From contig JAJPHT010000019.1 in assembly GCA_021325135.1 (NCBI GenBank), positions 1 to 64,000 on the forward strand: a DNA stretch of 64,000 nt, written 5' to 3'. The notes beneath the pieces are model-generated. The model was not told where the DNA came from. It saw only the letters and a program-made list of their open reading frames with translations, and searched no databases. A program made the translations under genes and the position numbers. Positions 1-64,000 of the stretch are shown here, piece by piece. The stretch is from Pseudomonadota bacterium (GTDB lineage: Archaea; Thermoplasmatota; SW-10-69-26; JACQPN01; JAJPHT01). Position 1 is the stretch's first letter. Each line of letters opens with the position of its first letter.

Positions 1-296
1 ATCACGAGGTTGCTCGGATCGACGGCGCGGGGCTTCTGGGTCGCGTCGGCCTTGGTGACCGTGACGCCATCCACCGTGACCTTGCCAGAGCGCGTGTTGA
101 CCTCGAGAACCTTGCCCGAAGTGCCGGCGTACTCGCCGCGCATGACGCGGACGGTGTCGCCCACGCGCAGCGTCGCGCTGCGCGTGTTGTACTTCAGGAG
201 CAGAGGCTCGTCGAGGTGGCTGGCGATGCGGGCGCGGCGCTCGTGCACCGGCGCGTTGTGGAGCGCCTTGCGCTCCTTCCTCGGTTGCGTGGACAA
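1..296 (-). CDS. rpl24: 50S ribosomal protein L24 (uL24), runs off the window edge
   Basis: Minus-strand translation (M)STQPRKERKALHNAPVHERRARIASHLDEPLLLKYNTRSATLRVGDTVRVMRGEYAG has a KOW motif and follows L14. TTG start lies 5 nt after GAGGTGA; alternative GTG at 305. Not in the supplied ORF track. Confidence 0.9.
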   Translation of the reverse strand, partial: MSTQPRKERKALHNAPVHERRARIASHLDEPLLLKYNTRSATLRVGDTVRVMRGEYAGTSGKVLEVNTRSGKVTVDGVTVTKADATQKPRAVDPSNLV

Positions 297-306
297 CTTG
301 GTCACC

Positions 307-705
307 TCAGACGATCTGGCTGGCGGTCGCCGCGATGCGCGGCCACCGCTCGGCAGCCTCGCGGGCCACGGGGCCCTTGATGTCGCTGCCCTTGGTCTCA
401 CCGTTGGGCGCCACGATGACGGCCGCGTTGTCCTCGAACTGGACCCACGTGCCATCGGGGCGTCGGAACGGGCGCTTCTGGCGGACGATCACGGCGTTGA
501 GCACCTGTCGCCGCATCTCGGGCGTGCCCTTCTTGACGCTCACCACGAGGTAGTCGCCGACGCCGCCGGCGTTGACGCGCTTGTGGTGCGCGCCCGCGCG
601 GGGGACAGCGATGATGCTGACCTCCTTCGCGCCGGAGTTGTCGATGCAGTCGAGGCGGGCCCCGAGGGGCAGGCCGCGGGTCTGACGTCCCGCAAGTCCC
701 TTCAT
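307..705 (-). CDS. rpl14: 50S ribosomal protein L14 (uL14)
   Basis: [53 protein letters not shown] at 705 overlaps the S17 stop (ATGA), with GGAGG upstream. Confidence 0.97.
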
Positions 706-1112
706 TCTGAAACCTCCTTGTTCTTCTCCGCGCCGGCACCCTTGCCGGCGAGGCTCGCATCGTCGCCCGCGAGCCTCAGCTGGCCGCGCTTCGCCTCGAT
801 GACGACGAAGCTGACGGTCTTGCTCAGCGGGCGGCATTCCATGATCTTCACGTGGTCCCCGACCTGCACGTTGATGCAGGGGGGCGCGTGGACGTTGTAG
901 CTGCTCGTGCGCTTCTCGTACCGCTCGTACTTGGGCACGTAGCGCAGGTATTCGCGCTGGACGCGCGCGGAGCGCTCCATGCGCGTGCTGACGACCTGGC
1001 CCTCGATGAGCTGGCCGCGCACGGAGAAGCCTCCGTGGAAGGGGCAGTGGGGATCCGCGCAGTCCGCCTGGGGCGCCTGCACGTCCACGCCGATGTCTCT
1101 CGCCTTCGCCAT
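702..1112 (-). CDS. rps17: 30S ribosomal protein S17 (uS17)
   Basis: DPHCPFHG...[29 protein letters not shown]. Confidence 0.97.
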
Positions 1113-1119
1113 GGTGATA

Positions 1120-1404
1120 TCACCTCAATATCTTCTTGGTCCTGTCTTCCGGTCGGAATTGGATGTCGTTGCCGCGGACGGCCATGCGCACATCCCCCAC
1201 GCGGAAGGTGAAGCCCTGGCCCGCTTTCGGGACCAGGACCTCGCGACCCGAGGCCGTCTCCACGAGGAATGTGTTCATCGTCTCGTCCCTGACCGTTCCC
1301 GAGAGGCCGTCCCATCCCGCGTGGCGGGAATCGACGGCGACCTCGAGCCCGATGAGCTCGCGACGCGCGACGTCTGCTGCTTCCTTCTTACTTGAACTCC
1401 GCAT
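1120..1404 (-). CDS. rnp1: Ribonuclease P protein subunit Rpp29 (P1)
   Basis: ELIGLEVAV...GLSGTVRDETMNTF...VPK...F.F...RPEDR; canonical position between SUI1 and S17. Confidence 0.92.
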   Translation of the reverse strand: MRSSSKKEAADVARRELIGLEVAVDSRHAGWDGLSGTVRDETMNTFLVETASGREVLVPKAGQGFTFRVGDVRMAVRGNDIQFRPEDRTKKILR

Positions 1405-1687
1405 TGAAGCCCATCCGCTCGAGGACCTGCTTGACCTTCGTCTTGTGGTCGCCCTGCAGCTCGATCGTGCCGTTCTTGGCCGTACCGCCGCAGGCGCAGG
1501 CGCCCTTGAGCTCCGAGCAAAGGCTGTTCACGTCGATGTCGCCGACGTTGATCCCGTCCACGATGGTCACCATCTTCCCGTATCGGCGGGCGACGGTGTA
1601 GATCTGGATCTCCTGCTGCTCGCGGGCGATCTCCTCGCAGACGCAGATCTCCTTGGGGAGTCCGCAGACGTCACACATTTGGCTCAT
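1388..1687 (-). CDS. sui1: Translation initiation factor SUI1 / aIF-1
   Basis: CDVCGLPKEICVCEEIARE, RRYGKMVTIVDG, LKGACACGGT, IELQGDH. Confidence 0.96.
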   Translation of the reverse strand: MSQMCDVCGLPKEICVCEEIAREQQEIQIYTVARRYGKMVTIVDGINVGDIDVNSLCSELKGACACGGTAKNGTIELQGDHKTKVKQVLERMGFNAEFK

Positions 1688-1709
1688 GGATTCGGTTGTC
1701 CTCCTGAGG

Positions 1710-1910
1710 TCACGCCTCGCGGCGCGCCTCCTCGTTCTCGATGGTCAGGATGCGCGCGATGGTCGTCCGCAGCTTGCGGATCTCGCCGGGGTTCGCGGGA
1801 GCGCCACCCATGGCGGCCACGCCACGCGCGTTCATGAGCGCGTCGCGGGTCTCCTTGAGCTTCGCCGCCCGATCCGTCGGGGAGAGGGCACGCAGTTCGC
1901 TGGTCTTCAT
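1710..1910 (-). CDS. rpl29: 50S ribosomal protein L29 (uL29)
   Basis: KTSELRALS...GGAPANPGEIRKLRTTIARILTIENE. Confidence 0.96.
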   Translation of the reverse strand: MKTSELRALSPTDRAAKLKETRDALMNARGVAAMGGAPANPGEIRKLRTTIARILTIENEEARREA

Positions 1911-1916
1911 TCGCTA

Positions 1917-2921
1917 TCACTTCCGGAGCTTCTTCAGCTCGTCCTTGATCTTGAGCGCGAGCTTGGGGCCGATGCCCTCGACCGCGCCGATGTCGTCCAC
2001 GCTGGCCTCGTCGAGGTCCGCGATGGTCTCGAAGCCGGCGGCCTTGAGCGCCTCGGCCTTCTTGGGGCCGATGCCGGGCACGTCGGTGACCGAGCCCTCG
2101 AGCTTGCCCGCGGGGGCCGCCTCGGGGGCGGCCTCGGGGGCGGGCGTCGGGCGCGGGGGCGCCATGGGCTTGTTCACGGGGGCCTGGCCGTACATGCCGG
2201 TGGTGAGGCCGGCGACCTGGCCCTTCTTCTCGTGGCCGCGGCCCTGGGCGGTGATGCCGGGGGCCTGCTCGCGGGGAGCCTCCTGGACGGGCGCCGCGGG
2301 AGCGGAGCCCGCGCCCTTCGTGCCGCCGTGGATGTCGACCTCGTCGGGGAGGACGCTGCCAGGGGGCATGATGGCGACGCTGCAGCCGATGATGCCGAGC
2401 TTCTTCTTCGCCGTCGCGTAGCCGTAGGTCATCTGCGTGAGCGCGGTGTCGCCGCACCACTTGATGTGGCCCTCGAGGAACTTCTCGGTCCTCTTGCGGC
2501 CGCCGGTCAGCTTGCCCGCGATGGTGATGAGGACGCCCTTGGCGCCCGAGTCCATGATGCGGCGAAGCGTGCTGTGGCCCGCGCGGCGGAAGTGCCAGCC
2601 GCGCTCCAGGGCCTCGGCGAGCTTCTGCGCCATGATCTGCGGGTTGAGCGAGGGGTCGCTGGCCTCGTTGACCTCGATCTGGGGGTTGTCCAGGCCGAAG
2701 CGCTCGTTGAGGTTCTTGGTCAGCTTCTTGATCGTCTCGCCGCGGCGTCCGATGACGAAGCCGGGGCGCTCCGTGACGAGGGCGATGCGGGTGCCCATGG
2801 GCGTGCGCGTGATCTCCGCGCCGCCGAAGCCGGCCCGCTCGGTCTCGCGGTGGAGGTACTCGCGGACGGCCACGCGCTTCTTGTGCTCCTTGATCAGCTT
2901 GCGTTCGACCGCCAAAGTCAC
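1917..2921 (-). CDS. rps3: 30S ribosomal protein S3 (uS3) with C-terminal Pro/Ala linker and HhH domain
   Basis: KH domain RPGFVIGRRGETIK, LERGWHFRRAGH, IAGKLTGGR; C-terminal tandem VPGIGPKKA / VEGIGPKLA motifs. Confidence 0.96.
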   Translation of the reverse strand: MTLAVERKLIKEHKKRVAVREYLHRETERAGFGGAEITRTPMGTRIALVTERPGFVIGRRGETIKKLTKNLNERFGLDNPQIEVNEASDPSLNPQIMAQKLAEALERGWHFRRAGHSTLRRIMDSGAKGVLITIAGKLTGGRKRTEKFLEGHIKWCGDTALTQMTYGYATAKKKLGIIGCSVAIMPPGSVLPDEVDIHGGTKGAGSAPAAPVQEAPREQAPGITAQGRGHEKKGQVAGLTTGMYGQAPVNKPMAPPRPTPAPEAAPEAAPAGKLEGSVTDVPGIGPKKAEALKAAGFETIADLDEASVDDIGAVEGIGPKLALKIKDELKKLRK

Positions 2922-3400
2922 TCCTCCGCCTTGCCTTCCTTCTCCTCGCTCTCGTTCTTGAGCACGATCTCGATGTGGCTCGTGCTCTTGTCCCAGGCCG
3001 TGGCGCGGCCCTGGGCGCGAGGCATCGTGCCGGGGATCGGCGCGCCGCGGTGGGCCGCCGCGTGCCAGACGTACATCTTCTCCGGGTCCAGGCCCTTGTA
3101 CTCGGCGTTGGACGCGGCATCGTTGAGGATGCGCAGCGTCGCGCGCGCGACGTTCACGGGGTACTGGCCGGGGCCGATGCCGCCGGCCCGGTGCTTGACC
3201 TGCCGCTTGTGCACGCGGAAGGGGACCGCGGCCTTCAGCTCCACGACGTCCTCAAGGAACGCGCGGGCCTGCTTGACCGACTTCCCCTTGATCGCCTTGC
3301 ACACGTTGACGGCGAACTTGGGCTTGACAGGGATCTCCCGACCGGCGGCCTTCGAGGTCGTCTCGGGGTCCACGTTCTGTGCCGCATATCCGTAAGCCAT
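2918..3400 (-). CDS. rpl22: 50S ribosomal protein L22 (uL22)
   Basis: AVPFRVHKRQVKHR, GQYPV, NAEYKGLD, PRAQGRAT, SHIEIVL. Confidence 0.97.
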   Translation of the reverse strand: MAYGYAAQNVDPETTSKAAGREIPVKPKFAVNVCKAIKGKSVKQARAFLEDVVELKAAVPFRVHKRQVKHRAGGIGPGQYPVNVARATLRILNDAASNAEYKGLDPEKMYVWHAAAHRGAPIPGTMPRAQGRATAWDKSTSHIEIVLKNESEEKEGKAEE

Positions 3401-3411
3401 GTGGTTTCACC

Positions 3412-3876
3412 TCACTTCAGCGGCATGAACTTGGACGACCGGGTGGCGCCGACGCCAGGGCCCGTGTGCTTCACGGACTTGCGCGTCTGGGCGAACTCGC
3501 CCAGCTTGTGCCCGATCATTTCGGTCGTGATGCCGATCTTCTGGAACTCCTTGCCGTTGTGGATGTGGACGAGCTTGCCCACCATCTGCGGGATGACGGG
3601 GAAGTCGCGCAGGTGCGTGCGCAGCTCCTCGCCGTCGCCGGCGGCCTTGACCTTCTCGAAGAAGACCTGCGTGTCGTGGTCGAGCTGGCGCCCGAAGAAG
3701 CGGCGGCTCCGGCTCGGCATGAGCTGGAGCTGCTGCTCGAAGGGCAGGGCCAGGATGTCCTTGATGGACTGGCCGCGGTAGAGGAACTCCACCTGGCGGC
3801 GCGTGTCGACGGCCATCTTCTTCTTGCGCTGGCGACGGGTCGTCGCGTTGGACTTGGGTTGGGGCTTGTCTGCCAT
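3412..3876 (-). CDS. rps19: 30S ribosomal protein S19 (uS19)
   Basis: RTHLRD, HNGKEF, EMIGHKLGEF, PGVGATRSSKFMPLK. Confidence 0.97.
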   Translation of the reverse strand: MADKPQPKSNATTRRQRKKKMAVDTRRQVEFLYRGQSIKDILALPFEQQLQLMPSRSRRFFGRQLDHDTQVFFEKVKAAGDGEELRTHLRDFPVIPQMVGKLVHIHNGKEFQKIGITTEMIGHKLGEFAQTRKSVKHTGPGVGATRSSKFMPLK

Positions 3877-3882
3877 GTTTCA

Positions 3883-4596
3883 TCACCCCTTCTTGAGACC
3901 CGTGCGGCGGGCCGCGATGTGACCGACGTTGCGGCCGGGGGGCGTGCCGCGCTTGAGCGTCGTGGGCTTGCCTTCCTTGCGGTGCGCGTTGCCTCCGCCG
4001 TGGGGGTGGTCCACGGGGTTCTTGGCGACGCCGCGCACGCGCGGGAAGAGGTTGCCCTTGGAGCGGTACTTGTGGGCCACCTTGCCGGCCTTGGCCAGCG
4101 GCTTGTCGCCGCGGCCGCCGCCCGCCGTGACGCCGATGGTGGCGCGGCAGGAGGGGTGGAACTGCTTGAACTGGCCCGAAGGCATGCGCAGCGTGACGCG
4201 CCCCTGCTCGCGGGACACGACGAACGCGGCGGTGCCGGCGGCGCGGACGAACTTGCCGCCATCGCCCGGCTGGCCCTCGACGTTGTAGACGGGAGTACCC
4301 TCGGGGATCGCGTGCAGGTAGGCCAGGTTGCCGGGCTTGATGTCGCTCGTCGTGAACGCGATCTGCTGCCCGACGGAGATGCCCTCCGCCGCGATGACGT
4401 GGTAGGTGGAGCCGTCGCCAGCACGGACCTCGGCCACCGGAGCGCTGCGGCCGGGAGCGTGGACGATGTCCACGACCTCCGCGGTCGTGTTGCTCGGGAC
4501 CTTGGGGTGCTTTGCGGGCCCCAGGTGCCGGTGACCCGGCGACATGTGGACCGGGGACGCCTTGCCCCGGCGCTGCGTGATGAGACGCTTGCCCAT
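3883..4596 (-). CDS. rpl2: 50S ribosomal protein L2 (uL2)
   Basis: MGKRLITQRRGK, DGGKFVRAAG, PRVRGVAKNPVDHPHGGG, GHIAARRTG. Confidence 0.98.
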   Translation of the reverse strand: MGKRLITQRRGKASPVHMSPGHRHLGPAKHPKVPSNTTAEVVDIVHAPGRSAPVAEVRAGDGSTYHVIAAEGISVGQQIAFTTSDIKPGNLAYLHAIPEGTPVYNVEGQPGDGGKFVRAAGTAAFVVSREQGRVTLRMPSGQFKQFHPSCRATIGVTAGGGRGDKPLAKAGKVAHKYRSKGNLFPRVRGVAKNPVDHPHGGGNAHRKEGKPTTLKRGTPPGRNVGHIAARRTGLKKG

Positions 4597-4605
4597 TCGT
4601 TCACC

Positions 4606-4875
4606 TCAGAAGATTCCGATCCTGGTGCCGATGTCCTCGGCCTTGACGCCTTCCGCGAAGCGGACGACGGCGTGCTTCTGGCCATCGGTGCCGATCTTGG
4701 TGTTGACGCTCGCGACCTGGGTCGAGAAGAGCTCCTCGACGGCCTTCTTGATCGCGGGCTTGGTCGCCGTGCGGCGCACGACGAACTCGAGCTTGTTGTC
4801 GCGCTCCATGCTGCCCATCGTCTTCTCAGTGACGAAGGGGTGGAGAATGACGTCGTAGGGGGTGGAGTGGACCAC
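4606..4875 (-). CDS. rpl23: 50S ribosomal protein L23 (uL23)
   Basis: HPFVTEKT, NKLEFVV, IKKAVEELF, VNT. Confidence 0.96.
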   Translation of the reverse strand: MVHSTPYDVILHPFVTEKTMGSMERDNKLEFVVRRTATKPAIKKAVEELFSTQVASVNTKIGTDGQKHAVVRFAEGVKAEDIGTRIGIF

Positions 4876-5637
4876 TTACATCGCCTCCAGGGCGTTGAGC
4901 GCGCTCTTGGTGAAGACGACGAGGCGGCCCGCGTCGCCGCCGGGGGCGACGAGCTCGGTGGAGAGCATCTCGGGGGTCGCGACGTCGACGCCGGTCAGGT
5001 TCTTGGCCGCGGTGAGGACCGGGGCCTCGAGGCCGGACACGACGAAGAGGATCGACTTGGGCGTGCGGTAGCGGCGGCCGCGCATCTTGCCGCGGCCCGC
5101 GCGCTGGTGCTTGCCCTCGTCCGCGCGGACGAGGTCGTCGCCCACGCCGACGGCGTCCAGCGCCGCCACGAGGTCCTTCGTCTTCTCGATGGCCTCGACC
5201 TCGTCGTCCAGGACGACGGGGAGCGTGAGGCCCTCCTTGAACTGGTGGCCGCGGGTGCGCACGGCGTCCTCGTTGGCGGTGGCGCCAAGGGCGGAGGCGC
5301 GCGCGAGGGCGCGCTCCTTCTTGTTGCACTTCTCGGACCAGTTCTTCTCGACGCGGGGCGGGTGGGCGCGGCGGCCGCCGACGACCGCGGGGGAGAACAC
5401 GGCGTTCCCGCCCTGGGTCGCGCGGGGCACGCGCGAGATGCCCTGGCCCGAGCGCACGGAGTGCTCGGGCTTGTGGCCCGCCAGCGGCGTGGGGCCGTAG
5501 GCCTGGCGGCGGTTGGCCTGCGCGGAGTTGACGGCCTTGCGGATGACGTCGGGACGGAACTCCGTCTCGAAGATGCCGGGAAGCTCGACCTCGCCGTTGG
5601 CGGCGCCCGTCTTGCTGTAGATGTTGACCTTGACCAT
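4876..5637 (-). CDS. rpl4: 50S ribosomal protein L4 (uL4)
   Basis: RPDVIRKAV, GQGISRVPR, GGRRAHPPR, RAGRGKMRGRRY, LVAPGGDAGRL; start reassigned to ATG 5637. Confidence 0.96.
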   Translation of the reverse strand: MVKVNIYSKTGAANGEVELPGIFETEFRPDVIRKAVNSAQANRRQAYGPTPLAGHKPEHSVRSGQGISRVPRATQGGNAVFSPAVVGGRRAHPPRVEKNWSEKCNKKERALARASALGATANEDAVRTRGHQFKEGLTLPVVLDDEVEAIEKTKDLVAALDAVGVGDDLVRADEGKHQRAGRGKMRGRRYRTPKSILFVVSGLEAPVLTAAKNLTGVDVATPEMLSTELVAPGGDAGRLVVFTKSALNALEAM

Positions 5638-5642
5638 CGATA

Positions 5643-6635
5643 TCACCGACCCTGCTTGCTGGCGGTGCTGACGTAGGCGATCTGGGGCTCCGCGATCTCG
5701 ATGCCGCGCGTGTAGCGGGCCGCCTCTCGGAGGCGGATGAGGCGCTTGGTGGGGCCCGGGATGCTGCCGTGGAGCAGGATGTAGTTGTTCCGCACGACGC
5801 CGTAGTGGAGGAAGCCGCCGGCGGGCGTGATCTCCGCGCCGTCGGTGCCGACCTTCAGGATGCGCTTGTTGTACTCCGTGCGGTTGTGGTAGCCCATCTG
5901 GCCGGGCATGGGGACCTTCATGGCGCGGATGAAGCGCGGCTGGAAGGGGCCCAGGGGGCTGGCGTCGCGGCGGTTCTTGCTGTCCTTGTGGCCCTGGAGC
6001 TTGACGCCCCAGCGCGGGACGGCGCCCTTGAAGCCGTGGCCCTTGGTCACGGCCGCCACGTCGATCATCTGGCCGACGTTGGTGAAGTCCGCGATGGTGA
6101 GCTCCTTGCCGAGCTTCTCGGTGGCGAACGCGATGCGCGCGGCGACGTCGCCGCCGCCCACGCGCAGCTCCATGATCTCGGGCGTCTTGCGCGGGACGCC
6201 GGTCACGAGCTTGGGCTGCGTGTACGCGAGGAGGCGCACGTCGTCGACCTTGGCCGCATCCGCCGCGAAGGCCTTGGGAGCCTTGGGGACGGGGAGGCGG
6301 GCGCCGAGGCGCTTGTCCGTCTCCGCGGCCCACTGCTCGCCCAGCGTGCGGAGGCCGTAGGGCGTCTCGCGGTAGTAGCGCACCGCGGCGACCTTCATCG
6401 GGGGGACCTCGACGACGGTGACGGGGACGGTGACCTCCTGGCCGGAGGTGAGCGACTCGGGGCGGTAGTCGGTGACGACCGCGTGAGTCATGCCCGCCTT
6501 GTAGCCCGCGAAGCCCTGGATCTTCGGCGCGTCTCCGCCGACCGGCCAGGACGTCATGCGGGGAACCTGGCTGTTCGCGCGGACGCGCGGCGAATAGCCT
6601 TTCGAACCCTTCTTTGGTCTGTGGGGCTGGCCCAT
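5643..6635 (-). CDS. rpl3: 50S ribosomal protein L3 (uL3)
   Basis: GFAGYKAGMTH, TKGHGFKG, GQMGYHNRTEYNK, GSIPGP; SD AAGGAGG upstream. Confidence 0.98.
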   Translation of the reverse strand: MGQPHRPKKGSKGYSPRVRANSQVPRMTSWPVGGDAPKIQGFAGYKAGMTHAVVTDYRPESLTSGQEVTVPVTVVEVPPMKVAAVRYYRETPYGLRTLGEQWAAETDKRLGARLPVPKAPKAFAADAAKVDDVRLLAYTQPKLVTGVPRKTPEIMELRVGGGDVAARIAFATEKLGKELTIADFTNVGQMIDVAAVTKGHGFKGAVPRWGVKLQGHKDSKNRRDASPLGPFQPRFIRAMKVPMPGQMGYHNRTEYNKRILKVGTDGAEITPAGGFLHYGVVRNNYILLHGSIPGPTKRLIRLREAARYTRGIEIAEPQIAYVSTASKQGR

Positions 6636-6935
6636 GGTATCTTCCTCCTTGAGCGGTCCGTCTCCAGGCCGTTCCGAGTTGCGCGCTCGAAGCGTTCTGT
6701 TGGCGAATCCGGAGCCCCTTGGACTCCTGATATCAGCGAACGGGCCGAAGCCCGTTCTTCATCCAACCGTGACGTCTCCTTCGACGATCATCCCGCCGGG
6801 CGAGCCCGGGAGAGACCGTCGAGCGCGGGGTTCCGCGAGAGCGGACAGCACCGGAGTGCATGCCTCGAACCGGAGTTCGGAGTCCGTTCCTGGTTGCGGA
6901 TTGCCCCTCGCGTCTGGTCTGGACTACTCAGGGTG
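6636..6935 (-). ncRNA. Candidate structured 5' leader of the ribosomal-protein operon
   Basis: ~300 nt with no credible ORF between the TATA-like box and rpl3. Long-range closing stem (6921-6930 with 6650-6659), cUUCGg hairpin (6738-6757) and further hairpins. Confidence 0.55.
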
Positions 6936-6957
6936 TAGGCCGGCCAAGAGGGCGGTA

Positions 6958-6966
6958 GTATATGAA
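6958..6966 (-). promoter_or_regulatory. Putative TATA box of the ribosomal-protein operon
   Basis: TTCATATAC preceded by CCAAACC; the main AT-rich patch upstream of the leader. Confidence 0.5.
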
Positions 6967-7089
6967 GGTTTGGTGGCTGGGGCCAAGGGATCGAAGTAAG
7001 CGACTGTGACCAGGCTCCTGCGCAAAGGCGCAACTTTCCAGAGTAGCGCCTTTGGTTCCTGGCTTAGCAAGGGCAAGTTAAAATGAGAC

Positions 7090-7437
7090 TCAGGTGTCCA
7101 CAATGTGCGCTTCGCCGCAGTCGTCAGTGAGCGCGTCGGCGGGGTTGAGTGTATAGTCGACGACAGTCAGTATCAACTCTCGGACGACTTTATTGCAGTT
7201 TTCCAGCTTCATACGATCGAGAAGACTTTCGCCATGAATCATTAGCGCTTCACTCAGTAGAGCGTGAATGAATGATTGCGTGGAAAGGTCAACACTTCGA
7301 AAGTCTACGGTGAAAGCACGCTTAGATTCAGCCAACGGCAGAATGTACTGCTCGCGTAGCATGCGCGCGATGTCTTTATTCTCAGCGAACGCACCCTCAA
7401 TGTAGTCTGCGATTTGGACAGTACGAAGAGAACTCAT
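7090..7437 (-). CDS. STAS-like domain protein (DUF4325-like)
   Basis: FTVDFRSVDLSTQSFIHALL resembles the STAS phospho-Ser loop; ATGA overlap with the upstream ATPase; AT-richer codon use. Confidence 0.75.
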   Translation of the reverse strand: MSSLRTVQIADYIEGAFAENKDIARMLREQYILPLAESKRAFTVDFRSVDLSTQSFIHALLSEALMIHGESLLDRMKLENCNKVVRELILTVVDYTLNPADALTDDCGEAHIVDT

Positions 7438-8417
7438 TCGAAGCGCACCTTCTTAGAGTAGTCACGCTTCTGGGCCTTTCCGCTTGGGAAGATCCGACGA
7501 ATCTGCCCCAACACTTCATTGAACGGCGTCGTTCTCGATACGTTTACATTAAGGCCAACAATCGTACCACGCCAAAACGGAGTCCCCTTTTCCAACCTAT
7601 GATTATCCTTGAGGGGATTCGGTTGGAGAGGTCCCTTGTTGCTCGGATTGAGCCTGTAATAAGCCCCTCCGCTGATGATCCCGAAATGCTGCCGCCCAGT
7701 CCGCGCGATACTCTTCGTGAAAAAGAGGCCAGCGCCGGCGTTCTCTGTGGCTCCTAAGCGGCCGCGGACTGCGCCGGTTGTGCCAGGAAGAAGAGCTACT
7801 GCTAGCGCATCCGCATCGTCTGCTTCCGCAAGTGATGGGTAGTTACGCGTCAGCGTATTGCGAACTCCACGTCCGCAGTCAGCCACACCGATGGCTACGT
7901 ATTGTGGTTTCTTATAATATTGTGCACACGCCACGGCCCCGTTCGTAGCACCGCTGTGCTCCAGAACGTTGCGAACGAGTTCGCTCAAGCAGTAGTTCAA
8001 GGCCTCACGGGGTTCCCGACTAGGGAGATGAAGGAGCGGCACAACGTTGGTCAGAAAGGCATCCATTTCCTTACTTGTTCTGATGCTAGTGAGTTCGATG
8101 AATCGCCCTGCTGGCTCATGCTCAATCATCACATGGTCGGTTTTAATCCCTAGGTAGTCAAAGAGACCTAAGCGGATTGCATACTGGATACCGGGGAGGA
8201 TTGGCCCATCGTAAGTGATCCTCCCACCTGCCTGTCGGACCTCTTGACCCCATGCGGCGAGTTGAGCCAATACGAAAGGCTGGGCATGGACGAGGTTGCT
8301 CTGAGCTTTGAGCACGAACTCTTGGTTGAGATTATCGAAGCAGAAGTTGTTGAGGCGGAGATAATTGTCCATAGTATGCATCGTTGCAGCATTAGGCAAC
8401 CTGATTGTTCGCCTCAT
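7434..8417 (-). CDS. Histidine-kinase-like (HATPase_c/GHKL) ATP-binding protein
   Basis: N-box ELVRNVLEHS, G1 DCGRGV, G2 NAGAGLFF, G3 GTIV; no H-box or TM segment seen; AT-richer codon use. Confidence 0.8.
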   Translation of the reverse strand: MRRTIRLPNAATMHTMDNYLRLNNFCFDNLNQEFVLKAQSNLVHAQPFVLAQLAAWGQEVRQAGGRITYDGPILPGIQYAIRLGLFDYLGIKTDHVMIEHEPAGRFIELTSIRTSKEMDAFLTNVVPLLHLPSREPREALNYCLSELVRNVLEHSGATNGAVACAQYYKKPQYVAIGVADCGRGVRNTLTRNYPSLAEADDADALAVALLPGTTGAVRGRLGATENAGAGLFFTKSIARTGRQHFGIISGGAYYRLNPSNKGPLQPNPLKDNHRLEKGTPFWRGTIVGLNVNVSRTTPFNEVLGQIRRIFPSGKAQKRDYSKKVRFE

Positions 8418-8636
8418 TTAAGCCAACCTCAACATTTCATATATATGATATTTTCTCAAATTTCCCTCGGAACGTCGCGAGGGGCATCCGCGCTACAGAT
8501 TCACCCACGGCCGAGCTAGGAATTCGCCTCCTAGAATTGGATCGGAGGTAGAAGAAGGATCCGGAGGATGCTGACTAATCTTTGGCCAAGCCTAAGTTTG
8601 GCGTCTCCAGTTCACGACCATCTATGGGAGACCAAG

Positions 8637-10187
8637 CTACCCCTGCTTCACGCCAGTCGGGATCCCCCGCTCCGCCACGAGCGCGTGCTCCACGTACACC
8701 CGGATCACGTCGGGCGGGTCGTTGAGGTACGTCTGCCGGAACGTGGCGACGAGGGTGTAGTTGGCGGTGGAGCCCGCGGGGCTGTTGATGCTCACGAGCC
8801 ACGTGGGCGTGTGGTTCGCCGGGACGGGAATGTGGTAGACCTGCACCGCGTCGGGCTGCGCGAGGTAGGGGTGGATGGCGTAGCGGGCGATGTTGCCCGT
8901 GACGGCGATCTCGTCCCCCGCGTGGACGTAGGGCGCCATCCACTGACCGGCGGCGTTCTCGGGGTACTTGTTGGGGTAGGCGAGGACGACGCCACAGACG
9001 AGGAGGAGGGCGACGAAGAGGGTGCCGTACTTCATCACGGTGGCGGAGCTGGGGCGCGCGTCGCGCAGGAGGAGCCATGCCAGCGGGATGATGCCGATGA
9101 GGACGTAGCGGTGGTTGTCCAGCCACCAGAGGGGCGTCTGCTCGTAGACCCAGAAGGTGGAGGCGATGAGCCACGCGAGGACCCACGCCAGGGCGACGGA
9201 GAGGAGAAGGGCGCTGGTCTCCTCCTCGCGCCAGCGGGCGAGGCCGGCCTTGGTCTCGGCGAAGAAGGGGACGACGTAGGGGACCAGGAAGAGGAGGAAG
9301 AGGGGGAGCTTGGCGGCGAGGGCCTTGGCCAGGGCTCCGGGGTTGGCGAGGGCCTTGTCGGTGAGGATGGAGACGTACTCGGAGGTCTCCCAGTGGGGCC
9401 AGCCGAAGAGGGTGACGTTGCGCAGGGCCCAGCCGCCGACGATGGAGCCGAAGATGGCGATGGCGCCCAGGTACCACGGGTCGGTGAAGAGGCGCCACCC
9501 CTTGAACCACAGGCGCCAGGCGAGGCCGCCGAAGCCCGCGACGAAGAAGAAGGAGCCCATGCTTGCGCGGGAGAGGTAGGCCAGGCCCGCGAAGAGGCCC
9601 GCGAGGAGGATGAAGCGCTCGTCCTTCAGCGAGCGCACGATGGCCCACATGGTGAGCACGAAGAGGAGGACGCTGAGGTTCTCCGAGAAGCCGGTCCCGG
9701 TGGCCCAGACGAGGTGCGGCTCCAGGGCGAGGAGGCCCGTGACGAGGAGCGCGGGAAGCTTGCCGTAGAGGTCGCGCGTGGTGAGGTAGATGGCCGCCAG
9801 CGCCGCGAGGGAGAGGGCGAGGTAGACGAGGCGCGCCTGGAGGAGGCCGTAGCCGAAGAGGGTGAAGGCGGCGCCCAGCACCACGGGGAACGCGGGCGGA
9901 AAGTGGTGGCTGAAGACGGGCGTCGGGTCCCGAGTGTAGACGTCGCCCGTGGGCATGAGGAGGGTGTGCGTCTCCATCCAGGCGCGCCCCATGGCGAGGT
10001 ACGCGGCGCCGTCCTGGTGGAGGTCCATGAGGAGGAGGCTGGCGATGCGGAAGAGGACGCCAAGCACGATGGCGGCGATGCCCAGCCGGACGAGCGTCTT
10101 CTCGTGGGCGGGCGAGGGGGCGTCGGATTCTGCCCGCTTGGCGGCGAGCTTGCGGCGCCGCGCCGCCTCCTGCCTGTCGCCCGCCAT
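8637..10187 (-). CDS. Membrane GT-C glycosyltransferase (GT39/ArnT/PMT-like)
   Basis: Multi-TM protein; DGAAYLAMG, HFPPAFP, SENL, GLAYLSR motifs. Confidence 0.8.
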   Translation of the reverse strand: MAGDRQEAARRRKLAAKRAESDAPSPAHEKTLVRLGIAAIVLGVLFRIASLLLMDLHQDGAAYLAMGRAWMETHTLLMPTGDVYTRDPTPVFSHHFPPAFPVVLGAAFTLFGYGLLQARLVYLALSLAALAAIYLTTRDLYGKLPALLVTGLLALEPHLVWATGTGFSENLSVLLFVLTMWAIVRSLKDERFILLAGLFAGLAYLSRASMGSFFFVAGFGGLAWRLWFKGWRLFTDPWYLGAIAIFGSIVGGWALRNVTLFGWPHWETSEYVSILTDKALANPGALAKALAAKLPLFLLFLVPYVVPFFAETKAGLARWREEETSALLLSVALAWVLAWLIASTFWVYEQTPLWWLDNHRYVLIGIIPLAWLLLRDARPSSATVMKYGTLFVALLLVCGVVLAYPNKYPENAAGQWMAPYVHAGDEIAVTGNIARYAIHPYLAQPDAVQVYHIPVPANHTPTWLVSINSPAGSTANYTLVATFRQTYLNDPPDVIRVYVEHALVAERGIPTGVKQG

Positions 10188-10234
10188 CGGGGGCCGCAGG
10201 GCTGCGGCCGCTCATGATGGCTTCGGCGCGGAGG

Positions 10235-10333
10235 TCACGTCAGGTCGCGGTCGCGCGACTCCAGCTTGCGGCGCGCCCAGTATTCCAGCTGGTCGCGCGG
10301 CATGTCCAGTGCGAGGAGGTCCTTCATCGTCAT
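10235..10333 (-). CDS. Candidate 32-aa micro-protein
   Basis: MTMKDLLALDMPRDQLEYWARRKLESRDRDLT; GC3-biased codons; CTTAT box ~30 nt upstream. Confidence 0.35.
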   Translation of the reverse strand: MTMKDLLALDMPRDQLEYWARRKLESRDRDLT

Positions 10334-10390
10334 CCCTGTCCGCTGCGGCTCTGCGGAGAGGGGCGATAAGGGTGCCGGAACGCGCCGGCC

Positions 10391-10585
10391 TCAGGCTCCG
10401 CCCTGGTTGATCTCCTCGAAGTAGCTCTCCAGGGCCAGCTTCACGGTGTCCGAGATGGGGACGCCGCTCACGACCTTCACGGTGTGGAGCTTGATGTGGT
10501 AGTCCAGGGGGATCTTCACCTTGATCTCCTTGTCCTCGGTCATGACGACGGGCTTCCGCCGCTCCTGGTACTCGTCGATCATCAT
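10391..10585 (-). CDS. Small ribbon-helix-helix-like DNA-binding protein
   Basis: KEIKVKIPLDYHIKLHTVKVVSGVPISDTVKLALESYF fits a beta-helix-turn(G)-helix RHH pattern. Confidence 0.6.
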   Translation of the reverse strand: MMIDEYQERRKPVVMTEDKEIKVKIPLDYHIKLHTVKVVSGVPISDTVKLALESYFEEINQGGA

Positions 10586-10773
10586 GGTGTCTCGCCTTGC
10601 CTCGCCCCCTCCCAGGGGCATCGCCGGAGTCCGGCACCGTGACGAAGCGTCGCATGGATTCGGGCTTTGGGAAATGGTCCCGATTGACAAGGGTCAAGCC
10701 GCGGGGCCCGTCCTCGTGAGAACGAGGCCAGGGGCGTCGTTGCGTGGCGCCCATCTTCGGCGGGCCGGAAGGA

Positions 10774-11955
10774 TTATCTCCGGCGCGGGGGCCCGCGCAC
10801 CCCTTTGCCTGCAGGCCCGCGGCGCTCCGGCTCCGGGGGCTTGGGCTCGGGGATGTCCAACCGGTAGGGGGCGAAGGCGGCGCCCGCCACGTCCTCCAGC
10901 TCCACGCGGCGCTCCTTCTCGTCGGGGAGCACGAAGCTCACCACCTTGCCGGGGCGGCCCAGGCGCGCGGCGCGGCCCGCGCGGTGGAGGTACTGCTCGT
11001 CCTCGTCGGGCAGGTCCACGTTGACGACGAGCTGCATCTCGGGCACGTCGAGGCCGCGGCTCGCCAGGTCCGTGGCCACGAGGATGCGCGTCGTGCCTCG
11101 CTGAAACAGGTCGAACACGTGGCGGCGCTGCTCGTGGGACATCTCTCCCTGGAGCGGGTCCGCGGCGAACCCTTCGGCCTTGAGGAGCTTCGCGAACGCG
11201 GCGGCGCGGTCGCGCGTGCGCACGAACACGATGGAGCGCTCGGGGCTCTCCGCCCGCAGCAGCGCGACCAGGGCGCGCTCCTTCTGGTCGGGGAAGACGT
11301 TGAGGCGGAAGTGCGTGAGGCTCGTGGGGATGTGCGTCTCGCCGACGCGCACCTCCTTGGGCTCGCGCAGGTGCTTGCGCGCCAGCGCGCGCACCTCGGG
11401 CGGCAGCGTTGCGCTCACGAACGCCGTCTGCGCGCGGTGCGCCAGCGCCGCGAGCGCCTTCTCGACGTCGGGCGCGAAGCCCATGTCCAGCATGCGGTCC
11501 GCCTCGTCGAGGACGACGAAGGCGACGCGGTCCACGCGCAGCTTCGACTCCTCCAGGAGCGCGAGGAGACGCCCGGGCGTGGCGACGACGCAGCGCACGT
11601 CGCCGCCAAGGGTGCGCTCCTCCTGCTCGGCGTGCACGCCGCCCGTCACGGCCACGGCGCGGAAGGGCGAGCCGGCGCCCAAGGCGCGGATCTCCTCCGC
11701 CACCTGGCGCGCCAGCTCCCGCGTGGGCACGAGCACGACGACGCGCAGGCCGGGCCCTTCGCTCCCGGCCTTCACCGCGGCCACGCCGAACGCGGCGGTC
11801 TTGCCGCTGCCGGTCTGCGCCTCGACGAGCGCGTCGCGGCCCGCGAGGAGCACCGGGATCGCGGCGGCCTGGACGGGCGTCGGCTCCGCGTAGCCCATGG
11901 CGTCGAGGGCCTGGCGGATGGCGGGGGGCAGGCCAAGCGCGTCGAAGCCGGGCAT
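10774..11955 (-). CDS. DEAD-box RNA helicase
   Basis: Q motif PTPVQ, AQTGSGKT, PTRELA, TPGRL, DEADRM, SAT, SRGLD, HRAGRAAR. Confidence 0.95.
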   Translation of the reverse strand: MPGFDALGLPPAIRQALDAMGYAEPTPVQAAAIPVLLAGRDALVEAQTGSGKTAAFGVAAVKAGSEGPGLRVVVLVPTRELARQVAEEIRALGAGSPFRAVAVTGGVHAEQEERTLGGDVRCVVATPGRLLALLEESKLRVDRVAFVVLDEADRMLDMGFAPDVEKALAALAHRAQTAFVSATLPPEVRALARKHLREPKEVRVGETHIPTSLTHFRLNVFPDQKERALVALLRAESPERSIVFVRTRDRAAAFAKLLKAEGFAADPLQGEMSHEQRRHVFDLFQRGTTRILVATDLASRGLDVPEMQLVVNVDLPDEDEQYLHRAGRAARLGRPGKVVSFVLPDEKERRVELEDVAGAAFAPYRLDIPEPKPPEPERRGPAGKGVRGPPRRR

Positions 11956-12081
11956 CGGGCGCGCATGCGCGGGTCCCTGAAAAAGCCTGGGATGCCTCGG
12001 CTCGTCCCCCTCGTCTCGCTGCGGAGGCGCGCAACGACGCGAGCGCCCCCTTTCAAGGCTCCAGGCGCCCCGCCATGGCGC

Positions 12082-13479
12082 GTGGCCTCCTACGCCCCCG
12101 CGCAGTCGGACCTGGGCGAGCGGCGCATGATCCAGGAGGGCCTCTTCTCGCGCACCATGGACAGCCTCACGGGCGGCGTCATCCTCGCGGGGTTCGCCCT
12201 CGCCCTGGGCGCGACCGACGTGCAGATCGGCGTCCTGGGCGCCATCCCGCTCCTCGCGCAGCTGGCGCACCTGCCCGCGCTGGCTCTTCTGCGCCGCTTC
12301 CTGGACCGGCGGCCCCTGGTCGCGTGGGTCGCGGGCGCCGCGCGGCTGCTCCTCCTCGTGCTCGCGGCGCTGCCGTTCCTGGACACCAGGGTGTCGCGCG
12401 TCGACGCGCTGCTGGCCCTCATGGCCGCCTACGCGACGCTGGCGACGCTCTCGGGCGCGGGCTGGCAGGTGTGGATCCGCGAGATGGTGCCGCGCGATCG
12501 GCTGGGCGCGTGGTTCGGCCGCCGCATGGCCATCCTCGCCGCGGTCGGGCTCGTGACCGTGCTCGTCGCAGGAGAATTCGTCTCGCTCTGGCGCGGCGGG
12601 CCCCTCGTCGCCTACGCGCTCCTCTTCGCCCTGGGCGGCGCGTGCGGCCTGGCCAGCGCGCTCGTCCTCGCGCGCACGCCCAGCGTCGTCGTCGCCTCGC
12701 CCCACGCCGAGGGCGTCTCCCTCGCGCTGCGACGCACCTTCTGTGATAGCAATTATCGGCGCGTGCTCGCGTTCCTCGCCGCGTGGGGGTTCGCCGCGAA
12801 CCTCGCGCTGCCCTTCGTGAGCGTCGTGCTGCTGCGCACGCTCCAGTACCCCGTCGCGCTCGCGACGCTCCTCGCCGCGCTCAGCCAGGCGACCAACGTG
12901 CTGGGCCTCCGCCTGTGGGCGCCGCTCACAGACCGCTTCGGCAACAAGCCCGTGATCGCCCTCTGCGCGGGCCTCTTCGTCGCCACGATGCTCGCGTGGG
13001 CGCTGACGCCGAAGCTCCCGGTGGTGGCGACGCTCGTGGCGGCCGTCGCGGTGCACGCGCTCCTGGGCTTCGCCAACGCGGGGCTCGACGTCGCGTCCAC
13101 CGGGCTCGTGATGAAGATGGCGCCCCTGGACGAGGCGCCCGCGTACCTCAGCAGCGCGAGCCTCGTGAAGGCGCTCGCCGCGGGCGTCGCGCCGCTCCTG
13201 GGCGGGCTCCTCGTCGCCGCGCTGGCGGGGCGCCTCGTGCTCTGGTTCGCGCCCCACGACGCGCTCTTCCTGGCCTCCGCGCTCCTGGGCCTCGCGGCGG
13301 TGCACGGCCTGCTGCGCTTCCGCGAGGAGGGCGAGGCGCCGGCCGAGGCGGTGATGCGCGCGATGCGGCGCGACGTGGGCCAGCCCTCCAGCGTCGCGGG
13401 CATGCGCGCGTTCGCCCACGTCGCGAGCTACGTCGTCGAGGTGGGCTACCGCTTCGGCGCGCCCGCTCGGAAGGATTAG
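12082..13479 (+). CDS. MFS transporter
   Basis: About 12 hydrophobic segments; LTDRFGNKP loop motif; GTG start ~25 nt after TTTCAA. Confidence 0.85.
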   Translation: MASYAPAQSDLGERRMIQEGLFSRTMDSLTGGVILAGFALALGATDVQIGVLGAIPLLAQLAHLPALALLRRFLDRRPLVAWVAGAARLLLLVLAALPFLDTRVSRVDALLALMAAYATLATLSGAGWQVWIREMVPRDRLGAWFGRRMAILAAVGLVTVLVAGEFVSLWRGGPLVAYALLFALGGACGLASALVLARTPSVVVASPHAEGVSLALRRTFCDSNYRRVLAFLAAWGFAANLALPFVSVVLLRTLQYPVALATLLAALSQATNVLGLRLWAPLTDRFGNKPVIALCAGLFVATMLAWALTPKLPVVATLVAAVAVHALLGFANAGLDVASTGLVMKMAPLDEAPAYLSSASLVKALAAGVAPLLGGLLVAALAGRLVLWFAPHDALFLASALLGLAAVHGLLRFREEGEAPAEAVMRAMRRDVGQPSSVAGMRAFAHVASYVVEVGYRFGAPARKD

Positions 13480-13504
13480 GCGCCCCGCGCGCGCTGCGGC
13501 GCCC

Positions 13505-13867
13505 ATGACGCGCGTGCTCCTCGCGTGCATCGCCATGTCGGGCAACCAGTACGTGCTCTACGAGCGCGACGGCGCGTGGGCCTTCCCGCAGGGCGAGCTT
13601 CGCGCGGGCGAGGTCGTGCCGGACGCCATGCGCCGCGTCGTCGAGGAGTGGACCGGCACGCGCGCGCCCAAGCTGGAGCTGGTGGACCTCCTCAGCGCGC
13701 CCGACGCCCTGACGCTCGTCTACCGCGCGATGCTCACCGAGGAGCCCCAGGACTCGCCGCGGCGCGTCAACCGCATGGAGCTTCCCGAGAAGGTGGGCCT
13801 CCTGGCGGGGAAGCACGTGGAGGAGGCGCTGAAGACCTCCCTCGCGTACAAGCTCACGAGGGCGTGA
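13505..13867 (+). CDS. NUDIX-fold protein with a degenerate Nudix box
   Basis: WAFPQG-x5-E-x7-RVVEEWTG; the conserved RE is RV. Confidence 0.65.
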   Translation: MTRVLLACIAMSGNQYVLYERDGAWAFPQGELRAGEVVPDAMRRVVEEWTGTRAPKLELVDLLSAPDALTLVYRAMLTEEPQDSPRRVNRMELPEKVGLLAGKHVEEALKTSLAYKLTRA

Positions 13868-13915
13868 GGAGCAGTTCGGCAGCCTCAAGTGGGGCCCCCG
13901 CCACCTCGGGCCCCC

Positions 13916-14323
13916 ATGGACGCGCGTTGCCCCTCGTGCCACGGGCCGCTCGCCGCGGGAGCGCACGGCGATTTGGCCTGCACGGCCCACGGCCACCTCC
14001 TGGGCAGCGCGATGCTGGACGCCACCTTCGGCCTGGGCAGCGCGGCCCACGCGCAGCACCTCGCCACCACCGGCCAGCCCGTCTCGCGCCGCTGCCCCCA
14101 GGACAACGCCGCCCTGGCGAGCGTCTCCAGCGCGGGCGGCGGCGCGCGCGGCGAGGCCTGCTCCCGCTGCGGCGCGCTGTGGATCCCCGCGGAGGTCGTG
14201 GAGCGCCTGATGCGCACGACACCCGTGGACGCCGCCACCCTGGAGGAGGCCCGCTCCGTGCTGGCCCTCGCGGCGGCCCGCGCGGTGCTGACCCCCGCGG
14301 GCAAGGCCCCGGCTCGCCGCTAA
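13916..14323 (+). CDS. Zn-ribbon hypothetical protein
   Basis: CPSC, CTAHG, CPQD, CSRCGALW. Confidence 0.6.
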   Translation: MDARCPSCHGPLAAGAHGDLACTAHGHLLGSAMLDATFGLGSAAHAQHLATTGQPVSRRCPQDNAALASVSSAGGGARGEACSRCGALWIPAEVVERLMRTTPVDAATLEEARSVLALAAARAVLTPAGKAPARR

Positions 14324-14865
14324 CGCTGCCTCAGCGCCACGAGCACCACGAGCGCGGCAGCGATGGCCAGGAGGATGGCCGCGTCGGGCCAGGGCGTCGG
14401 GCGCGACGGTGGCGGCGGCGACGGCGCAACAGAGGGAGCGGCCGACGTCGGCGAGGTGGGCGTGGGCGTCGCCGTGGGGAACGTGAGCGACGGGACCGAC
14501 GGGGTGGAGGGGAGCGCCACCGTGCTGCTGGCCTCGGGCGTGGAGGCCGTGTCCTCCGAGGGGGTCGAGGCCGTGGCGGTGCCGGGCGCGGTGGGCGGCT
14601 CAGGCGTGGACGCGGGCGTCGGCTCCTCGGTGGCGTTGGGCGTCGGGGACGGCGTCGTCGAGACCGGCGTGGTGGAGGTGGGCGTCGGGGTCGTGTCCGT
14701 CGTGGTGGTCGGGGGCGGGGACGTGTCCGCCGGAGGGGTCGAGGAGAGGAGGGGCGGCAGGACCGGCGAGGTCACCGTCGGGACCGTCGGCGAGACGGAG
14801 GGCGGGGCCACCTGGCCCCCGACAGAGGGCAGGGCCAGCACGACCAGGAACGCGACCCCGAGCAT
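14320..14865 (-). CDS. Secreted Pro/Thr/Ser-rich surface protein with C-terminal TM anchor
   Basis: Signal peptide, mucin-like PTS tract, PTPWP + TM + RQR tail. Confidence 0.65.
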   Translation of the reverse strand: MLGVAFLVVLALPSVGGQVAPPSVSPTVPTVTSPVLPPLLSSTPPADTSPPPTTTTDTTPTPTSTTPVSTTPSPTPNATEEPTPASTPEPPTAPGTATASTPSEDTASTPEASSTVALPSTPSVPSLTFPTATPTPTSPTSAAPSVAPSPPPPSRPTPWPDAAILLAIAAALVVLVALRQR

Positions 14866-14998
14866 CCGTCTTCGGAACAAACGGACAAGCCCCGGCCCTT
14901 GCTCTCGCTCCTCGGCTATTTGAGCCAGCGGGAGCCCGCTGATTCAGGCGCTTGAACCTGACTCGAACGAACGGTGAAACGGCGGCTGCGCTGCGAAA

Positions 14999-15047
14999 GA
15001 AGCGTGGGAGGGGGGATTTGAACCCCCGAGCTGAAACAGCACAGGAT
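14999..15047 (-). repeat. 49-bp direct copy of the tRNA-Ser 3' half (att-like)
   Basis: Identical to 15152-15200. Confidence 0.92.
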
Positions 15048-15155
15048 CAGGCCACGGCTGGCGCACCAGCCGGCAATGCGCCCTACGCGCCCCGCTCCGC
15101 GCCGCAGGCGGCGCTCCGGGGGCGATAAGCCACCGAGGCAAGGCTAAGAGGGAAG

Positions 15156-15238
15156 CGTGGGAGGGGGGATTTGAACCCCCGAGCTGAAACAGCACAGGAT
15201 TAGCAATCCTGCGCCTTACCAGGCTAGGCTACCCCCAC
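15156..15238 (-). tRNA. tRNA-Ser(GCT)
   Basis: GTGGGGG/CTCCCAC acceptor stem, G discriminator, anticodon arm CAGGA-TTGCTAA-TCCTG, long variable arm GCTGTTTCAGC, GGTTCAAATCC T-loop; CCA not encoded. Confidence 0.96.
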
Positions 15239-15467
15239 AGAGAAGGAAGCACGCCGCGGAAGCCGCTGGCCCTACTTATGCATTTACCCCCCACGGCCCA
15301 CGCCGAGGAAAGGCCCTTTCTCGTGGTGGACGCCCCCCGCGCCCCCCGCGCTCCCCCATCGCGACCCACCAGAAAGGCCCTCTCCCTCTCGTCAGCGAAC
15401 CCCCAGCAAAGATAGCCCCCTGCCCACGAGCGCCAGCAAGTGCCCCCGTGTCGTGGTGGAGGTTCCA

Positions 15468-15555
15468 AGGGGGCGCAAGCCCCCTGGCGGGGGGTCCGTG
15501 GGGGCGGAGCCCCCCGGCGGGGGGAGTGCAGAGGGGGAGGCCACCCCCTCTGCCA
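15468..15555. repeat. Cluster of REP-like GC hairpins
   Basis: GGGGGC-gcaa-GCCCCC, GGGGGC-gga-GCCCCC, GCAGAGGGGG...CCCCCTCTGC in tandem. Confidence 0.65.
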
Positions 15556-15870
15556 CGAAGTCGGCACGCGCGAAAGCGCGTGCGACGGAGTGTTAGTAAA
15601 AAGTTCTCCCCCGCCCCTCCGCGCGGGCATGACCCTGGCGCGGAGGGAACGGGCGAACGCCGCAGGGTCACCGCAGCGCGAGCAGGTGGGAGAAAAAGGG
15701 GAGGGGGGAGGCTTGAGTCATGAAAACTTTTCTCTTCCCTGCTCGGCCCGCCCCTCTGCCGCGTTCCTATTTCAACGTGTCGCGGATTCCGAGGCGGGCG
15801 AGGGGCGTCTGGGGCGTGGGGCCCCAGGGGCGGCCGCAAACGTCATGGGGGCCCCTTCCGGTGGGCGGGC

Positions 15871-16038
15871 GTGCTTCCCGTGGTCTTGGGCGACCTGCTG
15901 GGCTCGCTCGACATCGACAACATGGACGACACGGGGATGTACGTCTGGGCCGCCGTCCTGACGATCGCGGGCCTGGCCGCGTCGTGGGGCATCGCGATCG
16001 CGTGGCAGCGCTGGCGCGCCGCGCGGAAAGAGGAGTGA
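15871..16038 (+). CDS. Small single-TM membrane protein
   Basis: ...MDDTGMYVWAAVLTIAGLAASWGIAIAWQRWRAARKEE; start GTG 15871 or ATG 15922. Confidence 0.55.
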   Translation: MLPVVLGDLLGSLDIDNMDDTGMYVWAAVLTIAGLAASWGIAIAWQRWRAARKEE

Positions 16039-16039
16039 G

Positions 16040-16213
16040 TCAGCGCAGGTCGCGCACGTCCAGCAGGCCGCGCGTGCGGAGGCGCTGCACGGCCCTCAGG
16101 GGGCGGCCGCAGCCGAGGCAGCGGGGCAGGTCGGCGACGACGCTGCGCGGGACGCGCTCCAGGCGGAAGCCGCACGAGCACTGGAACGACACCCAGTCCT
16201 GGCGCGCGTCCAT
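16040..16213 (-). CDS. Small Zn-finger protein (57 aa)
   Basis: MDARQDWVSFQCSCGFRLERVPR...PRCLGCGRPL; converges on the neighbouring stop codon. Confidence 0.6.
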   Translation of the reverse strand: MDARQDWVSFQCSCGFRLERVPRSVVADLPRCLGCGRPLRAVQRLRTRGLLDVRDLR

Positions 16214-16270
16214 AGTGGTTCCCCGTCTCGCAAGGCCCTATGCGGGTTTGTCGTTTGCCGTTGGACCATG

Positions 16271-16885
16271 TTAGATGCGCAACAAGGCCCGCAGCGGCGC
16301 GGCGTCCATGTCGACCCAGTTCACGGGCGCGGCCAGCAGCTCGTAGCGGCCGGCGTTGACGTCGTCAAGGCGCAGGTTCTCGACGTTGACGATGCCCGCG
16401 GCGGCCAGCGCGTGGTGGATGGCGAGGTCCTTGGAGTCCCACGGGTCGACGCTGGCCTGGTCGACGCCCACGAGGCGCACGCCCGCGCGGCGCAGGAGCG
16501 CGATGGCGTCGGGCGTCAGCACGGGGAAGCGCTTCTCGAAGGCCGTGGGGTCGCTGTGGGCGCGCGTCTTCACGAGCACGCGCGGCGCGGCGGCGAGGTC
16601 GAGCCCCGCGAAGAGGGATGCGCCCAGCGAGGAGCGGCCCACGGCATCCACCACGAGGGCCGGGCCCACGAAGGCATCCAGCGCGAGCCCGCCAACGCGG
16701 GCGCCGCGGGCGTCGAAGTGGTAGGGCGCGTCGACGTGCGTCCCCACGTGGGCGCTCGCGCGGGTCCAGCCCACGTTCACGCTGGCCCCCTGCGCGAGGA
16801 TCGCGGTCCAGCCGCAGGAGAAGGGCTCGTCGCCCGGCCAGGCGGCCGTGGCCGGCGTCACGGGCTGGGAGATGTCCAGGAGCAT
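16271..16885 (-). CDS. Cyclase family / kynurenine formamidase (KynB-like)
   Basis: WPGD, HVGTHVDAPYH, GVDQASVD, VENL, DAAPLRA. Confidence 0.9.
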   Translation of the reverse strand: MLLDISQPVTPATAAWPGDEPFSCGWTAILAQGASVNVGWTRASAHVGTHVDAPYHFDARGARVGGLALDAFVGPALVVDAVGRSSLGASLFAGLDLAAAPRVLVKTRAHSDPTAFEKRFPVLTPDAIALLRRAGVRLVGVDQASVDPWDSKDLAIHHALAAAGIVNVENLRLDDVNAGRYELLAAPVNWVDMDAAPLRALLRI

Positions 16886-16960
16886 GCTTCCGACCCCGGG
16901 AGTATCCCGCCGGCCACCGTCAGCTTTTTGAAGAAGACTCCCTACTTGGGTTCGACGAGC

Positions 16961-17308
16961 ATGACGACCACCGTCACCGAGAACCCCGTCTTCACCCTCA
17001 CGCCCAAGGCGGCCGAGATGGTCAAGACCATCATGAAGAACGAGGGCAAGGAGAGCGCGGGCCTGCGCGTCTCCGTCATGCCCGGCGGCTGCTCCGGCTA
17101 CACCTACGGCCTGGACTTCGCCGACGCCAGCGAGGCGGAGGACATCGTCGTCGAGCAGCACGGCGTGAAGGTCTTCATCAACGAAGACATCGAGCCCCTC
17201 ATCTCCGGCGCGAAGCTGGACTTCGTGGAGTCGCTGCAGGGCGCGGGCTTCGTGCTCGACAACCCCAACGCGACCAGCCACTGCGGCTGCGGCAAGTCCT
17301 TCATGTGA
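16961..17308 (+). CDS. A-type Fe-S carrier (HesB/IscA/ErpA family)
   Basis: GGCSGYTY, NPNATSHCGCGKSF. Confidence 0.95.
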   Translation: MTTTVTENPVFTLTPKAAEMVKTIMKNEGKESAGLRVSVMPGGCSGYTYGLDFADASEAEDIVVEQHGVKVFINEDIEPLISGAKLDFVESLQGAGFVLDNPNATSHCGCGKSFM

Positions 17309-17359
17309 GGCTCGGGTTCAAATAGGTGGACCCGGGACCCCATCTTGTCTCGGATAGGC

Positions 17360-17779
17360 TCATTGCTGCGCGCCCGCAGCGTTTTCTGACCCTTCTTGGC
17401 CCAGCGCGGGCTCCGCGTCGGCGCCCTCCTCGCCCGCGAGCTTCGCGGCGATGGCGGCCTTGAGGTCCTCGGCGCCCAGCCCCTGCGTCTGGAGGCCCAG
17501 CGCCTCGGCGCGCTTCACCAGGTCCTCTCGCGGCGGGTCGCCCATGGCGCGGATGTAGTCCTCGCGCTTGCGCTCGAACTCCTGCTGCTTCGCGAGGGCG
17601 CGCTCGTCCTCGTCCTGGAAGGCGTCCACGACCTGGCTCTTCGCGGCGTCCAGCTGCGCCTTGGCCTGCCCCACGCGGCGCGCAAGCTCGGGGAGCCTGT
17701 CGGCGCCGAAGAGCACCACGAGGAGCACCAGGATCAGCGCGACCTCGGAGGGCCCCAGGTTCAGCAGGGCGGGCCACAT
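17360..17779 (-). CDS. tatA: Twin-arginine translocase TatA/TatE subunit
   Basis: LGPSEVALILVLLVVLFGADRLPELARRVGQA. Confidence 0.85.
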   Translation of the reverse strand: MWPALLNLGPSEVALILVLLVVLFGADRLPELARRVGQAKAQLDAAKSQVVDAFQDEDERALAKQQEFERKREDYIRAMGDPPREDLVKRAEALGLQTQGLGAEDLKAAIAAKLAGEEGADAEPALGQEGSENAAGAQQ

Positions 17780-17882
17780 GGGCGCGTCCGCCTAGCCGGG
17801 GCGCGGCATAGACGTTGCCATGGAGCAGACGTCCGAGCCGTGTTCCAGAGCCGTCTTCGGCGCTCCTGAGCACGCCCGCTGC

Positions 17883-19292
17883 ATGACGCGCCTCCTGGGC
17901 ACGCTCGCCGTCGTCCTCCTGCTTGCCTCCGGCGCAGGCCCCGTGCTCGCTTCGCACGCGCAGACGGTGAACGGCTGGACGCTGACGTTCCAGAGCCGCA
18001 ACGGCAACGAGTGGTGGGTCGAGGCGGTGGTGGGCGGCGCGTCGGCGTCGCAGGTGACGCGCGTCGAGGCCATGGACACGGGCGGCCCGTGGGTCGAATT
18101 GACGAAGCGCGCCTGGGGCTCGTGGGCCGCGAGCTTCCACGTCGAGCCGGGCCACACGGTGCGATTCCGCGCGACGATGCCCGACGGGACGCAGGTCCTC
18201 AGCTGCGCCTTCACGCACCCCGCGGGCGTCGAGCAGTGCGGCGCGTTCGCCGCGACGTTCACCGGCGTGGGCGGCAACGAGTGGTGGGTGCAGGCCCACG
18301 TCACGGCGAGCCTGCCGCTTGCGGGCGTCGACGCGCGCGTGGACGGCGGCGCGTGGCAGCCGCTCACGCTGCGAAGCTGGGGCGACTGGGCCGCGAGCCT
18401 CCACGTCCCCAACGGCAGCCTCGTCGAGCTTCGCGCCCGCAGCCAGGACGGCCAGGAGGACGTGTCGGGCGCGTACCGCTGGCCCGACGCCACGCCCGCG
18501 CAGGGCGGCGCCCCCGGCTTCCGCGCGGGCTTCCGCCCCGTGGCGGGCAACGAGTGGTGGGTCGAGACCTACGTCGACGCCGACCGCCCGCTGGCCAAGG
18601 TGCAGGCGCGCATCGAAGGGCTCGGCTGGCACGACCTGGCGAAGACATCCTGGGGCTCGTGGGCCGCGAGCTTCCACGTGCCCGAGGGCAGCCTCGTGCG
18701 CTTCCGCGCCATCGCGGGCGACGGCGCGACCAACGAGAGCGGGCTCTACCGCTGGCCCGGCGCGACGCCCGCGGGCCCGTGGCCGCGCGAGGGGAGCTTC
18801 GCGACGTTCCACAGCGAGGCGGGCGAGCGCTCGCCCAGCGGCGACTTTGCCGCATGGGACGAGGTCAACGTGAGCTTCGCCTTCTCTCGGGGCCAGTGGA
18901 GCGCCTCGTGCGAGGGCTGGCACTACGAGTCGCACGGCGAAGGCACACCCACCAACCGCACGCGCATCCTCTCGACGGTCCCGGGCGCGCCACCCACCGG
19001 CCCGCCGCGCACGAGCGCGGGCGCCAACGTCACCGTGCAGGCGCTCACGGGGTGCGACGACGGCTGGCCCTGGGGCAACCTCACCGTGCAGGGCCCCGCG
19101 ACGCGCGCCACCAACCAGAGCGGGCAGCCGGTCGCCGCCTCGGGCTGGCGCGGCGCGTTCGAGCCCGAATGCCAATGCCAGAGCGCGGAGGCGACGTGGA
19201 GCGACGCCAGCGGCGTCACGCTCGCCTGGTCGTTCAGCGGCCTCACCACGTGGCAGCGCGGCTGGCTGAAGGACACGGACTCGCCGCTCTGA
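17883..19292 (+). CDS. Secreted protein with three GNEWWV repeats (expansin-D2/CBM63-like)
   Basis: Signal peptide; three ~80-aa repeats GNEWWV...W..L....WG.WAAS.HV..G..V..RA. Confidence 0.75.
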   Translation: MTRLLGTLAVVLLLASGAGPVLASHAQTVNGWTLTFQSRNGNEWWVEAVVGGASASQVTRVEAMDTGGPWVELTKRAWGSWAASFHVEPGHTVRFRATMPDGTQVLSCAFTHPAGVEQCGAFAATFTGVGGNEWWVQAHVTASLPLAGVDARVDGGAWQPLTLRSWGDWAASLHVPNGSLVELRARSQDGQEDVSGAYRWPDATPAQGGAPGFRAGFRPVAGNEWWVETYVDADRPLAKVQARIEGLGWHDLAKTSWGSWAASFHVPEGSLVRFRAIAGDGATNESGLYRWPGATPAGPWPREGSFATFHSEAGERSPSGDFAAWDEVNVSFAFSRGQWSASCEGWHYESHGEGTPTNRTRILSTVPGAPPTGPPRTSAGANVTVQALTGCDDGWPWGNLTVQGPATRATNQSGQPVAASGWRGAFEPECQCQSAEATWSDASGVTLAWSFSGLTTWQRGWLKDTDSPL

Positions 19293-19294
19293 GC

Positions 19295-20479
19295 TTACCA
19301 GAGGTGGACCTCGACGGCGCTTCCCGCGGGGAGCGTCGCGCCCTCGGGCACGCCGATCCAGCCGTCGCTCCCGGCCATGCTGGTGAGCGAGCCGCTCCCC
19401 TTGAACGTCGTCGAGGCGCGGCCCCCCTCCAGCCTCACGGGCAGGAATTGATATCGGTCCGGCTCGCCGCGGACCTCGTGCGCGAGCGTCGCGGGGATCG
19501 AGCGCGCCTCGGGCGGGGGCAGCCCCGCGAGGCGCCGCACCACGGGCACGACGAAGAGGTGCGCGTTGGAGAGCGCGCTCGTGGGGTTCCCCGGGAGGCC
19601 GACGACGAGGCATGCGCCGATGCGGCCCGCCAGCAGGGGCTTGCCCGGCTTCACGCGCACGCCGTGGAGCATCACCTCGCCCTCGGCCCGCAGCGCGTCG
19701 GCCGCCAGGTCGCGCTTCCCCACCGAGGCGCCTCCCGCGAGCACGACGAGGTCGTGGCTCGTGGCGGCGGTCCGCAGCGCCGCGCGCTGCGCCTCGATCT
19801 CGTCGGGGAGCGGGGGCATCGCCTCGACCTCGGCGCCCGCGGAGACCAGGAGCGCGGCGAGGCTCGTGGAGTTGCTGTCGTAGACGCGCCACGGCTGCGG
19901 CGGCTCGCCGGGCCTCAGAAGCTCGTCGCCGCTGGCGAAGAGCGCGACGCGCGGCCGCGAGAGGGCCTTCACGCGCGCGCGGCCCACGGACGCCAGCAGG
20001 CCCAGGCGCGCGGGCGTGAGCGCCTCGCCGCGCGAGACGACGGGCGCGCCCCGGGCCAGGTCCACGCCCGCGGGGTCCACGAACTGGCGGGGCCGCGGCG
20101 CGACGCGAAGCTCCACGAGCCCGCCCGACTCGCTGGCGTCCTCGACGCGCGCCACCGCGTCCGCGCCGGGCGGCAGGGGCGCGCCCGTGGCGATGCGCGC
20201 GGCCTCCCTGGGGCCCACGCTCGGAAGGGCGCTGGCACCCGCGGCGATCTCGCCCACGACGCGGCGCGGGGCGGTGCCGTCGGCTGCGCGCACCGCGTAG
20301 CCGTCCATGGTGGAGCGGTCGAAGGGGGGCACCGCGACGGGGGCCGCGACGTCCTCGGCGCACGCGCGGCCCGCGGCCTCCAGCAGGGGGAGCTCCTCCG
20401 CCCGCTCCACGGGCGAGGCCGCGGCCAGGAGCCGCGAGAGGGCCTCCTCCTTGGAGACCAGCGCGCCAAAGGGGCGCAT
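19295..20479 (-). CDS. moeA: Molybdopterin molybdenumtransferase
   Basis: PPFDRSTMDGYAV, IATGAPLP.GADAV, SGDEL, DSN, VKPGKP, GLPGNP. Confidence 0.95.
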   Translation of the reverse strand: MRPFGALVSKEEALSRLLAAASPVERAEELPLLEAAGRACAEDVAAPVAVPPFDRSTMDGYAVRAADGTAPRRVVGEIAAGASALPSVGPREAARIATGAPLPPGADAVARVEDASESGGLVELRVAPRPRQFVDPAGVDLARGAPVVSRGEALTPARLGLLASVGRARVKALSRPRVALFASGDELLRPGEPPQPWRVYDSNSTSLAALLVSAGAEVEAMPPLPDEIEAQRAALRTAATSHDLVVLAGGASVGKRDLAADALRAEGEVMLHGVRVKPGKPLLAGRIGACLVVGLPGNPTSALSNAHLFVVPVVRRLAGLPPPEARSIPATLAHEVRGEPDRYQFLPVRLEGGRASTTFKGSGSLTSMAGSDGWIGVPEGATLPAGSAVEVHLW

Positions 20480-20549
20480 GCCGTGCATGGGCGGCCATCC
20501 CCCGAGGGCCCCCTTGGATTTATCTAGGCGAACCCTCCTCGCCGCGCCG

Positions 20550-21260
20550 ATGCCCGCCGCGGAGCCCCCCAGCGCGATCACGACGTCGTGCCCCGGCTGC
20601 GGCCAGGAGACCATCCACGCGGTGCTGCGCGCCACCATGGGCACCAAGGGGCAGTTCCTCACCTTCGACGGCACCGTGGAGTGCTCCGAGTGCGGCCGCG
20701 TCCACCACGCGCTGGTGCGCGAGCCCAAGCCCGTGGAGGTGCCCATCGTCGTGAGCCGCGGCGAGCAGTCGCACCGCGCCAAGGTCGAGCTTCCCGGGGA
20801 CGACGAGCTCTCCGTGGGCGAGGCGCTGGTGGTCGACGGGAAGACGTGCAAGCTCACCGGCATCGAGTCCAGGGACATGCGCCGCGTCGACGCCGCCGCC
20901 GTCTCCGACGTGCTCACCCTCTGGGCCAAGGAGTTCGAGGAGATCCCCGTCGGCTTCGCCATCAACCTGGGCAAGAAGACCATCACCAAGGTCGTCGCCG
21001 CGCCCCCCGGGCAGGAGTTCAGCGTGGGCGAGGAGTTCGTCTTCGGCCGCCTGCGCGTGACCGTCCACGCCATCAAGACCGAGGAGCGCCTCCTCAAGCG
21101 CGGCAGCGCGGAGGCCGGCGAGATCAAGCGCGTCTTCGCGCAGCCCACCCCCCTGGGCGGCGAGAAGTACCGCCCCCCCAAGGCCCAGCGCGACCAATCC
21201 CGGCGCGACAAGGAGCGGGCAGCGGGGGGCTCGCCCCGCGGCCGGAGGCCGGGCGAGTGA
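20550..21260 (+). CDS. Archaeal Zn-finger protein (HVO_0476/COG1326-like)
   Basis: CPGCG.ETIH.VL, ECSECGRVH, IVVSRGEQS, ITGIE-like repeats. Confidence 0.8.
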   Translation: MPAAEPPSAITTSCPGCGQETIHAVLRATMGTKGQFLTFDGTVECSECGRVHHALVREPKPVEVPIVVSRGEQSHRAKVELPGDDELSVGEALVVDGKTCKLTGIESRDMRRVDAAAVSDVLTLWAKEFEEIPVGFAINLGKKTITKVVAAPPGQEFSVGEEFVFGRLRVTVHAIKTEERLLKRGSAEAGEIKRVFAQPTPLGGEKYRPPKAQRDQSRRDKERAAGGSPRGRRPGE

Positions 21261-22099
21261 GCGCGCGCCTCCTGGACGGCAAGGCCATCGCGGCCGAGAT
21301 CCGCGCCGACATCGCGCGCCGCGTCAAGGCCTCCGGCCGCCAGCCGGGCCTCGCCGTCATCCTCGTGGGGGACGACCCCGCGAGCCACACCTACGTCGCC
21401 AGCAAGGAGAAGGCCGCCAGGGAGTGCGGCTTCCACAGCGTCGTCGAGCGCTACCCCGCCGACATGGCCGAGGCCGCTTTGCTATCACGGGTCGCGGCGC
21501 TCAACGCGGACCCGCGCATCCACGGCTTCTTCGTGCAGTTCCCGGTCCCCCGCCAGATCGACGGCGAGAAGGTGATGCGCGCCGTCTCGCCCGACAAGGA
21601 CGTGGACGGCTTCCACCCCCTGAACCAGGGGCTCCTCCTCCAGGGGCAGCCGCGCTTCCTCAGCGCCACGCCTCGCGGCGTCGTCGAGCTGATCGCCCGC
21701 GCGGGCGGCGCCGCCGGCAAGCGCGTCGTCGTCCTCGGCCGCAGCAACACCGTGGGCAAGCCCCTGGCGGCTGCGCTCATGAACAAGGGCCCGCGCGGCG
21801 ACGCCACCGTCACCGTCGCGCACTCGCGCACGCCCGACCTCGCGCGGCTCTGCCGGGAGGCCGACGTGCTGGTGGCCGCCATGGGGCAGCCGCGCCTCGT
21901 GAAGGCCGACTGGGTGAAGCCCGGCGCGGTCGTCGTCGACGTGGGCACCTCGCGCGTCGAGGGCAAGCTCGTGGGCGACGTGGACTTCGAGGCCGTCAAG
22001 GAGGTCGCCGGCTGGATCACGCCCGTGCCCGGCGGCGTGGGGCCCATGACCATCGCGATGCTCATGCTCAACACGCTGGAAGCCGCGGGCATCCCGTAG
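21257..22099 (+). CDS. folD: Bifunctional methylene-THF dehydrogenase/cyclohydrolase
   Basis: LLDGK, VGDDPASHTYV, KDVDGFHP, GRSNTVGKP, TPVPGGVGPMT. Confidence 0.96.
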   Translation: MSARLLDGKAIAAEIRADIARRVKASGRQPGLAVILVGDDPASHTYVASKEKAARECGFHSVVERYPADMAEAALLSRVAALNADPRIHGFFVQFPVPRQIDGEKVMRAVSPDKDVDGFHPLNQGLLLQGQPRFLSATPRGVVELIARAGGAAGKRVVVLGRSNTVGKPLAAALMNKGPRGDATVTVAHSRTPDLARLCREADVLVAAMGQPRLVKADWVKPGAVVVDVGTSRVEGKLVGDVDFEAVKEVAGWITPVPGGVGPMTIAMLMLNTLEAAGIP

Positions 22100-22152
22100 G
22101 CTCAAAGCCTCCATCCAATGAGGGGAATACCCCCCGGCCGCACCCGGGACGC

Positions 22153-22818
22153 ATGCGCTCCGCGCTGGTCCTCGCGCTCCTGGCCCTCCTCGTCGCCGCC
22201 CCCCTCGCCGCCGCCCAGGTCCCCCTCCCCGACCCCTCGGGCGTCGTCGACACGGCGTGCGCGGCGGTGGGCGGCGTCTCCCCCGACGCGCGCGACAAGC
22301 TGCCGGTCTGCCCCCGGGCGGACCCCGCGCCCGCGCAGCCCGCGGACCCGGAGCACCAGCACGACCACCCCGCCGCGCCCCCCGCGACGCCGCAGGACGC
22401 GCCGGCGCTCGCGCAGGACGCCGTGGACGCCGCCCAGGGCGCCGCGCAGGACCCCGGAAGCGCGCCCGACCGCGTCGCGGCCTTCGTCGCCACGCTCGTC
22501 CAGTTCGTGAAGGACCTGCTCCACCTCCCCGTGCAGGGCCTCGACGCGAGCCTGGCCGGGCTGGGCCACGCCAAGGCGGCCGTCTCCTCGGCGGCCGCCG
22601 GCGCGGCCCACGCGGCGGGCGGCGCGGCCGGCGCCGTGAAGGGCGCGCTGGCCCACGCGACGCACGCGGCCCTCGACGCGGTGCGCGGCCTCCTCCACCA
22701 TGCGGCGCCTGCGCAGAAGGGCTCGGCACCGACGCAGCTTCCCCAGGTCGGGCGCGCCGCGAGGCAGCCCCTGGGCCTGCTGCGCGACGTGGCCTCCCGG
22801 GCCGCGGCGGTCCCGTAG
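22153..22818 (+). CDS. Secreted Ala/Pro-rich hypothetical protein
   Basis: Signal peptide MRSALVLALLALLVAAPLAAA; host-like codon use. Confidence 0.55.
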   Translation: MRSALVLALLALLVAAPLAAAQVPLPDPSGVVDTACAAVGGVSPDARDKLPVCPRADPAPAQPADPEHQHDHPAAPPATPQDAPALAQDAVDAAQGAAQDPGSAPDRVAAFVATLVQFVKDLLHLPVQGLDASLAGLGHAKAAVSSAAAGAAHAAGGAAGAVKGALAHATHAALDAVRGLLHHAAPAQKGSAPTQLPQVGRAARQPLGLLRDVASRAAAVP

Positions 22819-22860
22819 CGCAGCCCTTATGGGACGCGCCCGGCCTCGCCACGCGGCAAG

Positions 22861-24471
22861 GTGCCGGGCGTGAGCGGACGGAAGGCCTTGGTCGCCATCG
22901 CGAACCTGGGCCTGGGCGCCCTCCTGGGCCTCGTGATCCTCAAGATCACGGCCGTCTACTTCGGGCCCGAGGACCTGGGCGACGTCGAGTTCGCCACGAG
23001 CATCCTGGGCATGCTCTACCTGCTCACCGACCTCAACATGTCGGACGCGCACGTGAAGCGCGTCTCGCAGGGCGAGCACGAGGGCGACTGCTTCGCGACC
23101 TTCGCCGCCTTCAAGATCGTCTCCACCGCCCTCTTCGTGCTGCTCTCCGCGGGCATCCTGTGGCTCTACGTGGGCGTCCTGGGCAAGCCCCTGGTGTCGA
23201 CGAGCCTCGACGTCATGGTGGTCACCATCGTCTACTACGTCGCGCGGAGCGTCTGCATCGTCCCGCAGTCCACCTTCGAGGCCAAGCAGCAGATCGCCAA
23301 GACGCAGGCCGGCTCCCTGGTGGAGACGTTCGTGCGCTTCCTGCTGACGGCCCTCTTCGCCCTCGTGCTGGCGGCGCTGGCCTCCCACGCGGGCCCCCTC
23401 GTGGGCCGCGTCTCGCCGGACAACGCGCTCTGGCGCTGGGTCGCCGCGCACCCCAGCGGCGCGCTCGCGCTGACGTTCACCCTGAGCGCCGTCGCCAACG
23501 CGGTCGTGAGCCTGTGGCTGCTGCGCCGCGCGCTGGAGAAGGGGCGCTTCCGCTGGGACCTCCTCCAGAGCTACTTCCGCTTCGCGATCCCCCTCTTCAG
23601 CGTCGCCGCGTTCAGCATCGTCTCGGTGAACATCGACCGCATCGCGCTGGGCTTCTTCGGCAGCAACGTGGACACCGCCGACTTCGGCGCGCTGCGGCGC
23701 GTCGTCATGGTCATCGACGGCATCGGCGCGGCGGTCGGCCTCCTTCTGCTGCCGCGCCTCTCCAGCCTCACGGCGGAGCAGGCCCACGGCGAGGCGCACC
23801 AGACCATGGACCGCAGCCTGCGCTATCTTTCCATGCTCATCGTCCCCATGACGGCGTTCCTGGCGGTCTTCCCCGTCCCCATCATCACGCTCGTGCTCGC
23901 GAACGCCTGGACTGACAGCGCCTACGTCCTCAGCGTGCTCGCCTTCTGGGTTCTGGTCACGACGCTGGCGCGGCCGTACATCTACTTCGTCATGGGCGCG
24001 GACCGGCCCGGCGCCGTCGCGCGGATCGGCATCGTCACCTCGCTGCTCAACATCGCGCTCATCCTCGTCCTGGTCCCCACCGACGTGAAGTCGCTGGGCA
24101 TCCGCCTCTTCGGCCTGCGCGCCATGGGCGCCGCCATCGGGACGCTGATCTCGGGCGTCGTCTACCTCGTCATGATCCAGCGCGAGACGCGGCAGGCCCT
24201 GGGCTATCACCCGCCCGCGCACACGTGGTGGCACCTGGCGGCAGCCGCCGTCATGTCGGGCGCGCTCCTGGCCCTGGACGCCTTCACGCCGCTGCACCTC
24301 GCGCGCTGGTGGTCGTTCCCCCTCTACGCAGTCCTGGGCGCCGCGGTCTACTTCGCCGCGCTCTTCGCCATGCGCGAGTTCACGGCGGACGACTACCGCT
24401 GGATCCGCGACGCGGTGCATCCGGGCGAGATGCTGCGCTACCTGCGCGCCGAGCTGCGGGATGAGGAGTAG
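22861..24471 (+). CDS. Oligosaccharide flippase (Wzx/MATE-like)
   Basis: About 14 TM; FGPEDLG, NIDRIALGFF, GAAIGTL; heads the glycan cluster. Confidence 0.88.
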   Translation: MPGVSGRKALVAIANLGLGALLGLVILKITAVYFGPEDLGDVEFATSILGMLYLLTDLNMSDAHVKRVSQGEHEGDCFATFAAFKIVSTALFVLLSAGILWLYVGVLGKPLVSTSLDVMVVTIVYYVARSVCIVPQSTFEAKQQIAKTQAGSLVETFVRFLLTALFALVLAALASHAGPLVGRVSPDNALWRWVAAHPSGALALTFTLSAVANAVVSLWLLRRALEKGRFRWDLLQSYFRFAIPLFSVAAFSIVSVNIDRIALGFFGSNVDTADFGALRRVVMVIDGIGAAVGLLLLPRLSSLTAEQAHGEAHQTMDRSLRYLSMLIVPMTAFLAVFPVPIITLVLANAWTDSAYVLSVLAFWVLVTTLARPYIYFVMGADRPGAVARIGIVTSLLNIALILVLVPTDVKSLGIRLFGLRAMGAAIGTLISGVVYLVMIQRETRQALGYHPPAHTWWHLAAAAVMSGALLALDAFTPLHLARWWSFPLYAVLGAAVYFAALFAMREFTADDYRWIRDAVHPGEMLRYLRAELRDEE

Positions 24472-24515
24472 CGCTCCCTTCGCGATGGGGCGCCCCTCTG
24501 CCGGCGCCCCCGGAA

Positions 24516-24585
24516 GCAACCCGAACCCACGAACCACCGGACCAAAGGTAAGACCGTGGTCCGGTGGTTCGTGGGTTCGGGTTGC
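24516..24585. repeat. Perfect 29-bp inverted repeat with periodic GAACC arms
   Basis: GCAACCCGAACCCACGAACCACCGGACCA, 12-nt loop, exact reverse complement. Confidence 0.9.
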
Positions 24586-24638
24586 ATCGAGGAGCGCGAG
24601 CCGGGCAGATTCAAGAGAGATGTGCGCGATCCGCCCGC

Positions 24639-25613
24639 ATGCGCGTCAGCGTGGCGATGGCGACCTACAACGGCGGCCGCTACCTGGCGACGCAGCTGGA
24701 CAGCCTCGCCGCCCAGACGCGCCTCCCCGACGAGCTCGTCATCACGGACGACTGCTCCAAGGACGACACGGTGGAGATCGCCCGCGCGTTCGCCAAGCGC
24801 GCGCCCTTCCCGGTGCGCGTCGAGGTCAACGAGGCGCCGCTGCGCATGGGGCGCAACTTCCAGCGCGCCGCAAGCCTGTGCGAAGGCGACGTCATCCTCT
24901 TCTGCGACCACGACGACCGCTGGCACGCGGACAAGGTCGAGCGCATCGAGCGCGCCTTCCTCGCGCGCCCCGACGCGGGCGTCGTCTTCATGGACGCCGA
25001 CGTGACGGGCCCCGACCTGGAGCCCAAGGGGTACACCTTCTGGCAGGGCATGGGGTTCGGCGAGGACGTGCTCCAGGCCATCGAGCGCGAGCCCTTGGAC
25101 GTGCTGCTGCGCCAGTTCGTCGTGCAGGGCGCCGCCATGGGCTTCCGCGCCCCCATCCGCGAGAAGGCCTTCCCGGTGCAGGAGGGGTGGGCCCACGACG
25201 CGTGGCTCTCGCTGGTCGCCGCGCTGGACTGGCCCTTCGTGGCGCTGCGCGAGACGGGCCTCGACTACCGCCAGCACGGGGGGAACGCCATCGGCGTGCG
25301 CCCGCCGGGCGCCTGGGAGCGCGCGCGCTCCGTGCTGCGCATGCGCCTCGCCAGCAACCGCGCCCTCCTCGCCCGCGACGTCGCGCTCTGGGGCCCGGTC
25401 CTCCCGCGGCTGGAGGCGATGGCGACGCGCCCCGCCGCGCGCGAGCGCCTGGCGGACCTCCGCGAGCGCATCGGGCACTACCAGGCGCGCATGGCGCTCC
25501 CGCGCAACCCCCTGCGCCGCGTGGGCCCCGTGATGCGCGAGGCGCGCGCGGGCCGCTACGCGCGCCACTCCGCGGGCGTGGGGAGCGCGATCAAGGACGT
25601 GCTGCTGCGCTAA
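24639..25613 (+). CDS. GT2 glycosyltransferase (rhamnosyltransferase-like)
   Basis: VSVAMATYNG, DDCSKD, FCDHDDRW, HDAW, YRQH. Confidence 0.92.
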   Translation: MRVSVAMATYNGGRYLATQLDSLAAQTRLPDELVITDDCSKDDTVEIARAFAKRAPFPVRVEVNEAPLRMGRNFQRAASLCEGDVILFCDHDDRWHADKVERIERAFLARPDAGVVFMDADVTGPDLEPKGYTFWQGMGFGEDVLQAIEREPLDVLLRQFVVQGAAMGFRAPIREKAFPVQEGWAHDAWLSLVAALDWPFVALRETGLDYRQHGGNAIGVRPPGAWERARSVLRMRLASNRALLARDVALWGPVLPRLEAMATRPAARERLADLRERIGHYQARMALPRNPLRRVGPVMREARAGRYARHSAGVGSAIKDVLLR

Positions 25614-25616
25614 AGC

Positions 25617-25703
25617 GGGGGGTTCGGGGGGCACAGCCCCCTGAGGTGAAGTCGTCGGATCAGAAAACGAAAACGTCAGGGGGCTTCGCCCCCCGAACCC
25701 CCC
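25617..25703. repeat. REP-like composite palindrome between convergent genes
   Basis: GGGGGGTTCGGGGGGC...GCCCCCCGAACCCCCC with internal GGGGGC-N3-GCCCCC hairpins. Confidence 0.75.
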
Positions 25704-25753
25704 TCGGGTAGCGGCGCTGCGGCGCCGCCGGACGACTTCCCCAACGCTCCGCT

Positions 25754-26950
25754 TCAGCCGGCCAGCTTCGCGGCGGTCTCCGCCAGGTGCTCGCCGAAGG
25801 GGAGCGAGCAGGTGAGGCCCGGGCTCACGGCGTTGAGCACGTGGACGGTGCGCGGCGTCTGGCGCACGACGATGTCCTCCACGAGGTTGCCCTTGCGGTC
25901 CACCATCTGGGCGCGGTTGCCCGCGTAGCTCTTGCAGAGGTCCTCGGGGCGCAGGTCGGGCACGAGGAGGCGCGCCTCCTTCCAGATGGCCTTGAGGCTC
26001 AGGCTCTTGGCGACCTCGTCGCGCACGAGGCGGCGGAACTGCGGCTTCACCATCATGCGCCAGAAGCCGCCCCAGCCCAGCGTGAGGCCCAGGCCGCCGC
26101 CCTTGAAGGAGGAGAAGCGGTACGCCTCGCGGCCGAAGGCCAGCATGGCGCCCGGCCCCACGATGACGCGCCCGTCAGCGCGCCGCGAGAGATGCACGCC
26201 CAGGAAGGGGAACGCGAGGTCGGGCGCCGCGTAGACGTGGCTCCTCACGAGGTCGCGCCGCCGGGGGACGAGCTCCGCGTAGTAGCCGCGGAAGGGGATG
26301 ACGCGCATGTCGGGCGCCAGCGATCCCGCCAGGCGGTCCGCGTAGAGCCCCGCGGCGTTCACCAGCGCCTTCGCCGTGATGGGCCCCTTGCTCGTCCGCG
26401 CCGTGACACCCCCGTCGGCCTCGTCGAGGCCCAGGACGCGCGTGTCGTAGAGGATGGTCGCTCCGGCGCGCAGCGCGTCGTCGCTGAGCGCGTGGACGTA
26501 GGCCCGCGCGTCGAAGCTCGCGGCATCGCGAGCGTGCAGCGCCTCGATGCCCACGGCGTGCGGCTCCTGCGCGCGCAGCCCCTCGGCGTCCAGAAGGCGG
26601 ACGTCGACGCCGTTGCCCTGGCCGCGCTTGTGGAGCTCCGCGAGCACCGCGCGCTCGGCCTCGGTGCGGGCGACCACGAGGATGCCCCCCGGGTGCGTGG
26701 CGATGCCGCGCTCCTCGCAGTACGCGCGCAGGCGCCGGTTGCCCTCGACGCAGTAGCGCGCCTTCTGCGAGCCGGGCTTCACGTTGTACCCCGCGTGGAT
26801 GACGCCGCTGTTGCGGCCGCTCTGGTGGAGCGCGGGGCCGCCCTCCTTCTCCACGACGACGACGCGGAGGCCTTGGCGGGCCAGGTGGAGCGCGCAGCTT
26901 GCGCCCACCGCGCCCGCGCCCACCACGAGGACGTCCGCGTCGGCGCTCAC
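25754..26950 (-). CDS. lhgO: L-2-hydroxyglutarate oxidase-like FAD oxidoreductase
   Basis: VGAGAVG, HQSGRNSGVIHAG, NAAGLYADR, PFRGYY, FPFLGVHL, HVLNAVSPGLT. Confidence 0.88.
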   Translation of the reverse strand: MSADADVLVVGAGAVGASCALHLARQGLRVVVVEKEGGPALHQSGRNSGVIHAGYNVKPGSQKARYCVEGNRRLRAYCEERGIATHPGGILVVARTEAERAVLAELHKRGQGNGVDVRLLDAEGLRAQEPHAVGIEALHARDAASFDARAYVHALSDDALRAGATILYDTRVLGLDEADGGVTARTSKGPITAKALVNAAGLYADRLAGSLAPDMRVIPFRGYYAELVPRRRDLVRSHVYAAPDLAFPFLGVHLSRRADGRVIVGPGAMLAFGREAYRFSSFKGGGLGLTLGWGGFWRMMVKPQFRRLVRDEVAKSLSLKAIWKEARLLVPDLRPEDLCKSYAGNRAQMVDRKGNLVEDIVVRQTPRTVHVLNAVSPGLTCSLPFGEHLAETAAKLAG

Positions 26951-27366
26951 GATGGCAGCCCCTTGAGGAGATGCGCCCCCAGGCGGCGGGCCGCCTCGGG
27001 CGCGCGGTGGGCGTGCGAGAAGACGCGGGCGTGGTCGAGCGCAGCGTATTGGTGGACGAGGACGTTCCGGAATCGGCGCAGATCGGACAGGCTTTCGGCA
27101 TCGGTCCCGGAGAGGACGCCGATCCGCGCGAGCCCCCGGATGATCCCCTCGTCGTCCTGAGGCGCGCCTTCCTGCCGTTTGGACCAGACCAGCGCGGCGA
27201 GGTCGACGAGCGCCTCGATGGCGACCTGCAGCCCGCGCTCGATCGCAAGGCGCCTCGTCTGGTCTTCCATGTAGGCCTCGACGCTGGAGGGGAGGGTCTG
27301 GCTGATGAAATCGGCGTGCTGCCGGATCGTGTCGAGAAGGATCGCGGCGCGCCGGTCGCTACCCAT
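26947..27366 (-). CDS. HEPN (DUF86/HepT) RNase toxin
   Basis: AIERGLQVAIEALVD, RNVLVHQY (R-x4-H-x-Y). Confidence 0.88.
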   Translation of the reverse strand: MGSDRRAAILLDTIRQHADFISQTLPSSVEAYMEDQTRRLAIERGLQVAIEALVDLAALVWSKRQEGAPQDDEGIIRGLARIGVLSGTDAESLSDLRRFRNVLVHQYAALDHARVFSHAHRAPEAARRLGAHLLKGLPS

Positions 27367-27757
27367 GGACAACCTCGTCGAGATAGAGATCAAGATGCGG
27401 CCGGAACGTCTCCCATTCCTGATAGGTCCGGCGGACGAGGGCGAAGAAGGCTTCGCGGTCCTTGACGAGGAGGGGAACGCCCTCCGCGATCACGCGCTCG
27501 CGCACGTAGAGCGGAAGGGACTGGAAGACGGAGACGTCGAGCCCCTCGTGGCGCTTGCCGCTCGCGTGGGCCGAGTAGCGCAGGTGGACGTCAAACGGCT
27601 CCCCTCGCGGCTTCTCGTGGAGGACGACGCACACGTCCACGTCGCGCCCGGAAAGGCCCCGGGCGGTGCTGCCGAACCGGACGACGGCAAGGACGTCCGG
27701 GTCCTCCCGGGCCTCGGCCACGAGGGCGTCGAGCTGCCGTTCGTCCGTCTCCTTCAC
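27359..27757 (-). CDS. Minimal nucleotidyltransferase (MNT/MntA) antitoxin
   Basis: FGSTARG...DVDVCV, LDVSVFQSLPLYVR.RV..EG; overlaps the HEPN start. Confidence 0.88.
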   Translation of the reverse strand: MKETDERQLDALVAEAREDPDVLAVVRFGSTARGLSGRDVDVCVVLHEKPRGEPFDVHLRYSAHASGKRHEGLDVSVFQSLPLYVRERVIAEGVPLLVKDREAFFALVRRTYQEWETFRPHLDLYLDEVVHG

Positions 27758-27849
27758 GGCCTCGCGATGCAGGTCCCCCGATATGCCCCTTCTCCTTGAG
27801 AGCCACGGGCGCGTGCCCCACGCGCGCGGCCCCTCCCACCCCATAAGCG

Positions 27850-27857
27850 TTTTAAAT
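27850..27857 (+). promoter_or_regulatory. TATA box of rmlD (leaderless)
   Basis: TTTTAAAT about 22 nt before ATG 27879. Confidence 0.6.
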
Positions 27858-27878
27858 GCGGCCCCGCGTCCGTGCCGC

Positions 27879-28667
27879 ATGCGCTTCCTCGTCCTGGGCG
27901 ACGGCCTGCTGGGCCTCAACGCCGCGCAGGTACTCGCCGAGCGCGGCCACCAGGTCCGCACGCTCACCCACGCCGAGCTTGACCTCCTGAAGCCCGTGCC
28001 CCGCGAGGCGCTGGCGGGCGCGGACGTGGTCGTGAACTGCATGGCGCTCACGAACCCCGACGTGTGCGAGGAGCGCGCGGCGGACGCGCAGCGCGTGAAC
28101 GTCGACGCGGCGGGCGAGATCGCGGCCGCGACGCGCGCGGGCGGCGCTCGCCTCGTCCACATCAGCACCGACTACGTGCTGGACCCCGTGAGCGTCTACG
28201 CGCGCACCAAGGCCGAGGGCGAGAAGGCCGTGCTCAAGCACGACCCCCACGCGGCGATCCTGCGCGTCTCCACGACGTTCGGGCCCCACCCGCGCCGCAA
28301 GGACTTCGTGAAGTTCGTCACGGGCACGCTCAAGGAGAAGGGCGAGGTCACGGTGCTGGACGACATGTGGTCGTCGCCCACCTACGCCCGCGAGGGCGCG
28401 CGCTTCATCGCCGAGGCCGGCGAGCGCAAGCTCGAAGGGATCGTCCACGTCGCCAACGCGCAGAGCGTCAGCCGCTGGGACCTGGCGGTCGCGGCGCAGA
28501 AGGCGTTCGGCCTGCCCGGCGTCGTCCACCGCTCGAAGTTCAAGGACTTCAAGTGGAAGGCGCCCCGCGCGCAGGACACGCGCATGCCCTGGGACATGCC
28601 CGCCTGGTTCCACCCCATGACGCTGGATGCGTGCCTCGCGGACTACGCGAAGCGCGAGAAGGCCTGA
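27879..28667 (+). CDS. rmlD: dTDP-4-dehydrorhamnose reductase-like SDR
   Basis: GDGLLG, HISTDYV, YARTK, SPTY, PRAQDT. Confidence 0.85.
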   Translation: MRFLVLGDGLLGLNAAQVLAERGHQVRTLTHAELDLLKPVPREALAGADVVVNCMALTNPDVCEERAADAQRVNVDAAGEIAAATRAGGARLVHISTDYVLDPVSVYARTKAEGEKAVLKHDPHAAILRVSTTFGPHPRRKDFVKFVTGTLKEKGEVTVLDDMWSSPTYAREGARFIAEAGERKLEGIVHVANAQSVSRWDLAVAAQKAFGLPGVVHRSKFKDFKWKAPRAQDTRMPWDMPAWFHPMTLDACLADYAKREKA

Positions 28668-29636
28668 TCACTCCAGGTACCACTTGTTCTCGCGCGCCCA
28701 CTGCACCGTGCGGCGGACGCCCTCCTCCAGGGTGGTCTTGGCCTCCCAGCCCAGCACGCGGCGCGCCTTGTTGACGTCCGGCACGCGGCGCTGGATGTCC
28801 TCGAACCCCTTGCCGAACTTGGCCTGGGTGTCGACCTCCTCCCAGCCCTGGGAGGCCTGGGCCTCGCGCAGGATGATGGTGAGCAGCTCGCGCACCGTGC
28901 TCTCCTTGTCGCGGCCGATGTTGAAGACCTGCCCGTTGGTGGTGGCGTCGAAGGCGACGCGCATGGTGCCCTCCACGGCGTCCTCCACGAAGGTGAAGCA
29001 GCGCGTGGCGTGGCCCCCGTCGTAGAGGAGCGGCCTCTCGCCGCGCAGCGCCTTGCGGACGCTCTGCGAGACGACGAGGTCGGGCGTCTGGCGCGGCCCG
29101 TAGATGTTGAAGAAGCGCACGATGCTCGCGTCGAGCCCCTTGCCCTTGTGCATGGCGAGGACGAGATGCTCGCCCACGGCCTTGCTGGTGCTGTAGCTCC
29201 AGCGCTCGGTGGTGGTGGGCCCCAGGACGCGGTCGTCCTCCTCGGCCCACGGGATCTTGGGGTTCTTGCCGTAGACCTCGCTCGTGCTGGTGAAGAGGAT
29301 CTTGGCGCCCGCCTTGTGGGCGGCGTCCAGCACGTTGCGCGTGCCCAGGACGTTCACGTCGAGCACGCGCAGCGGGTCCTGCACGTAGTGCTTGATGCCC
29401 ACGATGGCGCTCAGGTGGAAGACCACCTTGGTGCCCGGCGGGATGGCGTCCGCGACCTGCCTGGCGTCGCGCACGTCGCCCTGCACGAAGTGGAACCCGC
29501 GGCGCGACTTGGCGCCGTCGAGGTTGCGGTGCATGCCCACGTCGAAGACGGTGACGTCGTGCCCCTCGGCCAGGAGGCGGTCCACGAGGTGGGAGCCGAT
29601 GAAGCCCGCGCCCCCGGTGACGACGACCTTGCTCAT
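28668..29636 (-). CDS. NAD-dependent nucleotide-sugar epimerase/decarboxylase
   Basis: TGGAGFIGS, STSEVYG, RWSYSTSK, RFFNIYGPR. Confidence 0.9.
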   Translation of the reverse strand: MSKVVVTGGAGFIGSHLVDRLLAEGHDVTVFDVGMHRNLDGAKSRRGFHFVQGDVRDARQVADAIPPGTKVVFHLSAIVGIKHYVQDPLRVLDVNVLGTRNVLDAAHKAGAKILFTSTSEVYGKNPKIPWAEEDDRVLGPTTTERWSYSTSKAVGEHLVLAMHKGKGLDASIVRFFNIYGPRQTPDLVVSQSVRKALRGERPLLYDGGHATRCFTFVEDAVEGTMRVAFDATTNGQVFNIGRDKESTVRELLTIILREAQASQGWEEVDTQAKFGKGFEDIQRRVPDVNKARRVLGWEAKTTLEEGVRRTVQWARENKWYLE

Positions 29637-30982
29637 CGGCCGATCCCCCGGAAGCGGAGGCCCAGCTTGCGCATCTCGGCGATCTGGAGCTTGGTGTACA
29701 TGGCGCGGCCGTCCAGGACGAGGGCGCCGGGCTTCGCAAGCTCCGCCAGGCGCGGCGTGGGGAAGGTGCGGAACTCGGTGTGGCCCGCGAGGACCACCAC
29801 GGCGTCGGCGCCCCTGAGGGCGTCGTCCAGCGAGGCGACGAGGGGCGCGTCGGTGACGGCCTTGGCGTCGCGGGCGCTCACCCACGGGTCGCAGACGACG
29901 ACGTCGGCGCCCGCCTGGCGCAGCGCGTGGATCGTGCCGCCCGCGGGCGTGAAGCGCACGTCGCCGGTGTTGCTCTTGAACGCGATGCCGAGGATGGCCA
30001 CGCGCGCGCCCTTGAGCGCCCTGCCGTGCTGCGCAAGCTCGTCGCGCACGGCGGCCGCGGTGTAGGCGGGCATGCCGTCGTTCACGGAGCGCGACGCAAC
30101 GGGCGTGCGCAGGTCGAGGCCGTGGCGCTGGCCCAGCCAGTGGACGAACCACGGGTCCTTGGTGAGGCAGTAGCCGCCGACACCCGCGCCGGGGACGAGG
30201 ATGTTGACGTGGTGCGTGCCCTTGGGGAGCGTGTTGGCGGCCTCGATGACCTCCATGGCGTCCATGCCCATGCGGTCGCAGAGCATGGCGATCTCGTTGG
30301 CGAGCGCCACGTTGAGGTCGATGAAGAGGTTGTCCGCGAGCTTGGACATCTCGGCGGCGCGCGCGGTGGAGAGCTCCAGCACGCGCACGTCCAGCGCCTC
30401 GCGCCAGAACTCGGCGGCGGCGCGCGTGCTCTCGGGCTCCGCGCCGCCCACGACGATGGGCAGCGAGAGGAACTCGACGATGGCGCGCCCCTCGGCGAGG
30501 CGCTCGGGGCAGAAGGCCAGGAAAAAGTCCACGCCGGAGCGAAGGCCCTGCTTCTCCAGGAGAGGACGCACCACGTCCTCGGTGGTCCCGGGGGGCACGG
30601 TGCTCTTGTACATCACGAGCTGCCCGCGGCGCAGGCGCTTGGCCACCTGCTCGGACGCGCTGAGGATCTGCGCCATGTCGGGCGCGTGGTCGGCGCCCAG
30701 GGGCGTGCCCACGGTGACGAGCACCACGTCCGCCTCGCGCACGGCGTCGTAGCTCGTGGTGGCCTTGAGGCGGCCCGCGGCGACGCCCTTGGCCACGAGG
30801 TCCTTGAGGCCGGGCTCGTGGATGCTGGTGGCGCCCTTGGCGATCTCCTGCTCGACCTCGGGGCGAGGATCGATCCCGGTCACCACGAAGCCGCGGTCGG
30901 CCAGCACGGCGCCGATGCACGTGCCGATGTAGCCGAAGCCCACGATGGCGATGCGGCGGCTTCCCTCAGAGGACGATCCCAT
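29633..30982 (-). CDS. Nucleotide-sugar dehydrogenase (UDP-glucose/GDP-mannose DH family)
   Basis: GFGYIG, KSTVPPGTT, CPERLAEG, GVGGYCL, GIAFK. Confidence 0.93.
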   Translation of the reverse strand: MGSSSEGSRRIAIVGFGYIGTCIGAVLADRGFVVTGIDPRPEVEQEIAKGATSIHEPGLKDLVAKGVAAGRLKATTSYDAVREADVVLVTVGTPLGADHAPDMAQILSASEQVAKRLRRGQLVMYKSTVPPGTTEDVVRPLLEKQGLRSGVDFFLAFCPERLAEGRAIVEFLSLPIVVGGAEPESTRAAAEFWREALDVRVLELSTARAAEMSKLADNLFIDLNVALANEIAMLCDRMGMDAMEVIEAANTLPKGTHHVNILVPGAGVGGYCLTKDPWFVHWLGQRHGLDLRTPVASRSVNDGMPAYTAAAVRDELAQHGRALKGARVAILGIAFKSNTGDVRFTPAGGTIHALRQAGADVVVCDPWVSARDAKAVTDAPLVASLDDALRGADAVVVLAGHTEFRTFPTPRLAELAKPGALVLDGRAMYTKLQIAEMRKLGLRFRGIGR

Positions 30983-31997
30983 GGGGAGCGACTTCCTTCA
31001 TCTCGCGGTTCCACTGGAGGAGCGTCTTGTACCAGTTGAGCGTGTTCGTGGTGGGGCCGTCGGTGAGCGTTCCCTTCTGGAGCGCCTCGAAGATCTCCCG
31101 CGCGCCGTCCTCGGGCTGCTTCTCGGCGCGGTAGCCGAGGCGCTGGCCGATCTTCTTGAACGAGACGCGGTAGCTGCGGTGGTCCACGTCGCCGTACCAG
31201 TCGGGCTTGTACGGAATGCCCACGGCGTTGCTCACGCGCTCGGCCAGGGGCCCGATCTGCACGTTCTGGTCCTCGCTGCCGACGTTGAACGTCTCGCCGT
31301 TGACCTTGGCGGGATCGCTCTCCAGCACGGTGATGAACGCGCGGCAGGTGTCGCGCACGTGGACGAAGGGGCGCCACTGCGTGCCGTCGCGCATGATCTT
31401 CACGCCGCCCTGCTTGAAGAGCGAGAGCGTCATGCCGTTGATGGCGAGATCGAAGCGCATGCGGCGCGAGAGGCCGTAGACGGTGGCCTGCCGGAGCGCG
31501 GTGACGGTGAACCTCTCGCTGGCCAGGGGGAGGTTGCTCCTCTCGGCGAGCCCGTTGGCCTCGGCGTAGGTGGTGAGCGGGTTGATGCTGCTCGTCTCGT
31601 CCACGAAGCCGTCCTGGAAGCCGTAGATGCTGCACGAGGAGGCCAGGACGTAGCGCGCAACGCCGTGCTCCTTGGCCATCTTGCACATGCGGGCTCGGGC
31701 CGCGTGGTTGATGTCCAGCGTCTTCTGCGGGTCCAATTCGCCGGAGGGGTCGTTGGAGAGCGCGGCGAGGTCGCACACGGCGTCTACGCCCTTGAGCACG
31801 GCCGGGGGCGCCCAGCGGTTGTCCTCGCGCACGAGGTGGAGCTTGGGGTTCGCCTTGAGATCAGCGAGCGTGTCGCCGAAGAAGAAGCGGTCGAGGACCG
31901 TGACCTCGTATCCCCGCGCGAGGAGCATCTCGGTCAGCGTCGTCCCGATGTAGCCGCCGCCCCCGGTGACGAGGACGTGCTTGGGCTTCGCGCTCAC
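30966..31997 (-). CDS. NAD-dependent epimerase/dehydratase (extended SDR)
   Basis: TGGGGYIG, LAALSNDP, SSCSIYG, RMRFDL, QWRPFVHV. Confidence 0.9.
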   Translation of the reverse strand: MSAKPKHVLVTGGGGYIGTTLTEMLLARGYEVTVLDRFFFGDTLADLKANPKLHLVREDNRWAPPAVLKGVDAVCDLAALSNDPSGELDPQKTLDINHAARARMCKMAKEHGVARYVLASSCSIYGFQDGFVDETSSINPLTTYAEANGLAERSNLPLASERFTVTALRQATVYGLSRRMRFDLAINGMTLSLFKQGGVKIMRDGTQWRPFVHVRDTCRAFITVLESDPAKVNGETFNVGSEDQNVQIGPLAERVSNAVGIPYKPDWYGDVDHRSYRVSFKKIGQRLGYRAEKQPEDGAREIFEALQKGTLTDGPTTNTLNWYKTLLQWNREMKEVAPHGIVL

Positions 31998-32569
31998 GGG
32001 TGGCCCCCCTTCCAGGCGAAGTCGTTGTCCGCGTCCTTGAGGAGCGGCGCCTCGGCGTCCTTCTTGCTGAGGATGGGGTGCTTCACGGGCCAGGGGATCG
32101 CGAGGGCGGGGTCGTCCCAGCGGATGCCGCGGTCGTGGGGCGGGCTGTACTCGCTGGTGACCTTGTAGACGATCTCGGCCTCGTCGGTCAAGGTGAGGAC
32201 GCCGTGCGCGAAGCCCGCGGGGACCCAGATCATCTTGCGGTTCTCCGCGGAGAGCGTGGCGCTCACGTGCTTGCCGTAGGTGGGGCTGCCCTTGCGGATG
32301 TCCACGGCCACGTCGAGGATCTCGCCCCGGAGGCAGCGCACGAGCTTGCCCTGCGCCGCGCCGCTCTTCTGGTAGTGCAGCCCGCGCAGGATGCCCTTGC
32401 CGACGCTGCGGCTGTGGTTGTCCTGGCGGAAGGGGCCCACGATGCCGTGCTTGGACATCTCGGACTCCTTGAACGTCTCCATGAACCAGCCGCGCTCGTC
32501 GCCGAAGGCCTTCGGCTCGACGATGACGACGTCAGGCATTCCCGGGAACGGCTTGAACTCGAAAGGCAT
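31994..32569 (-). CDS. rmlC: dTDP-4-dehydrorhamnose 3,5-epimerase
   Basis: DERGWF, QDNHS, LRGLHYQ, QGKLV, GFAHG. Confidence 0.96.
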   Translation of the reverse strand: MPFEFKPFPGMPDVVIVEPKAFGDERGWFMETFKESEMSKHGIVGPFRQDNHSRSVGKGILRGLHYQKSGAAQGKLVRCLRGEILDVAVDIRKGSPTYGKHVSATLSAENRKMIWVPAGFAHGVLTLTDEAEIVYKVTSEYSPPHDRGIRWDDPALAIPWPVKHPILSKKDAEAPLLKDADNDFAWKGGHP

Positions 32570-32578
32570 GATATCAGC

Positions 32579-33448
32579 TCAGAAGGGTTGCGTGAGGATG
32601 CCGAGGAGGTAGTCGCGCCACTCGTTGTTGTAGCCCTGCGCGAGGGCCTCGACCTTCTTGGCGTCGATGAACCCCATGCGCCAGGCCACCTCCTCCAGGC
32701 AGGCGACCTTGAGCCCCTGGCGGTGCTCGATGGTGGCGATGAAGTTGGAGGCCTCCATGAGGCTCTGGTGCGTGCCGGTGTCCAGCCACGCGGTGCCGCG
32801 GCCGAACTTGATGAGCTTGAGCTTCCCGCGCTTGAGGTACTCCTGGTTGACGCTGGTGATCTCCAGCTCGCCCCTGGCGCTGGGCTTCACGGACTTGGCG
32901 ATCTCCACGACCTCGTTGGAGTAGACGTAGAGGCCCGTGACCGCGTAGTTGCTGCGCGGCTGCTTGGGCTTCTCCTCCAGGCCGACGACGCGGCCCTGCG
33001 CGTCGAACTCGGCGACGCCGTAGCGCTGCGGGTCCTTCACCCAGTAGCCGAAGACGGTGGCGCCCTGGTTCTCGCGGACCGCCTGCTGGAGGAGGCCCGT
33101 CATCCCCTGGGAGTAGAAGATGTTGTCCCCGAGCACGAGCGTCACGGCGTCGGAGCCGATGAAGCGCTCGCCGATGAGGAACGCCTGCGCGAGGCCGCCG
33201 GGGTGGGGCTGCTCGGCGTAGGTGAAGCGCATGCCCAGGTGCGAGCCGTCGCCCAGGAGGTCGCGGTACTGGGGGAGGTCGCGGGGCGTGCTGATGACGA
33301 GCACGTCGCGGATGCCCGCCAGCATGAGCGTCGAAAGGGGGTAGTGCACCATCGGCTTGTCGTAGACCGGGAGAAGCTGCTTGCTCACCGCGCGCGTCAC
33401 GGGGTGCAGGCGCGTCCCCGAGCCTCCGGCGAGGATGATGCCCTTCAT
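32579..33448 (-). CDS. rmlA: Glucose-1-phosphate thymidylyltransferase
   Basis: [37 protein letters not shown]. Confidence 0.97.
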
Positions 33449-33472
33449 TTCGCGCCGCCAGCGAAAGCAGCC

Positions 33473-33481
33473 TATTTAAAT
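33473..33481 (-). promoter_or_regulatory. TATA box in the divergent rmlA/GT2 spacer
   Basis: ATTTAAATA about 25 nt upstream of the rmlA ATG. Confidence 0.6.
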
Positions 33482-33491
33482 CCCATGCCAC

Positions 33492-34490
33492 GTGGCCGAG
33501 GCGTTGCGCGTCAGCGTCGCGATGGCCACCTACCGGGGGGAGCGCTTCCTCCGCGAGCAGCTGGAGAGCCTCGCGCGCCAGACGCGGCTGCCCGACGAGC
33601 TGGTGGTGTGCGACGACCGCAGCCCTGACGGCACGTGGAGCGTCCTGGAGGGGTTCCGCCGCGACGCGCCCTTCCCGGTCAGGCTGCACCGCAACGAGAC
33701 GAACCTCGGCGTCGCGGGCAACTTCACCCGGGCGGCCACGCTCTGCGAGGGCGACGCGATCCTCTTCTGCGACCAGGACGACGTGTGGCTCCCCCAGAAG
33801 GTCGAGCGGCTCATGGAGCCCCTGGAGCGCGAGCCCGCGGTGGCCGTCTCCTTCAGCGACCTCTCGGTGGTGGACGAGGCGTTGCGTCCGCTGGGGTACA
33901 CCATGTGGGGCGCGCGCGGCTTCGGCGCCGCCCAGCAGGAGGCGTTCCGCGCGGCGCCCGTCGCGCACCTCGTCCACGAGAACGTCGTCACGGGCTGCGC
34001 CATGGCGATGCGCGCCTCGCTGCGCAAGGAGACGCTGCCGGTGCCCGCCGGCTGGATCCACGACGCGTGGATCGCGCTCCTGGCCGCCATGAACCACGAC
34101 CTGGCGCCCGTGCCCGACGTCACCGTCCTCTACCGCCAGCACGCGGCCAACGCGACCGGCGCGAACAAGCAATCCTCGTGGGCGCGCGTGCGCAAGAAGG
34201 CGCGCGACGCGCTGGCCGACCCCACCGAGACGTTCCGCCGCGACGCGCGCTACTGGGGCGAGGCCGCCCGCGCCATGCGCCGCCTGGGCGGGCGCCCCGA
34301 CCGCCTGCGCGACCTCGCGCGCCTGGAGGAGCGCGTCGCCCACCTGGAGGCGCGCGCCGCGCTGCCCCCGCGCCGGCTCGCCCGCGTCGCGGCCGTCTCG
34401 CGGGAGTGGCGCGAGGGGCGCTACGCGCGCCACTCGGGGGGCGCCGCCAGCGCGGTGAAGGACCTCGTGGGCCGGAGGCGGAAGGCATGA
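33492..34490 (+). CDS. GT2 glycosyltransferase (paralog of 24639-25613)
   Basis: VSVAMATY, DDRSPD, FCDQDDVW, HDAW, YRQH. Confidence 0.92.
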   Translation: MAEALRVSVAMATYRGERFLREQLESLARQTRLPDELVVCDDRSPDGTWSVLEGFRRDAPFPVRLHRNETNLGVAGNFTRAATLCEGDAILFCDQDDVWLPQKVERLMEPLEREPAVAVSFSDLSVVDEALRPLGYTMWGARGFGAAQQEAFRAAPVAHLVHENVVTGCAMAMRASLRKETLPVPAGWIHDAWIALLAAMNHDLAPVPDVTVLYRQHAANATGANKQSSWARVRKKARDALADPTETFRRDARYWGEAARAMRRLGGRPDRLRDLARLEERVAHLEARAALPPRRLARVAAVSREWREGRYARHSGGAASAVKDLVGRRRKA

Positions 34491-35257
34491 AGATCGGCAT
34501 CGTGATCCCCACCAAGGACGCCACCGCGGAGCCCGCGCAGACGAGCATCGCCCTCGCGCGCAAGACCACCGCGCACCTCGACGCCGCCGTCATCCCCGTG
34601 CAGGACTCGGGGCCCGGCTTCCGCTTCTCGCGCTCCATCAACCGGGGCGTCGCGCAGGCGCCCGACGCGGACGCGTGGGTCCTCCTCAACGACGACGCGT
34701 TCATGGACGCCGGCTGGCTCGACGCCATGATCGCCGTCGCGCAGGCGCACCCCGAGGTGGCCGTCGTGGGCGCGGTGCTGCGCTACCCCGACGGCGGGCT
34801 CCAGCACGCGGGCGGCCGCGTCCTCATGACGCCGGGCCCCTTCCTCGCGGAGGCGTCGTACCACCGGGCGCCGCTCTGGGCGCTGCGCATGCTGGCGAAG
34901 CACCGCTTCCGGCCCTTCCCCTACATGTACACGCACTGGCGCTCGGTGAGCCCGCGCCACCGGCTGGACTTCATCACCGCCGCGTGCGCGCTCGTGACGC
35001 GCCGCGCGTGGGAGGCCCTGGGCGGGTACGACGAGCGCTACGAGTTCGGCTGCGAGGACTCCGACTTCAGCCTGCGCGCCCGGGAGGCGGGCTTCGAGCT
35101 GGCCCTCGCCACACGCGCCACGGGCGTCCACCTGGAGGGCAAGTCCAGCGGCCAGATGTCCGAGCGCCAGAAGCGCAGCCTCGCCACGTTCGAGCAGACG
35201 TGGAGCGCGGAGCGCATCCGAAAGGCCACGCGCGGGCGCGTCGGGGTCTACGGCTAG
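34487..35257 (+). CDS. GT2 glycosyltransferase
   Basis: LLNDDA, LQHAGG, GGYDERY, EDSDF. Confidence 0.88.
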   Translation: MKIGIVIPTKDATAEPAQTSIALARKTTAHLDAAVIPVQDSGPGFRFSRSINRGVAQAPDADAWVLLNDDAFMDAGWLDAMIAVAQAHPEVAVVGAVLRYPDGGLQHAGGRVLMTPGPFLAEASYHRAPLWALRMLAKHRFRPFPYMYTHWRSVSPRHRLDFITAACALVTRRAWEALGGYDERYEFGCEDSDFSLRAREAGFELALATRATGVHLEGKSSGQMSERQKRSLATFEQTWSAERIRKATRGRVGVYG

Positions 35258-35314
35258 CCGGCCGCAGCGCCAAGGTCCAAAGCTTGAAGCCCGCGAACAG
35301 GGTGGAAAGCCCGC

Positions 35315-36346
35315 ATGCCCCAGAAGGCCACCGTGCGCGCCCGCGCGCCCCTGCGCGTCAGCTTCGGAGGCGGCGGCACCGACGTGCCCCCCTACGCGAC
35401 GGAGCACGGCGGCTGCGTGCTGAGCACCACCATCGACCGCGCCACCTACTGCACGGTGAAGCCCCGCGAGGACCGCACCATCCGCGTGAAGTCGCTGGAC
35501 CTGGACATCCTGGCCGACTTCAGCGCGGGCGAGAAGTTCCGCTACGACGGCAACATGGACCTCGCCAAGGTCGCGCTCAACCACTTCGACCTGGGCGACG
35601 GCGCTGATATCATGATCCACAGCGACGCGCCGCCCGGCAGCGGCCTGGGCTCCTCCAGCGCGCTCCTCGTGGCGATGATCACCGCCCTTGCGGAATTGAA
35701 GGGCGTCCACATGAGCGGCTACGAGGTCGCGGAGCTTGCCATCAAGATGGAGCGCGACGAGCTGAAGATCCCCGGCGGCTGGCAGGACCAGTACGCGGCG
35801 GCCTTCGGCGGCTTCAACTGGATTGAGTTCTCCAAGGAGGGCACGCTGGTGGAGCCCATGCGCCTCCACCGCAGCGTGAGGGAGGAGCTGGAGTACCGCA
35901 GCATCCTCGTCTACGTGGGGCGCACGCGCCTCTCGGCCAACATCCTCAACGAGCAGATCGCCGAGAGCGCGAAGCCCAAGGGCACGGTGAAGGACGCCCT
36001 GGACGCCACGAAGCGCATCGCCCACGACATGAAGCGCGCCATCCTCAAGGCGGACTGGCAGCGCTGGGGCGAGCTTCTCCACGAAGGGTGGACCCACAAG
36101 AAGAACTTCAGCAGCAAGATCACCGACCCGCAGATCGACGCGCTCTACGAGGCCGCCCGCAAGGCGGGCGCGCAGGGGGGCAAGCTCCTGGGCGCGGGCG
36201 GCGGCGGGTTCCTCTACCTCTTCTGCGACTACGAGCGCAAGCACGAGGTCACGCGCGAGCTTCGCCGCCACGGCGGCGAGCCCGTGGGCTTCGCGCTGGA
36301 CATGGACGGGGCGCGCGCCTGGCGCGTCCGCGAGGAGCGTGCTTGA
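35315..36346 (+). CDS. hddA: D-glycero-alpha-D-manno-heptose-7-phosphate kinase (GHMP family)
   Basis: APLRVSFGGGGTD, PPGSGLGSSS, GWQDQYAAAFGG, GKLLGAGGGGF. Confidence 0.9.
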   Translation: MPQKATVRARAPLRVSFGGGGTDVPPYATEHGGCVLSTTIDRATYCTVKPREDRTIRVKSLDLDILADFSAGEKFRYDGNMDLAKVALNHFDLGDGADIMIHSDAPPGSGLGSSSALLVAMITALAELKGVHMSGYEVAELAIKMERDELKIPGGWQDQYAAAFGGFNWIEFSKEGTLVEPMRLHRSVREELEYRSILVYVGRTRLSANILNEQIAESAKPKGTVKDALDATKRIAHDMKRAILKADWQRWGELLHEGWTHKKNFSSKITDPQIDALYEAARKAGAQGGKLLGAGGGGFLYLFCDYERKHEVTRELRRHGGEPVGFALDMDGARAWRVREERA

Positions 36347-36937
36347 ATGGGATATCAATCCAAGGATGCGGCGACCATCGAGGACCAGATCAGGGAGGGC
36401 GTGCGCCTCCGCGAGGCCGCGCTCGCCCAGGCGGACGACGTGCGCGCCGCGGCGAACGCCATCGTGGAGGCGTTCCGCGCGGGGCGCTTCTTCTACGTCT
36501 TCGGCAACGGCGGCAGCGCGGCCGACGCGCAGCACATGGCCGCCGAACTGTCGGGCCGCTTCTACCTGGACCGCGACCCCCTGCCCGCCTTCGCCCTGAC
36601 CGTGAACAGCAGCGCCGTCACGGCCATCGGCAACGACTACGGCTACGAGGAGGTCTTCTCGCGCCAACTTCGCGGCTGCGTGAAGCCCGGCGACGTGGTC
36701 CTGGGCATCAGCACCAGCGGCACGAGCAAGAACGTGGTCAAGGCCATGGAGGTCGCCAAGAAGGCCGGCGCCAAGACCGTCGCCTTCTGCGGCCGCAAGG
36801 GGAAGCCCCTCGCCCAGATGTGCGACGTCGCCCTCACCGTCGAGAGCGACGACACCGCGCGCATCCAGGAGATCCACGAGATGTTCTTCCACCTCGTGTG
36901 CTACGAGGTGGAGCGCGCGCTCTTCGGGTCGAAATGA
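36347..36937 (+). CDS. gmhA: Phosphoheptose isomerase (SIS)
   Basis: GNGGSAADAQH, TAIGNDYG, ISTSG.SKNV, RIQE.H. Confidence 0.94.
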   Translation: MGYQSKDAATIEDQIREGVRLREAALAQADDVRAAANAIVEAFRAGRFFYVFGNGGSAADAQHMAAELSGRFYLDRDPLPAFALTVNSSAVTAIGNDYGYEEVFSRQLRGCVKPGDVVLGISTSGTSKNVVKAMEVAKKAGAKTVAFCGRKGKPLAQMCDVALTVESDDTARIQEIHEMFFHLVCYEVERALFGSK

Positions 36938-37506
36938 AGACCGTCTTCGTCGATTCGGCCGAACGTGCGCGTTCGGCTTCTCAACAAAAACCGACTGTTT
37001 TTGTTGATCGCGACGGGACCTTGAACGTCGACCAGGTCCGCCAAGTGGACGTGGCGAAGCTCGTCCTCATGCCCGGCGCCGCGGAGGCGATCCGCCTCTG
37101 GAACTCTGCGGGTTGGCGCGTCGTCGTCGTGACCAACCAGAGCGGCCTCGGGCGCGGGCTCTACACCGAGGCGGACATGCACGCCTTCCACCGCGCCCTC
37201 GTGGAGCGCCTGGGCGGAGGCGTCGAGGCGTTCTACTGGTGTCCGCACCTGCCGGACGCGGGCTGCGCGTGCCGCAAGCCGGGGACAGCCCTCTTCGAGC
37301 GGGCGGCGAAGGAGCGGGGCATCGACCTCCGGGCGAGCTTCGTCGTGGGCGACTCGTGGATGGACGTGGGCGCGGGCCAGGCCATCGGCGCGCGCACGGT
37401 GCTGGTGCCCTCCAAGGCGGACGCCCTGGCGGCGTGCGCGAAGGCGCCCGACCACGTGGCGCGGGACCTCGCGGACGCGGCGCGCTGGACCCTCGGGCAA
37501 CCTTGA
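36934..37506 (+). CDS. gmhB: Heptose-1,7-bisphosphate phosphatase (HAD IIIA)
   Basis: DRDGTLN, VTNQSG, CPH...C.CRKP, GDS..D; duplicated N-terminal TVFVD. Confidence 0.9.
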   Translation: MKTVFVDSAERARSASQQKPTVFVDRDGTLNVDQVRQVDVAKLVLMPGAAEAIRLWNSAGWRVVVVTNQSGLGRGLYTEADMHAFHRALVERLGGGVEAFYWCPHLPDAGCACRKPGTALFERAAKERGIDLRASFVVGDSWMDVGAGQAIGARTVLVPSKADALAACAKAPDHVARDLADAARWTLGQP

Positions 37507-37531
37507 AGGGAGGCCGCCGGGTTCGGGGCGC

Positions 37532-38491
37532 ATGAAGGTCCTCATCACCGGAGGCACGGGCTTCATCGGCTCGCACCTCTCGCGGATGCTCCTGCGCGAG
37601 GGCGCCGACGTGGTCATCGCAGGCGACCCCGCGCAGCGCAAGACGCCCTGGCCCTGGAGCGAGGCGCAGCAGCGCGCCTTCGTGCCCCTGGACGTGTGCG
37701 ACAAGGAGGCCGTGACGAGGCTCGTCGCCAAGGCCCGCCCCGACGAGGTCTACCACCTGGCGGCGCAGTCGCTCCCCGCCCTCTCGTGGCGCGAGCCGGA
37801 GCGCACCATGCTCGTGAACGCGCAGGGGACCCTCCACCTCTTCGAGGCCATGAAAGTCGCCGGCATCAGGCCGCGCACGTTCGTCGCGTGCAGCAGCGCG
37901 GAGTACGGCATCGTGCCCCCGGAGCAGACGCCCGTGCGCGAGGACCGCGTCCTCCAGCCCGTGCACCCCTACGGCGTGAGCAAGGTGGCCCAGGACCTCC
38001 TGAGCTATCAATACTGGAAGAACGACGGCATCCCCGCCATCCGCGGGCGCATCTTCAACACCACCGGGCCGGGCAAGTCCGCCGACGCCCCGGGGGACTT
38101 CGCGGAGCGCGTGGTCGCGGCCGAGAAGGCGGGAGCCAAGACCATCCGCGTGGGGAACCTGACGCCGCGGCGCGACCTCTCCGACGTGCGCGACCAGGCG
38201 CGCGCCATCGTGGCCATCACGCGCCACGGCGCGCCCGGCGACGTCTACAACCTTTGCACCGGGCGCACCATCACGATCCAGCAGCTTGTCGACGCGTTCC
38301 TCAAGCACGCGCGCATTCCCCTGGCGCCCGAGCAGGACCCCGCGCTGCTGCGGCCCACCGACGAGCCCGTCATCTGGGGCGACAACGCGAAGCTCGTCAA
38401 GGCCACGGGCTACCAGGCGAAGGTGCCCCTGGAGCGCACCGTGTCCGACATGCTGGCGCAGGTGCGCGGCGAGCACGTCGAGCTGGACTGA
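37532..38491 (+). CDS. GDP-sugar dehydratase/reductase (Gmd/Rmd-like SDR)
   Basis: TGGTGFIGS, YHLAAQS, SSAEYG, YGVSK, FNTTGPG, GNL..RRD, LRPTD. Confidence 0.85.
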   Translation: MKVLITGGTGFIGSHLSRMLLREGADVVIAGDPAQRKTPWPWSEAQQRAFVPLDVCDKEAVTRLVAKARPDEVYHLAAQSLPALSWREPERTMLVNAQGTLHLFEAMKVAGIRPRTFVACSSAEYGIVPPEQTPVREDRVLQPVHPYGVSKVAQDLLSYQYWKNDGIPAIRGRIFNTTGPGKSADAPGDFAERVVAAEKAGAKTIRVGNLTPRRDLSDVRDQARAIVAITRHGAPGDVYNLCTGRTITIQQLVDAFLKHARIPLAPEQDPALLRPTDEPVIWGDNAKLVKATGYQAKVPLERTVSDMLAQVRGEHVELD

Positions 38492-38494
38492 GCG

Positions 38495-38986
38495 CTACTC
38501 GTGGACGGAGCAGGCGTCCGCCGGGGCGCTGTCGCATCCGTAGGTCCACTCCCGCCCCGAAGGCTCCCCGGTGGGCGGCCACTGCTGGATGGTGTACGTT
38601 CCCCAGGGCGCGATCAGCAGCGCGCTCACGAGCGGCGGGTCGGGCTGGACCGTGAGCACCACCGTCGTGTTCGAGGGAGCGTCGACGAGGTGCCCCTTCC
38701 ACATGGAGGAGGGCGGCTCGGGCGGGCAGGGCTCCTGCGTCCCGTTGGGCCCCACCGCCTGGCACGAGTAGTCGGGCGACTTCACGGAGTACGGCGCCGC
38801 GTCGATGGCGTAGTCGTGGAAGCCGAAGGGGAGCGTCGTCCTGCCGGTGGCCTGGAGGTCGAGCTGCACCTGCTTCGCGTCGATGGTGACCAGGCGGCCA
38901 TAGGCGGGACCGTCGCCCGCGGGTCGCGCGCACCCGGCCAGGAGGACCAAGACGAGGAGGAGAAGCGCGCGGAGGCTCCGGGGCAC
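38495..38986 (-). CDS. Hypothetical lipoprotein
   Basis: Lipobox LAGC after a hydrophobic leader. Confidence 0.6.
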   Translation of the reverse strand: MPRSLRALLLLVLVLLAGCARPAGDGPAYGRLVTIDAKQVQLDLQATGRTTLPFGFHDYAIDAAPYSVKSPDYSCQAVGPNGTQEPCPPEPPSSMWKGHLVDAPSNTTVVLTVQPDPPLVSALLIAPWGTYTIQQWPPTGEPSGREWTYGCDSAPADACSVHE

Positions 38987-38990
38987 GTTG

Positions 38991-40109
38991 TCACTCCCCC
39001 AGGAGCGACCGGTAGAGCGCCTCGTGCCTGCGCGCCGCGTCCTCCAAGGTCTGCGCCTGCGCGAGCCGCTTTCCGATCTCGCCCATGCGGGCGCGCTCCT
39101 CGGGATGGGCTAGGAGGTCGTCCGCGACGCGCGCCATCTCGTCCGCGGAGCGCACGACGCGGCCCGCGCCCTTGGCCGCGAGGTCGGGCGCCGCGCCCGC
39201 GGGCGTGGACACGAAGGGCACGCCCGCCGCCATGGTCTCCAGCAGCACGATGCCGTACCCCTCGAAGCGGCTCCCCAGGAGGAAGAGGTCCGACTCGAAG
39301 AACGCCTTCACGAGGTCCTCCCGCGGGATGACGCCCAGGATGCGGACGGGCGCCTTGAGCTTCGCGATGAGCGCCTCGGTCTCCGCCTTCGTCGAGCCCG
39401 CCGCGGGGTCCTTGCCCACGAGGAGAAGCTCCACGTCGCCGCGCATCTTCGAGACGGCCTCCACCAGGAGCGGCACGCCCTTGTTGTCGTAGAAGCCGCC
39501 CGCGTAGAGGAGGACGTGCTTCGCCTTGACGCCGTACTTCTCGCGGAAGCCCTTGGGCGGGGGCGTCGCGTACTCGTGGAGGTTCACGCCGTCGGGGAGG
39601 ATGGTGACCTTCTCCCGCGGCACGCCGAAGAGGGCCAGCTCCTCGACCTCGTTCCCCGTGAGGGCGATCACCTTGTCGAAGGGCCTCAGCATGCGCGGCA
39701 GGTGCCAACGGTAGTACCACAGCTCCACGGGGTCGCGCCGGTGCATGTGCCACTGGTGGAAGCCGTGCGCGGTGAACACCTTGGGCTGCTTGATCTCCGG
39801 CACGCGGCGGAAGAGGTAGTCGCTGCTCCAGACGCGCTGCCCCTTGACGTGCACCACGTCCCACGGCCCGTCGAGGACGAAGCGGACGTACTCCCTGGGC
39901 GGGTAGCGGAACTTGCCCATGCGGCGCATGGCGAAGCGGCGCACCTCGACGCCCTTCACGACCTCGCGCTCCGGGGAGCCGGGCTCGTCCGAGGTCGCCA
40001 CCGTCACCTGGTGGCCGAGCTTCAGCATCTCCTGGCTGAGGTCCATGAGGGCAAGCTCCGTGCCGCCCACCGCGGGCCAGAAGCGGTGGACGGTGTAGAG
40101 GACGTGCAT
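38991..40109 (-). CDS. GT4 glycosyltransferase
   Basis: HRFWPAVGG.E, EGYGIVLLE.MAAG. Confidence 0.92.
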   Translation of the reverse strand: MHVLYTVHRFWPAVGGTELALMDLSQEMLKLGHQVTVATSDEPGSPEREVVKGVEVRRFAMRRMGKFRYPPREYVRFVLDGPWDVVHVKGQRVWSSDYLFRRVPEIKQPKVFTAHGFHQWHMHRRDPVELWYYRWHLPRMLRPFDKVIALTGNEVEELALFGVPREKVTILPDGVNLHEYATPPPKGFREKYGVKAKHVLLYAGGFYDNKGVPLLVEAVSKMRGDVELLLVGKDPAAGSTKAETEALIAKLKAPVRILGVIPREDLVKAFFESDLFLLGSRFEGYGIVLLETMAAGVPFVSTPAGAAPDLAAKGAGRVVRSADEMARVADDLLAHPEERARMGEIGKRLAQAQTLEDAARRHEALYRSLLGE

Positions 40110-40173
40110 GCCCGCGGCATGCCGAGACCAGTCTGAAAGCCTTATCTCCGGCGCCCCTCGTCTCGCCCTCGCG

Positions 40174-41223
40174 ATGCGCGTCGGCATGGCCTTCGGGGCC
40201 GGGGCATTCCAGACCGGCGTCGAGCGCTACGCGCGGCGCATCATCCCCGCCGTGCAGCGGCAGGGCATCGACGCGGTCGAGGTGAAGCTCGCCCGCCGCG
40301 AGGTCAAGCTCTTCGGACGGCCCGTGGGCGGCATGCTCACCCTCTGGTGGGACCGCGCGACGTTCCCCCGCGGCGACTGGGACCTGCTGCACGCTTTGGA
40401 CCCCGCCGTCGCGACGCGCAGGACCGACGTCGTCACGGTCCACGACATCCTCATCGAGACGCACCCGGGCCTCATCGCGGCGACGCGCGCCGAGCGCCTG
40501 GACTGGGCCGTCACGCGCTCGCTGGCGAAGCGGGCGCGCTGGTTCCTGTGCATGAGCGCGTTCACGCGGGACGCGGTGGTCAAGCATTGGGGCGTCTCCC
40601 CCGAGCGCTGCGTCGTCGCGTACTCCGGCATCGACCCGGACTTCTTCCGCCCCGAGCCCTCGCCCACGCCGCTTCTTGCGCCTGGCAAGCTCAACCTCGC
40701 CTACGTGGGGGACGACCACCCGCGCAAGAACCTCCTGCTCACGCTCCAGGCCATGAGGGAGCTTCGCGAGCGGCACGGCGTCGAGTCGCGCTTCGTGCGC
40801 TTCGGGCCCACGCGCTTCCCCGCGATGCGCGAGCGAGCGCACGCCTACGCCCGCGAGCACGGCCTCGACCTCGTGGAGCCGGGCTTCGTGGACGACGTGA
40901 CGCTGCGCGCGGTCCTCTCGGGGTGCGACGCGTTCGTCTGGCCCAGCCTCGCGGAGGGGTTCGGCCTCCCGCCCATCGAGGCCATGGCGTGCGGAGCCAA
41001 GGTCGCCGCGCTGGACATCGACGTCACGCGCGAGGTGTGCGGCGACCGCGCGCTCTACCACTCCAACGACCCCGTGGACGCTGCCGCGTGCTACGCCAAG
41101 CTCCGCGACACCCCCTGGAGCCGCGAGCGCCAGCGCGAGTGGGCCCTGCGCTACTCGTGGGAGGCCAACGCGCGCAAGGTCGTCGGCGTCTACGAGAAGG
41201 CCCTGGCGGAGGGGCGCCGGTGA
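40174..41223 (+). CDS. GT4 glycosyltransferase (mannosyltransferase-like)
   Basis: TVHD, PRKN, PSLAEGFGLPPIEAMACG. Confidence 0.92.
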   Translation: MRVGMAFGAGAFQTGVERYARRIIPAVQRQGIDAVEVKLARREVKLFGRPVGGMLTLWWDRATFPRGDWDLLHALDPAVATRRTDVVTVHDILIETHPGLIAATRAERLDWAVTRSLAKRARWFLCMSAFTRDAVVKHWGVSPERCVVAYSGIDPDFFRPEPSPTPLLAPGKLNLAYVGDDHPRKNLLLTLQAMRELRERHGVESRFVRFGPTRFPAMRERAHAYAREHGLDLVEPGFVDDVTLRAVLSGCDAFVWPSLAEGFGLPPIEAMACGAKVAALDIDVTREVCGDRALYHSNDPVDAAACYAKLRDTPWSRERQREWALRYSWEANARKVVGVYEKALAEGRR

Positions 41224-42326
41224 GGATCCTCCTCACCTGCCACCGCTTCTGGCCCAGCGTCGGGGGCACCGAGGAGGTCGTCGAGCAGCTTGCGAGGCAT
41301 TACGTGGCGCTCGGCCACGACGTGACCGTCTTCAGCAGCGACGAGCCTGGCGCCCCCGAGCGCGAGGAGCGCGACGGCTACCTCATCCGCCGCTTCCCGC
41401 TCCAGCGCCGCGGCAAGTTCCGCTTCCCGCCCAAAAGCTATCGCGAGGCCGTCCTCGCGCCGGGCTGGGACGTGGTCCACCTCCACGGGCAGCGCGTCTG
41501 GAGCACGGACTACCTCTACCGTCACCTCAAGCGCAGCCCCGCGCCCGTCGTCTTCACGGCCCACGGCTTCTTCCAGCGCTCTCAGGGCACGCCGCTGCTG
41601 AGCGACCTCTACTACCGGGTGGTGATGCCCCGGGCGTTGCGCCACGTCGCGGCCGTCACCGCGCTCACCGGCCCCGAGCGCGACGAGCTCGTCTCCTTCG
41701 GCGTCGACCCGCGCAAGCTCCACGTCATCCCCAACGGCTTCGTCGAGGCCGAGTTCGCCGCGCTGCCCCGAGGCTTCCGCGCGCGCCACGGCATCGCTCC
41801 CGGCGCGCCGCTGCTGCTCTACGTCGGGGGCTTCTACCGCAACAAGCGCTGCGATCGCCTCGTGGAGCTGGCCGCCGACACCGGCACCACCCTCGCCCTG
41901 GTGGGCAAGGAGGCGCACCCCGAGCACGGGCTCGCCGAGTGCAAGGCCCTCGCGGCGCGGACGGGCGCCGACGCGCGCTTCCTGGGCGTGCTGCCCCGCC
42001 AGGACGTGCTGGCCGGCTACGCGGAGGCCGACCTCTTCGTCCTGGCCAGCGACTTCGAGGGGTTCGGCCTCGTCCTCCTGGAGGCCATGGCCGCGGGCCT
42101 GCCGTTCCTCTCGACGCCCTGCGGCGCGGCGCCCGACCTGGCCGCCCTGGGCGCGGGCGCCGTGGCGGCGCCGGGCGCCCTGGCCCTCCGGGCGAAGGAG
42201 CTTCTCGACGACCCCGAGCGCCGCAAGGCCATGGGGCGGAAGGGGCGCGCCGCGGCGGCCTCCTACGCCTGGCCCCCCATCGCGAAACGATATCTCGACC
42301 TCTACGAGGCGGTGGCGCGGAGATGA
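41220..42326 (+). CDS. GT4 glycosyltransferase (paralog of 38991-40109)
   Basis: HRFWPSVGG.E, EGFGLVLLEAMAAG. Confidence 0.92.
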   Translation: MRILLTCHRFWPSVGGTEEVVEQLARHYVALGHDVTVFSSDEPGAPEREERDGYLIRRFPLQRRGKFRFPPKSYREAVLAPGWDVVHLHGQRVWSTDYLYRHLKRSPAPVVFTAHGFFQRSQGTPLLSDLYYRVVMPRALRHVAAVTALTGPERDELVSFGVDPRKLHVIPNGFVEAEFAALPRGFRARHGIAPGAPLLLYVGGFYRNKRCDRLVELAADTGTTLALVGKEAHPEHGLAECKALAARTGADARFLGVLPRQDVLAGYAEADLFVLASDFEGFGLVLLEAMAAGLPFLSTPCGAAPDLAALGAGAVAAPGALALRAKELLDDPERRKAMGRKGRAAAASYAWPPIAKRYLDLYEAVARR

Positions 42327-43153
42327 CCCACGTCACCGTGCTGATCACGCTCCTCAACGACAAGCGCGTCGGGCGCACGCTGGATTCGCTCCTGCTGCAG
42401 ACGCGCCGCCCCGACGCCGTGCTGGTGGCCGACGGCGGCTCGACGGAGGAGAACCTGGCCCCCGCGCGCGCGTTCGCGGCGGCGCATCCGTGGGTCCGCG
42501 TCGAGCCTCACCCAGGCAGCGTCGCGGGCACGCGCAACTCCGCGCTCGCCGGCCTGCGCGGGACCGACGTGGTGGTCTTCCTCGACAGCGACCAGGTGGC
42601 GCCCCCCGGCTGGCTCGCCGCGCTGGTGGCGCCCATCGAGGCCGGGCGCGCGGACTTCTCCGGCGGCCCCACGCGCCCGCTGGGTCCCCCTTCGGGGCCC
42701 GGCGAGGCGTACCTCAACGACTTCGAGGCGTGGTTCTACCCCCACGTCGTCGCCCACGACCTCACCAAGCTCCCCATGGGCAACAGCGCGTGGCGGCTCT
42801 CCGTGCTGCGTGAGGTGGGCGGCTTCGACCCGCGCCTCTCCTGGGGCGGCGAGGACTACGACGTCAACCTCCGCGTCGCGAAGGCGGGCCACCGCGGCGA
42901 GTACGTCCCCGACGCGTGGGTGCACCACGACCAGGGGGGCCGCAACGACCTGCGCAGGCTCCTGCGGAGGAAGTACCGCTACAACGTCGGCGCCACGCTG
43001 GCGTACATGAAGAACGGCGTGCTGCGCGAGAAGATGCGCAGCGCCGCGCGCAACACGGTCGCGTTCAAGCACCCCTACGAGCGGTGGAACCTGGTCATCC
43101 AGCCCTTGGCGCTCCTGAGGGCGCTGACGCTGAGGCGGAAGGTGCTCCGGTGA
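42323..43153 (+). CDS. GT2 glycosyltransferase
   Basis: DGGS, FLDSD, GGFD, GEDYD. Confidence 0.9.
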   Translation: MTHVTVLITLLNDKRVGRTLDSLLLQTRRPDAVLVADGGSTEENLAPARAFAAAHPWVRVEPHPGSVAGTRNSALAGLRGTDVVVFLDSDQVAPPGWLAALVAPIEAGRADFSGGPTRPLGPPSGPGEAYLNDFEAWFYPHVVAHDLTKLPMGNSAWRLSVLREVGGFDPRLSWGGEDYDVNLRVAKAGHRGEYVPDAWVHHDQGGRNDLRRLLRRKYRYNVGATLAYMKNGVLREKMRSAARNTVAFKHPYERWNLVIQPLALLRALTLRRKVLR

Positions 43154-44166
43154 GGATCACCCTCGTGGGCGCCGGCATGATCCCCATCCCGCCCCCGGGC
43201 TACGGCGCGGTGGAGAAGCACGTCTGGAACCTCAGCGAGGCGCTTCGCGCGCGCGGGCACGAGGTCCGCATCGTGAACAAGGTGTTCGGCGCCTCCTCCA
43301 AGGACGAGTACCGCTTCGCCCTGTGGGCCCGGAAGGAAGTCGCGCGCGAGCCCCACGACGTGCTGCACCTCCACACGCCGGGCGTCGCGGCGGTCTTCCG
43401 CGCGCTGGGGCCGCGCCGGTGGGTCTACACGACGCACAGCCGCCACTGGGCCGGCACGAAGGGGGTGGGCGAGCGGGTGGGCTTCGCGCTGGAGCGGCAG
43501 GCCGTCGCGCACGCCGCCGAGGTCATCGCCGTCTCGCGCTTCGTCGCGCAGCAGATCGACCGGCCCACCCACGTCGTCCCCAACGGCGTGGACGTGGAGC
43601 GCTACGCGCCGGACCTCCCGGCGCGCAACGGTAAGCGCGTCATCGGGCTGGGCGAGATCGCCGAGCACAAGCGCTGGCACCTGGCGGCGCGGGCGGCGCG
43701 CGGGCTCGACTGCGAGCTTCGCCTCGTGGGCCCCATCCGCGACCCCGCGTATGCGGACCGCGTGGAGGCCGACGGGGGCGGGCGCGTGAGGATGCTGGGG
43801 CCCATGGACGAGGCGGACCTCGTGCGCGAGCTGGCGCGGGGCGACGTGCTGGTGCACCCCAGCGTCACCGAGAGCTTCGGCATGGCCGTCGTCGAAGGGA
43901 TGTCGTGCGGCCTGCCCGTGGTGTGCAGCGACATGCTCTCCTTCCTCGTCGAGCACGGCAAGGAGGGGTGGCTCGTCCCCACGAAGGGCGACGACGAGAC
44001 GCGCGTTGCGGCCCTGCGCGCCAGGCTGGCCGAGCTTCTGGGCGACGCCGAGATGCGCGACCGCATGGGGCGCCGCGCGAGGCAGCGCGCCGTCGAGGGC
44101 TACTCGTGGCCCTCCATCGCGGAGCGCGTGGAGGCGGTGTACCGGCGGCTCGTCGAGCGGTCGTGA
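43150..44166 (+). CDS. GT4 glycosyltransferase
   Basis: PPPGYGAVE, VPNGVD, ESFGMAVVEGMSCG. Confidence 0.92.
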   Translation: MRITLVGAGMIPIPPPGYGAVEKHVWNLSEALRARGHEVRIVNKVFGASSKDEYRFALWARKEVAREPHDVLHLHTPGVAAVFRALGPRRWVYTTHSRHWAGTKGVGERVGFALERQAVAHAAEVIAVSRFVAQQIDRPTHVVPNGVDVERYAPDLPARNGKRVIGLGEIAEHKRWHLAARAARGLDCELRLVGPIRDPAYADRVEADGGGRVRMLGPMDEADLVRELARGDVLVHPSVTESFGMAVVEGMSCGLPVVCSDMLSFLVEHGKEGWLVPTKGDDETRVAALRARLAELLGDAEMRDRMGRRARQRAVEGYSWPSIAERVEAVYRRLVERS

Positions 44167-44203
44167 CCTTCTGGAGCATCCCCTGATCAAGCTCCACGAC
44201 GCA

Positions 44204-44281
44204 AACCCGAACCCACGAACCACGGTTCCTGCTGTGGTTCGGTGGTTCGGGTTGTGGCGGGGGAAAGGGGGCGCAGCCCCC
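44204..44281. repeat. GAACC-periodic inverted repeat plus GGGGGC-gca-GCCCCC hairpin
   Basis: Shares AACCCGAACCCACGAACCAC with 24516-24585. Confidence 0.82.
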
Positions 44282-44327
44282 GGTGGGAGAGCCAGGGAAA
44301 AAACGGGTGGACTGCGCAGAGGCCAAC

Positions 44328-44335
44328 TTTTAAAA
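44328..44335 (+). promoter_or_regulatory. TATA box (leaderless GT2)
   Basis: TTTTAAAA about 24 nt before GTG 44359. Confidence 0.6.
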
Positions 44336-44358
44336 CGCGCCGGGGGGGTGCCCGCGGC

Positions 44359-45201
44359 GTGCCCCCCGAGAGCGAGCCTCCCGCAGCCCCGGGATTCTCC
44401 CGCTCGGGGCGCCCCCCGCGCCCCTTCGCCTCGGTCATCGTCACCGTGCGCAACGAGGCCCGCCACATCGCGGACCTGCTGGACAGCCTCGTCGTCCAGG
44501 AGCAGCCCTTCGAGGTGCTGGTCATCGACGCGGAGAGCACCGACGGGACGCGAGAGATCGTGCGCCGCTACGCGGCCTCGTACCCTTTCATCCGCCTGCT
44601 GGAGCGCGGCGGGCGGCGCGGCGAGGCGCGCAACCGCGGCGCGCGGGAGGCCCAGGGGCAGATCCTCGCCTTCATCGACGGCGACTGCATCGCCAACCCC
44701 TTCTGGCTCCAGCAGCTGCGCCAGGCGCTCCAGGGCGCGGACGTGGCCGCCGGGAAGACCATCCAGATCGGCTACTGGGCCTTCGAGGCGCTGGGCCGCG
44801 TCGAGCTTGACCACCGCGGCTACGACGTGACGTTCCCCTCGTGCAACCTGGGCTACTGGAAGGACGTGTTCGAGGCCGCGGGCGGCTTCGACGACCACTT
44901 CCACACCGCCGAGGACATCGACCTCAACTTCCGCGCCGTGGACGCGGGCGCCAAGATCGCGGCCAACGAGCACGCGATCGTCTACCACCGCGCCCGCGAC
45001 ACCATCGGCAAGTTCCTCAAGCAGGCGTACTGGAACGGCTACGGCCGCAAGCAGCTCACGCTGAAGCACGGCAACCTCTGGGGCCAGTACTCCTTCCGCA
45101 AGATGATCAAGTCCCAGCTCAACTTCTGGGGCCTCCTCCGCCTGGGCACCGCGAGCCTGGGCTACGTCTCCGCCAAGATCAAGGAGCCGCGACGCGCATG
45201 A
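44359..45201 (+). CDS. GT2 glycosyltransferase
   Basis: SVIVTVRNE, DAESTD, FIDGD, GGFD, AEDID. Confidence 0.9.
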   Translation: MPPESEPPAAPGFSRSGRPPRPFASVIVTVRNEARHIADLLDSLVVQEQPFEVLVIDAESTDGTREIVRRYAASYPFIRLLERGGRRGEARNRGAREAQGQILAFIDGDCIANPFWLQQLRQALQGADVAAGKTIQIGYWAFEALGRVELDHRGYDVTFPSCNLGYWKDVFEAAGGFDDHFHTAEDIDLNFRAVDAGAKIAANEHAIVYHRARDTIGKFLKQAYWNGYGRKQLTLKHGNLWGQYSFRKMIKSQLNFWGLLRLGTASLGYVSAKIKEPRRA

Positions 45202-45920
45202 ACGACTCCCCCGCCGCCAAGCCTCGACTCTCGATCGTCATCCCCGCCATGAACGAGGAGGAGGGGATCGGCGAGACGCTGGACGTCATCCCCGTCAAGG
45301 AATTGGAGGAGATGGGCTACCCCGTCGAGGTCATCGTCGTCGACGGCGAGAGCGTCGACCGCACGCGCGAGATCGCTCGCGAGAAGGGAGCCCGCGTCGT
45401 CATCGAGCCCCGCAAGGGGTATGGCCGCGCGTACAAGACCGGCTTCGAGGTCGCGCAGGGCGACGTCATCGCGACGGGCGACGCCGACACTACGTACCCC
45501 TTCGACAAGCTCCCCGAGTACCTGCGCTACTTCGAGCGCGAGGGGCTGGACTTCCTCACGGGCAACCGCTTCGGCAAGCTCCAGCCGGGCGCCATGAGCG
45601 CGAAGCACAAGGTGGGCAACTTCGTCCTCTCCACCACGGGCCGCGTCCTCTTCCTCGCCAACATCAAGGACAGCCAGAGCGGCATGTGGCTCCTCAAGCG
45701 GAGCATCCTCCCGCGCCTCAAGCTCACCAGCGACGGCATGCCCTTCAGCGAGGAGATCAAGCTGGAGGCGTTCACCAAGGGCGACCTCAAGAGCCGCGAG
45801 ATCCCCATCGAGTACCGCGTCCGCGTGGGCGAGGTCAAGCTCGCGTCCTGGAAGGACGGCTGGCGCAACCTGAAGTTCTTCTTCAAGAAGCGCTTCGGGA
45901 TGGCCGAGCCGGAGTCGTGA
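45198..45920 (+). CDS. GT2 polyprenol-phosphate glycosyltransferase (DPM1-like)
   Basis: IPAMNEE, DGESVD, GYGRA, DADTTYP, DSQSGM, Y..RVGE.KL. Confidence 0.9.
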   Translation: MNDSPAAKPRLSIVIPAMNEEEGIGETLDVIPVKELEEMGYPVEVIVVDGESVDRTREIAREKGARVVIEPRKGYGRAYKTGFEVAQGDVIATGDADTTYPFDKLPEYLRYFEREGLDFLTGNRFGKLQPGAMSAKHKVGNFVLSTTGRVLFLANIKDSQSGMWLLKRSILPRLKLTSDGMPFSEEIKLEAFTKGDLKSREIPIEYRVRVGEVKLASWKDGWRNLKFFFKKRFGMAEPES

Positions 45921-46363
45921 GCGAAGCGAGCGATCCAGGCGAGGGAGGCCGGAGCGCGGGAGGACGCGTCGTGGGGCTCTTGAAATTGAGAACGGGGGCG
46001 GGCGAGGCCACCCCCCTTCTCCAGGCGTCTTGACGCCCCCGCGGGCCGGCTGCGCCGAGCGCCGCAGGCGAGCAGGACGGCGCTCCGAGGCCAAGCCTCA
46101 CCCAACGCCTCGGGTCATTTTGCAAGGACGCCTCAAAGAAACTCGCCCGGTCCGGGGCGAGCCCCTCCTGCTCCACGTTCCAGCCCTCGACATTTTTTGG
46201 AGACATCTTGTCAATGTCCGAGAGCGTTTCCCCAAGAGAATTTACCATGCGTTCCTGCGCGTCTGTCGCGCCTCGACAGGTCGTCAGGCACGACGCCATG
46301 GATTCCGGCGCGTGCACCACGGGAATTAACTGCTAGTCTTTGCTGTAACGGCCGGGTTACCGC

Positions 46364-47434
46364 ATGCGCGCAACCATTCCCTGTGTCCTGTTGGCCGTCC
46401 TCTTGATGTCCGTCCTCTTCGTCCCCAACGCCTCGGCGGCTCCCACCGCTACCGTGGACTTGGGGACGGCGACGAGCTTCGCGATCCTGGCCGGCTCCGG
46501 CATCACGAACACCGGCACGACGACTGTCACCGGCGATGTCGGGACCTTCCCGACGACCTCAGAGACCGGCTTCGGCCCCGGAGCGAATTCCGTGGCGATC
46601 ACGGGCACCAACCACGGGGGCGATGCCGTGACCCAGAGCGCGAAAAACGACCTGGTGACCGCCTACAACGACGCCGCAGGCCGGCCCAACGCGACCCCCA
46701 TCGTGGGCGGCGAGCTGGGCGGCCTCACCCTGGTGCCTGGCGTCTATGCGGACGACAACGCGCCCGACTCGCTCGCGCTGACGGGCACCCTGACCCTGGA
46801 TGGCCAGGGCAACACCAACAGCGTCTGGATCTTCCAGTCCGGCTCGACGCTCGTCACGGCCTCCGGCAGCAACGTCGTCCTGACCAACGGCGCCCTGGCA
46901 TGCCACGTCTTCTGGCAGGTCGGCAGCAGCGCGACCCTGGGGACCGCCTCCCACCTGGAGGGCACCATCATGGCCTCGGCGAGCATCACCATCAACCACG
47001 ACGCCTCCATCACCGGCCGCGCGCTGGCCAGCAACGGCGCCGTGACGATGGACAACAACACGATCCAGAACGTTCCCTGCGGCCCGCCTGCTCCGCCGCA
47101 GAACGTCTCCTGCTCCCCCACGCCCAGCGGCGTCCACGTCCAGTGGGATGCGGTCTCGGGCGCGACGAGCTACAACGTCTACCGCGCGACGGGCAACGGG
47201 AGCTTCGCGTTCCTCGCGAACACCGTGGCGAGCCCCTACGAGGACCACACCGCCGCGGCAGGCTTGACGTACAGCTACAAGATCACCGCCGTCTCGGTGG
47301 ACGGCGAATCCGACCCCTCCGAGCCCTGCACGAGCGCAGCCGTGCCGTTCTTCCCCGGCGCGGGCGCGCTCGCGGCGGCCGTCGTGGGCAGCGGCGCCGC
47401 CATCGCGGTGATCGTCCACCGGCGGCGCAAGTGA
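46364..47434 (+). CDS. Ice-binding-like protein (DUF3494) + FnIII domain + C-terminal sorting signal
   Basis: VDLGTA.SFAILAGSGITNTG, LGGLTL.PGVY, WIFQ, VFWQVGSSATLG, GRALA; FnIII W..V.GA.SYNVYR...Y.Y.I.AV; VPFFP-TM-RRRK. Confidence 0.9.
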   Translation: MRATIPCVLLAVLLMSVLFVPNASAAPTATVDLGTATSFAILAGSGITNTGTTTVTGDVGTFPTTSETGFGPGANSVAITGTNHGGDAVTQSAKNDLVTAYNDAAGRPNATPIVGGELGGLTLVPGVYADDNAPDSLALTGTLTLDGQGNTNSVWIFQSGSTLVTASGSNVVLTNGALACHVFWQVGSSATLGTASHLEGTIMASASITINHDASITGRALASNGAVTMDNNTIQNVPCGPPAPPQNVSCSPTPSGVHVQWDAVSGATSYNVYRATGNGSFAFLANTVASPYEDHTAAAGLTYSYKITAVSVDGESDPSEPCTSAAVPFFPGAGALAAAVVGSGAAIAVIVHRRRK

Positions 47435-48213
47435 ACGGCCCGCAGCGGCGCGCCCACGCCCAAGCGTTCGTCCCCGAATGAGCCGGGACGAAGCCGCGAT
47501 GCTGCGGGCGTGGCGCTCACCGGGTCCAAGGCGCGGAGGGCGGCATCAGGCGGATCGCAAACGTCGAAGCCCCTGACGCGCCTTGGACTCCTGCAACTCG
47601 TTCTCGCGGGCAAGGCGCTGACGTGTTGCTGAGCGTCTTGGGCGCCAGCTTCCGCTTCTGGAGCGCCAAGGGGCCGTCGCGCAGCTCCGTCAACCCCGCC
47701 TTGGCGGGGTCTTTCGATCCCTCAAGCCACGGCGGGACAAGAGGAGACGGTCTCTGTGCTCCTCGGTGGCTCAAGGGGCGTGGAGGCTGAGGAGGAAGAC
47801 CATGGCGGGTGGACCCGCAGCGCAGGAGGCCCCTCGTTGCGCCCCCGAGAAAACAGGCATAAGCCTTCGCAATCGCGCTTGCCCGTCTCCGGTTCCGAAG
47901 GTCCAAATACTGCACCCAACGTCTTTCGCCTCAAGGAAGAACGAGACGCGTTGGAGACTGGTCCGCGGACGGGCCCTTCGGGGCTCCCTGGCCGGTGCCG
48001 ACCTCGTGGGTCTGCCCGCGGTGCGAATCGACGCTTCCCCCCTCTCCAGGGCAATCCCACCCACCGAACCCACCGGGGCGATCGGCGCTCCGATGGCATC
48101 CTGTCCTGTTCCGCCCCTGGAGAGGTCCCTTTCCTTCCGCGCCCCCCGATTCCCCCCATTGAGGGCCAGCCATCGCAGTCAAGGTCGCACCGTGGCATGG
48201 CCCCGCGGAAAGC

Positions 48214-48429
48214 ATGCCCCAGCCCCACGAGGAAGAGGCCCTCCAGCGCCTCAAGAGGGCGCAGGCGGCGTACGACCGCGCCAAGGCGGTGACCCGCAGC
48301 GCGCCCCCCGACGGCCCTTCGCGCGTCGCGGCGTTCGCGGCCCTGCGCGAGGCGGAGGAGGAGCTTCGGAACGCGGGCCGGGCCCTCTCGAAGGCCCGGT
48401 CGGAGCGTCAAGAGGTCGAGCGGGAGTAG
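48214..48429 (+). CDS. Small helical hypothetical protein
   Basis: 71 aa, amphipathic helices, host-like codons, converges on tfe. Confidence 0.5.
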   Translation: MPQPHEEEALQRLKRAQAAYDRAKAVTRSAPPDGPSRVAAFAALREAEEELRNAGRALSKARSERQEVERE

Positions 48430-48444
48430 AAGAGGGGAGGGCGA

Positions 48445-48960
48445 TCAGGAGGCCGTCTCGGCCTCGCGCTTCAACGCGGCGACGCGCTGGCGCAGCTGCT
48501 CCAGCTCGTTGCGGTTGTCGTGCTGCTCCAGGATCTTGCCGTGGGCGGGGCAGTGGAAGTCGGACTCGGTCGCGCGGGCAAAATCGAAGCGCTCGGCCCC
48601 TTCGGGGCAGACGAAGAACTCGTGGTTCTCCTCGTACTCCAGGGCCTTGGTGAGCTTGTCGAGGTCCTTGCGGGCGCGGTCCAGGATGTGGGCGCTGGCG
48701 TGCTGGGGGTTGATCTGCCAGTAGAAGGTGAGCCAGCCCGTCTCCTTGTCCTTCTCCTTGTGGTACTCGGCGATGCGCGCCTCGTACAGGTCGTAGAGGA
48801 CCTTGCGGATGTGGGAGGGCTTCTCGCCCAATTCCTCCGCAAGCTCCGAGTCGGTGGCCTCCTTGCGCGTGAGGAGGGCCTCCGCGATCCGGACTCCTTC
48901 GGGTCCCATGGTCTGGGCGATGTACTGCCGGACGCGTTCGGAGGGCTGCACGCGACTCAC
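48445..48960 (-). CDS. tfe: Transcription factor E (TFE alpha)
   Basis: TDSELAE, IRKVLY.LY, KDKETGW..FYW, CP...F..A....F.CP; GTG start ~28 nt after CTTTAAG. Confidence 0.93.
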   Translation of the reverse strand: MSRVQPSERVRQYIAQTMGPEGVRIAEALLTRKEATDSELAEELGEKPSHIRKVLYDLYEARIAEYHKEKDKETGWLTFYWQINPQHASAHILDRARKDLDKLTKALEYEENHEFFVCPEGAERFDFARATESDFHCPAHGKILEQHDNRNELEQLRQRVAALKREAETAS

Positions 48961-49068
48961 CTGTCCATCATCTCGTCGGCGGAGCCCCTTAAAGATTCGG
49001 ACATGGGACATTGAGCCATCCGGACCCCTCCGCGATGCGTCAGGGATGGGCAAGCGGGCTGGGCAGGA

Positions 49069-49617
49069 TCAAGACTCGTCGGATGGCGCGGCCTCGCCCC
49101 GGGGGCGGACCACCTTCCCGCGGGCGCTGGGCTCGACCTCGATCTGCCCCTGGAAGGTCTTGGCGAAGGCCGCGTCGCCCTGGACGGCGTAGAGGAACAG
49201 CGCCAGCGCGGCGACCTCGCTGTGGGGCTGGTTCCCCACGGCCACGTTCCAGTCCACCAGGTCGTACACGTCCCGCGGCACCTTCTCGGCGCCCACGACG
49301 ACGAGGAGGTCCCGGTCCTTGGGGATCTGCGGCACGACCTCCTGCATGGGGAGGCCGTACATGGTGAGGTGCACCTTCGTCCCGGGGAAGTTCTTGAGCA
49401 GCGGGCGGTAGGGCGCGCCGCTCTCGATGGCGAAGGGGCCGCCGAAGCGCTTGACCACGTCGTTGACGCCCTCCACCACGCGGTCGTCGCGCTCGGTGAC
49501 GACGACGCGCTCGCACCCCAAGGCCCGCGCGGTGAGGCAGACGTGGGTCGTGATGCGCTTGTCGCGCTCAGGCCGGTGGCCGAGCCTCAGGACGGTGATC
49601 CTCATGGGCCCGCTCAT
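49069..49617 (-). CDS. trm56: tRNA (cytidine(56)-2'-O)-methyltransferase aTrm56
   Basis: LRLGHRPERDKRITTHVCLTARALG, HLTMYG, VGAEKVP, NQPHSEVAAL. Confidence 0.96.
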   Translation of the reverse strand: MSGPMRITVLRLGHRPERDKRITTHVCLTARALGCERVVVTERDDRVVEGVNDVVKRFGGPFAIESGAPYRPLLKNFPGTKVHLTMYGLPMQEVVPQIPKDRDLLVVVGAEKVPRDVYDLVDWNVAVGNQPHSEVAALALFLYAVQGDAAFAKTFQGQIEVEPSARGKVVRPRGEAAPSDES

Positions 49618-50105
49618 TCCAGCTTCTTGACCAGGTGCCCCTTGAACTCCAGGCGCGAGGAGCGCTTGAGCAGCGACTTCAGCCGAATGAGGGGCATGTT
49701 GAACTTCTCGGCGATGGCGCGGGCGGAGAAGCCCTCGGGGGGCACCATGTTGGCCAGCTCGCCGTCGATGCCGTCGAACTTCTCCTCCGCCATGGCGGCG
49801 ACGCTGAGGATCTCGGCGATCTCCTGCACCGAGGCGCTGGTGTTGATGTGGAACGCGGTGTAGTAGGAGTGGTAGGCCTTCTCGGTCTTGCCGTCCACGG
49901 CCTCCCAGCGGGTCTCGACGAGCTTCGTCTTCTCGAAGAGCGCCAGCGCCTCCAGGCCGGGCTTGCCGAACTCCTTCTCGATGGCCGCGGCGGTGAGCCA
50001 GCCGTCGATGAGGCGTTGAAACACGTCGCGCTTCACGTCCGAATCAAAGGCCCGGAGGATGGGCACCAGATCGGTGGACTCGGAGACCACTTTGATTCGG
50101 CGCAT
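49614..50105 (-). CDS. Archaeal ArsR-like wHTH regulator (COG4860-like)
   Basis: DLVPILRAF, LVETRW, EKAYHSYY; neighbourhood with aTrm56 and TFE. Confidence 0.75.
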   Translation of the reverse strand: MRRIKVVSESTDLVPILRAFDSDVKRDVFQRLIDGWLTAAAIEKEFGKPGLEALALFEKTKLVETRWEAVDGKTEKAYHSYYTAFHINTSASVQEIAEILSVAAMAEEKFDGIDGELANMVPPEGFSARAIAEKFNMPLIRLKSLLKRSSRLEFKGHLVKKLE

Positions 50106-50261
50106 CGTGAAACAATGTCGGTTGATCGGCTTAAAGCTTCTGAGGTTGTGCTCACCGCCGGGAGGACAAAATCTCTCGGGGAAACCGCGAAGCGACCAAG
50201 CCCACGGAGCCGTGCGAGAGCGTGTCAGCGCTGACCGATCTCAATCCGGCTCCTGTGCCTC

Positions 50262-50413
50262 CTGGGGGCTGCCGCCCCCAGACCCCCGCGAGACCCGAAT
50301 CTCCGAATCCCGGAATCACCGGCCGGGAAACAACTCAGGAGCGTCTTCGCGGCGCTGATTCGGAGATTCCGAGATTCGGGTGTTGTGGGGGTTTGGGGGA
50401 CGGAGTCCCCCAA
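50262..50413. repeat. Composite palindrome with GAATC-periodic arms and flanking GC hairpins
   Basis: ACCCGAATCTCCGAATCCCGGAATCA...TGATTCGGAGATTCCGAGATTCGGGT flanked by CTGGGGGC..GCCCCCAG and TTGGGGGAC..GTCCCCCAA. Confidence 0.8.
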
Positions 50414-50464
50414 GAGAAGCGAGAAGAGGAGAACGCGAGAGCGGTGACCACCGCGGAGCCCCGC

Positions 50465-51145
50465 TCACGCCCGCTGCCCGATCTCGATGCGCACCGTGAC
50501 CTCGGCGCCGTCGGCCAGCTCCAGCTTCTCGCGCAGGAAGTGGGGCGAGATCAGCTCGATGACGTTGGTGTGGTGGCTGCGCAGGGGGAAGATGGCCGCG
50601 GCCTCCACGCCCTGGATCTCGGCGCGGAAGCACTTCACGGCGCCGAAGGTGCGCCCTTCGGCCTGGAACTCCTGGATCATGAGGCCGTCCATGTCCTTGA
50701 CCTCGGCGACCTTCTCGCGATCCAGCGGCTCGACCTCCACGTTGAGCGTGCCGGGGTAGGGGTCGAAGCCCAAGAGCTTGCCGAACGCCTTGCGATAGCC
50801 TTCGCGCCCGATGTAGTAGCGGCCTTCGCCGAGGCCCGCCACGATGCGGCCGCGCACGCTGATCCCCTCGCCGCTCTGGAAGAGGGCGCGGTAGTCGGCG
50901 TACTCGCGGCGCAGCACCTCGACGCCGCTGGGGCTCAGGCGGATGAGCTGCTTGCGCGTGCCCATGCGGCGCACGATGAGCCCCGCGTCCAGGAGCTCCA
51001 GGATCTTGCGCGAGGCCGTCTGCTGTGAGACCTGGAGCTTCTCCGCCAGCTCGCCGCTGGAGGTGTAGACGTAGTCGTGCAGGCCTCCGATCTTGGCCAG
51101 CTGCTTGAGGAGCTCCTTGTCTTCCGGGGCCGCGCCAGCGGGCAT
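50465..51145 (-). CDS. ribK: CTP-dependent riboflavin kinase with N-terminal wHTH (RbkR)
   Basis: SQQTASR HTH; GLGEGRYY, GFDPYPGTLN, ELISP..LR..L. Confidence 0.93.
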   Translation of the reverse strand: MPAGAAPEDKELLKQLAKIGGLHDYVYTSSGELAEKLQVSQQTASRKILELLDAGLIVRRMGTRKQLIRLSPSGVEVLRREYADYRALFQSGEGISVRGRIVAGLGEGRYYIGREGYRKAFGKLLGFDPYPGTLNVEVEPLDREKVAEVKDMDGLMIQEFQAEGRTFGAVKCFRAEIQGVEAAAIFPLRSHHTNVIELISPHFLREKLELADGAEVTVRIEIGQRA

Positions 51146-51241
51146 GTCGGGACGCGCAACGCGGCTCCCCGTTCTTAAGGCCGCGGGCCCCCCGCCCGGG
51201 ACCACGGAAGGTTCATCAGGGAGGATCGAGTGGGGGCGCCC

Positions 51242-52252
51242 ATGCCGGGAGACGCCACGCCCAAGGTCCGCCAGGAGGCGCGCGTCTCCCCCCGCTCGCT
51301 GGACCGCATCCCCACGGTGCGCTTCGCCGACGAGATCATCGAGTCGGCCTTCCACCGCGCGGCCAAGATCACCATCCCCAACGCGGACGCCTTCATCCGG
51401 ACCAAGCAGACGGAGATGGCCCGCGTCCGCAGCGTGCAGAACACCGTCGCCGCCGCGCTCCAGACCTACGTCAAGCGCTTCCCCAGCTTCGACGGCCTGC
51501 CCCCCTTCTACCAGGAGCTCGCCGCGGTCCTCTGCGACATGGACGCGGTCCGCAAGGCGCTGGGCGCCATCGACTGGGCCTCCAAGCGCGTGGACGAGGT
51601 GGGCGACGAGGCCGTGCCGCAGATCAAGAAGGCGCGCCACGGCGACGAGGTGCGCGTCGCCAAGACCCACGCCTACGGCCGCATCGCGAGCCTGGTCAAG
51701 CAGGTGGACAAGCACCTGCACACGCTCGACGAGGCGCGCAACAACCTGCGCCGGCTCCCCATGCTGGAGGTGTCCATGCCCACCATCGTGATCGCGGGCT
51801 ACCCCAACGTGGGCAAGAGCAGCCTCGTGCGGAAGGTGAGCACCGGCACGCCCGAGGTCGCCAACTACCCGTTCACCACCAAGGGCATCGTGGTGGGCCA
51901 CTTCGAGCACAAGTTCCAGAAGCACCAGATCGTCGACACGCCGGGCCTGCTGGACCGCTCCATGGACGACCGCAACGCCATCGAGATGCAGGCCATCGCG
52001 GCGCTGCGCCACCTGGCGGACGTCATCGTCTTCCTCGTGGACCCCAGCGGCCACTGCGGCTACTCGCTGGAGGCGCAGACGAAGCTCCTCCAGGACACCA
52101 AGGCCATGTTCCCCGAGACGCCCTTCGTCGTGGCCGAGAGCAAGAGCGACCTCGCGACGGCGGGCGTGGGCGAGATCGCCTTCAGCAGCGAGACGGGCGC
52201 CGGCGTCGACGACCTCATGGCGGTCGTGCTCTCGCGGCTGCGCGCGCGCTAA
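51242..52252 (+). CDS. NOG1-family GTPase
   Basis: L.PFY.EL, GYPNVGKSS, YPFTT, DTPGLLDR, D.SG.CGY, SKSD. Confidence 0.93.
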   Translation: MPGDATPKVRQEARVSPRSLDRIPTVRFADEIIESAFHRAAKITIPNADAFIRTKQTEMARVRSVQNTVAAALQTYVKRFPSFDGLPPFYQELAAVLCDMDAVRKALGAIDWASKRVDEVGDEAVPQIKKARHGDEVRVAKTHAYGRIASLVKQVDKHLHTLDEARNNLRRLPMLEVSMPTIVIAGYPNVGKSSLVRKVSTGTPEVANYPFTTKGIVVGHFEHKFQKHQIVDTPGLLDRSMDDRNAIEMQAIAALRHLADVIVFLVDPSGHCGYSLEAQTKLLQDTKAMFPETPFVVAESKSDLATAGVGEIAFSSETGAGVDDLMAVVLSRLRAR

Positions 52253-53040
52253 GGCGCCCGCCACAAGGTGAGCGCGTAGGAGAGGCGCGCCCCCTCGTGC
52301 GCGGAGACGAAGGCCCACCGCGCGCCGGCGGGCACGAAGCACTCCAGGAGGCCGTCGCGGTGGCCGCACGCGCCGCTGCCCGAGACGCCCTGGTGATCCG
52401 CGTCGGCGAACGCCACCGAGAGGCAATCGGAGCAGCCGGCGAAGCGGAGGGCGGCGAACTCGTCGCCGCGCGTCTCGCGGCCCAGGTCGATCCACGCGCC
52501 GTCGAGCCCATCGTGCCGGGAGGGGCCCAGCGCGCCGTTGACGGAGAGGCCCGCGGGCAGCCCCAGCGTGAGGTTGCCCTCGGCGCGGAGCGTGGGCCAG
52601 GGGTCGCCCTCGGCGCGGACGCTGAGGTGATAGCTTCCCACGCCCGCGCCGCAGTCGGCCCCGTTGCAGACCTCCAGGTAGAACGACCAGAGGCCCGGCT
52701 CGGTGGAGTCGAAGGAGAAGGAGCCCACGCCGAAGCCCGCGAAGGAGGGCCCCTCGCCCTCGCCGTGGTCGGGGGACCAGGCGTAGACGTTCACGGTGTC
52801 GCCCGGCGCGGTCGTGATGGCGATGGTGACGTGGACGCCCGGCGGCGCCTCGAAGCGGTACGCGTCGCGCTCGTCGCCCGTGGTGATCGCGCCAGAGCAG
52901 TCCGCGGGAAGCTGGAGGACCGCGCCCTCCTGGGGCGAGTAGGGGGCGTCCGCGCCGGTGCCGCAGTCGTCCTGCGCGTCGGCGGCCGCGGGCGGCAGGA
53001 GGACCAGGGCGGCGGCCAGGAGGGCCAGGAGCGCGCGCAC
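52249..53040 (-). CDS. Secreted protein with a PPC-like domain
   Basis: Signal peptide; QDDCGTG.DA, G.I..GD..D.Y.F, G.Y.L.V. Confidence 0.6.
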   Translation of the reverse strand: MRALLALLAAALVLLPPAAADAQDDCGTGADAPYSPQEGAVLQLPADCSGAITTGDERDAYRFEAPPGVHVTIAITTAPGDTVNVYAWSPDHGEGEGPSFAGFGVGSFSFDSTEPGLWSFYLEVCNGADCGAGVGSYHLSVRAEGDPWPTLRAEGNLTLGLPAGLSVNGALGPSRHDGLDGAWIDLGRETRGDEFAALRFAGCSDCLSVAFADADHQGVSGSGACGHRDGLLECFVPAGARWAFVSAHEGARLSYALTLWRAP

Positions 53041-53130
53041 GGCCCTGAGCCCGCCGGCAGGGGCTTCAAGGGTCGTTCGTCCCCCGCGGGGGAGCCAACC
53101 TTTTCCCCGGCCGCGGCGCTGGCGGGACCC

Positions 53131-53922
53131 ATGGACCTGGGCCTGCACGGCAAGGCGGCGGCGGTCATGGCGGCCAGCGACGGCCTGGGCTTCGCCTGCG
53201 CTCTGACGCTGGCGCGCGAGGGCGCGGACGTGGCCATCTGCGGGCGGCGCGAGGACGCGCTGCGCTCCGCGGCGAAGTCCATCGCGGACGCCACGGGACG
53301 GCGCGCGGTGCCCATCGTCGCGGACGTGTCCAAGGCGCACGACGTGGAGCGCTTCGTGAACGCCGCCGCGGCCGACCTGCGCGGGCTCGACGTGCTGGTC
53401 GTGAACGCGGGCGGACCGCCCCCGGGCCGGTTCGAGAGCCTGGACGACAAGGCGTGGCAGGCCGCGTTCGACCTCACGCTCATGAGCGCCGTGCGCGCGG
53501 TCCGCGCCGCGCTGCCCCACTTCCGCGCCGAACGCGGGGGCAGCGTCGTCGCGATCCAGTCCACGAGCATCCGCCAGCCCATCGACAACCTGCTGCTCTC
53601 CAACAGCCTGCGCCTCGCCGTCGCCGGCCTCTTCAAGTCCCTCGCCACGCAGCACGCGCCGGAGGGCATCCGGTTCAACCTCGTGCTCCCGGGCACCATG
53701 GCCACTGAGCGCTCGATGCAATTGGCCCGCGCCCGCGCGGCCGAAACCGGCGCCACCGTGGAGGAGGCGCTGGCGGACCGCGCGAGGCCCATCCCCCTGG
53801 GGCGCCTGGGGCAGCCGGAGGAGCTGGCCGACGCCGTGGCGTTCCTCGCCAGCGACCGCGCGCGTTATATCACGGGGGTCGCGCTCCAGGTGGACGGCGG
53901 GATCGTGCGCGTCCCGCTCTGA
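53131..53922 (+). CDS. Short-chain dehydrogenase/reductase
   Basis: MDLGL.GK, AASDGLG, VNAGGPPPG, LSN..R, IPLGRLG.PEE, VDGG. Confidence 0.92.
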   Translation: MDLGLHGKAAAVMAASDGLGFACALTLAREGADVAICGRREDALRSAAKSIADATGRRAVPIVADVSKAHDVERFVNAAAADLRGLDVLVVNAGGPPPGRFESLDDKAWQAAFDLTLMSAVRAVRAALPHFRAERGGSVVAIQSTSIRQPIDNLLLSNSLRLAVAGLFKSLATQHAPEGIRFNLVLPGTMATERSMQLARARAAETGATVEEALADRARPIPLGRLGQPEELADAVAFLASDRARYITGVALQVDGGIVRVPL

Positions 53923-54770
53923 TGGCCATGCGGCTCTGCGCCTACCACGAGTACGACGCCGTCGCGACCGGGTTCCTCTCGGGCGACCGCGTGGTGTCCC
54001 TGGACGACCTCAACGACGCCCTGGGCACGGACTTCGGCCCCGACCTGGACGGCGTGCTGCGCCGCGGGCAGGCCGACGCGCTGGCCAAGGCGCTGACCAC
54101 CGCGCGCGTCCCGCGCAGCGGCTGGCGCGTGGGCAACCTCCGCTTCGCGCCGCCCCTGGCGCACCCGCCCAAGATCTGGGGCATCGGCCTCAACTTCGCG
54201 GAGCACGCGGCGGACCTCGGCGCGGCGGCGCCCGAGGAACCCGGCGCCTGGATGCGCCCCGCGACGAGCCTCGCGCACCACGGCACCACCGTGCGCCTGC
54301 CCCCAGGCGTCGGGCGCGTCACCGCGGAGGGCGAGATCGGCGTCGTGCTGGGCAAGTACGCGCGCTCGCTCTCCAGCCGCGAGGCCGCGCGCGACGCCGT
54401 GCTGGGCTTCGTGCCCGTCCTCGACCTCACCGCGGAGGAGCTGCTCCTGAAGAACGTGCGCAACCTCGCGCGCGCCAAGAGCTACGAGGGCTTCTGCGTC
54501 GTGGGCCCCTTCGTCGCGACCAAGGACGAGTGGGAGCCCGCGCGCGACACGCGCATCGCGACCACCGTGGACGGAGCCACGCGCGAGGGCCGCGTCGCGC
54601 AGATGCGGCACGACCCCTACGAGCTGGTGCGCTTCTTCAGCCACGTCTTCCCCTGGGAGCCCGGCGACCTGCTGCTCACGGGGACCCCTGGCGCGCTGCC
54701 GCTGAAGGCGGGCTCCTCCATGCGGGCGGAGATCGAGGGGCTTGGCACGTTGGAGGCCCGCGCTGCGTAG
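53922..54770 (+). CDS. Fumarylacetoacetate hydrolase family protein
   Basis: KIWGIGLNF.EH, EGEIGVV, AKSY, GD..LTGTPG. Confidence 0.92.
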   Translation: MAMRLCAYHEYDAVATGFLSGDRVVSLDDLNDALGTDFGPDLDGVLRRGQADALAKALTTARVPRSGWRVGNLRFAPPLAHPPKIWGIGLNFAEHAADLGAAAPEEPGAWMRPATSLAHHGTTVRLPPGVGRVTAEGEIGVVLGKYARSLSSREAARDAVLGFVPVLDLTAEELLLKNVRNLARAKSYEGFCVVGPFVATKDEWEPARDTRIATTVDGATREGRVAQMRHDPYELVRFFSHVFPWEPGDLLLTGTPGALPLKAGSSMRAEIEGLGTLEARAA

Positions 54771-54781
54771 GTTTTCTCTTC

Positions 54782-54893
54782 GGTCAAGGGTCCAAAGAAC
54801 GCGACGAGCGCCACGAGCGCAAAGGACGCGACGAAAGAAAACTTGGCGACCTTGGCGCTCTTCGCGCTCATGGCGTTCTTTGGACCCTTGACC
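54782..54893. repeat. 21-bp perfect inverted repeat enclosing ~9-nt periodic units
   Basis: GGTCAAGGGTCCAAAGAACGC ... GCGTTCTTTGGACCCTTGACC between convergent genes. Confidence 0.85.
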
Positions 54894-54907
54894 AGGGAGC
54901 CACGCAT

Positions 54908-55726
54908 CTAGGCCGCATGCATCGCGTCGTCCACGCCCTGCGCGACCGCGCGCCGGAGGTCCTCCGCGCGGCGCATGAGCCGGCTGAGGCGCAGCTCCGG
55001 AGGGGGAGCGACGACGCGGACGCGCACGCCCTCGGGGGGTTTCGCGACGAAGTCCAGCGCGGCGTTGTAGCGCTCGTGGAGGGAGGCGAACGCGCCCGCC
55101 GCGCCGGGATAGGGGAGCGAGCCCACGAGGACGGTGCCGCGCGACGCGGGCGGGCGCCGGTAGCCCAGCGGCTTCGTGAGCACGACGGTGACGTCGTCCG
55201 CGCCCTCCAGCACCGCGCGGCGGACGGGGATGGGGTCCGCCATGCCGCCGTCGAGGTAGGGGCGCCCCTCGACGCGGACGGGCCGCGCGTAGGCGATGGG
55301 CAGCGCGGCGGTGGCCTTGAGGACGCGCAGCGGGTCGGCCTCGCGGCGCAGGTCGCGGTACTCGGCGCGGCCGGTGCGCGCGTCGGTGAGCGTGATCCAG
55401 AGGGGCGCCTCCGCGGCGCGCAGGCGGGCGAGGTCCAGCGGCACGCGGCGGGCGAACACCTCGTCCACCAGGTACTCCAGGTCCAGGTAGGGGCGCCCCA
55501 CGAGGAGGTTCCGTGCCCGGAGGAGCTTGGCGCCGTCCAGGTGCTCCTGCCAGATGCGGAGCCCCTCCGGCTGCCTGGCGTGCAGGTAGGCGGCCGAGCA
55601 CGCGCCGCTGCTGCTGGCGTACACGGCGTCGAAGCGCTCGCCGGCCGCGTCCAGGCCCACCAGGGCTCCGGCCGCGTAGGCGCCTCGCATGCCCCCTCCT
55701 TCGACCACCAGGGCGGTCCTGCTCAT
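54908..55726 (-). CDS. Patatin-like phospholipase (DUF6363-type)
   Basis: EGGGMRG, ASSSG nucleophile elbow, DGG. Confidence 0.9.
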   Translation of the reverse strand: MSRTALVVEGGGMRGAYAAGALVGLDAAGERFDAVYASSSGACSAAYLHARQPEGLRIWQEHLDGAKLLRARNLLVGRPYLDLEYLVDEVFARRVPLDLARLRAAEAPLWITLTDARTGRAEYRDLRREADPLRVLKATAALPIAYARPVRVEGRPYLDGGMADPIPVRRAVLEGADDVTVVLTKPLGYRRPPASRGTVLVGSLPYPGAAGAFASLHERYNAALDFVAKPPEGVRVRVVAPPPELRLSRLMRRAEDLRRAVAQGVDDAMHAA

Positions 55727-55805
55727 CGCGGAACCACCCGGAGGGGGCCCTTAAGGCGCGCCGATGAGGCTCAAATGCCGGTTCGGGGAGCGCGCAAGGG
55801 CACGG

Positions 55806-56630
55806 CTATGGTGCTGACGTGCGCACGATCATCTCGTTGAGGGCCCCGGTGCGGTAGCCGCGCGGGTCCACCTCGACCTCGGAGTAGCCGAGGAGCCGGA
55901 AGGCGGGCGTGATATCACCCAGGAGGGCGCGCAGGCGGGCGATCTCGTCGGGCAGCACCTCGACGCGGGCGAGCCGGCCCTCGGAGAGCGTGCGGACGCG
56001 CACCTGGCGGAAGCCCCGCGCGCGCAGCAGCGACTCCGCCTGCCCGATGCGCGTGAGCTTCTGCAGGGTGACCGGCTCGCCGTAGGGGATGCGGCTGCTC
56101 AGGCACGCCATGCTGGGCTTGTCCCAGACGGGCAGCGCGAGGTGCTTCGCCACGGCGCGCACCTCCTCCTTGGTCATGGCCAGCTCGACGAAGGGCTGCC
56201 AGAGCCCCTTCTCGCGGATGGCCTGCGTGCCGGGCCGCCAGTCGGAGAGGTCGTCCTGGTTCGTGCCCACGGCGACGGCGGAGAAGCCGCGCGCCTGCGC
56301 GATCTCCAGCATGACCTCGCCCAGCCCCTTGCGGCAGAAGTAGCAGCGGTTCACCGGGTTCGCCGCGTACTCGGCGTCGGCCAGCTCGCTGTGCCAGACC
56401 ACCTCGTGGGGCACGCCCATGGCGCGGGCGAACCCCTCGGCCGCCTCGCGCTCCTCGCGGGCGTAGGACTCCGAGTCCACGATGACGGCGAGGCCGTCCC
56501 CGCCCAGCGCGTCGGCGCCCACCTTGGCCAGCACGGCGCTGTCGACGCCGCCGCTGAACGCGACGAGGACGCGCCCCTTGGCGCGGAACATCGACGCAAG
56601 CTGCGCCGCCAGGTCCGCCGGGTCCCGCAT
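55806..56630 (-). CDS. larE: ATP-dependent sacrificial sulfur transferase LarE
   Basis: AFSGGVDS, NRCYFC, D.RPG, ACLSSRIPYG, GYRTG. Confidence 0.93.
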   Translation of the reverse strand: MRDPADLAAQLASMFRAKGRVLVAFSGGVDSAVLAKVGADALGGDGLAVIVDSESYAREEREAAEGFARAMGVPHEVVWHSELADAEYAANPVNRCYFCRKGLGEVMLEIAQARGFSAVAVGTNQDDLSDWRPGTQAIREKGLWQPFVELAMTKEEVRAVAKHLALPVWDKPSMACLSSRIPYGEPVTLQKLTRIGQAESLLRARGFRQVRVRTLSEGRLARVEVLPDEIARLRALLGDITPAFRLLGYSEVEVDPRGYRTGALNEMIVRTSAP

Positions 56631-56681
56631 GTCGCGCCCATGACGGGTCTCACGGCTTGAACCTTGGGACGCCCCGGCCGA

Positions 56682-57152
56682 TCAGGAATACGCCACGGTC
56701 ACGCGCAGCGCGTAGGACGTGCTCACGTCGACGCCCTGCGCGGAGAAGGCGCCGCCGGTGCCCACCACCTGGACGTGCCACGTCCCGGGGGCCAGCGGCG
56801 CGGCGGCGAGGAGGGTGCCGTTGGGGTGCGCGACGTCGAGGTCCGCCTTGGCCCGCGGCGCGCCGGCGGCGTCCAGCAGGGTCACGGTGATGGCGGCGGG
56901 CGTGCCTTGGGAGGGGAGCACGCCGCCCGACTTGGTGAGGAGCCCCGCGGAGACGTTGAGGGCGCGGGCCCCTGCCTCCACGGGGAAGGAGAAGGTGCGG
57001 TTGTACTGCGGGGTCAGCGCGTCGTGGAAGCCGCGCACGTAGTCCGCGCGCGCCCCGTCGCCGCCGCGCAGGGGCCCCAGGCCGGAGCCGGCGCCCGCGC
57101 AGCCCGAGAGCGCGAGGGCCGCAAGGACCAGCAGGGCGCGTCGCGGCATCAT
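56682..57152 (-). CDS. Hypothetical lipoprotein
   Basis: Lipobox LSGC; PGTW.V.V...Y.L.V beta-sandwich pattern. Confidence 0.6.
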   Translation of the reverse strand: MMPRRALLVLAALALSGCAGAGSGLGPLRGGDGARADYVRGFHDALTPQYNRTFSFPVEAGARALNVSAGLLTKSGGVLPSQGTPAAITVTLLDAAGAPRAKADLDVAHPNGTLLAAAPLAPGTWHVQVVGTGGAFSAQGVDVSTSYALRVTVAYS

Positions 57153-57454
57153 GCGTGCCCCTCGTAGCGTCCCGGCTCTTGAACCCGTGCCCCGGTGCCA
57201 ATGGCGCCTGCCGGAGCCCACAGCACCACCCAGGCGTCCGCCCCAGGGGTGGCCCGGCCTCCGCGCTGGAGTTTGGCTTGGTGAAGCGCGAAGGCGGGCC
57301 GCTCCCCGGGCCGCCAGAGGACGAGAACGAGATCGCCCTCCGGCGGGAACTCGGCGCCCAGGAGGTCGAGGCGGCCCTCCGCGCTGAGCCGGGCCAGCGG
57401 TTGGACCTCGAACCTCAGCGGCGGCGGGTGGGCGCGCAGCGACCCCGTGGGCAC
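57149..57454 (-). CDS. Hypothetical protein
   Basis: Stop overlaps the downstream ATG (ATGA); start uncertain (GTG 57454 or 57505). Confidence 0.4.
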   Translation of the reverse strand: MPTGSLRAHPPPLRFEVQPLARLSAEGRLDLLGAEFPPEGDLVLVLWRPGERPAFALHQAKLQRGGRATPGADAWVVLWAPAGAIGTGARVQEPGRYEGHA

Positions 57455-57537
57455 GCCCCCTACGAACGTCGAGGTTGCCAAGACCCTTGTCCCGCGATCA
57501 CCCAACGTTCATGGCGCAGGAGCCCCTGGGGGCGGAT

Positions 57538-57931
57538 GCCTGGAAGCCGGCGGACGGCCGACGCTCCCGCAAGGGGGTGAGGAAAGTCCCGGCTCCCGTG
57601 AGCAGGGGCGTCGCGGCGCGATCCCAAGGACGCGCAGCGGCCGGGGCGAGAGCCCCGACCGAGGAGCAGACACGACACCGCCCCCGGGCAGCGTGATGGG
57701 GACCCAAGCCCCGGACGTTCCGGAGGGAGAGGATGAAACGGCCATCGGTCCCCGGAGCAAGTCCAAACGGCCCCGTCACGGCGCTCACCCAGGGGCGAGT
57801 CGGACGCGCCCCTCCGCATGGAGGGGGACGCCCGGAGGTCACAGTCCGGCGCGTCAGGAGAATGCCGTCAGTCCCCGGCGTCGCAAGACCACGGGGATGA
57901 ACAGAACCGGGCTTACGACCGGCATCCAGGC
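57538..57931 (+). ncRNA. rnpB: RNase P RNA (archaeal)
   Basis: GAGGAAAGTCC (57579-57589) and AACAGAACCGGGCTTA P4 motifs; P1 GCCTGGAAGCCGG/CCGGCATCCAGGC; GATGAAACGGCC. Confidence 0.96.
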
Positions 57932-58054
57932 CTCGCATTTCCCGGACGGGCCAAGGGCTCGCCCCTTCGTCGATATCACCCTTCGAGCCAACCGAGGAAG
58001 TGGCTAGAACCTTTCTAAGACTCGTGAAGGCGAGGTTCCTCACGGTGACCCCGA

Positions 58055-58348
58055 GTGGTTGAGAACCTTCCCCAGGATGAGGAGACGAGGAGGAACGAAT
58101 CGCAGCCGGACGAGGAGGAGCAGGCCTCCTCCAGCCGGCCGATGACCATCGAGGAGGCGGCGCGGAAGGGCGGCAACACGACGAAGGAGCGCTACGGGCC
58201 GGACTTCTACAGCCGCATCGGCCGCAAGGGCGGCCAGCGGGTGGCGCGCGAGCGCGGGCCCGACTTCTACTCCGAGATCGGCCGCAAGGGCGGCGAGGCC
58301 CGCGTGGCGCAGAGCCGGAAGCTCGAATCCGAGCGAAGCGAGGAGTGA
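58055..58348 (+). CDS. KGG-repeat general stress protein (GsiB/Em-like)
   Basis: MTIEEAARKGG, G.DFYS.IGRKGG twice. Confidence 0.88.
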   Translation: MVENLPQDEETRRNESQPDEEEQASSSRPMTIEEAARKGGNTTKERYGPDFYSRIGRKGGQRVARERGPDFYSEIGRKGGEARVAQSRKLESERSEE

Positions 58349-58397
58349 GAGGGCGTCCTTCGGCGCGCCAGGACCTGCTTCCCTCGTCCCCTCGCAT

Positions 58398-58467
58398 CGC
58401 GACGGCGCCACGACGCGACGGACGAGGAGCCAAAGGTTCCCGGTCGTCGCGTCGTGGCGCCGTCGCG
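58398..58467. repeat. 23-bp perfect inverted repeat with ~8-nt periodic CGACG arms
   Basis: CGCGACGGCGCCACGACGCGACG ... CGTCGCGTCGTGGCGCCGTCGCG between convergent genes. Confidence 0.82.
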
Positions 58468-58539
58468 TCGTCGCGTTGAGGCGTGACAGGCGCAGGATCA
58501 GCCGCCCGCCAGCGCGGTGGCGACCACCATGGCGGCTCC

Positions 58540-61086
58540 TCAGAGGAGGCCCACGGGCCCCGTCGTCGTCATGCCCGGGTCGGTGTAGTACGGCAGGAAG
58601 CGCACGCCGGGGCTCACGCCGTTCTGGTACGCGCCCGCCTGGTCGGCCACGTCCACCGGGGGCCCCATGGGCGAGCCCCAGTAGTTGCTCGTGGCGTTGA
58701 CGAACGCGCTTCCCGCGCGGATGGCGTCGCGCTCGTTGCCCACGAAGAGGGAGCGGTGCACGTCCATGACGGAGGCGCCCGCGAGGCCCGCGCCGCCCAG
58801 GAGCCCCCACACGCCCTGCACGCTGACGGGGGGCGGCGTCGCGGGGACGGAGGGCGCGACGGGGCTCGCCGAGGCGTCGTCGAAGAGGATGCCGTCGAGG
58901 TTGTCCGAGACGTTGAGGCCCAGCGCGGTGATGGAGGTGGGGCTCGCGCGGATGCCCGCGCCGGCGTTGGACGTGAAGCTGGAGTCCGCAAGGTCGCCCG
59001 AGCCCACGAGGTACGCGCCGTGGCGGCCGTTGTGGTCGAACGAGGAGCCGCGGAGGGTGAACGCGCCGCGCGCCTCGACGCCGTCCCGGTCGTTGCCCGA
59101 CGCGACGACGTCCACGAGGGTCGCGCTGCCCAGGCGCGCGCCCGTGCCGCGGTTCGCGAGGAAGCGGTCCCCGCGCCAGGTGGTCGTGCCGTTGATGGAC
59201 GCGCCGTCGCCGCGGTTGTCCGCGACGAGGTTGCCCTCCGCCTCCACCTTGCCGCAGGTGGCGGGGCCGCCGCAGGGCTGCACGTCGACGACGCCCGCGC
59301 CGTTGCCCGTGAGCGCGTTGCCCAGGAGGCGCAGGTCCGCGCCGCTGGCCAGCACGAGGCCCGGGCCCGCGTTGTCCTCGATGCGGTCCTCCACGAGGGA
59401 GCCCACGGAGCCCCGCGCGAGAAGGCCCACGCCGTTGCGCGCGACGAGGCTGCCCGTGACGTTGAGGTCGCGCGCCGCGACGTCGAGCCCCACGCGCGCG
59501 TCCGTGACGCTGGCGTTCACGACGAGGAGCGGCGAGGAGGCGTCCGCGCGGATGCCGGTGTCCACCAAGGAGACGTTGGTGCGGAGCACCTGCACGCGGC
59601 AGCCCTGCGCGTCGATGCCCACGGTCCCCGCGGGGTCCACGGGGATCGTGACGTTGCTGTCCTTCACCGAGACGACGCAGGGCGGCACCTCGGAGGGGGC
59701 GGGCACGGCCATGGCCTCGACGCCCACCTGCGTCTGAAGGATCGTGGCGCCCTGCACGACGACGTTGAACGAGTTGACCGCGAGCACGCCCGCGCGCGCG
59801 TGGGCGAGGAGCGCGCCCTGCACGGTGGCGGTGTCCACCTCGTAGAGCACGACGTTGCCCTGCGCGGTGAGGGAGCCGAAGTAGCCCGCGGAGAAGCCCG
59901 AGTCGCGCACGCCGCCGCTGACGCTCACGTTGGCGGCCTTGTAGAAGTAGACCTGCTGGGAGGGGTCCAGCGCGCCGTCCACGTTGACGCCGTTGACGAG
60001 GTTGCCCTCCATCCACGGCACGGCCTGGCGCGAGGCGTAGGGCACGTCGAGGCCCACCGTGTTGTTGGCCAGCACGTTGGCGCGCAGGTGCGGGACGCTC
60101 CCCCCTTCGAGGGCGATCCCCACGGCGTTGCGCGTGACGAGGTTGCCCTCGACGTCGGTGGACGTGTCCCTCAGCCGCAGCCCGGCCTGCGCGTTGTCGC
60201 CGATGGTGTTGTTGGCGAAGAGGAGCGGCGAGTGGTCGACGACCGCGGCGTCGGCGCGCCCATCAAGGAGGACGTTCCCTTGGACGACGCCCGAGGCGTG
60301 CCAGAGGTTGAGCTGGACGCCCGTGGAGAAGCGCACGGTGTTGTTGACGACCACCGCGTCCTTGGTGAGCGTCACGTCGATGCCCGTCGCGCACTCGTCG
60401 ATGGAGTTGTTGGCGATGAGGGTGCCGATGGCGTTGACGCTCACGATGGCGCCCTGGCACGAGGAGATGGTGTTGCACGCGATGGTGGCGTTGGTGGTGA
60501 ACTTGACGAGGATCGCGTTCACCACCGAGTCGTCGTGCACGTCGTTGCAGAGGATGGACGGGCTGCCCTGCTGCGCCGAGATGCCGGTGGGCGTGTAGAT
60601 GAAGGCGTTCCCCTCGACGCGCGCGTTGCTGGAGAGGAGGACGACGCCCTGGTTGCTGGGCCCCATGGACGTGTCGCCCACGAAGCTGTTGTCCACGACG
60701 GCCGTGTCGGCGTTGGCCACGCTGACGCCCACGCCCATGGTGAGGAGCTTGTTGTTGGCCACGAGCCCCGCGCCTGCGGCCTGCTCGACCTGCACGCCGT
60801 AGCGCGCGCTGATATCATTGTCGCGCACGACGAACGCGGCGGTGACGTTGTGGATGCGGATGCCCACGCCGCTGCCGGCGCGGATGCTCCAGCCCGCGAT
60901 GACGTAGGGGTCGGAGGGGGCGCCGCTGCCGGAGACGACGCCGTGCGCGGCGGTGAAGTTGGCGTCCCCCTCGACCAGGATGGGCGCGTGGGGGAGGAAC
61001 GGGCCGGGCGAGGGGCCCGGGAGCGCGGCGGCCGGAAGGCTCGCCATCAGCACCGCCAGGACGATCGCGGCCGCTCCCCCGCGCAT
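58540..61086 (-). CDS. Large secreted right-handed parallel beta-helix protein (NosD/pectin-lyase-like fold)
   Basis: Signal peptide; PHAPI...GSG..SDPYVI; many N...N..GI repeats; NATSNYWG. Confidence 0.85.
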   Translation of the reverse strand: MRGGAAAIVLAVLMASLPAAALPGPSPGPFLPHAPILVEGDANFTAAHGVVSGSGAPSDPYVIAGWSIRAGSGVGIRIHNVTAAFVVRDNDISARYGVQVEQAAGAGLVANNKLLTMGVGVSVANADTAVVDNSFVGDTSMGPSNQGVVLLSSNARVEGNAFIYTPTGISAQQGSPSILCNDVHDDSVVNAILVKFTTNATIACNTISSCQGAIVSVNAIGTLIANNSIDECATGIDVTLTKDAVVVNNTVRFSTGVQLNLWHASGVVQGNVLLDGRADAAVVDHSPLLFANNTIGDNAQAGLRLRDTSTDVEGNLVTRNAVGIALEGGSVPHLRANVLANNTVGLDVPYASRQAVPWMEGNLVNGVNVDGALDPSQQVYFYKAANVSVSGGVRDSGFSAGYFGSLTAQGNVVLYEVDTATVQGALLAHARAGVLAVNSFNVVVQGATILQTQVGVEAMAVPAPSEVPPCVVSVKDSNVTIPVDPAGTVGIDAQGCRVQVLRTNVSLVDTGIRADASSPLLVVNASVTDARVGLDVAARDLNVTGSLVARNGVGLLARGSVGSLVEDRIEDNAGPGLVLASGADLRLLGNALTGNGAGVVDVQPCGGPATCGKVEAEGNLVADNRGDGASINGTTTWRGDRFLANRGTGARLGSATLVDVVASGNDRDGVEARGAFTLRGSSFDHNGRHGAYLVGSGDLADSSFTSNAGAGIRASPTSITALGLNVSDNLDGILFDDASASPVAPSVPATPPPVSVQGVWGLLGGAGLAGASVMDVHRSLFVGNERDAIRAGSAFVNATSNYWGSPMGPPVDVADQAGAYQNGVSPGVRFLPYYTDPGMTTTGPVGLL

Positions 61087-61112
61087 ACGGCCTCGCGAGG
61101 GGTGCCTCGGCC

Positions 61113-62459
61113 TTACCCTTTCTCTTCGGACCGTGTGTCTGCCGCGTCGGGCGGCGGCAGCCCCGCTGCGACGTCGTCGGGCACGCGGCATCGCGTCTCG
61201 CGCCCCTGGGCCTCCTTCACCACGAGGCCGCGCGCCTCCAGCTTCTTGACGTGGTAGTGGAGCGCCTGGCGCGTCATGCCCAGCCGCGCGGCTGCGCTCG
61301 CCTGGGCGCTGCCTGGGTGGGCCGCGAGGTCCCGCAGGATGCGAAGCTCCTGGGGCGTGAGGGCGGGCAGCGAGCGCGGCGCGGGCGCCTCCGGCGCGGG
61401 GGGCGCGGCGCGGGCGCGGCGCCGCTTCGCCAGGGGCTGCGCGACGATCAGGCCCGCGAGCGCCAGCGCCACGGCCCCGAGCCCCAGGGTGGCCCACGGG
61501 AACGCGGCGGGCGCGCCCTGCGGGACGGTCGCGGCCGCGGCGCGCAGGTAGGTCACGTTGTCCAGCGTCAGCGCGCCCGACTCGCTCCCCTCCACGTCGC
61601 GCACGTTGCCCAGCGTGGTCCCCACGAGGCGCGCCGTGCCGCCGCGCAGGGAGAGGCCCACCGCATTGGCGTCCAGCGTGTCGTTGCGGCTCTCGAAGGC
61701 GGGCCCGGGGCCCTCGACGAGGACGCCCACCGTGGCCGCGTGGAGGCGGTTCCCCGAGAAGGAGAGCGCGGGCGCAGGCTCCTCGCCCGAGGCCGCGTGG
61801 ATGGCGACGAGGGGCCCGCCCCCGGCCTGGAGCGCCGAGAGGTCGTTGCGCGCGAAGGATGCGTTGAGCGGCCCGCCGTCCCATGCCACGTCCACCAGGG
61901 GCGCGTCGCCGCGCAGCGTGGAGTCCTCCACGAGGAGCGAGGCGGCGGAGGAGACCTCGATGCCGCGCCCGTTGGCCTCCACGAGCCCGCGGGAGAGCGA
62001 CACGCGCGGCGAGCCCTGCACGACCAGCGCGGGGCCCGCGTTGCCGCGGAACGACGCGTCGCGCAGGTCGACGCGGCTGTCGTTCGCCACCACGAGCCCT
62101 TCGCGGTTGGCCTCGAACGCCACGTCGTGCGCCTCCAGCGCGCCGTGCGAGACGGCGATGGCCGCGCCGTGCGAGCCCCAGAAGCGCGCGTGCTCCACCC
62201 GGCTCGTGCCGTTCCCCAGGAGGAGCACCGGGACGGCCACCTCCGCGCGGTGGGCCGGATCGCCCTCCACCACCAGGGAGCCCCACACCTCGACGTGGCC
62301 GGGCCCCGTGATGGCGACGCCGGGGCCCCACTCCAGGGTGTCGTTGGCCGCGACCACGACCACGTCGTCCAGGTAGACGGCGCCGACCCACGGCTCCGCG
62401 CGGGCGCCCGGCGCCAGCGCCAGGACGAGGAGCGCCGCGACGAGCCATCCCCGGGGCAC
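61113..62459 (-). CDS. Extracellular beta-helix + TM + C-terminal winged-HTH regulator
   Basis: Signal peptide, beta-helix repeats, TM (FPWATLGL...AQPLAKRRR), LTPQELRIL...GMTRQALHYHVKKLEARGLV. Confidence 0.82.
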   Translation of the reverse strand: MPRGWLVAALLVLALAPGARAEPWVGAVYLDDVVVVAANDTLEWGPGVAITGPGHVEVWGSLVVEGDPAHRAEVAVPVLLLGNGTSRVEHARFWGSHGAAIAVSHGALEAHDVAFEANREGLVVANDSRVDLRDASFRGNAGPALVVQGSPRVSLSRGLVEANGRGIEVSSAASLLVEDSTLRGDAPLVDVAWDGGPLNASFARNDLSALQAGGGPLVAIHAASGEEPAPALSFSGNRLHAATVGVLVEGPGPAFESRNDTLDANAVGLSLRGGTARLVGTTLGNVRDVEGSESGALTLDNVTYLRAAAATVPQGAPAAFPWATLGLGAVALALAGLIVAQPLAKRRRARAAPPAPEAPAPRSLPALTPQELRILRDLAAHPGSAQASAAARLGMTRQALHYHVKKLEARGLVVKEAQGRETRCRVPDDVAAGLPPPDAADTRSEEKG

Positions 62460-62559
62460 GGCCCCCGCTTCGCGCTGCCGGCATGAAACATTTTCGGGCC
62501 ACGTCCCCTGGGGCCCCCGCCCGAAAGGGGAAGTAGGTCGACCCGGAGACGGGGGAGGC

Positions 62560-63027
62560 GTGCGCGTCCCTGCGTTGACGATGCTCCTGCTCGCCCCCGC
62601 GCTCGCCGGGTGCACCCTCGTGCCCGAGCCCAAGCCGCAGGACCTCTCCGGCGTCGTGGACGGCTACGACCCCACGGCGTCGTACCTCAAGGTGCACGTC
62701 CAGGACGGCGACCGCACCGTGCTGGTGGACTTCGACCGCCGCGACTGGAACGTCAACGGCATCGCGCAGCTCATCGACGAGAAGCTCGTGCGCAACCTGA
62801 CCATCCACGGCATGCCCCGCGACGTGCTCAACGAGATCCTCGTGGAGACCGTGGGCGACCCCTCGCAGCTGGCCAAGTACCGCTGGACCGACCAGACCTC
62901 CCCCGAGGAGCGCAGCGCGGCGGACAAGGCCTACGACGAGCTGGTCGCCAAGGCGCATCCGCCCGCGGGCGTCGCCGTCTCCCCGCCGTCGCCCACCGTG
63001 GCGCTGCCCACGGTCGCGCGGCCCTGA
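62560..63027 (+). CDS. Hypothetical lipoprotein
   Basis: Lipobox LAGC; host-like codons. Confidence 0.7.
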   Translation: MRVPALTMLLLAPALAGCTLVPEPKPQDLSGVVDGYDPTASYLKVHVQDGDRTVLVDFDRRDWNVNGIAQLIDEKLVRNLTIHGMPRDVLNEILVETVGDPSQLAKYRWTDQTSPEERSAADKAYDELVAKAHPPAGVAVSPPSPTVALPTVARP

Positions 63028-63032
63028 GGCGC

Positions 63033-63839
63033 TCACCGGCTCGGCGAAGGCGGGACCATGCCGTCGTCGAAGCCGACGCTGGCGTGGCTGCCGTTGCAGA
63101 AGGGCTTGTTGGCCGAGACGCCGCAGCGGCAGAGCGTCACGCGGTTGCGGACCTCGTAGCGCCGGCCGTCGGCGGACTCGACGGGGATCCCGCCCTGGAC
63201 CCACAGGGGGCCGCTGCACCCGAGGGCGGGGTCCTCGACGACGCCGATGGCGGGCGCGAGCTTGTGCTCGATGGGCTTGCGCGTGGCGTTGTCGTGGACG
63301 ACGAGCCTCCCCGAGGGGCACTGGTTGGCCTCGCGGATGGCGAGCTTGCGCGCGTCGGGGTCGTCCGTCTGGCCGATGATCCCCCAGATCTTGCCGCCGG
63401 GATCGCAGAAGCGCGCGAACGCGCAGAGGATCTCCGCGTCGTCGAGGGAGAGCGAGGGCCCGGGCGTGCGCTCGGCCTGCCGCGCGTAGGGCCTCCGCGT
63501 CGCCGTCTCCGTCCCGTCGAACCTCGCGCGCGTGTGGCTCCCGTCGCAGAACGGCTTCGCCTGGGACTGGCCGCAGCGGCAGAGCGCGTAGGTGTCGCCC
63601 ACCTGGAACGCCTTTCCGGGGACCCAGTCCCACGAGAAGCCCTCCGCGTCGGGCGTGATGACCTGGATCCGCAGGGGGACGTCCCCCGTGACGACGAAGG
63701 GCCCGTCCTTCGTGACGACGATGCGGCTCCCCGCGCCGGGCTTCGCGAAGACCGCCTCGGGCGGCACGAACGCGGTGGAGGCCGGGTCGACGGCGCGCGC
63801 AGGCTTCGCGGGGAGGGGATCGCCGGGCTCTGCTGTCAT
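63033..63839 (-). CDS. CDGSH iron-sulfur protein (two CDGSH domains + central ferredoxin-like domain)
   Basis: LCRCGQSQAKPFCDGSH, CAFARFC...CPSG, LCRCGVSANKPFCNGSH. Confidence 0.92.
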   Translation of the reverse strand: MTAEPGDPLPAKPARAVDPASTAFVPPEAVFAKPGAGSRIVVTKDGPFVVTGDVPLRIQVITPDAEGFSWDWVPGKAFQVGDTYALCRCGQSQAKPFCDGSHTRARFDGTETATRRPYARQAERTPGPSLSLDDAEILCAFARFCDPGGKIWGIIGQTDDPDARKLAIREANQCPSGRLVVHDNATRKPIEHKLAPAIGVVEDPALGCSGPLWVQGGIPVESADGRRYEVRNRVTLCRCGVSANKPFCNGSHASVGFDDGMVPPSPSR

Positions 63840-64000
63840 CGGAGGGACCCGCGGCCCGGAGCGCGCTGCGCGAGCTTCATCGTGGTGGCTCCCCGCCCGC
63901 CTCGCGGCGGACGCCCGCGCCGATGCCTCCTTCCCGTCCCGCGCGCTTCCCGCCTCCGAGGTCGCCCCATGGCCCGAACCCCCGCGTCGCCGCTGCTTGC

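Follow-up and report, generated by a model that had tools for sequence, protein, structure and literature searches.

A structured RNA leader with a conserved three-way-junction core upstream of the rpl3 operon of Thermoplasmatota

The rpl3 operon and its leader region

The window analysed here is the whole stretch of DNA, 64,000 nucleotides long, and all coordinates refer to it. On its minus strand lies an operon of ribosomal protein genes headed by rpl3, which Pfam searches confirmed as the L3 operon that the initial annotation had placed downstream of a structured leader. Every sequence feature described in that annotation was likewise recovered at its position when the minus strand was read. 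The elements that delimit the leader are the following:

3430..6635, minus strand: first genes of the operon, rpl3, rpl4, rpl23, rpl2 and rps19 (Pfam L3, L4, L23, L2 and S19)
5643-6635, minus strand: rpl3 (L3 open reading frame), Pfam PF00297 at 2.3e-84
6635-6633, minus strand: ATG start codon of rpl3, read from the sequence
6650-6644, minus strand: Shine-Dalgarno sequence AAGGAGG, read from the sequence
6659-6650, minus strand: 3' strand of closing helix P1, GGACCGCUCA, adjoining the Shine-Dalgarno sequence and sharing the first A of AAGGAGG
6930-6921, minus strand: 5' strand of closing helix P1, UGAGUAGUCC, pairing at 9 of 10 positions with GGACCGCUCA
6966-6958, minus strand: TATA-like box TTCATATAC, read from the sequence

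The space available to the leader extends on the minus strand from the stop codon of a DUF4325/STAS-like open reading frame (7090) to the rpl3 ATG (6635). From the position of the TATA-like box we infer a transcription start at about 6933-6937, some 22-27 nt downstream of it. Every relative within the order, and distant members of the leader family as well, have a TATA-like box at the same distance upstream of the first helix. Directly upstream of the leader promoter, a patch of lower GC content (49-57% compared with about 70%) occupies positions 7030-8600 of the minus strand; it encodes a 327-aa HATPase-like protein and the 115-aa DUF4325/STAS-like protein, the stop and start codons of which overlap.

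Folding of the leader and its closing helix

The leader had been described as a closed RNA of several hairpins and approximately 300 nt. Folding of the 305-nt leader yielded a minimum free energy of -137.3 kcal/mol, compared with -122.4 ± 5.7 kcal/mol for 100 dinucleotide-shuffled controls (z = -2.60), and none of the 100 shuffles was as stable. The closing helix P1 is contained in this minimum free energy structure and was also seen in those of most of the 23 full leaders folded. In the genome analysed, P1 abuts the Shine-Dalgarno sequence, which is not itself sequestered in a helix. Compensatory variants of the helix occur among relatives, namely GUCGUCC/GGAUGGC, GUCGUCU/GGACGAC, GUAGUCU/AGACUAC, GCAGUC/GACUGC, GACGUC/GGCGUC and CGUAGUCC/GGACUGCG. 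When P1 strands of 13 representatives were permuted and pairs counted, the cognate strands paired better than swapped partners (58/10000), although such a test has little power in GC-rich RNA; the duplex energies calculated for cognate and swapped strands likewise separated the two only weakly in this GC-rich material.

A conserved three-way-junction core

Comparison among relatives separates the leader into two parts. The conserved unit is a core of approximately 110-190 nt, which in the window occupies 6766-6918 of the minus strand and forms a three-way junction of helices P2, P3 and P4. The folded leader of the initial annotation is real; its conserved part is this 5' core only and not the whole 300 nt. 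The layout was derived from an alignment (A1) of 22 core sequences, and its elements in the window are:

6918-6910, minus strand: 5' side of P2, composed of ACC (6918-6916), bulged A (6915) and GACGC (6914-6910)
6907-6904 with 6830-6827, minus strand: P3, GGGG paired with CCCC
6903-6901, minus strand: CAA loop following P3
6900-6897 with 6835-6832, minus strand: P3b, UCCG paired with CGGA, carrying variable distal hairpins
6822-6781, minus strand: P4, UCGACGGUC...GAUCGUCGA enclosing CCGGG-CUCG-CCCGG
6774-6766, minus strand: 3' side of P2, composed of CGUC (6774-6771), bulge AC (6770-6769) and GGU (6768-6766)

In the alignment, P2 has the form ACC-A-GACGC paired with GCGUC-AC-GGU, with an invariant internal loop of A opposite AC. 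P3, GGG(G)/CCC(C), leads into an asymmetric CAA/N loop, beyond which lies the covarying stem P3b. The stem of P4 is variable and in many cases has a 3' bulge or loop resembling UUCU, and the junction segment J4/2 is purine-rich. Near-invariant strings of the core are ACCAGACG, GGGCAA, CCC and CGUCACGGU. Two covariance models of the family, R1 and R2 (see below), match the window at 6755-6939. One lineage (L118, G103) has a minimal leader that lacks P4 (CCCUGC-GUAAAG-CGUCACGG), so that P4 is dispensable for the family.

An alternative pairing of the core was also noted. The 5' strand of P2, CCAGACG (6911-6917), could pair with CUGG (6664-6667) beside the 3' strand of P1, and in Methanomethylophilaceae the invariant CCAGACG has an alternative downstream partner, CGUCUG, near the ribosome-binding site. 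As these pairings and P2 are mutually exclusive, they hint at a conformational switch.

The lineage-specific 3' domain

Between P2 and P1 the leader contains a 3' domain of a different character, with the following elements:

6660..6765, minus strand: 3' domain, lineage-specific
6757-6738, minus strand: hairpin GAACGGGC-UUCG-GCCCGUUC, flanked by GGAUGA (6764-6759) and CUGA (6736-6733)
6727-6711, minus strand: hairpin GGAGUCC-AAG-GGGCUCC

The domain also holds UGGAUGA, CUGAUAUCAG, further pairing and, right before the 3' strand of P1, CUGGAGAC. It shows 71-84% identity within the genus, and in other families unrelated sequence stands in its place; the two hairpins are thus a lineage-specific decoration kept only within the genus. 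A different second element is found in the leaders of Methanomassiliicoccales and Marine Group III, where a hairpin with the loop GGUUAGCGA(AGA) lies just upstream of the Shine-Dalgarno sequence. It was seen at L127, L156, L144 and about 50 other loci, is missing in the lineage of the window, and may serve the core as an expression platform or as its partner in a tertiary contact.

The GA-containing motifs of the 3' domain had raised the idea of a box C/D or K-turn-like element, and with it of a leader regulated by L7Ae or of an embedded box C/D-like RNA. The flanking motifs themselves are real: UGGAUGA and CUGA frame the hairpin in part of this genus (6764-6733), and in one metagenomic relative (L079) the two are lost together. 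The remainder of the idea did not hold for the family. No complementary C-stem follows CUGA, no guide region is present, the motif lies outside the conserved core and occurs neither in the order's other families nor elsewhere in the phylum, and L7Ae is not among the genes of the rpl3 operon. We therefore regard control through L7Ae, or an embedded box C/D-like RNA, as very improbable.

Distribution of the leader and its link to rpl3

Comparison with 40 relatives by blastn showed the whole leader to be conserved in all four congeneric genomes (71-84% identity), with conservation beginning just downstream of the TATA-like box. Other families retain two blocks, one of 25 nt (AGUCCAGACCAGACGCGAGGGGCAA) and another, CGUCACGGUUGGA. 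A pattern composed of these two blocks had exactly one match per genome in 11 of the 15 species of the order, and the reversed control pattern had none; when mismatches were permitted, all 15 species matched, always upstream of rpl3. A metagenome scan added 8 new leader sequences.

To follow the family further, we used the covariance model R1 (179 positions, 23 pairs), which gave single matches in 30 of 151 sampled Thermoplasmatota genomes. Half of these genomes (15) lie outside the order, and there every match sits 40-93 nt upstream of the rpl3 ATG. A strict DNA pattern, ACCAGACG-N3-6-GGGC-N40-70-CGUCACGGU, was then run against bacterial and archaeal genomes, each species being represented by one, and had at least 120 matches. 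Among the 119 matches listed, at least 72 further species have rpl3 53-99 nt downstream, including Methanomethylophilaceae, Methanomassiliicoccus and its family, Ca. Methanoplasma, Methanogranum, Methanoprimaticola, Marine Group III, Poseidoniales (MG-II), SW_10_69_26 and soil Thermoplasmata; the remaining matches listed are mostly bacterial chance matches or cut loci.

A second covariance model (R2), built from 86 sequences, detected the element in 74 of the 151 sampled genomes, one copy each (54 of the 102 high-quality genomes); a second weak match in one genome is a false positive within a gene. By family, R2 matched 15/15, 12/15, 7/9, 5/6 and 3/3 genomes in five families and 7/16 in another, and no match was found in several families as sampled (0/9, 0/5 and 0/4). 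Matches in further families were checked individually: 12 of 13 lie 1-154 nt upstream of rpl3, and one was not assignable by the motif test. Compact members leave 1-18 nt between the end of the motif and the rpl3 ATG, and in them the Shine-Dalgarno sequence comes directly after the 3' strand of P2. These searches revealed a conserved element with strict rpl3 synteny in many lineages.

Covariation of the core helices

Pairing of the 23 model pairs was evaluated in alignments of 38 sequences and of 86 distinct sequences. In the former, 91.6% of cells were paired, compared with 77.2% in shuffles, and in the latter 91.9% compared with 76.7%; because both alignments had been fitted to the model, pairing is favoured and these percentages are somewhat inflated. 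In each of them, 16 of the 23 pairs changed on both sides. The covariation score was 0.368 for the 38 sequences (shuffled 0.141, slid partners at most 0.093) and 0.316 for the 86 sequences (shuffled 0.104, slid partners at most 0.067), and in both alignments the observed score was reached by none of 500 shuffles. Compensatory changes are also evident by eye. In P2, GACGC/GCGUC is replaced by GACAU/AUGUC, GACAC/GUGUC or UACAC/GUGUA, the outer pair of P3 occurs as G-C, C-G, U-A and A-U, and P3b and P4 vary freely in sequence with pairing kept. Since the signal stands far above the slid and shuffled controls, and such cases can be read from the raw sequence, we consider the covariation real.

Relation to known RNA families and alternative identities

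A scan of the whole window with Rfam 15 at the gathering thresholds returned tRNA only. A cmscan of positions 6500-7200 with E-values up to 10 gave four chance matches and no r-leader, RNase P or SRP, and six distant loci of the leader family, scanned by E-value, again gave tRNA only. Thus no Rfam 15 family matches the leader or these six distant members, and our literature search found no paper describing the motif.

We also considered whether the leader is a divergent form of RNase P or SRP RNA, a reading that was rejected as both RNAs are located elsewhere in the genome and the leader matches neither model. The RNase P RNA, archaeal and of a divergent Thermoplasmatota type, is present at 57542-57927 on the plus strand of the window (68.5 bits, E 1e-18); it was missed by the default window scan because its score lies below the Rfam gathering score of 84. 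The SRP RNA was found on contig C5 (41268-41527) in two pieces at the very end of the contig, so that the gene runs off the assembly. A protein-coding reading of the leader was rejected as well: open reading frames overlapping it have no Pfam hit, and among congeners the length of the leader differs by 14-20 nt, not by a multiple of three.

The initial annotation had offered a processed non-coding RNA as an alternative to a leader. The size of the element (110-300 nt) and its closed architecture indeed resemble those of stable RNAs, which would suit an independent or processed small RNA gene that merely precedes rpl3. RNase P RNA and SRP RNA are, however, accounted for elsewhere, and the sole promoter-like box lies upstream of the element. 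Moreover, the compact members end so close to the rpl3 ATG, with the Shine-Dalgarno sequence adjoining P2, that there is no room for a separate terminator and promoter. A separate RNA gene is therefore very unlikely.

Search for rRNA mimicry

Ribosomal protein leaders frequently, though not of necessity, imitate the site at which their protein binds rRNA. Such a resemblance was sought in the rRNA operon of a genome of the same genus by blastn-short and regular expressions, and nothing convincing was found. Comparison with five rRNA operons by blastn-short yielded chance-level words only, and R1 run against the same-genus operon with filters off gave at most 7.7 bits. In the 16S-23S spacer of a relative (G011), an exact 14-mer of the leader core, GACGCGAGGGGCAA, lies at L089 4587-4600 on the strand opposite to the rRNA; a 12-mer from the leader 3' domain occurs 85 nt beyond it, also on the opposite strand. 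A second related element beside this rRNA operon was considered and rejected: the similarity, antisense and within the spacer, is probably a chance match.

Two more specific likenesses were followed. The 23S rRNA of the same genus carries ACCAGAGAGGG (ACCAGA..GAGGG) in a leader-like arrangement (J19/20-H20) in the junction of H18, H19 and H20, the three-way junction that is the primary binding site of uL4/uL24 (PMC6426284). Lineages differ in this stretch of 23S rRNA (ACCAUAGA, GCCGAAGA, GCCAUAGA) but share an unchanged leader string, and we therefore take the mimicry of the uL4/uL24 site to be genus-specific and coincidental. A register of the P2 loop resembling the uS8 site (h21) had fitted the invariant A-C and its variable neighbour; it is contradicted by the G-C to U-A covariation of pair 26-203, seen in three families.

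Proposed function of the leader

The element lies on the mRNA strand in the 5' UTR of a ribosomal protein operon and its structure abuts the ribosome-binding site, as is characteristic of r-leaders. Together, the absence of an Rfam match, the strict synteny with rpl3 and the strong covariation lend support to the proposal of the initial annotation that the L3 operon is preceded by a structured cis-regulatory leader not described before. We consider that the leader is probably an autoregulatory ribosomal protein leader of a previously uncatalogued family, acting by blocking the ribosome-binding site. In all members this site stands beside the base of the core, either directly after P2, as in the compact members, or via P1, as in the order of the window. 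P1 restores the geometry of the compact members around the inserted 3' domain, bringing the Shine-Dalgarno sequence to the core base. A local 5' hairpin takes the place of this helix below P2 in Methanomethylophilaceae, which suggests that having a helix stacked at that position counts for more than how it is connected.

In the mechanism that we propose, a ribosomal protein encoded in the operon, when in excess over rRNA, would bind the invariant A/AC loop and the junction. Binding would stabilise P2/P1 and block or trap the 30S subunit at the Shine-Dalgarno sequence and AUG, so that rpl3 would be repressed, and the downstream genes too through translational coupling. By analogy with the bacterial S10 leader, uL4 is a candidate ligand, and uL3 is another, as it is encoded by the first gene of the operon.

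Most known r-leaders are smaller and less conserved than this core, which in both respects is also typical of riboswitch aptamers. As a riboswitch-like sensor, the leader would recognise by its junction and internal loop a small molecule or some other signal that is not a protein (for instance a nucleotide alarmone, polyamine, ion or tRNA) and would tie ribosomal protein synthesis to physiology. The near-invariance of the 8-9 nt strings of junction and loop across the phylum, combined with peripheral stems of variable length, is the pattern of an aptamer, and the negative search for rRNA mimicry also fits such a sensor. A riboswitch class, however, normally governs a number of genes for transport or metabolism, and the present leader occurs as a single copy per genome, only before rpl3, with no ligand-related genes associated with it; we hold a riboswitch to be unlikely. 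Nearly the same doubt applies to a structural element of the messenger that acts without feedback, by stabilising the polycistronic mRNA, setting a processing site or aiding ribosome loading, and to which we give only a marginally better chance than to the riboswitch. 5' stem-loops are known to protect messengers, and the 5' end of these leaders is tied into helices, P1 here and the local 5' hairpin in Methanomethylophilaceae. Simple stabilisers, on the other hand, need neither invariant unpaired nucleotides nor a conserved three-way junction, and the sequence conservation in the loops implies a specific partner. With the same low probability as the riboswitch, the core could be a branch of an ancient pan-archaeal control RNA of the uL3 operon, or could sense an assembly intermediate, an early-binding pair of proteins or a metabolite.

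Comparison with known ribosomal protein leaders

Autogenous control through structured leaders is established in bacterial operons, including the action of L4 on the S10 leader of E. coli (PMC10931766), and has been proposed for a few archaeal motifs, including a borderline L4 motif before the same operon in Archaeoglobi (PMC7247131). In the Thermococcus transcriptome, long 5' UTRs of untested function were noted on many ribosomal protein mRNAs (PMC4247193). The L4-Archaeoglobi candidate, which is in Rfam, resembles the present leader in being a structured archaeal motif in the 5' UTR of this operon (rplC, rplD, rplW, rplB...) that was identified through comparative genomics and had its ligand assigned by analogy alone. 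It is, by contrast, confined to Archaeoglobi and rated borderline (PMC7247131), and its Rfam family gave no score on the present leader (E up to 10) or on the six distant members. The Thermoplasmatota core is a different and larger three-way junction, backed by far more sequences and by covariation.

The E. coli S10/uL4 leader (PMC10931766) is similarly a long 5' UTR of several hairpins before an operon with rplC and rplD, and there, too, a protein of the operon exerts feedback close to the ribosome-binding site, as is proposed here. Unlike the present leader it is bacterial, has a narrow distribution and combines transcription attenuation involving NusA with translational control. It shares no sequence or structure similarity with the Thermoplasmatota leader, the operon of which lacks S10 and has no terminator-like element. 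The archaeal leaders of S15 and eL15 (PMC7247131) and of L1 (PMC10931766) are, like the candidate described here, archaeal cis-acting sites of repression by ribosomal proteins; in them the mimicry of the rRNA site is recognisable, whereas none was found in the Thermoplasmatota leader.

Implications

Judged from its sequence and conservation, the leader would be a new family within a known kind, the ribosomal protein leaders, with an unusually broad distribution and strong comparative support. To our knowledge, the regulatory RNAs recognised for archaeal ribosomal proteins are very few, those of L1 and L7Ae plus a handful of candidates, and for the main uL3-uL4-uL23-uL2 operon we know of none described beyond the borderline Archaeoglobi motif. 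The family reported here is large and covariation-backed and spans groups that are cultured or of medical and ecological importance, including the Methanomassiliicoccales of the human gut, marine Group II/III and soil Thermoplasmata, and its entry in RNA family databases would allow such 5' UTRs to be annotated. Should the pan-archaeal reading, or that of a signal other than a single protein, turn out to be true, the core would be a master switch of ribosome production in many archaea. An RNA of 110 nt with an invariant loop offers a handle on the balance between ribosomal proteins and rRNA in archaea and on the protein that senses it.
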